A stretch of 41,827 nucleotides of DNA from an uncultured Acidimicrobiaceae bacterium (GTDB lineage Bacteria > Actinomycetota > Acidimicrobiia > Acidimicrobiales > UBA10347). The stretch is from positions 32,176-74,002 of the forward strand of contig CAZEMU010000003.1 in assembly GCA_964513315.1 (NCBI GenBank). The letters are read 5' to 3'. Positions 1 to 41,827 of the stretch are shown one piece after another. Both the position numbers and the translations under genes were made by a program. Positions within the stretch are counted from its first letter, which is position 1; the number at the start of each line of letters is the position of its first letter. The notes under the pieces were generated by a model. It had not been told where the DNA came from. It searched no databases and worked only from the letters and a program-made list of their open reading frames with translations.

Positions 1-2
1 CG

Positions 3-1409
3 CTCCGCAACGCGTGCTTGGGGCGAGGCGCCCCGTCGTATGTGCGACCGCAGCTCAACCAGCTGATTGCCCGGGCGGTCGGCGCTGTCATCGCCGTTGA
101 CGCAACCCGGGACACGAGCCTTGCCGCTGCGGTCGATCTGCTCAACGCTGCGGGTGCGGTGGCCATGCAGTTCCGCGGAGCAACCGAGTCTGAGACCGAA
201 CCGCCCGAAGGAATGGAATCCGAAGGAGCAGGCTCCGCGCTCGACTCCGCCTCGACCCCCGACGAGCTACGCGATCGCGAAGGCGTCACGGGCGGCCAGC
301 CGATCGACGAAGAGATGGCCGGCAATCAGGGAACGCAGGCCGAAGACGACGACGATGACGAGCCGCTGGGCGGCCTCGTCCTGCCCGTCGGGCGGCGGGC
401 TGCCGCACCCGATGTGCGCACCTACGTCTACGACGAGTGGGATTTCCGCGCCGCAGCACATCGAACGGCCTGGTGCCGCGTGCTTGAGGAACGACTCGTG
501 GGCGATGACCCATCGTTCATCACCGATGTGCGAGATCGCCACCGCAACCTTCGCTCCGATATCCGGCGTCGCCTGGCCCGGCTCCGTCCCGAGCAGCTGG
601 TCCGCATTCCTCGGTCGGACGATGGCGACGAGCTCGACCTTGATGCGGCGATCGAGGCGATCATCGACCGACGTAGCGGCGCCCCGGTCGATGACCGCTT
701 GCGTATTCGTCGCGATCGCGCCGAACGAGATGTCGCCACGGTGTTCTTGGTCGATCTCAGCGCGTCCACAAGCTCACCTGTCACCGAGCCCGAACCGGTC
801 ACGCCTGCTGTTGATCCCGAGGACGACGCGATGTGCTACGCCCCGATCTGGGATCCGAACCTGCCGGTTCCAGAGCCGCCTCGGCGAGTCATCGATGTGG
901 CCAAGGACGCCGTCGCACTGCTGAGCGATGCGCTGACCGAGTTAGGGGATCGGCATGCGATCTTTGGCTTCTCGGGAAGCGGCCGCGAGAACGTCCAGAT
1001 CCGGGTGGTCAAGGAACTGAACGACCCGGTGTCGCCGATCACGTGGTCGGCGCTCGAGGCAATGCGCCCGATGCGCTACACCCGCATGGGGCCAGCCATC
1101 CGCCATGCGGCGATGAAGCTCGGTGCCGACAGTGCTCGCACCCGGCTGCTCATCGTGATCTCCGACGGCTATCCGCAAGACGTCGACTACGGCGACGACG
1201 TTCGCGACCGGGAGTACGGCATGCATGACACCGCCCGGGCGTTGGCAGACGCCCAGGCGGATGGCATTGACACATTCTGTTTGACGATCGACCCGGCCGG
1301 TCACGACTACCTGCGGGACATGGCGCCCGAGCGTCGCTACCTGGTCATCGACGATGTCGAGGCACTCCCCGAGGAGCTCCTCAAGGTCTGGCTCGCACTG
1401 TCCTCTTAG
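3..1409 (+). CDS. NorD/CbbO-type von Willebrand factor A domain protein (5'-truncated by window edge)
   Basis: Frame is open to the window start. YDEWD motif, DGDELDLDAAI, MIDAS DLSAST, YTRMGPAIRHA and ISDGYPQD are typical of NorD/CbbO chaperone adaptors. Confidence 0.85.
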   Translation, partial: LRNACLGRGAPSYVRPQLNQLIARAVGAVIAVDATRDTSLAAAVDLLNAAGAVAMQFRGATESETEPPEGMESEGAGSALDSASTPDELRDREGVTGGQPIDEEMAGNQGTQAEDDDDDEPLGGLVLPVGRRAAAPDVRTYVYDEWDFRAAAHRTAWCRVLEERLVGDDPSFITDVRDRHRNLRSDIRRRLARLRPEQLVRIPRSDDGDELDLDAAIEAIIDRRSGAPVDDRLRIRRDRAERDVATVFLVDLSASTSSPVTEPEPVTPAVDPEDDAMCYAPIWDPNLPVPEPPRRVIDVAKDAVALLSDALTELGDRHAIFGFSGSGRENVQIRVVKELNDPVSPITWSALEAMRPMRYTRMGPAIRHAAMKLGADSARTRLLIVISDGYPQDVDYGDDVRDREYGMHDTARALADAQADGIDTFCLTIDPAGHDYLRDMAPERRYLVIDDVEALPEELLKVWLALSS

Positions 1410-1419
1410 AGGGAGCAGC

Positions 1420-1830
1420 TCAGTGGTTGCAGTTGGGCCCGTGCTCGTGGCCACCAGCAGCATGGGCTGCTTCGTGACGCTCGATTTCGGCTCGAACCTC
1501 GTTCATGTCGAGTGCTTCGATCTGGGTGACCAGATCCTCGAGGGCGGCATGGGGGAGCGCGCCCGGCTGGGCGAAGACCTGCACGCCGTCACGAAACGCC
1601 ATGACCGTCGGGATCGACTGAATGCCCAGTTGCGCCGAGAGCTGTTGCTCAGCCTCGGTGTCGACCTTGGCGAACGTCACATCGGGGTGGCGGCCAGCGG
1701 CCTCTTCATAGATCGGAGCGAAGGAGCGGCACGGACCGCACCAGCTCGCCCAGAAGTCGACCAGGACGATGCCGTCAGCAGTGACGATCTCTTCGAACTG
1801 CTCGGTGGTGATGTCGACGGGGGTGCTCAT
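1420..1830 (-). CDS. trxA: Thioredoxin
   Basis: VDFWASWCGPC active site, cis-Pro motif SIPT, AGGAG RBS upstream. Confidence 0.95.
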   Translation of the reverse strand: MSTPVDITTEQFEEIVTADGIVLVDFWASWCGPCRSFAPIYEEAAGRHPDVTFAKVDTEAEQQLSAQLGIQSIPTVMAFRDGVQVFAQPGALPHAALEDLVTQIEALDMNEVRAEIERHEAAHAAGGHEHGPNCNH

Positions 1831-2029
1831 GGTTTCTCCTCGTTGTGCTCCGTCACTCAGAGCCGCTAAAGAAACCCGACCTCATGCATCGAAATTCCCA
1901 GCAAACAATCCGAACGGAAGTTACTGCCGTCCGATCTGACCGGATCGGGGCGGCGATCTCTCGGCCGCTCCATGGCTAGCCCTAACCGATTCCTCATTGG
2001 TCGGAGAGCGACTGAGTACATTCGGCGGG

Positions 2030-3112
2030 GTGACGGTCGTTCTTGAAGTGCTTGCGATCGTGGCCGGCGTCGTGATTGCCGTTGTCACTCTGTGGTCAGC
2101 GGTCCTCACGGTCGTCGTGCCGCGATCCGAGCGGCCTTACATCACCCGATGGCACTTTAAGTTCATCGGTGGCGTCGCCAACACGATCGCCAAGCGCATC
2201 TCGGACCCGGTACGTCGCGACCGGCTCGAATCCCGCATCGCACCCTTCGGACTCGTGACATTGCCGTTTGTCTGGGCCGCACACGTGACGATCGGGTTCG
2301 CCCTGATCTTTCGGGGGCTCAGCGTCGACACTTTTCGTGATGCCGTGGTCCTGTCAGGATCGGCGCTCACCACCTTGGGCGTCACGACCAGCGATCACAC
2401 GGTCACCCTCTTGCTCGTCGTCGGCGAGGCCCTGATCGGACTTGGTCTCGTCGCCCTCATGATCAGCTATCTGCCGACGATCTACGGTGCTTACACCTCG
2501 CGCGAAGTCGCCGTGGCTCGACTCGAAGTTCGGGCCGGACGCCCACCCCACCCGGTCACGTTCCTCGAGCGAACCAACCTGATCGGATGGCTCGACCACA
2601 TGGATCTTGTGTGGGCCGAATGGGAGGACTGGTTTCTCCAGATCGAAGAGACCCACACCACACACACCTCGCTGCCGTTCTTCCGTTCCGCGTACTACGG
2701 GCGCAGCTGGGTCGTCGCCGCTGGCACCGTGCTCGACACTGCGGCCCTCATCCAGTCGACGATCGACATCGAGGCGTCGCCCCGCGCCGCTCTCTGTCTG
2801 CGTTCCGGATTCACCACGTTGGGCCGCATCGCGGACGCGCTGGACATCGAGTACCCGTCGGATCCGCATTGGCCCGCCGAATCGATCGCGCTCGAACGCG
2901 ACGTGTTCGACGCGCTATGCGAGGAACTCGAAGCGCTTGAGATTCCTCTGGTCGACGACCTCGACGAGGCGTGGCGCAACTTCTGCGGCTGGCGCGTCAA
3001 CTACGACCAGGCGCTCTACGGACTGTTCAAGGCCCTGCGCGTCGAGCCCGGCGAGTGGTTCGAACACGGCTCGGTCCGCCCCTCGGACCTGTCCCGGCCA
3101 TCTGCAGCATGA
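2030..3112 (+). CDS. Membrane protein with potassium-channel-like pore (Ion_trans_2-like) and C-terminal soluble domain
   Basis: TM helices flank a pore-like SGSALTTLG segment, followed by EALIGLGLVALMISYLPTIY. Start set at GTG 2030 (TACATT -10 element 7 nt upstream). Confidence 0.65.
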   Translation: MTVVLEVLAIVAGVVIAVVTLWSAVLTVVVPRSERPYITRWHFKFIGGVANTIAKRISDPVRRDRLESRIAPFGLVTLPFVWAAHVTIGFALIFRGLSVDTFRDAVVLSGSALTTLGVTTSDHTVTLLLVVGEALIGLGLVALMISYLPTIYGAYTSREVAVARLEVRAGRPPHPVTFLERTNLIGWLDHMDLVWAEWEDWFLQIEETHTTHTSLPFFRSAYYGRSWVVAAGTVLDTAALIQSTIDIEASPRAALCLRSGFTTLGRIADALDIEYPSDPHWPAESIALERDVFDALCEELEALEIPLVDDLDEAWRNFCGWRVNYDQALYGLFKALRVEPGEWFEHGSVRPSDLSRPSAA

Positions 3113-3130
3113 CACGGTCTCGCCGAAGGC

Positions 3131-4723
3131 CTACGCGAACACGAAGCCGGAGTAACCGGCTTCGGCGCACTCGGTGAGTGCGGCGCGGTAGGCGTCGCTA
3201 CTCGGCAGATTGAGTAGCTGCCGGCGCTTGCCAGGGATGTTGGCGCCCATGTACCAACTGTCGGCTTTGCCGAACAGCGTCATCTCGGCCCAGCCAGCGA
3301 GTACCTCGGACCATTGCTCTGCGGCCGCGTGCTCGGTATCGAAGCGGGTCAGTTCGTTGGCACGGAGATGCTCAAGTAGGTCCACGGTCCATTCGCCCTG
3401 GATCTCGGCGCACACCGGACCGTTGCAGAACGACGCCGCACTTTGCGGGCCGTACAGCATGATCATGTTCGGGAACCCGGGAGCCGCCATGCCGAGGTGG
3501 GTGTCGACCCCATCGGCCCACGCATCGCCGATCCACAGCCCGCCGGTGCCTCGGAAGTCCATGCGGGTGAAGCCGCCAGTGTTGGCGTCGAAGCCGGTCG
3601 CCAATACGAGCACGTCGAGGTCGATATGCCCGGACTCGGTCTGCACCCCCTTCGGCGTGATCATGACGAGCGGGTCCCGCTTGAGGTCGACGAGCGACAC
3701 GTCGTCACGATCGAACAGGTCGTAGAAGTTCTGCTCGAGGGACGGTCGTTTCGTGCCGAACGGATACGGCGGATCGGTCGGCGCCAAACTCTCGTGCAGC
3801 GATTCGTCTGTAATCCGGGACCGGGTCTTATCCCGCCAGAAATCATACGCCAGCCGGTTCGCCTCTTCGTTGGCCAGCGTGTCCTTGAACCCGCCGACCC
3901 AGAAGTGGAAGCCACCCTTCGCCCACCGGTCCTCGTACACCGCGATGCGTTCCTCGTCACTGACATCGAGTGCCGATCGGTTGTCTCGGATCATGTCGTG
4001 GAAGCTGCCGGGCGGCGCGTTGCGAGTGCGAAACACCTGCTCGTAATCGAGCTTGGCCTCGGCCTGCCGCTCGGGCGTCAGCTGCCGCTGCTCCATCGGC
4101 AACGCCATGTTCGGCGTCCGCTGGAAGATCGTCAGATGCGCAGCAACTCCGGCGGCTTCTTGCGCCACCTGTACGCCGCTCGCTCCCGTGCCAACGATGC
4201 CGACACGCTTCCCCTGGAGCGGTAGCCCCTCGAGCGGCCACGCGGCCGTGTGGTGGGCAGCTCCCGCGAAATCGTGGAGGCCCGGCAGGTCCGGCACATA
4301 CGGCGCGGACCCAAACCCCGTGCACATGACCAACCACCGACAGCCGTAGCTACGGCCATCGTCGGTTGCGAGGTTCCACTCGTGCGCATCGTCGTTGAAA
4401 TGCGCCCGGGCAATGCGAGTGTTCAGATCGATGTCGGGGGAGAGGTCCCACACTGCGTCGACGTGATCGAAGTAAGCAACGAGCTCTTCGCGGCCCGGGA
4501 AGCGTTCTTTCCAGTTCCAGTCCTCCCAGATCTCGCGCATCGAGTACTCGTAGTTCGGGATGTGGCAGTCGACCCGAGCACCCGGATACCGGTTGTGATG
4601 CCACACGCCGCCGAGCCCGCTGCCGGCTTCGACGAGCCGAACCGCCCAACCCTCTTCGCGCAGCCGCTTCAGCTGGTAGAGCCCGTTGAAGCCCGCTCCC
4701 ACGATCACGACGTCGTACCGCAT
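3131..4723 (-). CDS. Baeyer-Villiger monooxygenase (cyclohexanone monooxygenase family)
   Basis: GAGFNG, GGVWHHNRYPG, BVMO fingerprint FAGAAHHTAAWP, second Rossmann motif GTGASG, ATGF, SWYMGANIPGK. Confidence 0.93.
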   Translation of the reverse strand: MRYDVVIVGAGFNGLYQLKRLREEGWAVRLVEAGSGLGGVWHHNRYPGARVDCHIPNYEYSMREIWEDWNWKERFPGREELVAYFDHVDAVWDLSPDIDLNTRIARAHFNDDAHEWNLATDDGRSYGCRWLVMCTGFGSAPYVPDLPGLHDFAGAAHHTAAWPLEGLPLQGKRVGIVGTGASGVQVAQEAAGVAAHLTIFQRTPNMALPMEQRQLTPERQAEAKLDYEQVFRTRNAPPGSFHDMIRDNRSALDVSDEERIAVYEDRWAKGGFHFWVGGFKDTLANEEANRLAYDFWRDKTRSRITDESLHESLAPTDPPYPFGTKRPSLEQNFYDLFDRDDVSLVDLKRDPLVMITPKGVQTESGHIDLDVLVLATGFDANTGGFTRMDFRGTGGLWIGDAWADGVDTHLGMAAPGFPNMIMLYGPQSAASFCNGPVCAEIQGEWTVDLLEHLRANELTRFDTEHAAAEQWSEVLAGWAEMTLFGKADSWYMGANIPGKRRQLLNLPSSDAYRAALTECAEAGYSGFVFA

Positions 4724-4836
4724 GCCAGCCTCGCACTGCATGTAGGCAGGGTCGCAGCTCGACGCCTCGCAGCGAAAATCGGGCTTCTACTAGTGTTGCC
4801 CCTGCACACATCTCTTTCTGATGAGCTGAGGGGAAC

Positions 4837-6477
4837 ATGACGGCACTGGCAATCGATTCGGGCGCAACGGACGTACCGCTGATCGAGATGACAATTGGTG
4901 ATCTGCTTGCCCAAACGGTCGCCGAACATGGCGATCGAGAAGCGCTCATCGTCACCCACCAAGACATCCGGTTGAGCTGGAACGAGTTCGGTGAGATCGT
5001 CGACCGGGTCGCCAAAGGCCTGATGGCGTACGGCATCGACAAGGGCGACCGCGTCGGCATGTGGAGCCCGAACTACGCCGAATGGGTTTTCGTCCAGTTC
5101 GCCACCGCCAAGATCGGCGCCATCCAGGTCAACGTGAACCCGGCCTACCGCACGAGCGAACTCGAGTACGCCATCAACCAGTCGGGCATGAAAGTGCTCG
5201 TCACGAAGACCGAGTACCTGACCTCGATGTATCGAGACATGGTCGAGTCGGTCACCCCGAACTGCCCCGACTTCGAACGCGCCGTCTACTTCGACACCGA
5301 CGACTGGCAGGCGCTGCTCGACGCCGGCAACGCCATCAGCGACGAAGACCTCGCCGCCCGCAACGCCAGCTGCGAACCCGGCGACGCGATCAACATCCAG
5401 TACACGAGCGGCACGACCGGCTACCCCAAGGGCGCCACGCTCAGCCACATGGCGCTCATCAACGACGCCAAGATGGTCGGCGAGATGCAGGCGTTCAGTG
5501 CGGACGATCGCCTGTGCATCCCCGTGCCCTTCTACCACTGCTTCGGCATGGTCATGGGCAACCTGGCGTGCTGCGTGTTCGGTATGCCGATGGTGATTCC
5601 GTCGCCGACGTTCAACCCTGGCGAGGTCCTGCAGACCGTGTCCGACGAGCAGTGCACCGTGCTCTACGGCGTGCCGACCATGTTCATCGCTGAGCTCGGC
5701 CATGCCGATCTGGAGTCGTTCGACCTGTCGCAACTGCGCACCGGCGTGATGGCTGGCTCGCCGTGCCCGATCGAAGTCATGCGCGATGTCATCGACAAGA
5801 TGAACATGTCCGAAGTCACCATCGCCTACGGCCAGACCGAAACGTCGCCGGTGTCGACCCAGACCCGCACGACCGACTCGGTCGAGAAGCGAGTCACCAC
5901 CGTCGGCCAGGTGCTTCCCCACGTTGAAGCCAAGATCGTCGACCCGGAAACAGGCGACACGGTCGCCCGTGGCCAAGAAGGCGAGTACTGCACCCGCGGC
6001 TTCCACGTGATGCTCGGTTACTGGAACGATCCCGAGAAGACCGACGCTGCGATCGACAACGAAGGCTGGATGCACTCGGGTGACCTGGCGACGATGGACG
6101 ACGAAGGCTTCGTCAACATTGTCGGGCGCATCAAGGACATGATCATCCGCGGCGGCGAGAACGTGTACCCGCGAGAGATCGAAGAGTTCCTCTACACGCA
6201 CCCCAAGGTCGCGGACGCCCAAGTCATCGGCGTGCCCGACGAGAAGTACGGCGAAGAGATCATGGCCTGGGTCCAGCTCGCCGAGGGCGAAGACTGCACC
6301 GAGGACGAACTCAAAGAGTTCTGCCGCGGCAAGATCGCCCACTTCAAGGTCCCTCGCTACATCGCATTCGTGAACGAGTTCCCGATGACGGTCACTGGCA
6401 AGGTCCGCAAGATCGAGATGCGCGAGAAGTCGATCGCCGACCTCGGCCTCGAGTCCCACATCAGCGAAACCGCCTGA
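4837..6477 (+). CDS. AMP-binding fatty acyl-CoA synthetase (ACSF2/YngI-like)
   Basis: [41 protein letters not shown]. Confidence 0.93.
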
Positions 6478-6489
6478 GGAGGCGCACCC

Positions 6490-7722
6490 GTGCAGCGAAT
6501 CGTCGCCGATGTTCTGATCCCTGGCCGGGGCGAACCGATCGAGAACGGCACGGTGATCCTTGGCGCCGGCGGCAAGCGGGGCGTGATCACCTATGCCGGC
6601 CCGACAGCCGACGCGCCCGCACCGACCAACGACGAAACGGTCACCGAAGTGCCCGTCGTGATGCCGGGTCTGTGGGACTGCCACAGCCACTTCGTCGGCA
6701 TGCCCCAGCCGAACATCGAAACGATCGCGCAGACCGAACCGGTGACCGCAGCGGCCCGGGCGACCGATGATCTGCGGGCCGTCCTCAATGGCGGCATCAC
6801 CAGCACCCGCGAGGTCGGAGGCATGGGCCTGCACCTTGGTGACGCCATCGACGAAGGGCGCATCCCCGGACCACACATTCACGCAGCCGGACGCATCTTG
6901 TCGACCACCGGCGGCCACGGCGACCTGCACGGGTTTCCGATCGAGGCGGTTCACCAGTTGCTGTGCAACCACCACTTCTCGATCTTGTGCGACGGTGTGC
7001 CCGAGGTCCTCAAGGCCGTGCGCCTGAACCTGCGTTCCAACGCCAAGCTGATCAAGGTCTGTGCCAGCGGCGGTGTGATGTCGGAAGTCGATCACCCGAT
7101 GCATCAGCAGTTCTCCGACGAGGAGTTGGCCGCCATCGTGCAAGAAGCGGCCCGCGCCGAGCGGATCGTTGCCGCTCACTGTCACGGCAAGGCCGGGATC
7201 ATGGCCGCCATCCGCGCCGGCTGCCACACGATCGAGCACGGCAGCTTCTTGGACGAAGAAGGCGCCGAGGCGATGGCCGCCCAGGGGACGATGTTCGTGC
7301 CGACCCGCTACGTCGTCGATGCGCTGCTTGGCTCGCCCGAGAACCTGCCGGCCTATGTCTATGAGAAGGGCCAGATGGTTGCCGGCGCCCACGAACAGGC
7401 GATGAAGATCGCCATCGCCAAGGGCGTCAAGATTGCGGCTGGCTGCGACATCTTCGTGTCCGGCCAGTTCTACGGCACCGGCAGCCTCGAGGTCATGCAC
7501 CTCATCAATGCCGGGCTGACCGACCTCGAAGCAATCGAAGCTGCGACGGCCAATGGCCCCGAGACGCTCGGCCCACAAGCGCCGATGAGCGGCCAGCTCC
7601 ACCAGGGTTACGACGCCGACGTCATTGCGATGGATACGAATCCGCTCGATGATCGCTCGGTGTGGGGTGATCCCGATCGCGTCACACACGTGTGGAAGTC
7701 GGCGGCACTGATCAAGGGGTAG
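6490..7722 (+). CDS. Metal-dependent amidohydrolase (prolidase-like subgroup)
   Basis: MPGLWDCHSH, IKVCASGG, AHCHG, IEHG, AGCD metal-ligand motifs. Confidence 0.9.
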   Translation: MQRIVADVLIPGRGEPIENGTVILGAGGKRGVITYAGPTADAPAPTNDETVTEVPVVMPGLWDCHSHFVGMPQPNIETIAQTEPVTAAARATDDLRAVLNGGITSTREVGGMGLHLGDAIDEGRIPGPHIHAAGRILSTTGGHGDLHGFPIEAVHQLLCNHHFSILCDGVPEVLKAVRLNLRSNAKLIKVCASGGVMSEVDHPMHQQFSDEELAAIVQEAARAERIVAAHCHGKAGIMAAIRAGCHTIEHGSFLDEEGAEAMAAQGTMFVPTRYVVDALLGSPENLPAYVYEKGQMVAGAHEQAMKIAIAKGVKIAAGCDIFVSGQFYGTGSLEVMHLINAGLTDLEAIEAATANGPETLGPQAPMSGQLHQGYDADVIAMDTNPLDDRSVWGDPDRVTHVWKSAALIKG

Positions 7723-7775
7723 CCCCACGCTGCGATCAGCGTGAGCAGGCGCGATTGGTCCCGGGGCGGCTTGGT

Positions 7776-9092
7776 TCATCGGACGGTCTCGCCCGTTGGT
7801 GTCGTGATGGTGATGGTGCCGTCGGAGCCGCGGCAGACGAGGTAACCGGCTTCTTTGCGCCAGTTGTGCGTGGGGCAGGCGGGTGCTCCGTTCATTTGTG
7901 TCGTCGGCCCGCCCCGGGCGGCGGGTCTCAAGTGGTCGATGTGGCACTGGGTCACCGGCCGGTGACAGCCGGGCCAGTAGCACTCGTCGGTCTGGAGCTC
8001 GACGCCGAGGCGTGTGAGCCCGGTGAAGAAGCGCTGCTCGACCGAGAGATCAATGGTGATCCCGGCGGCGTCTTGGACGACCCGGCGGAAGCTTCCCGTG
8101 ACGAGCTCAGCGATCGCTGAGGGCGCATGGATCGGGTGGCCATCGAGATCGGTCACGCCGTAGTCATCGGGGGAGAGGCGTTGCAGAGGAAGGCCGTTCC
8201 ATCGACGGAAGAGCTCTTCGGCCGTGTCGCCCTGCCACACGATGTTGTGGACGCGCTTCACCCGCACAGATGAGGCTGTGTTTGCGGCCGCATCTTCGGC
8301 CATCTGGCAGAGCGCGTCGGCCCGGCGCTGCGCATCGGTGCGCTCCAGGACTTCCAGGGTGGTTGCGTCGCCATGCACAGCCTGGGCGTTGTCCCAGTCG
8401 AGCTTGAATTCGGCGTCGACATAGGCGGCGAAGACTTCGTTGAATCGCGACCCTGCAGCGGAGCCGAGCTGGGCCCGCAGATGCCATGCGGTGGAGAAGT
8501 GGTCCTGCGACAGACTCGCGTCGCGCGACTCGTGCGTTGGGTCGGCTGCAGGAGATGAGCCGTCATCGTCGGCGAGCTCAACCCATCGAGCGATCTTGCG
8601 TTCGAACCGCTTCCAGCTGAGCTTGCGAGCTTGGGCGAGGAACCACACCTGGTCATCAATGAAGCGGTCGCGGACTCGCCGGTTCGCGTAGACCTTGCCC
8701 AGCAGTACCGCCTGGTCGACGCCGAGTTCTCCCGCTGCCCAGCTGCGAGCGATGTGGTCCGCCCGATCTCCGTGGACCATGCGCCTCACCCGATCCATCC
8801 GGAACGCGTCGGCGCCCGAAAGACCAGCCAAATGACCGACCATCGTTCGGGCGGACGAGTGACCCTGGTCCACGAAGATTCGAGAGGCGTCGATCGCCTG
8901 CATCGTGTCCACCACGGTGACGGCGGCCAGCCGCCGCAGTCGCTCAGCAATCTGGATCGCTCGATCGGCCGAGTCGACCCCAGTGATCAGCGGGGCGCCA
9001 GTCTCAGTCGCCTCGCTCAGCGCCAACAACGCGGCCTGATGCGCAACGTTGGCAGTATCGAAACCGATTGACGTTTCGCTTGGCATGGACAT
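7776..9092 (-). CDS. DUF222 domain / HNH endonuclease (REP13E12-like family)
   Basis: QRRADAL motif; C-terminal CYWPGC...CHIDH...GGPT...NGAPACPTHN HNH/zinc module; GAGGTG RBS before ATG 9092. Confidence 0.88.
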   Translation of the reverse strand: MSMPSETSIGFDTANVAHQAALLALSEATETGAPLITGVDSADRAIQIAERLRRLAAVTVVDTMQAIDASRIFVDQGHSSARTMVGHLAGLSGADAFRMDRVRRMVHGDRADHIARSWAAGELGVDQAVLLGKVYANRRVRDRFIDDQVWFLAQARKLSWKRFERKIARWVELADDDGSSPAADPTHESRDASLSQDHFSTAWHLRAQLGSAAGSRFNEVFAAYVDAEFKLDWDNAQAVHGDATTLEVLERTDAQRRADALCQMAEDAAANTASSVRVKRVHNIVWQGDTAEELFRRWNGLPLQRLSPDDYGVTDLDGHPIHAPSAIAELVTGSFRRVVQDAAGITIDLSVEQRFFTGLTRLGVELQTDECYWPGCHRPVTQCHIDHLRPAARGGPTTQMNGAPACPTHNWRKEAGYLVCRGSDGTITITTPTGETVR

Positions 9093-9292
9093 AGGACACC
9101 TCGGACCTGGCTTGGGAAGCTCAGATGTAGGTGCCGATCCAATGCCACTGGTCGACGATGAGGTGGTGCAGTACGAACAGCCAGACCCTTCACTGCCAGA
9201 CCAGAGCTCTACCTCACCAATGTTGAGGCCGGAGATGGAACGACAAGGTCGCTGTTGGGCTCACCACCCGAACGTGTCGGGCTCGCCTGATC

Positions 9293-9321
9293 ACCCTACA
9301 CGAACATACGTTCGATTGCAA
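9293..9321 (-). promoter_or_regulatory. Sigma70-type promoter (TTGCAA-17 nt-TAGGGT) with LexA/SOS box CGAAC-ATAC-GTTCG (9301-9314) in its spacer
   Basis: Minus strand reads TTGCAA tcgaacgtatgttcgtg TAGGGT; the box matches the actinobacterial consensus TCGAAC-N4-GTTCGA at all but one terminal base. Confidence 0.8.
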
Positions 9322-9343
9322 GTGGAGCGGTTAGGATCTCGAG

Positions 9344-9982
9344 GTGTCCAGCGCCTCGCCCAAGATCGTGCTCTTGAATGGCGCTCCTCGATCGGGCAAG
9401 TCGTCAATCGCTGACTGTCTCATCGACAGCCACGTGGGTTGGGTACGCGACGGTGTCGACGCAGACATGGCAGCAACGCCAGCGTCGCTGAGGCCTGGAA
9501 TCGGGTTGCGGCCAGGCGGTGAGCGTCCGGACCTCGAAGAAACGGTGCACAACCGATACCGCGCCCTGTTCGAGCGCCTCGTGCAGCAATTGAAGTCCGG
9601 GAACTCGGTCGTGGTCGACGTGGGGTTGCACCATCATTACGCCTCAGCGCTGCATCCGCTTTGGGACGCAGCAGAGCAACTTCCGCTCGACGCAACTTGG
9701 CTTGTCGGTGTGCACTGTGACCTCGAGGCGATCCTTGAACGGCGCCGCCGGTCACCATCCGAGCTGTATGAGTCCGGCGAGGTGGGACTGGTGCCAGCCC
9801 CAATTGTGCGTTGGCAAGCAGCCGTTCACGATCCGGGGATCTACGACCTGCGTGTCGACACGTCGACCGAGTCGGCGACAGCGTGCGCAGCCACAATCCT
9901 CACCCACATCAATCGAGCCGAGCCGTTGGCGATGCGAACCATCTCCTCTCAGCCCAGGCCGGAGTCGTTACGGGCTGAGTGA
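9344..9982 (+). CDS. Chloramphenicol phosphotransferase (CPT)-like P-loop kinase
   Basis: LLNGAPRSGKSS Walker A; VVVD, VGVHC, WQAAVH...YDLRVDTS...CA are typical of the CPT family. Confidence 0.8.
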   Translation: MSSASPKIVLLNGAPRSGKSSIADCLIDSHVGWVRDGVDADMAATPASLRPGIGLRPGGERPDLEETVHNRYRALFERLVQQLKSGNSVVVDVGLHHHYASALHPLWDAAEQLPLDATWLVGVHCDLEAILERRRRSPSELYESGEVGLVPAPIVRWQAAVHDPGIYDLRVDTSTESATACAATILTHINRAEPLAMRTISSQPRPESLRAE

Positions 9983-10675
9983 CGCTCGCAGGTCTGCGTA
10001 GGCGGCTTGGCCAGCCTCGGTCTGGATCCAACTGAGATAGTCAGCTCGACCGCGCTCGCTGAAGAACGGGTTCGAGAAGATGTCGGCCCACGCAGCGACA
10101 GGCTTCAAGAAGCCTTCCATCTCGCTTTCGAAGCCGGACCAGTTGCGGGCATGTTCTTCCGACCGGAAGAGGTTCATGCTCGCTCAACGGAACGGCCTGC
10201 TGGCCGCATCACCCCCGACCATCTGGCTCGTGTATCCAACCACGGTGTCGGGCTCGACGAGGATGATCTCGTCGTCACGCAACTCGACCACCATCGGCTC
10301 ACTACAACACAAGCATGGCGCTTCGATTCGAACGGCCTGACCAGGGACGAGCCAGCGAACTGCCAGCGACTCGAATCCTCATTGACCGAACCAGCCGTGG
10401 CGCTCACCGATCTGGATGCGGTACTGCGTCGGCTGCACGTTGAACGGAGGGAACGACGCAATCCAGTCCGTCCCCGGATGCATCCAGCCGGGCGTCACGG
10501 CACACAGCTGATGCACGATCTGCTTCGCCCGTTCGACCTCGATCCCCAACATTGGCGCCAGCTCCGCATAGTGCGGCGCCTGCGTCGTTTCGACGATCGA
10601 GGTCATGATCGCGGCGTACGCCCGATCGAGTTCGACGATCGGGATCTCCTCGGGGGAAGCGGTATCGGCGGCCAT
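9968..10675 (-). CDS. MerB (organomercury lyase)-like protein, putative double selenoprotein (Sec99, Sec164), 235 aa
   Basis: ORF-track pieces 10379..10690 and 9968..10177 share one frame. In-frame TGA at 10379-10381 (WFGQ-U-GFE) and 10184-10186 (RPFR-U-ASMNLFRS) align to the MerB catalytic Cys motifs. N-terminal HTH-like segment and PPFNVQPTQYRI are MerB-like. Hairpins follow both TGAs. Confidence 0.8.
10145..10183 (-). promoter_or_regulatory. Putative SECIS element after second UGA
   Basis: GCG-A-GCAUG/CAUGC-C-CGC lower stem, UCUUCC/GGAAGA upper stem, GGUC apical loop starting 19 nt after the UGA. Confidence 0.7.
10345..10378 (-). promoter_or_regulatory. Putative SECIS element after first UGA
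   Basis: GGAU/GUCC and GAGUC/GGCUC pairings enclose a G-containing apical region (UGGCAG) directly after the UGA. Confidence 0.5.
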
Positions 10676-10735
10676 GCACCACGATGACACATGTCGCTCG
10701 GGCGGTCACAGGTAGCGCAATTGGCGCCGGACCAC

Positions 10736-10949
10736 TAGCCTGTGCAACGCACATTCAGTTGACGAAGTGGTCGTGAGAGCGTCCCACCCCGTCGCCGCTC
10801 GAGGCGCACCGGGTCCCAGTGCAGTTCCGTCGCCGGGGAATACCCCGTTCGCGATGGTGTTGCGGTGGTTCCTTGCCTGCCAACAAGCGCAGTGCACTGC
10901 AAGAACTACCCATCGAAATGAGGAGATCATCCTTCGTGAGTGATCCGCA
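10736..10949 (+). promoter_or_regulatory. Putative promoter (-10 TAGCCT) and about 200-nt leader of infC-rpmI-rplT, possible L20-type autoregulatory RNA
   Basis: Long non-coding stretch with pairing potential (AAGTGG...CCCAC, GCAGTGCACTGC) ahead of an operon that is commonly L20-autoregulated. The function is an inference. Confidence 0.3.
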
Positions 10950-11648
10950 ATAGCACCGCCACGTGATTCACGAGATTCCGGCCCCCGGGTGAACGAACAA
11001 ATCCGGGCCCGCGAGGTCCGACTTGTCGGCGCCGACGGGGAACAGGTCGGAATCGTGCCGCTGCCAGAAGCCCTTCAGCTCGCCCAGCGAGCTGGTCTTG
11101 ACTTGGTCGAAGTCGCCGATAAGGCGAAGCCGCCCGTGTGCAAGATCATGGACCATGGCAAAGCGGTCTACGAGGCGAAACAGCGTGACAAGGCCTCTCG
11201 CAAGAAGGCCACGACCGTGCAGGTCAAGGAAATGAAGTACCGGCCGAAAATCGGCAAGGGTGACTTCGAGACCAAGACCCGCAAGGTGAAGCAGTTCCTC
11301 GGTGAAGGCAACCGCGTCAAGGTCACGATCATGTTCCGAGGCCGCGAAATGCAGCATCCGGAACTTGGTCGTCGCATCCTCGACAACATTGCCGAAGAAG
11401 CCGACGACATCTCCAAGGTCGAGGTCTATCCGAAGCTCGATGGTCGCAACATGGTCATGGTCCTGGTTCCCGACAAGGAGAAGCAGGCAGCCTTGGCCGC
11501 CGAGGAAGCAGCAGCCGCTGCAACCTCAAACGCACCAGCCGCAGCAACCCCAGCTCCCGAACCCGAGGCAGAACAGCCAGAGGTCGCCGAGCCGGAGGCA
11601 ACCGAGGCCGAAGCCCCTGCAGCTGCAGAGGTAGAAGCAGCCGAATAG
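10950..11648 (+). CDS. infC: Translation initiation factor IF-3 (probable ATA start; alternative GTG 10989)
   Basis: [36 protein letters not shown]; Ala/Glu/Pro-rich C-terminal tail. Confidence 0.97.
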
Positions 11649-11779
11649 TCCCGACGCCCGCTCCCCATCAGGTGCCAGCCATCAGTTGGCCACCACCAGG
11701 TACGGAGCGGGCGCCGAGACAACCCATAAGCAAGCCCCCCAGAAAACAAAGACCGACACCACTCGGTCGAGGTAGCAAC

Positions 11780-11977
11780 ATGCCGAAGATGAAGACCCAC
11801 AAGGGCGCCAAAAAGCGCTTTGCCCTCACGGGCACGGGCAAAATCAAGCGCCGCCAGGCGAACAAGAGCCACATCCTCGAAAAGAAGTCGCCAAAGCGCA
11901 AGCGTCAGCTTCGCCCCGCGGCCCTCGTTTCCGAGGCTGATGCACCGAACATCAAGCGCGCGCTCGGCAAGCGCTGA
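11780..11977 (+). CDS. rpmI: 50S ribosomal protein L35
   Basis: [14 protein letters not shown]...HILEKKS; GAGGT RBS. Confidence 0.97.
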
Positions 11978-12001
11978 AGACCCAGAGAAGGAGAGACTCC
12001 A

Positions 12002-12370
12002 ATGGCACGTGTCAAGAGAGCCGTTCACGGTCGTAAGCGCCGCAACAAGGTCCTGAAGCAGGCAAAGGGCTACTACGGCAACAAGAGCCGCAGCTTCAAG
12101 TCCGCTAACGAGCAGGTCATGCACAGCGGGAACTACGCGTTCCGCGACCGCAAGGCCCGCAAGGGTGAGTTCCGTCGCCTGTGGATCCAGCGCATCAACG
12201 CTGCATGCCGCATGCACGACACCACCTACAGCCGTTTCATCGCTGGCCTCAAGGCTGCCGGTGTCGAGGTCGACCGCAAGGTCCTGGCCGACATGGCTGT
12301 CCACGACGCTGACGCCTTCAAGGCGCTGGTCGACGTGGCCATGCAGGCAAACGAGACCGTCGACGCCTAG
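12002..12370 (+). CDS. rplT: 50S ribosomal protein L20
   Basis: MARVKR...AKGYYG...[12 protein letters not shown]...DRKVLADMA. Confidence 0.98.
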
Positions 12371-12482
12371 GGCTTGCGGCGTGCGGCCACCTGCGATCGA
12401 GTCCTAACTCGCTTCGCTCGGAGGTCCTCGATCGCAGGCAACCGCACGTCGCCTCTTCGGCAACACCTGCGGCGCCTCGCTC

Positions 12483-13229
12483 ATGCTCAGCAAATCTGAC
12501 ATCGCCCGGCTTCGTGGCCTTTCCCGCAATCGGCGGGATCGGCGCGAAGCGGGGCGATTTGTCGTTGAGGGCGAGAAGCTCGTCGCCGAGGTGCTCGCGT
12601 CTGACCTGTCGGTGCACACGATCGTGGCCGACGAGGAGTGGCTCGGCGGCGTCGCCATGGGCGCAGTCCCGGTGCCACGCCACGTGCTCGAACGGGTCGC
12701 GTCGACCGCTTCGCCCCAGCCGGTGTTGGCCGAGGTCGACATCCCCGACATGGCCTGGAGCGCGATCGCCATCGACCAACCGGTGCTCGTGTTGGTCGAT
12801 GTAAACGATCCCGGCAACGTCGGCACCTTGGCTCGCTCCGCCGAGGCGGCAGGCTTCGGCGCCCTGGTGGCGCTGGGCGCAACTGCCGACCCATGGGGAT
12901 CCAAGACCGTGCGGGCCGGCGCCGGAGCGATGTTCCGGCTTCCCGTCGTCGAAGAGCGCAATACCGATGCCGGGCTCGCCCGCCTCGGCGAACTCGGCTT
13001 CCGTCGCATCGGCACTCGCATGGACGGCGCCACCCCATGCGATGAGCTCGATCTGACGGGACCCGTGGCGCTCGTACTCGGCAGCGAGGCCCACGGCCTC
13101 GGTTCCGAGCATGACGCAGAGATCGACGAGTGGGTCTCGATCCCGATGGCCGGCGATCTCGAATCGCTTAACGTCGCCATGGCGGGCACGATCCTGACGT
13201 ACGAACTCGCTCGCCAACGCCGCGGCTGA
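12483..13229 (+). CDS. TrmH/SpoU family RNA methyltransferase
   Basis: DPGNVGTLAR, VLGSEAHG, IPMAGDLESLNVAMA SPOUT motifs; usual position after rplT. Confidence 0.92.
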   Translation: MLSKSDIARLRGLSRNRRDRREAGRFVVEGEKLVAEVLASDLSVHTIVADEEWLGGVAMGAVPVPRHVLERVASTASPQPVLAEVDIPDMAWSAIAIDQPVLVLVDVNDPGNVGTLARSAEAAGFGALVALGATADPWGSKTVRAGAGAMFRLPVVEERNTDAGLARLGELGFRRIGTRMDGATPCDELDLTGPVALVLGSEAHGLGSEHDAEIDEWVSIPMAGDLESLNVAMAGTILTYELARQRRG

Positions 13230-13304
13230 ACGGCGCCACGTCGCCCGCCAAGGGTGACGAGAAACCGGTGGCGTCACGGCGAGGCAGCTGGGACACTTGC
13301 GCCC

Positions 13305-13859
13305 ATGGGCAATCTGCACGAGTCGATCACCGATGAACTGAAGGCATTCGCTGAATCCCAGCCCGTCTTCTTCGTCGCCACCGCTCCGAGCGAAGGCGGA
13401 CACGTGAACGTGTCACCAAAGGGACTCGAGCCGGTCGCGGTGCTCGGCCCCCACGAGGTCGCCTATCTCGATCGCACCGGCAGCGGCATCGAAACCGTCG
13501 CCCACCTCCAGGACAACGGCCGCATCACGCTCATGTTCTGCGCATTCAAGGGCAGCCCGAACATCGTCCGTTTCGCCGGCACCGGCGAAGCCGTGTTCCC
13601 CGACGACCCCCGCTTTGCGGATCTATTGGCTGCCTTTCCTGAAGAGCCGGGCGCCTTGCGCTCGATCATCCGCATCGACGTCGACCGCGTCTCTGATTCG
13701 TGCGGCTACGGCGTGCCGATCATGGAACTCAAGGGCGATCGCAGGGCCTTGCCTGGGTGGGCCAAGAACAAGACCGCCGAGGACATCGCCGAGTACCACC
13801 AGCTGAAGAACAGCGAAAGCATCGACGGCCTGCCCGGCATGCCAGTCGCTTCGGCCTAG
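13305..13859 (+). CDS. Pyridoxamine 5'-phosphate oxidase family FMN-binding protein
   Basis: FFVATAP...NVSPKG, YLDRTGSGIETVAH, ITLMFCAF, SCGYGVP. Confidence 0.85.
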   Translation: MGNLHESITDELKAFAESQPVFFVATAPSEGGHVNVSPKGLEPVAVLGPHEVAYLDRTGSGIETVAHLQDNGRITLMFCAFKGSPNIVRFAGTGEAVFPDDPRFADLLAAFPEEPGALRSIIRIDVDRVSDSCGYGVPIMELKGDRRALPGWAKNKTAEDIAEYHQLKNSESIDGLPGMPVASA

Positions 13860-14070
13860 ACAGGGCCTCGTTGCCATCCGTTCCCCTCGCTGCGGTAGAG
13901 CGGCGGTCCTGGCGCCGTTGCAACGATCTTTGGGGCGGGCACGGGCCGTATTCCACCGTGCACGCGGAGTGCGTTTTCTGCTGAGCAGAAAGCCTCATCA
14001 AATGTTTGTCCGGGCCGATGGACTGTCCTACACTCACACGAGTTAACGACACCTCTTGGGAGAGTTTGTC

Positions 14071-14463
14071 ATGTCTTCACTTCGCAGCGCACTTGTACTC
14101 GCGCTGGGATTCGCAATGTTGCTCATCGGCTTCGCAGGCCCGGCCTCGGCACAAGATGACGGCTACCCGGTTGTGCTACCGGCCCCGCAGCCAGATCCAG
14201 GCCCGTTCGCTAACGCACCGGGCGCAGTGTCCGGCACGCAGGCCAACCTGCTCGGTGGCGCTGGAGCACTCAATCTCACCGACAACGCTGCTGCGTTCCA
14301 GCGCCCACTGGCAGCCGCGGCTGCTGGTACCGGCGGTGGCACGGGTGGCGGTAACGGTCAGCTTGCCTTCACGGGCGCTGAGTCGAGCGTGCTGGCCGCA
14401 GCTGGCTTCACCCTCGTCCTCGCTGGCGGCGCAGCCGTCGTCGTAAGCCGTCGCCGGGACTAA
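14071..14463 (+). CDS. Small secreted, sortase-anchored surface protein (LAFTG)
   Basis: Signal peptide ending ASA-Q, Gly/Ala-rich body, LAFTG + hydrophobic helix + RRRD tail; GGGAGA RBS. Confidence 0.75.
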   Translation: MSSLRSALVLALGFAMLLIGFAGPASAQDDGYPVVLPAPQPDPGPFANAPGAVSGTQANLLGGAGALNLTDNAAAFQRPLAAAAAGTGGGTGGGNGQLAFTGAESSVLAAAGFTLVLAGGAAVVVSRRRD

Positions 14464-14493
14464 TCCCACGGCGTAAGCCAAACAGATCTGAAG

Positions 14494-14530
14494 GAGAGCG
14501 CCGGGAACACGCCCGGCGCTTTCACGTTTT
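14494..14530 (+). terminator. Intrinsic terminator
   Basis: GAGAGCGCCGGG/CCCGGCGCTTTC stem followed by a T-rich tract, between convergent genes. Confidence 0.7.
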
Positions 14531-14555
14531 CTGCTGGTCTTCGCTGTGTTTGCGG

Positions 14556-15038
14556 CTAGCGCTGAGCCAGATGCTCGATCAGCCGCTCAACGAAGACCAC
14601 CTGGGCCGGGTTCAGCAGCTCGGCCGCAGTTGACGGCGTAACCCAACGGGCCTCGTCGACCTCGGGGACGTCGATCATCCGGCCCGACTTCGGCGGCCAT
14701 TGCATCGAGAACGTGTTCGACACGATGGCGCTGGCATCCAGGTCGCCCTCGACCGCCCAGGCCACAATGCGCTTGCCACTCTTGAGCCTGGTGTCGCCCA
14801 GTTCGATCCACGGAAGTGGGGGAGGCTCGCTGCCAAGCTCCTCAGCGAACTCTCGGCGGGCCGCTGTCGGCCCATCCTCGGCATCGGGGTCGAATTCGCC
14901 CTTCGGGATCGACCACGCACCCTCGTGTTTACGGGCCCAGAACGGGCCGCCCGGGTGCACGATCAGCACCTCGACTTCGCCAGCCGCACGGTCGCTGCTC
15001 GTACGCCACAACATCACGCCCGCGCTCGTTGCCGCCAC
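14556..15038 (-). CDS. NUDIX hydrolase
   Basis: HPGGPFW, WSIPKGE, AARREFAEELG Nudix box, WPPKSGR...PEVD. Confidence 0.9.
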   Translation of the reverse strand: MAATSAGVMLWRTSSDRAAGEVEVLIVHPGGPFWARKHEGAWSIPKGEFDPDAEDGPTAARREFAEELGSEPPPLPWIELGDTRLKSGKRIVAWAVEGDLDASAIVSNTFSMQWPPKSGRMIDVPEVDEARWVTPSTAAELLNPAQVVFVERLIEHLAQR

Positions 15039-15044
15039 GGTTCC

Positions 15045-15749
15045 TCAGATCCTGATCGACTGTTCGAAGCCCTCATCGTCGCGACCCGACGGGCCGAGCA
15101 CAAGGGCCGTCCCATCAAGCACACGGAGCGCAGACCAACAGGCGACGACCGCGTCGAGCACATCGTCGACCGGGACCTTGTCGGGCGACTCGAGCAGCAA
15201 GTCATCGAGCGTCGGGAACAGCGGACGCAACGCGAGAAGACGCTCGGCTGCGCCACGAGCGGACTTCTTCGACGCCATCGGCACGCCGCCGTTCAGCTCG
15301 GCGAACGCCGTCTCGGGGTGCGTCTCGAACCATCGCTCGAACGCCGGATGACCCGGCAGCGTGGCTCGCAGCTCTCGTACCGAGCCAGCCAAACCCCACG
15401 CCTGCGCCGAGATGCCGGGCCCGTCGTGGGCCCGGTTCACATCGGTCGCCTCGGCTCGGTCCTTGGCGAGGATCGCCGCCCGGGTCGGGCTGATAAACAC
15501 CGAGCTGGCGGCCCGCCCCAGCCGAGCTCGCAGCTCAGCCTCGGCGTCGCGTCGCCCACGCACCGGCAGCGCCATCGGCATGTCGACCGCCACCACGTCA
15601 CAAGCGACCGTCTCCTGGAGAGCGTCGCTCGTCGTCTCGGCAGCCGCAAGCGTCAGCGACGCTCCGGCGAGCTGGGCAATGATCCAGCCGCCGCGCCACC
15701 GGTCAATTCCCGCGACTGCCTGGCCCTTGGCGGTCCGAAGCGAGGCCAC
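15045..15749 (-). CDS. DUF429 family protein (predicted RNase H-like nuclease)
   Basis: VAGID...GW, AVDMP, ETHPE, DDVLDA motifs; start approximated at GTG 15749. Confidence 0.8.
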   Translation of the reverse strand: MASLRTAKGQAVAGIDRWRGGWIIAQLAGASLTLAAAETTSDALQETVACDVVAVDMPMALPVRGRRDAEAELRARLGRAASSVFISPTRAAILAKDRAEATDVNRAHDGPGISAQAWGLAGSVRELRATLPGHPAFERWFETHPETAFAELNGGVPMASKKSARGAAERLLALRPLFPTLDDLLLESPDKVPVDDVLDAVVACWSALRVLDGTALVLGPSGRDDEGFEQSIRI

Positions 15750-15751
15750 CG

Positions 15752-16774
15752 TCAGTTGGTGACGCCATCGCTGATGAACCGCACTCGATACATCGTCGGC
15801 CAGAACTTGCCGGTGACGAGCCATGTCGCCTTTTCGGCGTCCCAGGCGATGCCGTTCAAGACCTCGGTCGGCGTCACCCGCGGCTGCTCCAGCGCAGAGG
15901 CGTCGACGATGCCATCGACGAACCCCGTCTCGGGATCGATGCGCACGATGAAATCGGTCCGGTACACGTTGGCCCAGACCTTGCCATCGATGCACTCCAG
16001 CTCATTGAGCGAAGCGATCGGCGTGCCCGACTGCGTCACGCTGATCTGACCGATCAACTCGAACGTCGCTGGGTCACGGAAGTACAGATTCTCGCTGCCG
16101 TCGGTCATCACGAGCCGGTCCCCGTCATAACAGAGGCCCCAACCCTGGCCCTCGTAGCTGACCTCGCGCAGGAACTCGAACGTCTCGGCGTCCCACCAAA
16201 ACGCACGCTGGTCCTGCCACGTGATCTGAATCAGCTCATCGCCGACGCGCGTGAGGCCCTCGCCGAACACGGTGCCGGGAGCGTCCGCGCGCTGCACGAC
16301 TTCGCCGGTGTCGATGTCGACTCGCCGCACGTCGCTCTCGTAGACGACATCGCCGCCAGGGTGACCCTGACGCCCGGTGCTCTCCAGGAGTTGCCCGTCC
16401 ATGATCTCAAGCCCTTGGGTGTAGGCAGTGATGTCGTGGGGGTAGGTCGCAATGACCTCGGGGCGCAGCAGTTCAATTGCACCGGGCGGAAGCGCAGCCG
16501 TCGGCGTCGGCCCCGGGTTCACTGACTCGGCCGGTGTCGCGTCGTCCGCAGTGGCCGCACCGGCAGCGTCCGTAGCACCATCGTCGGTCGCTTCGGCCGA
16601 CTCGGGCATCGCTTCGGCCGTTGGCTCGGCCAGCACGATGTCACCGCCCTCTGGCGTTGCTGCAGTCGCCAGCAAGCCGGTATCACTGCTGCTGCCCCCG
16701 CACGCCGTGGCGAACAGGGCGATCGCGACCGCGGGAGCGGCCAATCGGGACAAAGCGGAGTGGTCGTAACGCAC
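15752..16774 (-). CDS. Glutaminyl-peptide cyclotransferase, lipoprotein
   Basis: Lipobox FATAC; YPHD..AYTQGLE, FGEGL, GWGLC, LNELE, VLNGIA, TGKFWP. Confidence 0.92.
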   Translation of the reverse strand: MRYDHSALSRLAAPAVAIALFATACGGSSSDTGLLATAATPEGGDIVLAEPTAEAMPESAEATDDGATDAAGAATADDATPAESVNPGPTPTAALPPGAIELLRPEVIATYPHDITAYTQGLEIMDGQLLESTGRQGHPGGDVVYESDVRRVDIDTGEVVQRADAPGTVFGEGLTRVGDELIQITWQDQRAFWWDAETFEFLREVSYEGQGWGLCYDGDRLVMTDGSENLYFRDPATFELIGQISVTQSGTPIASLNELECIDGKVWANVYRTDFIVRIDPETGFVDGIVDASALEQPRVTPTEVLNGIAWDAEKATWLVTGKFWPTMYRVRFISDGVTN

Positions 16775-16906
16775 CTCCGAAGTGTGGCGCCTCCGCGCCT
16801 AAATGCGGGGTCACCCCGTCGGGTTAAGGAGATGCCCGTCTCGGATACGCACAGACGTCGGCCGTCGACTAACGTCGCAAGAGTTCATACATGTGGGGAG
16901 ATACAA

Positions 16907-19222
16907 GTGGCAGCTGCTGGTTCGATTCTTGGCAACGCCGTCCTTCGCAAGGAAGACCCCGGTCTCTTGCGTGGCGACAACGATTACTTCGATGATCTAA
17001 AGATTGCATCCAAGGCCGTGGCCTTCGTGCGCTCAGACATTGCGCACGGCACGATCAACGCGATCAATCTCGGTGACTCCGAGTCGATGCCCGGCGTGAT
17101 CGCCGTGTACACGTCGGACAACACCGACCTTCCGGGGTGCAAGGGCTTCGACGCCTTCCCCGATGCGATGGATCGTCCACCGCTCGCCAAGGGCAAGGTC
17201 CGCTTCGTCGGTGACATCATCGCCATGGTCGTCGCAGAGACCCAGCCTCAGGCCATCGACGCTGCGGCCGAGATCTACGCCGACATCGATCCGCTCGATG
17301 TCGTCATCGACCTCGAATCTGCCGCTGGCGGGGCATTGCTCTTCGACGACACCGAGAGCAACATCTGCTTCGCAACGAACTTCCCCGTCGGCGAAGACGG
17401 CGCTCCCGTCGAAGTCGACGCACTGGCCGGTGCCGAACACGTCGCCACCGTCAAGATGCTCACCCAGCGCCTCGCCGGTGCGCCAATGGAAGCCAACGGC
17501 TGTGTCGCCATCCCGAATGAGCCCGAGGGTGGCCTGACCATGTGGGTGTCCCACCAGGCACCGCACGGCATCCAGCCCGCGATCGCCGCGCTCTGCGGCT
17601 TCGCCGAAGAAGACCACGACAAGGTCCGCGTCGTGACCCCATGGGTCGGCGGTGGCTTCGGCCCCAAGGCTGCGTTCTATGTCGAGTACTTCCTCACCTG
17701 TTACGCCGCCAAGGCGCTCGGCACGCCGGTCAAGTGGACCGAGCTGCGCAGCGAGAACATGGTGTCGATGTGCCACGGCCGCGCCATGGTCATGGAAGCC
17801 AAGCTTGGCCTGACCAAAGAAGGCAAGATCACCGGCTACGAAGCCAACGTGACCGCCGACGCAGGTGCCTACCCGGCACTCGGCGCCATCCTGCCGATGC
17901 TGACCCAGCTGCTCGCACCTGCCGTCTACGAGGTGCCGCAGATCAAGTTCTCCGGCATCTCGGTGCTGACGAACACGACCTTCATCGGTGCCTACCGCGG
18001 TGCAGGTCGTCCCGAAGCCACCCAGCTGTTCGAGCGAGTGCTCGACGTCGCTGCCGGTGAGCTCGATATCGATCCGGGCGAGATCCGTCGCATGAACTTC
18101 CTCCAGCCCGAGGACTTCCCGCTGACGACGGTGACCGGCGCCAACTACGACAGCGGCGAGTACGAAAAGGCACTCGACGCGGCGCTCGAGGCCGCTGGCT
18201 ACAGCGACCTCCGCGCCCAGCAGCAGGCCCGCCGCGAATCCGGCGATCCTAAGCAGCTCGGCATTGGCGTCTCGGCCTACGTCGAGACGACCGCCCCCAT
18301 CGGACTCCACGTCGAGTGGACCAAGGTCGCCGTCACCGACGAAGGCGAAATCGAGCTCTACGCCGGCACCTCCGTGCACGGTCAGGGCCACGACACCGCA
18401 TTCTCGATGATCGCCAGCTCGATCCTCGGCGTGCCGATGGACAAGGTCCACCACTACGACTCCGATACCGCTTCGGTGCCTCGTGGCTCCGGCACGCTCG
18501 GCTCCCGCTCGCTCCAGACGGCCGGTTCCGGCATCTACGTCGGCTCCGAAAAGGTCCTCGAAAAGGCCAAGGCGCTCGCAGCGCACCTGCTCGAAGCAAG
18601 TGTCGACGATATGGAAACCACCGGAGACGGCCTAGCCGTGGCTGGTGTGCCGACCTCGTCGCTGACCTGGGCTGAGCTCGCGGTCGCCGCCAAGGACGAG
18701 AGCAAGCTTCCTGAAGGCATGGAGCCAGGGCTCGCTCACGAGCACGACTTCGACGGTCAGGACTCGACCTACCCGTTCGGCGCTCACGTCAGCGTCGTCG
18801 AGGTCGACACCGAGACCGGCGGCGTCGAGATGCTTCGCCACATCGCTGTTGACGACTGCGGCACCATCCTGAACCCGGTCCTCGTGACCGGCCAGCAGCA
18901 CGGTGGTATCGCCCAGGGCGCCGCGCAGGTGCTCTACGAACACGTCCACTACGACGAGTACGGCAACCCACAGGCCGGCAACTTCATGGACTACCTCGTG
19001 CCAGCAGCGACCGAGCTGCCGAGCTTCGAGACGTCGAACACCGAGACCGCTTCGCCCCGCAACCCGCTGGGTGCCAAGGGCATCGGCGAGTCCGGCACGA
19101 TCGGCTCGACGCCAGCACTGCACAACGCAGTGGTTGACGCTGTGGCGCACCTCGGTGTGACCCACATCGACATGCCCTGCACGCCGCAGGCGATCTTCAA
19201 CGCCATCAACAGCGCAAGCTGA
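16907..19222 (+). CDS. Xanthine dehydrogenase family molybdopterin-binding large subunit (CoxL form II-like)
   Basis: GGGFGPK, AYRGAGRPEA, HGQGH, GQQHGG..QG, GAKGIGESG; GGGAGA RBS before GTG 16907. Confidence 0.92.
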   Translation: MAAAGSILGNAVLRKEDPGLLRGDNDYFDDLKIASKAVAFVRSDIAHGTINAINLGDSESMPGVIAVYTSDNTDLPGCKGFDAFPDAMDRPPLAKGKVRFVGDIIAMVVAETQPQAIDAAAEIYADIDPLDVVIDLESAAGGALLFDDTESNICFATNFPVGEDGAPVEVDALAGAEHVATVKMLTQRLAGAPMEANGCVAIPNEPEGGLTMWVSHQAPHGIQPAIAALCGFAEEDHDKVRVVTPWVGGGFGPKAAFYVEYFLTCYAAKALGTPVKWTELRSENMVSMCHGRAMVMEAKLGLTKEGKITGYEANVTADAGAYPALGAILPMLTQLLAPAVYEVPQIKFSGISVLTNTTFIGAYRGAGRPEATQLFERVLDVAAGELDIDPGEIRRMNFLQPEDFPLTTVTGANYDSGEYEKALDAALEAAGYSDLRAQQQARRESGDPKQLGIGVSAYVETTAPIGLHVEWTKVAVTDEGEIELYAGTSVHGQGHDTAFSMIASSILGVPMDKVHHYDSDTASVPRGSGTLGSRSLQTAGSGIYVGSEKVLEKAKALAAHLLEASVDDMETTGDGLAVAGVPTSSLTWAELAVAAKDESKLPEGMEPGLAHEHDFDGQDSTYPFGAHVSVVEVDTETGGVEMLRHIAVDDCGTILNPVLVTGQQHGGIAQGAAQVLYEHVHYDEYGNPQAGNFMDYLVPAATELPSFETSNTETASPRNPLGAKGIGESGTIGSTPALHNAVVDAVAHLGVTHIDMPCTPQAIFNAINSAS

Positions 19223-19242
19223 GGCTGATCAACTGAACTGAC

Positions 19243-19290
19243 CGAAGCCGGGTCGTCCCACCGCTTGCCGGTGCGGACGCCCCGGCTTCG
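19243..19290. terminator. Long hairpin between convergent genes, probable terminator
   Basis: CGAAGCCGGG-CGTCC-CACCG pairs with CGGTG-GGACG-CCCGGCTTCG. Confidence 0.55.
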
Positions 19291-19305
19291 TCGCGTCCGA
19301 CGCCT

Positions 19306-19342
19306 GGGGTCGCACCTCAATTCGGTTCACGGGGTCGCACCT
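19306..19342. repeat. 12-bp direct repeat GGGGTCGCACCT x2
   Basis: Exact copies at 19306-19317 and 19331-19342. Confidence 0.7.
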
Positions 19343-19383
19343 GCGACGACTTCATCCGTGCGTGTGCGCTGGCGTTGGTGTGC

Positions 19384-20568
19384 CTAGTCGTCGGTGAGTT
19401 CGGCGAGGATCTCGGCGCTGTGCTCGCCGAGTTCGGGAGCATGGCTGCGGGGGGCTACGACCGTCCGAGAGAAGTCGACGGGTGTGGCCACCATGGTGCT
19501 TGTGCCGCCGAACCCGTCGGGCACCTCGATCAGCCCACCCGAGCCCGCAAGCTGCGGATCTGCGAGCAGATCATCGAGCGTGTTGATCGGACACCAGAAG
19601 AAGTCGGGTTCGTGTTCGGCTCGCGCCACGAGCTCATCAAAGGCCAGCTTGGCGAACTCGGCATCGATCGTGGCGATGAGCGCTTCGGCATTGATGCGTC
19701 GATCGGCGGGTGTTGCGTAGCGCTCATCCTCGATGAGGGCGTCGAGACCGAGCAGTCGGCACAGCGGCGCCCAGTGGCGTTCGGGGTCGACGCCGATGAC
19801 CCAGATCCAGCGGTCATCGCCGAGTCGGTAGTTGTTCGCCGTCGGGCTCGACGCGGTCCGACGGTCGTTGTTGCCGATGTCGGTGCCCCACATGAGCTTC
19901 GTGTTGAGGTCGAAGCTGATCGTGTACATCCCCTCGCGAAACAGCGAGGTCGAGATCAGCTGACCGAGTCCGGACTTGGTGCGCTCGAACAGGGCTGCGC
20001 TGATCGCCCCGGCGCAGGCGAGCCCGGTGTTGTGATCACCCATGCCTCCGCGTTGGAACGGCGGAACCTGGCCGGGCGCGGTCAGGAGCGAGGCGATGCC
20101 GGACCGGGACCAGAACGCGGCGATATCGAACGCGGGGCGGTCAGCATCGGGTCCCTCACGTCCGAAGCCGGTGATGTGGCCATAGACGAGCGTTGGGAAG
20201 CGCTCGCTGAGCGTCTCGTAGTCGAGCCCCAGCCGCTCCAGCCCACCGCTGCGCACATTGGTAACGAAGACGTCGGCCTCGGCAATCAGATCGAGCGCAA
20301 CGGCGATGCCCTCGTCGGTCTGGAGGTCGAGCATGATCGATCGCTTCGACCGGTTGTCCTGCTCGAAGATCGGGTTCGAGGGCAGCTCGCCGCCGAGGAT
20401 CGCGTGGAACAGTCGCGACGGGTCGCCTTCGGGCGGCTCGATCTTGATGACGTCGGCGCCCCAGTCGGCCAGAATGCCACCAGCTGCGGGCCCAGCGATC
20501 CAGACGCCGAGCTCGACGACCTTGACGCCGGCGAGCGGCCCTGAGGCGGTCTTGTTCGCGTTCTCCAT
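19384..20568 (-). CDS. CoA-transferase family III (CaiB/BaiF)
   Basis: PLAGVKVVE, LADWGADVIKIEPP.GDP, NRSKRS, ADVFVTN, APELGEHS. Confidence 0.93.
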   Translation of the reverse strand: MENANKTASGPLAGVKVVELGVWIAGPAAGGILADWGADVIKIEPPEGDPSRLFHAILGGELPSNPIFEQDNRSKRSIMLDLQTDEGIAVALDLIAEADVFVTNVRSGGLERLGLDYETLSERFPTLVYGHITGFGREGPDADRPAFDIAAFWSRSGIASLLTAPGQVPPFQRGGMGDHNTGLACAGAISAALFERTKSGLGQLISTSLFREGMYTISFDLNTKLMWGTDIGNNDRRTASSPTANNYRLGDDRWIWVIGVDPERHWAPLCRLLGLDALIEDERYATPADRRINAEALIATIDAEFAKLAFDELVARAEHEPDFFWCPINTLDDLLADPQLAGSGGLIEVPDGFGGTSTMVATPVDFSRTVVAPRSHAPELGEHSAEILAELTDD

Positions 20569-20629
20569 GTCCGGACACTAGTGAGCGGGGTTTCGGCCTT
20601 CCCAGAACGCTCGACCACGACGGCAGGCG

Positions 20630-20668
20630 AGACGCAAAGAAACCCCGGCGGTTCTGCCGGGGTTTCTT
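20630..20668 (-). terminator. Intrinsic terminator downstream of P-II gene
   Basis: Perfect 13-bp inverted repeat AAGAAACCCCGGC/GCCGGGGTTTCTT (20637-20668). Confidence 0.8.
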
Positions 20669-20701
20669 CAGAGACGTGATGCGCCCAGATGGGCGGGGGA
20701 G

Positions 20702-21169
<468 letters not shown>

Positions 21170-21183
21170 CTACGATGTTGCGC

Positions 21184-21570
21184 ATGTTGCGTTTGGATCC
21201 GTCTACGCCCGTTCCGCCGTTTGAGCAGATCCGAGCCCAAATCGCGCTGCAGGTCGCCGCTGGTCGCCTCCGTCCGGGGGATCGTTTGCCGACGATTCGC
21301 ACGCTGGCCGACGAGCTCGATGTGGCTGCGAACACGGTTGCCCGTGCGTATCGAGAGTTGATCACGACCGGCATCTGCGTCGCGGCCGGCCGTCGCGGCA
21401 CCTTTGTTGCCGAGGAGCCCCCGGTGGCCTTCGAGGTCGCGACCCGGTCCGAGGTCCTGTGCGAGGCAGCGGCAGCGTTCGCACAAGCGGCTCGTGAACT
21501 CGACGTGCCGATCGATGAGGCGCTTGAGGCCATCATCGACGCCATGCGAACGCCGCCCCGAGCCGCATAG
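21184..21570 (+). CDS. GntR family transcriptional regulator (YtrA/YhcF-like)
   Basis: PPFEQIR, LPTIRTLA, NTVARAYREL, GRRGTFV; short C-terminal helix. Confidence 0.9.
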   Translation: MLRLDPSTPVPPFEQIRAQIALQVAAGRLRPGDRLPTIRTLADELDVAANTVARAYRELITTGICVAAGRRGTFVAEEPPVAFEVATRSEVLCEAAAAFAQAARELDVPIDEALEAIIDAMRTPPRAA

Positions 21571-21580
21571 GCCCGGTGCT

Positions 21581-21632
21581 AGTGTTGTTGGTGAGGCTTG
21601 AGTAGCCAGTGTTGTTGGTGAGGCTTGAGTAG
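21581..21632. repeat. 25-bp direct repeat x2 (27-bp period)
   Basis: AGTGTTGTTGGTGAGGCTTGAGTAG at 21581-21605 and 21608-21632. Confidence 0.9.
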
Positions 21633-21749
21633 ATTGTCAGAAGCCGATACTCTGACCCCAGAGTGTCGAGCTTGAGCTTCGATACCTCAGGTGTCACCCC
21701 GGCTGACCTCCGAAAGGTGAGGTCGTGATGTCTATCCAATGGACTTGCC

Positions 21750-21926
21750 ATGCTTCGACAAATCACAACCACGCTCATGTTGTTGTTTGCTGTATTCGTC
21801 ATCACAACGGAGGGGAACGCCGAGATGGCCGACTCGTTTCTCGCTTGGTTGGGCGAAGGCATCGAAGAGCTGCGGTCGCTGATTGATGCCTCAATCGGCT
21901 CACCTGCGGTTGAAGCTGCGGCTTGA
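21750..21926 (+). CDS. Small hypothetical membrane protein (58 aa), absent from ORF track
   Basis: MLRQITTTLMLLFAVFVITTEGNAEMADSFLAWLGEGIEELRSLIDASIGSPAVEAAA: basic N-terminus, hydrophobic helix, amphipathic helix; fills an intergenic gap. Confidence 0.55.
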   Translation: MLRQITTTLMLLFAVFVITTEGNAEMADSFLAWLGEGIEELRSLIDASIGSPAVEAAA

Positions 21927-22071
21927 GGCGCAATCCTCGCGCATCCCCGCAGATCCGCGGTCGGTGGCGCACTCGTCGCTGAGTTCGGCGGCAAAGGTTC
22001 GCTCTATCGCAGCCTCGCCTGGGCAACCGGTCCGGGCCAGTTGCGATGGATGTAGCGGAAGTCGCTACAGC

Positions 22072-22734
22072 ATGGGCCAAACTGCGGGGGTGAGGCGTCG
22101 AGCTACCGCAGTGCTACTTGCTCTGATGGTCTTTGTCGGCGCGTGTGCGGACGCTCCGGATCCCGGCGACCTTGCCGCATTCTGTGACCTGCTCGCGGCC
22201 GACGTTGGGTTGTCGACGCAAGCCACCGAGGCCGAGTACGCACAGCTCGCGCTCGTCGCTCCGCCAGAGATCCGACCGACGATCGACTCGCTGCAGACAC
22301 AAGCTCGCGATTTCGACGAACTGCTGAACGTGCAACCGCCGGATCTCGCGGCGATCTTCACGGCCAAGTTCGATCCGGCAGCCGAGAGCGATCGAGCCGA
22401 GCTCGACCGCTACGCCGAGAGCGGCTGCAACCTGCTCATCGCCCGGCCGCCATCGGTGCGGTGGGCGAACTTCGTGCGCGAGAACCACGCCGACGCCGCG
22501 TGGCGCGACGCCGTCGCAATGGACTTCATCTCTGACGGAACCCAGGGCGTCACCGCTGCAGCGGCGACGTTTGCCGAGGCGCCGGCTCCGATGGGACTGG
22601 TCGAAGACGTGTGTGATGCGCTGTCAGACTTCCTGTCGAGCGACGGCTCCGGCGCCGCCTCGATCCAAGTGTTCATCGGCACCGTGGTGGTCATCAACGA
22701 ATCCAGCCCCGACGGTCCCTGCCGACTTCCCTAG
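22072..22734 (+). CDS. Hypothetical lipoprotein
   Basis: RRR + hydrophobic stretch + FVGAC lipobox; start is ATG 22072 or GTG 22090. Confidence 0.65.
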   Translation: MGQTAGVRRRATAVLLALMVFVGACADAPDPGDLAAFCDLLAADVGLSTQATEAEYAQLALVAPPEIRPTIDSLQTQARDFDELLNVQPPDLAAIFTAKFDPAAESDRAELDRYAESGCNLLIARPPSVRWANFVRENHADAAWRDAVAMDFISDGTQGVTAAAATFAEAPAPMGLVEDVCDALSDFLSSDGSGAASIQVFIGTVVVINESSPDGPCRLP

Positions 22735-22826
22735 TCGCATTGCCGGCGAGCAAAGGCGGACTACCCGGAATGCTCTAAGCTCTCGGCACAAACAACAAGA
22801 CGTTGTTGAGAACCCGGAGAGGAACC

Positions 22827-23039
22827 ATGGGATTCAAGGTTGTCGTCGATTTCGATCTGTGCGAGAGCAACGCAATTTGCATGCAGATTGCGCCCGAGGT
22901 GTTCGAGGTCCGTGACGACGACTTCCTGTACATCCTGAACGAGACGCCCGACGAAGGCATGCGCGAAAAGGTCGAAGAGTCGGCCCAGCGCTGCCCGAAG
23001 CAGGCCATCAAGCTCGAGGATCTTCCCGCGGCCGAGTGA
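22827..23039 (+). CDS. Ferredoxin ([3Fe-4S]-type, CxxNxxC...CP)
   Basis: VDFDLCESNAICMQIAPEVF...RCPKQAI; GAGGA RBS. Confidence 0.92.
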   Translation: MGFKVVVDFDLCESNAICMQIAPEVFEVRDDDFLYILNETPDEGMREKVEESAQRCPKQAIKLEDLPAAE

Positions 23040-23081
23040 GGCCTGAGCTCGACGCTCCTTTTCTCTCCACACGGACACACC

Positions 23082-24269
23082 ATGAACTCCATCGCCGTCA
23101 TCGGCGCCTCGCTTGCGGGTTTGCGCGCCGCCGAAGCCCTCCGCCGCGAAGGCTTCGAGGGAACGATCCACCTGGTCGGCGACGAGCCGCACGAGCCCTA
23201 CGACCGGCCGCCGCTGTCCAAGCAGATCTTGGCGGGCACCTGGGAGATCGAAAAGGCGTGGCTGGCCAAGCCGGAGAAGTACGAAGAGCTTGCGCTCGAG
23301 ACGCACTATGGCGTCGCCGCAACCGCGCTCGATGTTGCGGGTCTCAACGTGGCGCTCGACACTGGCGCGACGCTCGACGTCGACGGCGTGGTCATTGCCA
23401 CCGGCGCCCGCTGCCGAACCATCGGCGAACCGCTGCCGGGTGTCTTCACCCTGCGGACGCTCAACGATGCACAAGGCATCCGAGCTGCGTTCGACAAGGG
23501 CCCGGGCCGAGTCGTCGTTGTCGGTGCGGGCTTCATCGGCGCCGAAGTTGCCGCGACCGCCCGCGAACTTGGCATCGACGTCACCATGGTCGAAATGGCC
23601 ACGGCACCGTTCGAGCGCTCCATGGGCGCCGTGATGGGCGCCGTGCTGGCTGACATTCACCGAGACCAAGGCGTCGACCTTCGCCTCGGCGTCGGCGTGT
23701 CCGGATTCACCGGCGACGATGCCGTCACCGGCGTGGACCTGACCGACGGCACCCACATCGAAGCCGACGTTGTTGTCGTCGGCGTGGGCGTGATCCCGAA
23801 CACCGAATGGTTGGCCGACAGCGGCCTCGACATCACGAACGGCGTGCTGTGCGACGAGACCACGCTGGCGGCGCCCGGTGTTGTCGCCGCGGGCGACGTT
23901 GCCCGGTGGCCGAACCCTCACTTCGGTGAAACGATGCGCGTCGAGCACTGGGACAACGCCATCACGATGGGCACACACGCTGCCAAGCGGCTCCTCCACG
24001 GCGAGGCCGCCGGGGCGTATGCGCCAACGCCGTGGTTCTGGTCCGATCAGTACGACCGCAAGATCCAGCTCGCCGGCCGCACGACCGACTTCGATCGCTT
24101 CGAGCTCGTCAACGGCGATACCGAGAGCCGCACCTTCGCCGGCATCTACGGCCGAGACGGACGCATCGTCGCCGTCTTGGGCTTCAACCGGCCCCGCCAC
24201 GTGATGCGGTACCGGGCACTCATCGACGAGGGCGTGTCCTTCGACGACGCACTCGCCGCGGACATCTAG
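23082..24269 (+). CDS. FAD-dependent ferredoxin reductase
   Basis: GASLAG, PYDRPPLSK, GAGFIGAE, AAGDVA, RVEHW, PWFWSDQY. Confidence 0.93.
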   Translation: MNSIAVIGASLAGLRAAEALRREGFEGTIHLVGDEPHEPYDRPPLSKQILAGTWEIEKAWLAKPEKYEELALETHYGVAATALDVAGLNVALDTGATLDVDGVVIATGARCRTIGEPLPGVFTLRTLNDAQGIRAAFDKGPGRVVVVGAGFIGAEVAATARELGIDVTMVEMATAPFERSMGAVMGAVLADIHRDQGVDLRLGVGVSGFTGDDAVTGVDLTDGTHIEADVVVVGVGVIPNTEWLADSGLDITNGVLCDETTLAAPGVVAAGDVARWPNPHFGETMRVEHWDNAITMGTHAAKRLLHGEAAGAYAPTPWFWSDQYDRKIQLAGRTTDFDRFELVNGDTESRTFAGIYGRDGRIVAVLGFNRPRHVMRYRALIDEGVSFDDALAADI

Positions 24270-24271
24270 GC

Positions 24272-24763
24272 GTGAAGCACCTGGTCGCGCTGCTCGTGGC
24301 GGCGCTACTGCTCACTGCCTGCAGCGTTGAGCGGTCACTCGACGCTGATGCCTTGTCCGAACAGATTCGGGCCCAGCTGTTCCCCGAGCACCCGGATCTG
24401 GTCACCGACGTAAACTGCCCGCGGCTCGAAGACCCGGCGGTCGGCGACACGTTCGCGTGCGCTGCTCAGGTCGGCGCCCAGATCGTCGACGTGCCCGTGG
24501 TGCTCGGAGGCGACGCCGACAACTTGACGGCCCGCTCGGTGCTCGACGACCGCTTCGTTCCCGCACAGCAGCTGGCCGATCTGCTCGCGGCGACCTTCAC
24601 GGCCGAAGTCGGGATCATCACGTCGGTCGACTGCGGCCAACCAGTGGTTGTGCTCGAGGCAGGCGAGACGCTGATCTGCACAGCAACGGACCCGGCGGGC
24701 GTAAGCCGTCAGTTCGATGTCGCCGTGGCCGACGACGGCTCGATCGACCTCGAGATTCGCTAG
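24272..24763 (+). CDS. DUF4333-like lipoprotein
   Basis: LLTAC lipobox; two repeats of V.C...G.T..C. Confidence 0.7.
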   Translation: MKHLVALLVAALLLTACSVERSLDADALSEQIRAQLFPEHPDLVTDVNCPRLEDPAVGDTFACAAQVGAQIVDVPVVLGGDADNLTARSVLDDRFVPAQQLADLLAATFTAEVGIITSVDCGQPVVVLEAGETLICTATDPAGVSRQFDVAVADDGSIDLEIR

Positions 24764-24814
24764 CCGTTGCGGCTGCCAGAGTGCCGCTCCGCAACGGGCG
24801 CTCGCTGGGCTTGG

Positions 24815-27334
24815 CTACCCGAGTTCGTCACTGAAGCGGCCTCGCAGCGCGACGTGCACGCCGAGGCGCTCGCGATGCTGGGCGACCGCAAGCTTGGCTT
24901 GGGGCACCTCGTGGGCGTCGAGGAACGCATAGATCGCGTCGGGATCGCCGTGTTCAAGCCACTGCACGCCACCGAGCATCCGGCCGACCGTGTTATCGGG
25001 CACCGTGTCGTTGATGGCATCCCAGCTGCTCGTCACGAAGTCCCAGACACGCAAGCCGTGATGGCGGTTACCGAGGGCTTGGCCGAGCAGGAACGCCGCG
25101 TCTTGTGAACGGATGCTTCCGTCGAGCGTCCGAGCACACATCGCGTCGATGGCGTCGGCGTCGTTGAAGCGGGCGAGTGCGAACAGATAGCGGCGTTCGA
25201 TCTGGGGCGACGGCGCGTTCTGGAAGCGGGCGAAGCACTCGTCGAAGTCAGTGCGGTCGCCGGTCGAGCCGATCACCCGGACGGCGGCGCTCTCGACACT
25301 CGCATTGTCCGTCGTGGCCGAACCGTCGAAGAGGGATCGTGCGTGGGCAATGACGTCGGCGTTCTGACTGAGCGAGCCGAGGGCGCTGTAGAGCGATGCC
25401 CGGACCTCGTTGACCAGCTGGTCCTCGTCGGGCGATGCGTCGAAGCCGAGGGCGTCGAGCTGGGGTCCGGCGATCTCTTCAAAGAGTTCGCCGACTCGTG
25501 CCCGTTCTTCGGCCGTTGGTGCGACGTGGGCCAGGGTGGCGAAGCCACTCGTGACCGCAGACCACACCGGTGGCGAGGTCTCGTTGTTGAGTGCACGGCA
25601 GAGCGCGACGAAGTCTGCGATCGTCGCCTCGCCGGCCAGGACGAGGTCGAAGAGGTCGTCGAACAGTCGGTAGCGCTGACCAGCGGTGAGGTCCATCAGA
25701 TCGGCGGCCAGGCGGTCGGCGAGTGGGCCCTCGTACCGGGTCCGGAAGAAGCCGTGGCCCTCGGGGTCGACGATCACACGGGCGGTCACGTCGCTCAGTG
25801 GGATGGCGCCGTGGGGCACCATCAGCACATTCGTGGTCTCGTCGCCCGCTTCGACGGTGACGGGGATCTTCCACTCACCACCATCACCGTTACCTTCGTC
25901 AGTGGCTGGCGACAGTGAGAAACGGCGCTGATCGAGCAGCACCTGGTCACCGTCGAGCGATGCTTCGACCAGCGGGAAGCCCGGGTCGTAGATCCACTCC
26001 TGCATGACCTCGTCGACGGGAAGATCGGTCGCGCTCTCGATCGCTCGCCACAGGTCACTGGTGACCGTGTTCGAGAAGGCGTGGGTGCGCATGTAGTTGC
26101 GGATGCCCTCGCGAAAGTCGTCGGGGCCGACGTACTGCTCGAGCATGCGCACGACCGACGCACCCTTTTCGTACGTCAGGACGTCGTACATGCCTTCGGC
26201 ATCGGCAGGGGACTCGACTTCGTATTCGATCGAGCGGGTGCTGTGCAGCGAGTCGACGTCGTAGGCGGCGGAGCGGTCGAGGGCGAAGCCCTCCCAGACC
26301 TTCCAGTCGGGGCGGTAGGCGTGGGTGGCCGACGTTTCCATGAACGTGGCGAAGGCTTCCTTGAGCCACAGGCCTTCCCACCACTGCATGGTGACGAGGT
26401 TGCCGAACCACATGTGGGCGAGCTCGTGGGCGATCACGGCAACCGAACGCTGCTGTTCAGGCTGGGTGGTCTTGTCTTCGTCGACGAGGAGCAGGACTTC
26501 GCGGAACGTGACGGCGCCGGTGTTCTCCATGGCGCCGAAGGCGAAGTCGGGGATCGCCAGCATGTCGATCTTGTCGCCGAAGTACGGCACGCCGAAGTAG
26601 TCCGTCAGCCAGCGCAGACAGAACACGGTGGCATCGAGCGCGAACGTGACCTCGTCGCCTCGGCCGGGCCGGTGCACGATGCGCACGGGCACGCCATCGA
26701 CGTCGACCGGGTCGGTGGCTTCGAGCTCGCCCACGCAGAACGCCAACAGGTACGTCGACATCAGCGGGGTAGGGGCGTAGGTGATCTGAACGAGGCCGTC
26801 GCCCAGGTCCGTGCGGCCGGTCTCGGACATCGCCGAGACAGCAAGCAAGTTGTCGGGGACTTCGAGGGCGACTTCGAACACGGCCTTGTGGGCGGGCTCG
26901 TCCCAGCAGGGGAAGCAGCGTCGAGCGTTGGTCGACTCGAACTGGGTGGTGGCGATCGTGTGCTCGGTGCCGTCGTCGTCGGTGAAGCTGCTGCGGTAGA
27001 AGCCTCGGAGCTTGTCGTTGAGGACGCCGTCGAAGGTGATGTCGACCGTGAGGTCGCCCGCGGCGACCGCTTCGTCGACGGTGAGCGTGAGTCGCTCCGT
27101 TGCTTCGTCGAGTGCAATCGAGGCGGTCTGCTCGGTGTCGCCCTGGCGGACGACTGCTGAATGAATGTCGAGCTCGATGGCATTCATCACGATCGAGGTC
27201 GTGGACTCGCTTGCGGTTGCGGTGATCGACACCTGGCCAGCGAACGAAGCCGCTGGAATGTCTGGTCGCAGCGTCACGGCATAACGCGACGGCAAGACGG
27301 TGGTCGGAAGACGGTGCGGGTTGGTCTGTTCCAC
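24815..27334 (-). CDS. pepN: M1 family aminopeptidase N
   Basis: TQFE, GAMEN, HELAHMWFGN...LKE, YEKGA; long ERAP1-like C-terminal domain. Confidence 0.93.
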   Translation of the reverse strand: MEQTNPHRLPTTVLPSRYAVTLRPDIPAASFAGQVSITATASESTTSIVMNAIELDIHSAVVRQGDTEQTASIALDEATERLTLTVDEAVAAGDLTVDITFDGVLNDKLRGFYRSSFTDDDGTEHTIATTQFESTNARRCFPCWDEPAHKAVFEVALEVPDNLLAVSAMSETGRTDLGDGLVQITYAPTPLMSTYLLAFCVGELEATDPVDVDGVPVRIVHRPGRGDEVTFALDATVFCLRWLTDYFGVPYFGDKIDMLAIPDFAFGAMENTGAVTFREVLLLVDEDKTTQPEQQRSVAVIAHELAHMWFGNLVTMQWWEGLWLKEAFATFMETSATHAYRPDWKVWEGFALDRSAAYDVDSLHSTRSIEYEVESPADAEGMYDVLTYEKGASVVRMLEQYVGPDDFREGIRNYMRTHAFSNTVTSDLWRAIESATDLPVDEVMQEWIYDPGFPLVEASLDGDQVLLDQRRFSLSPATDEGNGDGGEWKIPVTVEAGDETTNVLMVPHGAIPLSDVTARVIVDPEGHGFFRTRYEGPLADRLAADLMDLTAGQRYRLFDDLFDLVLAGEATIADFVALCRALNNETSPPVWSAVTSGFATLAHVAPTAEERARVGELFEEIAGPQLDALGFDASPDEDQLVNEVRASLYSALGSLSQNADVIAHARSLFDGSATTDNASVESAAVRVIGSTGDRTDFDECFARFQNAPSPQIERRYLFALARFNDADAIDAMCARTLDGSIRSQDAAFLLGQALGNRHHGLRVWDFVTSSWDAINDTVPDNTVGRMLGGVQWLEHGDPDAIYAFLDAHEVPQAKLAVAQHRERLGVHVALRGRFSDELG

Positions 27335-27428
27335 ACCCCAAGGCTAGGTCGCTTGGCCGCAAGCGTGGGCGTGCCCTGGACAGGGGTGGGTCGTTCCGTC
27401 CTGGGGCCCGGCGAGCTACGGTGCCGCC

Positions 27429-28418
27429 GTGCCAGAGAAGTCTGAGAAGAAGTACGACGTCGTCGGAATCGGCAATGCCATCGTCGATGTGATTGCGCAA
27501 CAGGACGATGAGTTCATCGATCGGTTCAGCCTCACCAAGGGGTCGATGGAACTGATCGCTGCCGAACGGGCGGTCGAGCTGTACGACGCCATGACCGTGC
27601 TGACCGAAACTTCGGGCGGTTCCGCCGGCAACACCATCACCGGCGTCGCCTCGTTTGGCGGTTCGGCGTCGATGATCGGCAAGGTCGCTGACGACCACCT
27701 CGGGCACGTGTTCGCCGCGGACAGCGCCGCCCAAGGCGTGCAATTCGGTGTCGCTCCGGCGACCGAAGGCGAGCCGACCGGCCGCTCGATGATCGTGGTC
27801 ACGCCCGATGCGGAACGGACGATGAACACGTTCCTGGGCGCAGCGACCACGCTGTACCGCAGCGACATCCCTGAAGACATCGTGGCCAACTCGAGCATCC
27901 TGTACTGCGAGGGCTACATCTGGGATATCGACGTCACCAAAGACGCGATCCGCCACGCCATCGAAATCTCCAAGGCTGCCGGCAACAAGATCTCATTCAC
28001 GCTGAGCGACTCGTTCTGCGTCGACCGCCACTTCGATGAATGGCACGAGCTGCTGAACGGCGAGATCGACATCTTGTTCGGCAACGAAGAAGAACTGATG
28101 GCGCTGACCAAGGCCGCGACCCACGCCGAGGCCATCGAAGCCGTGCGGGGTCGTTGCGAGATCTTGTGCGCAACGATGGGTCCTGGCGGTTCGGTCATCG
28201 TGACGGCCGATGAGACCGTCGAGATTCCGGCCGTGCCGGTCGACAACGTGGTCGATACGACCGGCGCAGGCGACCAGTACGCCGCGGGCGTGCTCTACGG
28301 CATCTCCCGAGGCATGAGCCTGTATGACGCCGGCATGTTGGGCTCCAAGGCTGCAGCCGAAGTGATCGCTCACCTCGGTCCTCGCCCGGCGATCGCCCTG
28401 TCCGACCTGCTCGACTGA
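27429..28418 (+). CDS. PfkB family adenosine kinase-like sugar/nucleoside kinase
   Basis: GNAIVD, GGSAGNT, ERTMNTFLGA, FGNEEE, VVDTTGAGD. Confidence 0.9.
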   Translation: MPEKSEKKYDVVGIGNAIVDVIAQQDDEFIDRFSLTKGSMELIAAERAVELYDAMTVLTETSGGSAGNTITGVASFGGSASMIGKVADDHLGHVFAADSAAQGVQFGVAPATEGEPTGRSMIVVTPDAERTMNTFLGAATTLYRSDIPEDIVANSSILYCEGYIWDIDVTKDAIRHAIEISKAAGNKISFTLSDSFCVDRHFDEWHELLNGEIDILFGNEEELMALTKAATHAEAIEAVRGRCEILCATMGPGGSVIVTADETVEIPAVPVDNVVDTTGAGDQYAAGVLYGISRGMSLYDAGMLGSKAAAEVIAHLGPRPAIALSDLLD

Positions 28419-28439
28419 AGCGCGGCGAGAGGAACAGTC

Positions 28440-29093
28440 ATGAGCGATGCGACCGATCCCTTTGTCTTCGGGGTCGATCTCGATGGCGTATGCGCCGACT
28501 ACACCCGCGGCTTTCGTGACTTCTGTGCTGAGCGCTTAGGCGTCTCGCCTGAGTCGCTGCCGCTCGAACGCTCGTGGGACTTCCGGGAGTGGGGCTTCGA
28601 CCAAGCCAAGTTCGAAGAGCTGCACCTGGCCGCAATCAACGAGGGTCGGATCTTCTCGACGCTCGAGGTCATCCCAGGCGCGGCCGAGGCGCTCTGGCGC
28701 CTGAGCGATGCTGGCGTCTGGATTCGCATCGTGACGCACCGTCTGTACGTGAACTGGGGCCATTCGAACGCCGCAGGTGACACGGTCGCTTGGTTGGACG
28801 AGGCCAAGATCCCGTACCGAGATCTCTGCTTCGTTGGTGCGAAACGAGACGTCGGCGCCGACGCCTACATCGATGACGGGCCGCACAACATCAAGAATCT
28901 CCGGGCAGCAGGGCGCACGGCCATCGTGTTCGAACAGCCCTACAACCGAGACATCGGTGGTCTTCGGGCCCGCACGTGGGAAGAAGTCGAAGAGATCGTC
29001 TACGACCTGATGACCGAGGCTGGCGTCGTCGCCGAGCCGTCGCTGCCTGGCTTCGACCCCGACCCCGGACGCCTCGACCGTCGCAAGGAATAG
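28440..29093 (+). CDS. 5'(3')-deoxyribonucleotidase-like HAD phosphatase (NT5C family)
   Basis: VDLDGV motif I, IVTHR, YIDDGPHN, QPYNR. Confidence 0.82.
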   Translation: MSDATDPFVFGVDLDGVCADYTRGFRDFCAERLGVSPESLPLERSWDFREWGFDQAKFEELHLAAINEGRIFSTLEVIPGAAEALWRLSDAGVWIRIVTHRLYVNWGHSNAAGDTVAWLDEAKIPYRDLCFVGAKRDVGADAYIDDGPHNIKNLRAAGRTAIVFEQPYNRDIGGLRARTWEEVEEIVYDLMTEAGVVAEPSLPGFDPDPGRLDRRKE

Positions 29094-29238
29094 CCACCGG
29101 CGCCAATTCGTCGCGCACACGGCCCTACACGCTGGCCCACACGTCGGGATCACCCGACTCGTGCAACAGCTGGTCACCGAGGCCCGACGGGTCGCCCTCA
29201 GCGATGACGAGATACGAACCTTGGTGGAAGGCCAACCT

Positions 29239-29823
29239 ATGACTGCCAACCGTGCCAACGATCCAACCTTGCGGGACCAGCTCGCCAGCTACATCGGCAT
29301 CGGCGATTCCGAGCCGGTCGAAGCGGAACCTGCGCTGGACATGCAGGCGAGTGAACGGGTCACGTGGATGCGAACCCAAACATCGATCTGGCCTGCGCTC
29401 GTTGCCGTCTTGATGATGGCCGTCGGCGCGGTCGTGCTTGTGATCGAGTTCCCCGAAGCCAATGCAATCAGTGGTGCCGTGCTTGCGATCGCCGGGCTGA
29501 CGGTGCTGGCGTTCAGCCGTATCCAGGTGCAAGCCGATGCCACTGGTGTGCGCGTCCGATTCGGGATGTTGCCGTGGCCGACCAAGTTCGTTGCCATCGA
29601 CGACATCGAACATGCAGGCGCCATCGACCTCCGTCCAACGGAGTGGGGTGGCTGGGGCTATCGCATCGCTCGCCCAGCCAAGGGGTTCAGCCGTAGCGCT
29701 GTCGTGCTGCGGGGCGGCGAAGCCCTGCATCTGACGCAACGCAACGGACGCGAGTTCGCGGTCACGGTCGACGATGCCGCCCAAGCCGCCGCGGTCGTGA
29801 ACGCCTACGTCGAACAGCGCTAG
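29239..29823 (+). CDS. Membrane protein with PH-like C-terminal domain (EWGGWGYR family)
   Basis: Two TM helices followed by WGGWGYR...VVLRGGEAL...FAVTVDDA; start uncertain (ATG 29239 or GTG 29161). Confidence 0.65.
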   Translation: MTANRANDPTLRDQLASYIGIGDSEPVEAEPALDMQASERVTWMRTQTSIWPALVAVLMMAVGAVVLVIEFPEANAISGAVLAIAGLTVLAFSRIQVQADATGVRVRFGMLPWPTKFVAIDDIEHAGAIDLRPTEWGGWGYRIARPAKGFSRSAVVLRGGEALHLTQRNGREFAVTVDDAAQAAAVVNAYVEQR

Positions 29824-29833
29824 GGCGCTTGCC

Positions 29834-30727
29834 CTAGCGCTCTGCGGCAAGCTCCACAGCGATCTGGGCGGCGACTCGGGCGTTGTTCTCGACCAGCGCC
29901 GTGTTGGCAGCAACGCTTGCGCCGCCGGTGAGCTCGGCGATCGCGCCGAGCACGAATGGTGTGCGAGCAGGTCCGGTTACTCCGGCAGCGTCGGCCTGGG
30001 CTTCGGCCTGATCCATGGCGTCGTCGAGCAGGGCTTGATCGATCGGCTGAGGTGGTGGCACGGTCACGAGCACGCCACCCTGTCCGAGCGCTCGGCGATG
30101 GCGGAGCATGTCAGCAATCTCGGCCGGGTCGTCGCTGCGATGCGGTACTTCGAGCCCGCTCGTGGCGGCGGTGAAGGCCGGCAGTTCATCGGTGCCGTAG
30201 CCCACAACCACCACGCCGAGCGTCTCGAGCATCTCGAGCGTGCGGGGTAGATCGAGGAACGCCTTAGCTCCGGCGCAGACGGTGACGATAGGAAAGCGGC
30301 CCAGCATCGGCAGGTCGCCGCTGATGTCGCCTGTGACCGCAGCGCCACGGTGGACGCCGCCGATCCCTCCGGTTGCGAAGACGCTGATGCCCGCTTGATC
30401 GGCCAGGGTGAGCGAAGCGCCAACCGTGGTGACGCCGACAGGCCAGCGTTGCGCTGCCGCGACCGCCAGGTCACGAGCGGCGACCTTTTCGGTTGCTTCG
30501 AGGATCAGGTCGTCCTGGTCGACGCCGACCGACGGCTGACCATCAATGACCGCGGTCAGGGCAGGGACCGCGCCCAGTTCGGCGACGGCACGGCGAGAGG
30601 CGTGCAGCACCTCGCGGTTGTGGGGAACCGGCAGGCCGAGGGTGCTGTAGACCGTCGACTCGAGCGCGACGACAGGGTTGCCGGCGTCGAGTGCGGCTTG
30701 AACGGCGGGGAGAACAGTGATGGGCAT
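29834..30727 (-). CDS. psuG: Pseudouridine-5'-phosphate glycosidase
   Basis: PVVALEST, FATGGIGGVHRG, DISGDL, GAKAFLD, TLEMLETLG, TPFVL. Confidence 0.92.
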   Translation of the reverse strand: MPITVLPAVQAALDAGNPVVALESTVYSTLGLPVPHNREVLHASRRAVAELGAVPALTAVIDGQPSVGVDQDDLILEATEKVAARDLAVAAAQRWPVGVTTVGASLTLADQAGISVFATGGIGGVHRGAAVTGDISGDLPMLGRFPIVTVCAGAKAFLDLPRTLEMLETLGVVVVGYGTDELPAFTAATSGLEVPHRSDDPAEIADMLRHRRALGQGGVLVTVPPPQPIDQALLDDAMDQAEAQADAAGVTGPARTPFVLGAIAELTGGASVAANTALVENNARVAAQIAVELAAER

Positions 30728-30733
30728 CGTGGC

Positions 30734-31456
30734 TCAGATCGGATTGTCGAGGTCGGCGGCGATCGTTTCGATCAGCCCGGGAACTTCGCGGATGCTGTCG
30801 ACTCGAGTCCAGCGATCAGCGTTGGGAGGGTCTTCGGTCGCGGTTTCGAGTGCCCAGGTGGTTTCGTACGGCACATGGATCGCCCGTGCGCCGATCTCGA
30901 CCAGCGGCGCAACGTCAGAGACGATCGAGTTACCGATCATCACGAACCGTGCCGGATCGATCCGGTGGCGGCTGAGAATGCGGCGGTAGGTGCCGGCGTC
31001 TTTGTCGGCGACGACCTCGACGTCAAAGCAGAACCGAGCCACATTGGCCTCGTTGATTCGGCGCAGCTGATGGTGCAGGTCGCCCTTGGTGATAATCAAC
31101 GTCGGGTGCTCAGCGCTGACCGCTTCGAGCGCTTCGACCGCGCCATCGATCGCAACGGTCGGCATGGCAAGGAGGTCATCGGCTGCTTCGACGAACCGGC
31201 GCAGCGTCCTCGCATCGATCTCATGGTCGGAGAGGTCGCAGGCCGCAGCAATCATCGACAGCGCAAAGCTCTTCACGCCGTAGCCGTACGTGGCGACACG
31301 CGACCGTTCTTGGGCGATGAGTACCCGCTCAGCAGTTTCGGCATCGGCCCATGGGGAGACGAGTTCGTTGAAGAGCTGTTCGACATCGGCAAAGGCGTTC
31401 TCGTTGTGCCACAACGTGTCGTCGGCATCGAACGCAACCGTCAAACCTGTACGCAT
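30734..31456 (-). CDS. HAD family hydrolase
   Basis: FDADDTLWHNE, GYGVKSF, ITKGDL, MIGNSIVSD. Confidence 0.9.
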   Translation of the reverse strand: MRTGLTVAFDADDTLWHNENAFADVEQLFNELVSPWADAETAERVLIAQERSRVATYGYGVKSFALSMIAAACDLSDHEIDARTLRRFVEAADDLLAMPTVAIDGAVEALEAVSAEHPTLIITKGDLHHQLRRINEANVARFCFDVEVVADKDAGTYRRILSRHRIDPARFVMIGNSIVSDVAPLVEIGARAIHVPYETTWALETATEDPPNADRWTRVDSIREVPGLIETIAADLDNPI

Positions 31457-31488
31457 CGCTCCGAAGGCTACGACCGTAAGCTCGGCAG

Positions 31489-32045
31489 ATGGCGAGCTGG
31501 CTCGGGATCGTCGGTTTTCGCCGCCATCCGATCATCGCCGCCTGCCTCTGCACCGCTGCGATCGTCGCCTGGATCGTCCTCGGCACCTCAGCGCTCGACG
31601 GATTCGCGTCGACCGACACTCGGCTCTTCGTTCGTGACGGCATCGTTCGCTGGCCGCTCGCGGCTCTGCTGCTCGTCGCCCTGTTCCGCCTCCGTAGCCG
31701 CTGGGACATATCGACGATGGGTCTGCCGCAGCGCCCGACGCGACTTCCGTGGGCGACCATCGCACGACGGTGCTTGGTGCGCTGTTCCTGGCATCAACGC
31801 TTGAACTGCGAAGTCTGTGGCCGGCTGCGATCTTGCACGGGCTACTCGATGTCGGCGTCAACGGCCCCGATCTTGCCCCGGCCGAGGTCGACGAGAGCTG
31901 GGGCGAGACGTTTCTCATCGCGGGCGACCTCGTGTTGTTCGCCGCGTCGATTGCAAGCCTGATCGCGTTCGCCCTGTGGCGATCGTGGCCGATCATCGGC
32001 GCAGTAGACGGCGAACAGCCGTCGCCCGAGGGTGAGAAGCAGTAA
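31489..32045 (+). pseudogene. CPBP/CAAX (Abi) intramembrane protease, frameshifted and internally deleted
   Basis: Hydrophobic N-terminus is in one frame to about 31760; the C-terminal SLWPAAILHGLLD motif is in another frame; the central EExxFR and FxxxH motifs are absent. Confidence 0.6.
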
Positions 32046-32128
32046 TCCGGCACTCGCCCGAGGCCTCGACCAGTGGAGGCGCTGTTCGGTTGTGGCGTTG
32101 GGCGATAACGAGGGTTATTCTGCGGCCC

Positions 32129-32770
32129 ATGCAGGAAGCGGCCGGCGACGGCACCGGACCGGCCGACGACATTCGTCGAGCACTCATCGACGCTGCGGCT
32201 GAGGTCTTTGCTGAAGAGGGTTACTCGGGCGCCCGAGTGCAGTCGATCGCCGAACGTGCTGGGCTCACCACCGGCGCGATCTACAACCGCTTCTCCGGCA
32301 AGTCGGAGTTGCTGCTCGAAGCGCTCGACCTCCACACGTCAGCATTGCTCGAAGATTTGGCCGAGGCCGAGCTCGGAGCAACCGACATTCTCCAAACCGT
32401 CGGCGTGGCGCTCCTCGACAACGAAAGCCCAGCATCGGCGCTGCTGCTCGAGTCGTTCATGGCAGCTCGCCGCGAAGAAGAGATCGCCGAGCGCCTCCGG
32501 CCGCGCCTTGCCGATGAACGCACCCGACTGGCCAAGCTCGTCGACGCCGAGAAGGGCGACGGCCAACTGAGCGACGCGCTCGACACCGATGCGATCGTGA
32601 CCTTCTGCCAGTCGGTCGGCCTCGGTATGCGCATGCTCGGAGCCATCGATACCGAGATGCCCGACCCCGCTGCTTGGCAGCGGGTCATCGCTGTGCTGTT
32701 GGCGTCGCTCTCGCCCGCGCACGTCGCTGAGCTCGACGCTCGCGGCGCCGTTCCGCGCGCCCAGGAGTAG
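32129..32770 (+). CDS. TetR/AcrR family transcriptional regulator
   Basis: AAAEVFAEEGY...IAERAGLTTGAIYNRFSGKSEL HTH. Confidence 0.92.
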   Translation: MQEAAGDGTGPADDIRRALIDAAAEVFAEEGYSGARVQSIAERAGLTTGAIYNRFSGKSELLLEALDLHTSALLEDLAEAELGATDILQTVGVALLDNESPASALLLESFMAARREEEIAERLRPRLADERTRLAKLVDAEKGDGQLSDALDTDAIVTFCQSVGLGMRMLGAIDTEMPDPAAWQRVIAVLLASLSPAHVAELDARGAVPRAQE

Positions 32771-32866
32771 CAAAAGTAGCTCGCCCCCGATTTGTCTGCG
32801 CCAGCGAGCCAGTGCGGATGTGAACCCGGTGACGCCGCCGACGCTGCTGCCCAATGGGCGCGCCGG

Positions 32867-33220
32867 TTACAGCTTGCAGGCGGGCGTGCCGCCAGGTAGC
32901 CGATGCCGGTTGTTCGCGATGACGGGGTACACCACGCGAGCCAGGTGGATCACACCGGGTAGCGCAAGCAGATGTCCCAGCACGCGCCACGGCGATGGCA
33001 CCGCCTGCATGGCGTGCGCGCACGCGTCGGCACCGGAGCTCAGCGAGCCGTCATCGGCTCGAAACCAGACCGAGGTCGATGTTTGCTCGGCCGTCAGGCC
33101 AATCTCATCGAGATCGAGGGCTTGCCACATCTCGATAGACGCGTCAGAACCCGCCCTACGGGCGTACCAGTTCGCGGACGTGGTGCAGAAGCCGCAATCT
33201 CCGTCGTAGATCAGCAGCAC
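32867..33220 (-). CDS. DCC1-like thiol-disulfide oxidoreductase (DUF393)
   Basis: IYDGDCGFC N-terminal motif; Y..IANNRHRLPGGTPAC. Confidence 0.88.
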   Translation of the reverse strand: MLLIYDGDCGFCTTSANWYARRAGSDASIEMWQALDLDEIGLTAEQTSTSVWFRADDGSLSSGADACAHAMQAVPSPWRVLGHLLALPGVIHLARVVYPVIANNRHRLPGGTPACKL

Positions 33221-33241
33221 CGCAGATGGTGAGGGGCGGAA

Positions 33242-33328
33242 TTAGTTCCGGCCGTAGTTGGGCTTGCGGCCGTGGTTCGCCTTCTTGCGGCGGGCACGAG
33301 CCTTGCCCTTCTGGGTGCGCTTCGACAT
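33242..33328 (-). CDS. 50S ribosomal protein bL37 (28 aa), absent from ORF track
   Basis: MSKRTQKGKARARRKKANHGRKPNYGRN carries the KANHG(K/R)xPN signature of actinobacterial bL37; TAACCT -10 element 7 nt upstream. Confidence 0.85.
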   Translation of the reverse strand: MSKRTQKGKARARRKKANHGRKPNYGRN

Positions 33329-33385
33329 GTCGAGCAGGTTAGCGGCCTACCCGTCGGCTGCCACCGTGGCACATGCCTCTCGTGC

Positions 33386-34387
33386 CTATCCGACCAGTGC
33401 CTGCTGCTCGGCGCTCAGATCCGGCACAGGAGGGAGCGTGTAGCGGTCGGTGTCGGCGGCTATGACGTCAGGGAAGCGGTCAGCGTCGACGTAGATGTCG
33501 CTCCAGTTGGTGGTTGAGCCGCGCTCGTCGATGGCACGGCGGCGTCGCTCGATGACCCGCTCGTTCGAACGAGACTTCGGCATCATGCACACCAAGCTGA
33601 CCGCTCGCAGCAACTGATCGGTCACTGGCGGTGCAGGTTCGATCCCGGGGCTCGAACAGTGGATGGTGCGTGAATCCCACAGCAGAAGATCGCCAGCTTC
33701 CATGTGGCACATCAGCGGGGTCTGCTCGATGAGTGGGTCATCGGCAGGGAAGCGAAAGTGGTCGACTGCTTCGGGGATGCGGGCCAGCCGCTCGGTGTAG
33801 AGATCCGGGATCGAGGCGAAGCGCTTGTGCGAACCGGGCACGACGATGTTGCCGCCGATCGCCGGCGACGTGGGGAGCAGCGACACGAGTCCCTGCACGC
33901 ATTGGAAGCCGGGACGGCCGATGGGGTGTTGGTCGATATGCAGCCACGAGCCGCCACGGTTCGTCGCCCACGCCGGGTTCGCCGCGGTTGGACGCCACAG
34001 GGCCATGCCATCGAAGCTGACGAGCAGATCGTCGTCGTCCCAGACGGCGGCGAACGATTGCTTCACCGCAGGGGCAGATCGGATGAACCATTGGGCGGCC
34101 GTTTGGCCGACGCCTTGGCTGGGGATGATCCCGCCGTGGACCGCGACGGGCCAGCGGTCGTCATCCCAGGTGCTCGAGTCAGTGCGATCGATACCGGTCC
34201 CGAGTCCTTCGAGCCAATCCCAGGTGAGATCGAGCGCCTGCGCGGCAGCATCGGCATCGAGCGCGTTTGCGATGATGACGAAGCCCTCGTCACGAAGGTG
34301 CTCGACCGATTCGACCGACCCAGCTTCGAGACGCGGCACATGCGCATAGCGAGGTTCGATCGGTGCGGCCTGATCCATCGTTGCCAT
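33386..34387 (-). CDS. Phytanoyl-CoA dioxygenase family Fe(II)/2OG oxygenase
   Basis: WLHIDQ (HxD), VPGSH, GDLLLWDSRTIH; AGGAG RBS before ATG 34387. Confidence 0.85.
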   Translation of the reverse strand: MATMDQAAPIEPRYAHVPRLEAGSVESVEHLRDEGFVIIANALDADAAAQALDLTWDWLEGLGTGIDRTDSSTWDDDRWPVAVHGGIIPSQGVGQTAAQWFIRSAPAVKQSFAAVWDDDDLLVSFDGMALWRPTAANPAWATNRGGSWLHIDQHPIGRPGFQCVQGLVSLLPTSPAIGGNIVVPGSHKRFASIPDLYTERLARIPEAVDHFRFPADDPLIEQTPLMCHMEAGDLLLWDSRTIHCSSPGIEPAPPVTDQLLRAVSLVCMMPKSRSNERVIERRRRAIDERGSTTNWSDIYVDADRFPDVIAADTDRYTLPPVPDLSAEQQALVG

Positions 34388-34395
34388 GGGAGCTC

Positions 34396-35394
34396 CTAAC
34401 GCCCTTCGATGAGACACAGCGCGTCCCATTCGAGCTCGGCGACGCGGCGGCCGCTGGCCGCCATGATGATGTTGCGGAAGGTGCCGTCGAGGTGCTGGCG
34501 GCCCTGGCGAGCCATGCCGACACCCCACCACAACGTGCGGAAGACCTTCCACCAGTGAAAGCGCTCATCGTCCCACTCGCCGCCGCCAGCCTCGTAGCCC
34601 GCGCGTAGGTCGCTTCGATTCGCGAAGCCACCGATCTCAAGCTGGTCGTTGCGGGCCCGCCACATGCGTTGAGCGAGCCAGGCCAGATCTTCGAAACGGT
34701 CGCCGATGTGCGCGGTCTCCCAGTCGACGATGGCGCCAAGGCCGGACTCGTTCACGATGATGTTGCCGTTGCGGACGTCGCCATGGATGGGAACGGCGGC
34801 GCCCGGTGTCGGCTGATTGCGGATCATCCAGCGGAGCGTCAGCTCCAGAGCGGGGGAGCGTTGCAACAGATCAGCCAGCTCCGTCTCGGCCCATTCGATT
34901 GCAGCCTCGACCGTGTTGCCGGTCGGGCGTTCGACGTCGTCGGGGACCTCGTCGACCGGCATGTCGTGCATGCGAGCCATCGACTCGCCGATCTGATGGG
35001 CGAGGTTCGCGCCGAGGCCAGGATGAGCGCCGCAGAGTTCGATGACCTTCTTAGGGATCGTGGCACCGTTGATCTGACGGCTAATGAAGAACGGGCCGCC
35101 GAGGATCGACTCGTCTTCGCTGGCGGCGATGATTTCTGCAACGCGGACCGACGCGGCTGCGGCGTTGCGTAGCCACTGAGCTTCGCTCAACATGCTGCGT
35201 TCGAAGGCCTCGCCGGTGTTGGGCTGCTGGGTGACGCAGAACGACTCGACCGTGCCGTTGATCGTGGCGTCGAACAACACATTGATCCGGCGGGCGCCAG
35301 CAGTGACGGGAGCAAGATCCGCGACCGATACGTCGGCGTCAAGCTCGGCAGTCATATACGCGCTGAGGCGCTCGGCGGTCAGGGCCCCGGTCAT
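34396..35394 (-). CDS. APH-family phosphotransferase (ACAD10/11 kinase-domain or LvaA-like)
   Basis: LGGPFF, IHGDVRNGN, VDWETAHIGD..EDLAW. Confidence 0.88.
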   Translation of the reverse strand: MTGALTAERLSAYMTAELDADVSVADLAPVTAGARRINVLFDATINGTVESFCVTQQPNTGEAFERSMLSEAQWLRNAAAASVRVAEIIAASEDESILGGPFFISRQINGATIPKKVIELCGAHPGLGANLAHQIGESMARMHDMPVDEVPDDVERPTGNTVEAAIEWAETELADLLQRSPALELTLRWMIRNQPTPGAAVPIHGDVRNGNIIVNESGLGAIVDWETAHIGDRFEDLAWLAQRMWRARNDQLEIGGFANRSDLRAGYEAGGGEWDDERFHWWKVFRTLWWGVGMARQGRQHLDGTFRNIIMAASGRRVAELEWDALCLIEGR

Positions 35395-35765
35395 GCCACG
35401 ACTGCGTTCTCTGTCACAGCATCGTGTGCGTCATAGCCGGGCTTGTTGATCGCCAGTTTGGCTTGGACAAGCCCTTTGACTTGCGCAAAGACCACGGCGG
35501 CTTCGTCGTCATCGAGTTCGAGCAGCGACTCGGGAACCGTTGCGTTGCCGACCCGCTCGGCCAGCAGCTCGCGTTCAAGGATGCGACACAGGTTCGCTGC
35601 GACCCGCACCTGGTGTTGCGCATGGGGAGCCGTGGCGGGAAGCACGGTTGTCGTCAGCGTCTCGGCGATGATCTCGAGCAGTTCCGGCGCCGTCGGCCGG
35701 TCCGCCCGAAGGTCGACATGCTCCACAGCGTCGGGTGCCCCGTCCCGTGCGTCTCCCACGTCCAT
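35391..35765 (-). CDS. Small DUF6285-like kinase partner protein
   Basis: DRPTAPELLE, RVAANLCRILERE, KLAINKPGY; stop overlaps the kinase start codon. Confidence 0.75.
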   Translation of the reverse strand: MDVGDARDGAPDAVEHVDLRADRPTAPELLEIIAETLTTTVLPATAPHAQHQVRVAANLCRILERELLAERVGNATVPESLLELDDDEAAVVFAQVKGLVQAKLAINKPGYDAHDAVTENAVVA

Positions 35766-35800
35766 GATCGAACCTTAGGTGGCGGCGTTGATCTGGACCG

Positions 35801-37000
35801 CTAGCGGGGAATCTCGCTCCAGGGGAGTTCCTTGTCGACCCGAACATCGCCCGGCAGCCCCAGCACCCGCTCGCCGAGGATGTTGCGCATGATGTCGCTC
35901 GTGCCGCCCTCGATCGTGTTGGCCTGGCTCCGAAGGAAGGCGCCGCTGAGTTCTTGGCGGTACGAGTTGTTCTCGTCGTCTCGGGTCATCGGATAGCCCG
36001 CTTCGTGGAGCATGCCGTTTGCGCCCTCGAGCTCGATGGCCAGGTTGTAGATGCGCTGGTTCATCTCGGCCGACCACAGCTTGCCGACGGAGCCGGCAGG
36101 TCCAGCGGTACTCGTCTTCGCTTCGGCCTTGGCTCGCTGGTTCGTCCAGCGAAGAATCTCGGCTTCGGTCCACAACGAGACCACGCGATCTTGCAGCGCA
36201 GCCCGAGTCGACGGGTCGAGGTCGTCCTTGCGGAGCTTCCACGCTCGCATGAGGTCGCCGATCGGCCCCTGGCCGCGACCGCCATCGCCGCCACCGAGAG
36301 CGACACGCTCGTTCATGAGCGTGGTGATGGCAACGCGCCAGCCGTCGCCCTCGTCGCCCAGGCGCTGCGAGTCAGCGATGCGCACGTCGGTCAGGAAGAT
36401 CTCGTTGAACTCGGCTTGGCCGGTGATCTGGTACAGCGGGCGGATCTCGACGCCTTCGGCCTCCATGTCCATGATGAAGTAGCTGAGGCCTTTGTGCTTG
36501 GGCACGTCGGGGTTGGTGCGGGTGAGGAGCATGCCGTAGCGGCTGTGATGGGCCAGGCTCGTCCAGACCTTCTGCCCGTTGACGATCCACTCGTCGCCGT
36601 CTCGAATGCCGCGGCTCGGAATGCCGGCGACGTCAGAGCCGTGCGTGGGCTCGCTGAACATCTGGCACCAGATGTGCTCGCCGGTGAACATCGGACGCAG
36701 GTGGTATGCGTGCATTTCTTCGGTGCCGAACTCGAGCACCGTCGGCATGCCCATGCCGATGCCGATCGGGTTGTTGCCGAGCGTGTGGTACGGAACCTTG
36801 GCCTCTCGGAACGCCTCGTTGATGATCGCTTGCTTGCCTCGGCTCAGCCCGAGTCCACCCTTGCCCTCGGGGAAGTGGACCAGCGCCAGGCCAGCGTCGA
36901 ACTGGGCGCCGCGGAACTCGTGCATGGACAGCAAGTTGTGATCGTTCGCCTCGAGGAATGCGGCGGTGCGTTCAGCCAGCTCGGTATCGGTGATGCTCAT
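35801..37000 (-). CDS. Acyl-CoA dehydrogenase
   Basis: WCQMFSEP..GSD, NGQKVWTS, EFNEIF, TIEGGTSDIMRNILGERVLGLP. Confidence 0.94.
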   Translation of the reverse strand: MSITDTELAERTAAFLEANDHNLLSMHEFRGAQFDAGLALVHFPEGKGGLGLSRGKQAIINEAFREAKVPYHTLGNNPIGIGMGMPTVLEFGTEEMHAYHLRPMFTGEHIWCQMFSEPTHGSDVAGIPSRGIRDGDEWIVNGQKVWTSLAHHSRYGMLLTRTNPDVPKHKGLSYFIMDMEAEGVEIRPLYQITGQAEFNEIFLTDVRIADSQRLGDEGDGWRVAITTLMNERVALGGGDGGRGQGPIGDLMRAWKLRKDDLDPSTRAALQDRVVSLWTEAEILRWTNQRAKAEAKTSTAGPAGSVGKLWSAEMNQRIYNLAIELEGANGMLHEAGYPMTRDDENNSYRQELSGAFLRSQANTIEGGTSDIMRNILGERVLGLPGDVRVDKELPWSEIPR

Positions 37001-37059
37001 CGTTGCTTCTTCCTAGAACCCCGCCGGTTCGCGTTGGGGATCGGCTCGTCTGGTGCCAC

Positions 37060-37079
37060 ACTGTACGACGTCATACGAT
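37060..37079. promoter_or_regulatory. Palindromic operator overlapping divergent -10 elements (likely MarR site)
   Basis: Near-palindrome GTACGAC|GTCATAC at 37063-37076; TACGAT (+) and TACAGT (-) overlap it. Confidence 0.5.
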
Positions 37080-37098
37080 CTGGGGGCACATCGAATAC

Positions 37099-37596
37099 AT
37101 GACAAATGCAGCCGCACATGCGCTCAACACGCCGCCCTGGCAGCGCGTCGAGACGACCATGATGACCGCGGCGCGCGATATCCGGCTGGCCTACGACACC
37201 TGCTTCGAGCCGCTGGACCTGACCCTCTCGCAAGCATCGGCAATTGGTTATCTGCACGAGAACGGGCCGATGACCCAAACCCAGCTCGCCGCGGCGCTCG
37301 TGCTCGGCAAGGCCGCCACCGGCTCGCTGGTCGATCAGCTCGAAGCCCGCAACCTGCTGCAACGGGTGCCCAACCCCGACGACCGCCGTGTCTGGCTGGT
37401 TGAGAACACGGCCGCCGGCGCCGAAATGGCCGTCCGCATTGTCGACGTCGACCGCCAGCTCCGTGAACGACTGCGCGTCGGCATCACGTCGGCCGAACGT
37501 CGCCAACTCGCCGACCTGCTCCTGCGCATGTCCGCGAACGCCCAAGAAGCCCGCCTCGAGGAAATCGACGGAACCCCCGTCGAGCCTTCCCGCTGA
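37099..37596 (+). CDS. MarR family transcriptional regulator
   Basis: LTLSQ, MTQTQLA, LVDQLE, DDRRVWLVENTAAG. Confidence 0.9.
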   Translation: MTNAAAHALNTPPWQRVETTMMTAARDIRLAYDTCFEPLDLTLSQASAIGYLHENGPMTQTQLAAALVLGKAATGSLVDQLEARNLLQRVPNPDDRRVWLVENTAAGAEMAVRIVDVDRQLRERLRVGITSAERRQLADLLLRMSANAQEARLEEIDGTPVEPSR

Positions 37597-37652
37597 ACCC
37601 AATCCATGAACGAACCAACCACAAGTCACCTGACACAGGAGAACCCCCAACC

Positions 37653-38822
37653 ATGAGAGAAGCCGTCATCGTCGATGCCGTGCGCACGCCTGCGGGCAAG
37701 CGCAATGGCATGCTCCAGGATTGGCACCCAGCAGACCTGCTGGCCCACGTCCTCAAGGCCGTCGCCGAACGCAACAGCCTCGACCCTGCTGAGGTCGAAG
37801 ACGTCATCACCGGCTGCGTTATGCAGGTCGGCGAACAGGCGCTGAACATCGGCCGCAACGCGGTACTCGCCGCCGGTTGGCCCGAGTCGGTTCCTGCAAC
37901 CACCGTCGACCGCCAGTGCGGTTCGAGCCAGCAGGCCATCCACTTCGCCGCTCAGGGCGTCATGGCTGGCGCCTACGACGTCGTCGTCGCCGCTGGTGTC
38001 GAGGTCATGACCCGCACGCCAATGGGCGCAAGCGTTGTCCCGAACATGGGCTTCGCCTTCCCCGACTCGATGCAGGGTCGCTACGAAGAGACCGGCCTGC
38101 CGCCCCAGGGCGTTGGCGCCGAAATGATCGCCGATGAATACGGCATCACCCGCCGCGACCTCGACGAGTTCGGTGCTGAGTCACAGCGCCGCGCCGCCCA
38201 GGCCACCGCCGAGGGTCGCTTCGAGAACGAGATCATCCCCGTCCCCGTTCAGGTCAATGGCGAAACCGTCATGATGACCAAGGACGAAGGCATCCGCGAA
38301 GGCACCACCGCCGACTCGCTCGCCGGTCTCAAGACCCCATTCAAGGAAGACGGCAAGGTCACCGCCGGTAACGCCAGCCAGATCAGCGACGGCGCAGCCG
38401 CAGTGCTCATCATGAGCCGGGAAAAGGCCGAAGAGCTGGGCCTTAAGCCACGCGCCGTGTTCCGCCACTTCGCACTCGCCGGCACCGACCCCGTCACCAT
38501 GCTCAAGGGCCCCATCCCGGTCACCGAGAAGATCATGGACAAGTCGGGCATGTCGATCGACGACATCGACCTGTTCGAAATCAACGAAGCCTTCGCTTCG
38601 GTCGTGCTGGCCTGGCAGAAGGAAACCGGCGCGGACCTCGACAAGGTCAACGTCAACGGCGGCGCCATTGCGCTCGGCCACCCGCTTGGCTGCTCCGGCG
38701 CCAAGCTCATGACCACCCTCGTCAACGAACTCGAGCGCACTGGTGGCACGTTCGGCTACCAGGCCATGTGCGAGGGCGGCGGACTCGCGAACGGAACCAT
38801 CATCGAAAGGGTTGAAGCCTGA
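37653..38822 (+). CDS. Thiolase (acetyl-CoA C-acyltransferase)
   Basis: DRQCGSS, NEAFA, GGAIALGHPLG, MCEGGG. Confidence 0.95.
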   Translation: MREAVIVDAVRTPAGKRNGMLQDWHPADLLAHVLKAVAERNSLDPAEVEDVITGCVMQVGEQALNIGRNAVLAAGWPESVPATTVDRQCGSSQQAIHFAAQGVMAGAYDVVVAAGVEVMTRTPMGASVVPNMGFAFPDSMQGRYEETGLPPQGVGAEMIADEYGITRRDLDEFGAESQRRAAQATAEGRFENEIIPVPVQVNGETVMMTKDEGIREGTTADSLAGLKTPFKEDGKVTAGNASQISDGAAAVLIMSREKAEELGLKPRAVFRHFALAGTDPVTMLKGPIPVTEKIMDKSGMSIDDIDLFEINEAFASVVLAWQKETGADLDKVNVNGGAIALGHPLGCSGAKLMTTLVNELERTGGTFGYQAMCEGGGLANGTIIERVEA

Positions 38823-39598
38823 TGTATCGCATCGATCTCCAAGACAAGTCAGCCGTCGTCACCGGCGGCGCCAGCGGCATCGGCGAGGCTTCGGCCCGCC
38901 AGCTCGCCGCACTCGGCGCCAAGGTTGTCGTCGCTGACCTCAACGAAGAACTCGGCCAGCAGGTCGCCACCGACATTGGCGGCATGTTCGTCAAGTGCGA
39001 CGTCACTTCTGAAGAAGACGGCGCCGCCGCAGTCATGGCCGCCAACGAGATGGGCCCCATGCGCGCGCTTGTCAACTCGGCCGGCATCGGCATGGCCGGT
39101 CGCACCATCGACCGCGAGAACAACCCGATGGATCTCGGCATCTTCAAGCGTGTCGTTGAGATCAACCTCATCGGCTCGTTCAACATGTTGCGCCTGTGCG
39201 CCTCGGCGATGGCCAAGACTGATCCTGACGAAGACGGCCAGAAGGGCGCCATCGTCAACATGGCGTCCGTCGCCGCATTCGACGGCCAGATCGGCCAGAA
39301 CAGCTACTCAGCATCGAAGGGCGGCGTGGTCGGCATGACCCTGCCGATCGCTCGTGACCTGGCCGCTGCTGGCATCCGTGTGAACACGATCGCTCCCGGC
39401 CTCATCGACACGCCGATCTACGGCACCGGTGAGCAGAGCGACCAGTTCAAGGCCCACCTGGGCAAGAGCGTGCTGTTCCCGCCACGTCTCGGTTCCGGCG
39501 ACGAGCTGGCATCGATGGTCGTCGAGCTCATCACGAACCCATACATGAATGGCGAAACCATCCGCGTGGATGGCGGCATTCGGATGCCACCTAAGTAG
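38822..39598 (+). CDS. SDR, 3-hydroxyacyl-CoA dehydrogenase type 2 (HSD17B10-like)
   Basis: TGGASGIG, ASVAAFDGQIGQ, YSASK, MTLPIARDL, RVDGGIRMP. Confidence 0.92.
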   Translation: MYRIDLQDKSAVVTGGASGIGEASARQLAALGAKVVVADLNEELGQQVATDIGGMFVKCDVTSEEDGAAAVMAANEMGPMRALVNSAGIGMAGRTIDRENNPMDLGIFKRVVEINLIGSFNMLRLCASAMAKTDPDEDGQKGAIVNMASVAAFDGQIGQNSYSASKGGVVGMTLPIARDLAAAGIRVNTIAPGLIDTPIYGTGEQSDQFKAHLGKSVLFPPRLGSGDELASMVVELITNPYMNGETIRVDGGIRMPPK

Positions 39599-39627
39599 TG
39601 GGTGGCGAAGTAGTGGGTGGCGAAGTA
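39593..39627. repeat. 15-bp tandem repeat (about 2.3 copies)
   Basis: AAGTAGTGGGTGGCG x2 + AAGTA, spanning the SDR stop and ending just before the hydratase ATG. Confidence 0.85.
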
Positions 39628-40395
39628 ATGAGCGACGAAGCAGCAGAAGCTGCAGTTCTGACCGAAGCTCGCGGCCGGGTGCTCTTGATCACGCTGAATC
39701 GCCCCGATGCGATGAACGCGATCAACGGTGCGCTGTCCACGGGCCTGGTCGAGGCGATTCAGGAACTCGACTCCAACGACGCCTACACCTGTGGTGTGCT
39801 GACCGGCAACGGTCGCGGCTTCTGTGCCGGCATGGATCTCAAGGCCTTCGCGGCTGGCGAGAACATCGGCCCAATGATGACCTTCATTCGTGAGGGTTGC
39901 GAGAAGCCGTTGATCGGCGCCGTCGAGGGCTTCGCGCTCGCCGGCGGTCTCGAGCTGGCGCTCACCTGTGACCTGCTGGTCGCAGCCGAGGGCGCCAAGC
40001 TCGGCATCCGCGAGGTCAAGGTCGGCTTGTTCGCAGCTGGCGGTGGCTTGCAGCGGCTGCCGAGCCGCGTCGGTTTCGGTCGGGCGATGGAGATGGCCAT
40101 CACTGGCGATCCGATCTTGGCCGAAGAGGCCAAAGAGGTCGGCATGGTCGCCCGTGTCGCTCCCAAGGGCGAGGCAGTCGATGTCGCGCTGTCGCTGGCT
40201 GAGTCCGTAGCGGAGAACGCCCCATTGGCAGTCAAGGCCTCCAAGCAGCTCATCTGGACGGCACTCGACACCAACGAAGAGGGCTTCTACGAAGTCCAGA
40301 ACGGGCTCATGGGCTCGGTGTTCGGTTCGAACGATGCCAAGGAAGGCCCCAAGGCGTTCGCTGAAAAGCGTGCTCCGGAGTGGACCGGCACCTGA
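39628..40395 (+). CDS. Enoyl-CoA hydratase/crotonase family protein
   Basis: LNRPDAMNA, FCAGMDL, ALAGGLELAL, EVKVGL, EGPKAFAEKR. Confidence 0.93.
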   Translation: MSDEAAEAAVLTEARGRVLLITLNRPDAMNAINGALSTGLVEAIQELDSNDAYTCGVLTGNGRGFCAGMDLKAFAAGENIGPMMTFIREGCEKPLIGAVEGFALAGGLELALTCDLLVAAEGAKLGIREVKVGLFAAGGGLQRLPSRVGFGRAMEMAITGDPILAEEAKEVGMVARVAPKGEAVDVALSLAESVAENAPLAVKASKQLIWTALDTNEEGFYEVQNGLMGSVFGSNDAKEGPKAFAEKRAPEWTGT

Positions 40396-40464
40396 ACCAA
40401 TCGAGATGTTCTATCCAATGGGGTCAGACCCCTTGAGGTAGATGATCTCAAAACGCACGTGGTG

Positions 40465-40490
40465 GATGGCCGGCCTTCGGGTCGGCCATC
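40465..40490 (+). terminator. Stable UUCG-loop hairpin, probable terminator of beta-oxidation operon
   Basis: GATGGCCGGCC-TTCG-GGTCGGCCATC; no U-tract. Confidence 0.6.
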
Positions 40491-40583
40491 GCCGCGTCTC
40501 GACGCGAACTGGCGCATCTCGGTGCTGGCGGGCGTGGCGCTGCTGAATCGACACCGGTCCACGGCGGTACTCTTGCCCCAGCT

Positions 40584-41552
40584 ATGAGCACCTCCTTGGA
40601 ACTCTTGCGCGATGGCGCAGACACTGTCCCCGAAGGCGTTGCAACCGCCGTTTCGGTCGGTGCCTATGACGGCATCCACCTTGGTCACCGCAAAGTGCTG
40701 ACCACGCTGTGCGGCCTCGCTGCCGAGCGAGGTCTCGACCCAGCGGTCGTCACCTTCGACCAGCACCCGGCCGCCGTGGTGCGCCCCGAGAACGCCCCGC
40801 TGTTGCTCACCGATCACGACCAGCGGGTCGAGCTGTTCGATGACATCGGCCTGCGGTGGATGTACCTGCTGCACTTCAACGAGGAGCGCGCCGCGACGAC
40901 GAGCCGCGAGTTCGTCGAGCAGGTGCTTGTCGGCGACCTGAACGCCAAGCTCATCGTGGTCGGCACGAACTTCCACTTCGGCAAGGGCCGCAGCGGTTCG
41001 GTCGAGTCACTGGCCGAGATGGGCCAAGAACTCGGCTTCGAAGTCATTGGACTGGACCTGTTCAGCGAGGCCGACGCAGTCGAGCCGGTCTCGTCAACCG
41101 CAATCCGACGTGCGCTTGCTGGTGGCGACATCGCTGCCGTCACGGCCATGCTCGGTCGTCGCTACCAAGTGCGTGGCGATGTCATCCAGGGTGACCAGCG
41201 CGGTCGCACGATCGGATTCCCGACCGCGAACATCGCATTCGAAGATGGCCGCGCCTGGCCCGCCAAAGGGGTCTACGCCGCCTGGGCTGAGCTGGCCGAC
41301 GGTCGTCGAGTTGAGGCGGCCGTCAACATCGGCATGCGGCCGACGTTCCACCAGCACGCGGAACAGCCGCTGCTCGAAGCCCACCTGATCGACTTCGATG
41401 GCGACCTTTACGGTCAACAGCTCACCGTCGAGTTCGAGGCATTTCTCCGCTCGGAACGCCGCTTCTCGGGCATCGACGAGATTTCTGAACAGCTGAAGAA
41501 GGACGTCGAAGCTGCCCGGCTCGCGCTCGCTGCTTCTTCCGCCGACGCCTAA
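40584..41552 (+). CDS. ribF: Bifunctional riboflavin kinase/FAD synthetase
   Basis: GAYDGIHLGH, VSSTAIR, GRTIGFPTAN, NIGMRPTF, EAHL. Confidence 0.96.
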   Translation: MSTSLELLRDGADTVPEGVATAVSVGAYDGIHLGHRKVLTTLCGLAAERGLDPAVVTFDQHPAAVVRPENAPLLLTDHDQRVELFDDIGLRWMYLLHFNEERAATTSREFVEQVLVGDLNAKLIVVGTNFHFGKGRSGSVESLAEMGQELGFEVIGLDLFSEADAVEPVSSTAIRRALAGGDIAAVTAMLGRRYQVRGDVIQGDQRGRTIGFPTANIAFEDGRAWPAKGVYAAWAELADGRRVEAAVNIGMRPTFHQHAEQPLLEAHLIDFDGDLYGQQLTVEFEAFLRSERRFSGIDEISEQLKKDVEAARLALAASSADA

Positions 41553-41592
41553 CGACAAGAGCCGAAAGCCTGGACCCATGGAGAGGACCGAG

Positions 41593-41827
41593 ATGTTCAC
41601 TGGAATCGTCGAAGAACTTGGATCGATCGCTTCGATCGAGGGGCATCGCGTACGAATCAACGCGACCAAGGTGCTCGAGGACGTCCAGATGGGCGACTCG
41701 ACTGCGGTCAACGGTTGCTGCCTCACGGTCGTTGCGTGGGGTGATGACTGGTGGGAAGCCGATGTCTCCGACGAGACCTTCGCCCGCACGAACCTCGGCG
41801 ACCTCTCACCTGGCGACACGGTCAACC
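41593..41827 (+). CDS. ribE: Riboflavin synthase (alpha chain), 3'-truncated by window edge
   Basis: MFTGIVEELG N-terminus, GDSTAVNGCCLTV, ETFARTNL; GAGGA RBS. Confidence 0.95.
   Translation, partial: MFTGIVEELGSIASIEGHRVRINATKVLEDVQMGDSTAVNGCCLTVVAWGDDWWEADVSDETFARTNLGDLSPGDTVN

What the first reader, a model, noticed from the sequence alone, without database searches (positions are those of the whole stretch)
9968..10675. Hidden MerB-like lyase with both catalytic cysteines encoded as UGA: candidate double selenoprotein
Seen: the 103-aa and 69-aa minus-strand ORFs share one frame and are joined by a clean 64-codon segment. The read-through is ...GERHGWFGQ*GFESLAVRWLVPGQAVRIEAPCLCCSEPMVVELRDDEIILVEPDTVVGYTSQMVGGDAASRPFR*ASMNLFRSEEHARNW..., and both stops are TGA (10379-10381 and 10184-10186). 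Counting from ATG 10675 they are residues 99 and 164. Established: E. coli MerB uses Cys96 (LYAWCALD), Asp99 and Cys159 (FCCHVHFFAS). U99-G-F-E102 matches C96-x-x-D99 with Glu for Asp, and U164-ASMNLFRS matches the C159 motif, with spacing 65 versus 63. Inference: two independent nonsense mutations hitting exactly these two positions, both to TGA and both before hairpins, is far less likely than Sec recoding. No merR/merA/transporter gene is nearby, so the substrate may not be organomercury. A MerB-related selenoprotein (SaoL) is known from clostridia. I cannot tell whether this two-Sec actinobacterial form has been described.
Basis: partly seen in the sequence, partly recalled or inferred. 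Interest (0 to 1): 0.95.

Follow-up and report, generated by a model that had tools for sequence, protein, structure and literature searches.

The report
MerB-like enzyme with two selenocysteines
This gene most likely encodes a relative of the mercury-carbon bond-cleaving enzyme MerB in which both metal-binding cysteines are replaced by selenocysteine, and it belongs to a large family, found in several bacterial phyla, that databases currently cut short at the UGA codons.

Summary
The minus-strand frame 10675..9968 has two in-frame TGAs, at codons 99 and 164. Read through, it gives a 235-aa MerB-fold protein (Pfam MerB 56.8 bits; AF2 pLDDT 89.5; all 11 significant PDB matches are MerB/MerB2). 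The TGAs align to MerB Cys96 and Cys159.

The Sec interpretation is strongly supported:
- The genome has selA, selB, tRNA-Sec and a Sec-containing selD.
- Among 109 related loci, columns 99/164 read Cys/TGA in 54, TGA/TGA in 40 and Cys/Cys in 14; 1 is partial.
- dN/dS is 0.03-0.40 before, between and after the TGAs.
- The second TGA is followed by a hairpin whose bases are fixed even at synonymous sites.
- The first TGA is followed by a weaker hairpin, fixed only where column 99 is TGA.
- All 17 TGA-bearing genomes in the order have selA.

It is not SaoL (28 bits against a 140-bit cut-off; no CU motif; no SAO neighbours) and not canonical MerB. No mer genes lie nearby, and no merA passes its cut-off in the 87%-complete genome.

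I found no description of a two-Sec MerB-like family in the literature I could search. RefSeq names the truncated forms "organomercurial lyase". The substrate is unknown; cleavage of a carbon-metal bond is inferred.

The parts
9968..10675 (-). Coding sequence of the 235-aa MerB-fold selenoprotein (ATG 10675; TAA 9970-9968), with UGA read as Sec at codons 99 and 164
   Evidence: frame, Pfam MerB 56.8 bits over residues 80-194; AF2 pLDDT 89.5, pTM 0.85; 11 of 11 PDB matches with E<=0.001 are MerB/MerB2; dN/dS 0.03-0.40 in all segments
10379..10381 (-). UGA-1, codon 99: Sec at the position of MerB Cys96
   Evidence: profile aligns this column to the Cys of MerB 'AWCALD'; the column is TGA in 40 and a Cys codon in 68 of 109 other loci, with 1 partial; kept in all 4 runs laid
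10346..10372 (-). Candidate SECIS-1: 6-bp stem (nt 15-20 with 26-31 counted from the U of UGA; GCUGGC pairs with GCUGGC through two G-U pairs), 5-nt loop AGUUC, and a short imperfect lower stem (nt 10-13 with 33-36)
   Evidence: all 6 pairs form in 40 of 41 TGA forms against 25 of 48 Cys forms; GU at loop nt 22-23 in 41 of 41 against 7 of 48; stem codons are fixed only in TGA forms (codon 104 CTG 98% against 59%; codon 107 CGC 100% against 69%); 91.6% against 76.0% of cells paired. Weak thermodynamically
10370..10372 (-). Codon 102, Glu: at the position of MerB Asp99, the proton donor
   Evidence: The column is Glu in subfamilies A and C and Asp in subfamily B
10313..10315 (-). Codon 121, Cys: invariant, at the position of MerB Cys117
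   Evidence: invariant in 18 of 18 sequences; aligned to the Cys of MerB 'SSHCAATG'
10184..10186 (-). UGA-2, codon 164: Sec at the position of MerB Cys159
   Evidence: profile aligns it to the Cys of 'qsfCShvhfF' in MerB C160S. TGA in 95 and TGC in 14 of 109 other loci; kept in the 3 runs that cover it
10145..10183 (-). SECIS-2: hairpin at nt 4-42 after the U of UGA; upper stem (nt 17-22 with 27-32 in the window, 16-33 in most relatives), GGUC apical loop (10161-10164), 3-4-nt bulge, lower stem
   Evidence: -18.2 kcal/mol, z -4.45, 0 of 200 shuffles; 22 invariant columns in 96 sequences; codons 169-173 use one codon in 97-100% of sequences (H about 0, against a background of 1.40 bits); upper helix 97.9% paired; present in 6 of 6 subfamily-B TGA genes, absent in 14 of 14 Cys genes

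Best explanation
The locus is one intact gene for a 235-aa cytoplasmic enzyme of the MerB (organomercurial lyase) fold. Both metal-binding catalytic cysteines of MerB (Cys96, Cys159) are selenocysteines encoded by UGA. Each UGA is recoded by its own SECIS hairpin, which starts about 10 nt downstream inside the coding sequence and puts a G-U-containing apical loop 17 nt (site 1) or 19 nt (site 2) after the UGA. The genome's SelB/tRNA-Sec read the hairpins, and SelA and a Sec-containing SelD supply the Sec. This much is shown or strongly supported. The chemistry is inferred from MerB: the two selenolates clamp a soft metal or metalloid atom of an organometallic substrate, and Glu102 (in place of Asp99) donates the proton that cleaves the carbon-metal bond. 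The gene is not part of a mer operon, and no MerA passing the family cut-off was found in the 87%-complete assembly. So either the substrate is not mercury, or the bound metal is released by a different route, such as low-molecular-weight thiols or selenols.
For: Fold and family:
- Pfam MerB 56.8 bits across both TGAs.
- AF2 pLDDT 89.5.
- 11 of 11 PDB matches with E<=0.001 are MerB/MerB2.
- The full-length profile hits MerB2 at 2.5e-19 and MerB at 4.1e-12, with column 99 on C96, E102 on D99, C121 on C117 and column 164 on C159.

Sec machinery: selA, selB, selD (itself Sec-containing) and tRNA-SeC.

Cys/Sec alternation over 109 other loci: C/U 54, U/U 40, C/C 14, 1 partial. Column 164 is TGA in 90 of 90 close-subfamily genes, window included. 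At least 5 Cys-Sec switches occur at column 99 on the tree, 4 of them forced by well-supported branches.

Translation through both TGAs: dN/dS 0.03-0.40 in the N-terminal, middle and C-terminal segments in 16 pairs. Strain variants beside the TGAs are synonymous.

SECIS-2: z -4.45; synonymous sites frozen; present in 96 of 96 TGA genes and 0 of 14 Cys genes.

SECIS-1: stem and GU loop are fixed in TGA forms and relaxed in Cys forms. The Arg107 codon changes to Cys or Gly codons (NGC) while keeping the paired bases.

Genome-level checks:
- The genome's own selD SECIS has a similar G-U-U loop.
- 17 of 17 genomes of the order with a TGA-bearing copy have selA, against 198 of 301 overall. Cys-form genomes G059, G066, G047 and G116 lack it.
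- TGA is not a general sense codon: 23 other gene matches have no internal stop.
Against: - There is no direct evidence of selenium incorporation or of the full-length protein.
- No RNA data were available.
- SECIS-1 is thermodynamically unremarkable in the window (z +0.69 and -0.32), and the amino-acid motif ALAVRW would give much of its stem by itself.
- The phylogenetically controlled test of SECIS-1 features against TGA had only 4-5 independent pairs (about 2 in the same direction, essentially none opposite, p about 0.5).
- Covariation does not exceed shuffles for either hairpin (site 2: 79 of 500 shuffles reach the score; site 1: 354 of 500). The stems never vary, so the case rests on conservation rather than compensatory change.
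- AF2 confidence drops just before Sec164 (residues 151-160, mean pLDDT 61), and I could not measure the Sec-Sec distance because no coordinates were available.
- Function: Asp99 is Glu; no mer genes lie nearby; no MerA passes its cut-off (best 308 against 454 bits); no conserved neighbour occurs across the family. A diselenolate would hold Hg(II) very tightly, which makes turnover questionable (established chemistry, inference).
Confidence: 0.87

Rival explanations
1. It is a real two-Sec protein of the MerB fold but not a carbon-metal lyase. The Sec99/Sec164 pair would act as a redox centre (selenenylselenide/diselenol), or as a high-affinity binding, trafficking or sequestration site for a soft metal or for selenium itself.
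For: No mer operon and no conserved neighbour. Asp99 is replaced by Glu. Most bacterial selenoproteins are redox proteins (review PMC13188914, passages read). The family occurs in selenoprotein-rich genomes (BSepDB lists UBA1141 and isolate 10f4566d, which are L102 and L124). A diselenolate-Hg complex would be hard to turn over (inference).
Against: The acidic residue three positions after the first Cys/Sec is conserved: Glu in subfamilies A and C, Asp in subfamily B, across 108 of the 109 loci tabulated (1 partial). Cys117's equivalent is invariant in the 18-sequence alignment A2. That matches the full MerB catalytic set rather than a plain binding site. The whole fold, including the N-terminal helical domain, is kept.
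Confidence: 0.3
2. Only UGA-2 is decoded as Sec. UGA-1 terminates translation or is read through inefficiently, so the window's gene yields mainly a 98-aa fragment, or a split or decaying gene in this lineage.
For: SECIS-1 is weak by free energy. The independent-pairs test is not significant. Covariation is absent.
Against: TGA at column 99 occurs in 41 of 89 complete close-subfamily genes, in records titled as five or six phyla, and it persists through deep branches. dN/dS of the segment between the two TGAs is 0.25-0.36 among the three genus-level genomes, and 0.03-0.36 across the 15 pairs that could be computed. The stem codons are frozen specifically in TGA forms. UGA-1 replaces an essential catalytic Cys, so a 98-aa product would lack the whole catalytic domain.
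Confidence: 0.05
3. A pseudogene with two chance nonsense mutations, or TGA read as another amino acid through an altered genetic code.
For: Gene callers treat the TGAs as stops. The public proteins are 153-183-aa truncations named 'organomercurial lyase' or 'hypothetical protein'.
Against: The same two codons are TGA in 40 other genomes. Purifying selection acts on all segments. Both TGAs are kept in other samples, with synonymous changes next to them. TGA ends genes normally: several homologs end in TGA, and 23 other gene matches in this genome have no internal stop. Only selD and this gene carry in-frame TGAs among the families searched.
Confidence: 0.02

Closest known systems
SaoL (NCBIfam NF040728), the MerB-like selenoprotein of the SAO locus in Clostridioides difficile and other anaerobes (Haft & Gwadz, bioRxiv 10.1101/2022.07.06.499078; passages read)
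   Same: MerB fold. Sec at the position of MerB Cys159. Truncated at the UGA in databases. The substrate is suspected to be organometallic but not necessarily mercury.
   Different: The window protein scores 28.4 bits against SaoL's 140-bit cut-off. Its motif is R-U-A, not the C-U dipeptide. The first catalytic Cys is also Sec here, whereas SaoL keeps Cys99. Glu replaces Asp102. There is no nine-gene SAO neighbourhood: the neighbours are infC and a CPT-like kinase. The hosts are Acidimicrobiia, Dehalococcoidia, Binatia and others from seawater, sponge and soil records, whereas SaoL is reported only from anaerobes.
Organomercurial lyase MerB (EC 4.99.1.2; PDB 3F0P, 3FN8, 1S6L) and MerB2 (PDB 5C17)
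   Same: Same fold (Foldseek E 3e-10 to 2e-5, TM 0.44-0.64 normalised by the query). Same three conserved Cys columns and an acidic residue at +3.
   Different: About 18-20% identity. NCBIfam MerB models score 27.5 against 193 bits and 24.5 against 200 bits. Two Sec replace the catalytic Cys pair. Glu replaces Asp99. There is a different C-terminal helical region. The gene is not in a mer operon, and no MerA passes its cut-off in the genome.
Sibling clades of the same new family: Cys99/Sec164 proteins (for example those of Ca. Poriferisodalis), subfamily B (CAWD...U-STMNLFRSEEH) and the all-Cys subfamily C (CA[SM]E...MCDSMNF)
   Same: Homologous over the full length. Same invariant columns. 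Subfamilies A and B share the identical SECIS-2 core.
   Different: The window belongs to the subset in which column 99 is also TGA (41 of 89 complete close-subfamily genes). Subfamily C has no TGA and no hairpin, and it occurs also in genomes without selA.

Membership tests
MerB superfamily (Pfam PF03243) | Sequence match above the Pfam gathering score | tested here: met
   56.8 bits against 27, residues 80-194. On the raw DNA, 40.1 bits with 2 TGAs inside.
MerB superfamily (Pfam PF03243) | MerB three-dimensional fold | tested here: met
   AF2 pLDDT 89.5. The 11 PDB matches with E<=0.001 are all MerB/MerB2; the next match has E 0.28.
MerB superfamily (Pfam PF03243) | Catalytic nucleophile pair at the Cys96 and Cys159 columns | tested here: met
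   Both columns are occupied, by Sec (UGA) instead of Cys. The columns are Cys or Sec in every locus tabulated.
Organomercurial lyase MerB proper (NCBIfam NF033555, PRK13239) | Score above the curated equivalog cut-off | tested here: not met
   24.5 against 200 bits and 27.5 against 193 bits.
Organomercurial lyase MerB proper (NCBIfam NF033555, PRK13239) | Asp99 proton donor | tested here: not met
   Glu at this column in the window and in all of subfamily A. This is a conservative change, but it is not Asp.
Organomercurial lyase MerB proper (NCBIfam NF033555, PRK13239) | mer operon context (merA, merR, merT/P) | tested here: not met
   The neighbours are infC, a CPT-like kinase, an HNH protein and a PNPOx-like protein. 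The best MerA-model hit in the genome is 308 bits against a 454-bit cut-off. The genome is 87% complete.
Organomercurial lyase MerB proper (NCBIfam NF033555, PRK13239) | Hg-C protonolysis activity | not testable with these tools
   Needs an enzyme assay.
SaoL (NCBIfam NF040728) | Score above the curated cut-off | tested here: not met
   28.4 against 140 bits. The best E-value among the 18 family members scanned is 2.7e-14.
SaoL (NCBIfam NF040728) | C-U dipeptide at the Cys159/Cys160 position | tested here: not met
   The motif is R-U-A(S/G) in subfamily A and S/T-U-S in subfamily B.
SaoL (NCBIfam NF040728) | Nine-gene SAO neighbourhood (ABC transporter SaoABP and others) | tested here: not met
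   None in the window. No conserved neighbour across 90 loci; the largest cluster covers 21 loci, 18 of them from one clade.
Bacterial selenoprotein (generic criteria) | In-frame UGA aligned with Cys in homologs, and UGA-containing homologs in other organisms | tested here: met
   Column 99: 40 TGA and 68 Cys codons. Column 164: 95 TGA and 14 Cys codons, among 109 loci.
Bacterial selenoprotein (generic criteria) | SECIS hairpin just downstream of the UGA | tested here: met
   Site 2: strong. The next row covers site 1.
Bacterial selenoprotein (generic criteria) | SECIS hairpin downstream of the first UGA | tested here: inconclusive
   A conserved 6-bp stem with a GU loop is specific to TGA forms. 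However, it is weak by energy, shows no covariation, and the independent-pairs test lacks power.
Bacterial selenoprotein (generic criteria) | selA, selB, selC and selD in the genome | tested here: met
   Also 17 of 17 TGA-bearing genomes of the order have selA.
Bacterial selenoprotein (generic criteria) | Selenium in the protein | not testable with these tools
   Needs 75Se labelling or mass spectrometry.

The most novel reading that the evidence does not exclude
This gene represents a large, unannotated family of MerB-fold enzymes with a diselenol (Sec/Sec) or selenol-thiol (Cys/Sec) active site. At least 574 stretches in species-representative genomes encode a relative, mostly from Acidimicrobiia, Dehalococcoidia, Binatia and related uncultured lineages of seawater, sponges, groundwater and soil. 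On this reading the family acts, independently of any mer operon, as a carbon-metal lyase for methylmercury or another organometal(loid). That would be a previously unseen route of organometal breakdown in oxic environments, and the first lyase whose two catalytic nucleophiles are both selenocysteine.
Probability: 0.25. Interest if true: 0.9.

Novelty: new variant of a known kind. Interest (0 to 1): 0.7.

Why it matters
Proteins with two selenocysteines at one catalytic centre are rare, and none is listed for the MerB fold. The 2026 review table gives one Sec, in a CU motif, for its only MerB-like entry (passages read).

This family is widespread, yet in public databases it appears as 153-183-aa stubs named 'organomercurial lyase' or 'hypothetical protein'. 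Gene inventories that count merB-like genes in marine, sponge and soil metagenomes are therefore counting truncated selenoproteins of unknown substrate.

A selenolate pair binds mercury far more tightly than a thiolate pair. So the family either extends organometal chemistry to new substrates or links selenium and mercury cycling in a new way.

The repeated switching between Cys and Sec at column 99 also gives a natural experiment on what Sec adds to catalysis. And the frozen LFRSEE/SECIS-2 overlap is a clean example of one stretch carrying both a protein motif and an RNA signal.

Tried and rejected
- **Covariation tests**. Neither hairpin exceeds the shuffled controls because the stems hardly vary, so covariation says nothing for or against them.
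- **Independent-pairs test on the tree**. Only 4-5 pairs, p about 0.5, so it has no power.
- **Rfam scan of 9900-10750**. The only hit is a sub-threshold aspS RNA match (20.7 against 42.5 bits, E 0.73), taken as chance. No SECIS-family match was returned.
- **Conserved neighbours**. Clusters are confined to the closely related Poriferisodalis clade (M20 peptidase, nitroreductase), plus an ABC ATPase in 8 loci. I rejected these as functional partners.
- **MerA in the genome**. 13 matches, none over the cut-off; these are generic flavoprotein disulfide reductases.
- **G016 '2 TGA' match.** The first TGA is the stop of the upstream gene, so this is a one-Sec subfamily-B member.
- **Expression.** No RNA holder is listed for this stretch, which is no evidence either way. 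In one search, X5 gave no contig over TGA-2, which is no finding.
- **Tools and papers not available.** Papers PMC12013261 and PMC9879109 are not held, so the 2025 Haft & Tolstoy paper and the published J Bacteriol version were not seen. Supplements are closed, so supplementary family lists of the GOS 2008, Peng 2016, deep-Sep and BSepDB papers could hold this family unseen.
- **Not used.** Complex prediction, the protein-atlas search and the search of protein representatives.
Full report
**Observation.** On the minus strand, the frame from ATG 10675 to TAA 9970-9968 contains two in-frame stops. Both are TGA, at 10381-10379 (codon 99) and 10186-10184 (codon 164). The 103-aa and 69-aa ORFs of the mechanical ORF list lie in this frame.

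**What the protein is.**
- Read through, the 235-aa product matches Pfam MerB at 56.8 bits (cut-off 27) over residues 80-194, across both TGAs.
- An AlphaFold2 model built on an 18-sequence alignment taken from genomic loci is confident: pLDDT 89.5, pTM 0.85. It has a dip at residues 151-160 (mean 61).
- Its only significant PDB neighbours, 11 of 11 with E<=0.001, are MerB and MerB2.
- A full-length family profile hits MerB2 (5c17) at 2.5e-19 and MerB (3f2g) at 4.1e-12.
- The printed alignments place column 99 on MerB Cys96, Glu102 on Asp99, Cys121 on Cys117 and column 164 on Cys159.
- The curated NCBIfam models for MerB (27.5 against 193 bits; 24.5 against 200) and for SaoL (28.4 against 140) are far from met. 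No other NCBIfam model matches any of the 18 family members scanned. So it has the MerB fold but belongs to neither named family.

**Sec machinery.**
- The window's genome (275 contigs, 87% complete) has selA (384 bits) and selB (266 bits) side by side on contig C46.
- It has selD (370 bits) with one in-frame TGA, which translates to Sec inside the G-A-G-U-G-C-K motif.
- It has a tRNA-Sec (Rfam 64.9 bits; ARAGORN tRNA-SeC, anticodon tca).
- TGA is not a general sense codon. The 23 other gene matches have no internal stop, and several homologs of this gene end in TGA.

**Homologs.**
- A protein search found 264 relatives with E<=0.001. Of the 120 listed, 117 are 153-183 aa and 3 are 219-226 aa.
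- I aligned 17 of the 120. The 14 short ones end at ...RPFR, exactly before column 164. The 3 long ones, all JGI calls on contigs of about 1 kb, show W at column 164, and 2 of them show W at column 99 too. That fits TGA translated under code 4. I did not fetch their DNA, so this is an inference.
- At the DNA level, 50 of 301 genomes of the same order match the read-through protein. Full-length matches carry 2 TGAs in two same-genus genomes and 1 TGA in others.
Of these, 574 were confirmed as relatives and the best 80 were kept. Their record titles name Acidimicrobiia and Acidimicrobiales, Ca. Poriferisodalis, Dehalococcoidia/Chloroflexota, 'Deltaproteobacteria', Ca. Binatia, Ca. Methylomirabilota and one Desulfobacteraceae MAG.
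- I tabulated the codon at both columns in all 109 loci held besides the window's own (L017-L125). Three pairs are the same genome seen in both collections. The result is Cys/TGA 54, TGA/TGA 40, Cys/Cys 14 and 1 partial.
- Three subfamilies emerge:
  - Subfamily A (49-79% identical to the window protein; 90 genes with the window's). Column 164 is TGA in 90 of 90. Column 99 is TGA in 41 and a Cys codon in 48, and 1 gene is cut off.
  - Subfamily B (about 28% identical; 6 loci, plus G016). It has C-A-W-D at site 1 and TGA at site 2.
  - Subfamily C (14 loci). It has Cys at both sites.
- No residue other than Cys or Sec occurs at either column.
- On a maximum-likelihood tree built with the two columns removed (92 rows; L024 and L025 left out as interrupted or partial), column 99 needs at least 5 Cys-Sec changes. 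Well-supported branches force 4 of them.

**Translation continues through both TGAs.** Pairwise dN/dS (NG86) in 16 pairs is 0.04-0.23 for codons 16-98, 0.03-0.36 for codons 100-163 and 0.07-0.24 for codons 165-233. With the SECIS regions removed it stays at or below 0.40. In one pair dS was saturated for the middle segment. Contigs from other seawater or marine samples keep both TGAs. The variants next to them are synonymous: codon 163 CGT to AGA and codon 98 CAA to CAG. X3 and X4 come from the same study as the possible source samples. X5 and X7 come from a second study, and X5 does not cover TGA-2.

**SECIS-2.**
- The 45 nt from UGA-2 fold into a hairpin of -18.2 kcal/mol (z -4.45, 0 of 200 shuffles) with a GGUC apical loop that begins 19 nt after the UGA.
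- Across 96 TGA-bearing genes, 22 of 45 columns are invariant.
- Codons 169-173 (L-F-R-S-E) use one codon in 97-100% of 88 sequences. Their entropy is about 0 bits, against a mean of 1.40 bits for 61 other conserved degenerate columns. That is selection on the RNA, not only on the protein.
- The upper helix is 97.9% paired. For the whole structure, 82.3% of cells are paired, against 37-46% when the partners are slid.
- Subfamily B has the same core despite about 28% protein identity. All 14 Cys-form genes lack it.
- Covariation adds nothing: 5 of 7 upper pairs never vary, and the covariation score is reached by 79 of 500 shuffles. One lower-stem pair (nt 7 with 39) shows GC 26, AU 11, GU 10 and unpaired 40.

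**SECIS-1.** In the window this RNA folds no better than shuffles. Comparison shows a 6-bp stem (nt 15-20 with 26-31, including two G-U pairs) and a 5-nt loop with G-U at nt 22-23, starting 17 nt after the UGA.
- All six pairs form in 40 of 41 TGA forms against 25 of 48 Cys forms. G-U is in the loop in 41 of 41 against 7 of 48.
- Codon 104 is CTG in 98% of TGA forms against 59% of Cys forms. Codon 107 is CGC in 100% against 69%. The third positions of the two loop codons stay free (H 1.44 and 1.92 bits).
- Where Arg107 is replaced in TGA forms, it becomes Cys or Gly through NGC codons that keep the paired bases.
- Cells paired are 91.6% in TGA forms against 76.0% in Cys forms.
- Against it: the peptide ALAVRW would encode much of the stem anyway, covariation is nil, and the independent-pairs test has only 4-5 pairs (p about 0.5). 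I rate SECIS-1 as probable, not shown.
- The genome's own selD SECIS has a 7-bp stem and a G-U-U loop, so the loops are alike. From memory, SelB contacts a G and a U in the apical loop. That is recalled, not tested here.

**Co-occurrence with selA.** selA passes its cut-off in 198 of 301 genomes of the order. All 17 genomes whose MerB-like match carries an in-frame TGA are among them. Cys-form genomes G059 and G066 have no selA match, and G047 and G116 have only a match at E about 1e-4. Related genomes are not independent, so I attach no p-value.

**Context.**
- The gene stands alone. infC lies upstream on the other strand (10989-11648), and a chloramphenicol-phosphotransferase-like kinase gene converges on it from downstream (9344-9982).
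- It is the only PF03243 match in the genome, and no MerA passes its cut-off.
- Across 90 loci no neighbour is shared beyond close relatives.

**Mechanism.**
- Shown or strongly supported: it is one gene, with two Sec codons, each followed by its own downstream hairpin, in a genome that makes selenoproteins.
- Inferred from MerB biochemistry: the Sec99/Sec164 pair binds the metal atom of an organometallic substrate, and Glu102 protonates the leaving carbon.
- Open: the substrate, and how a diselenolate would release its metal without MerA.

The main functional rival is a redox or metal/selenium-handling role. I give it about 0.3.

**What is known.**
- SaoL is a MerB-like selenoprotein with a CU motif in which U aligns to Cys159. 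It is found in a nine-gene locus of anaerobes (preprint passages).
- Two reviews list it as the only MerB-like selenoprotein, the 2026 one with one Sec (table passages).
- The main texts of the GOS 2008 and Peng 2016 papers contain no 'MerB', 'alkylmercury' or 'lyase'.
- The main text of the BSepDB paper has no 'MerB' or 'lyase'. It does list two of my double-TGA genomes (UBA1141 and isolate 10f4566d) among the most selenoprotein-rich.
- Searches for selenoprotein+MerB, selenocysteine+alkylmercury lyase, organomercurial lyase+selenocysteine, selenoprotein+Acidimicrobiia and selenoprotein/Dehalococcoidia/SAR202 found nothing on a two-Sec or actinobacterial MerB-like protein.
- RefSeq and UniRef name the 163-aa truncations 'organomercurial lyase'.
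- Supplements and two papers could not be read, so prior listing cannot be excluded.

**Verdict.** It is a new variant of a known kind: a MerB-like selenoprotein, but a separate and much larger clade, in which Sec sits at the Cys159 position throughout subfamilies A and B, and at both catalytic positions in 41 of 89 complete close-subfamily genes. Interest 0.7.

Noticed in passing
window 10154-10170 (-), codons 169-174: The peptide motif L-F-R-S-E-E and the upper stem-loop of SECIS-2 are the same nucleotides. Subfamilies A and B (about 28% protein identity) share the motif and the exact codons, while the Cys subfamily has F-V-L-D/N-A-E there. The RNA signal seems to constrain the protein sequence.
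   Followed up: partly
L010:1531-1533 (G000 contig C4): The genome's selD is itself a selenoprotein gene (Sec in G-A-G-U-G-C-K). It is followed by a 7-bp hairpin with a G-U-U loop whose first loop base lies 33 nt after the UGA.
   Followed up: partly
L021:1063-1500 (-), likewise L022 and L024: In the Ca. Poriferisodalis clade, the MerB-like frame runs on for about 145 more residues after the usual C-terminus before a TGA. This extension has no Pfam match. It could be a fused domain, or a further read-through or missing stop; I did not resolve which.
   Followed up: partly
L024 (G144:C1, about 2417391-2417590): One homolog carries an acidic, low-complexity insertion of about 70 residues (rich in E, T, A and Q) just before the catalytic column 99. 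This splits the search match into two pieces.
   Followed up: no
window 7776-9092 (-): A 438-aa ORF with only a weak C-terminal HNH endonuclease match (22.8 bits against 21.4), about 0.9 kb from the 3' end of the gene.
   Followed up: no
window 9944-10015 (-): A sub-threshold Rfam match to aspS RNA (20.7 against 42.5 bits, E 0.73) overlaps the stop codon of the gene. Probably chance.
   Followed up: no
window 4705-7983 (-): A 1092-aa minus-strand ORF overlaps two well-supported plus-strand genes: an AMP-binding enzyme (4837-6477) and an amidohydrolase (6490-7722). It is most likely a high-GC shadow ORF.
   Followed up: partly
L135:475-477 (G016:C17): The '2 TGA' reported for G016 is an artefact. 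The first TGA is the stop codon of the upstream gene, read through by the search. The gene is a one-Sec subfamily-B member.
   Followed up: yes
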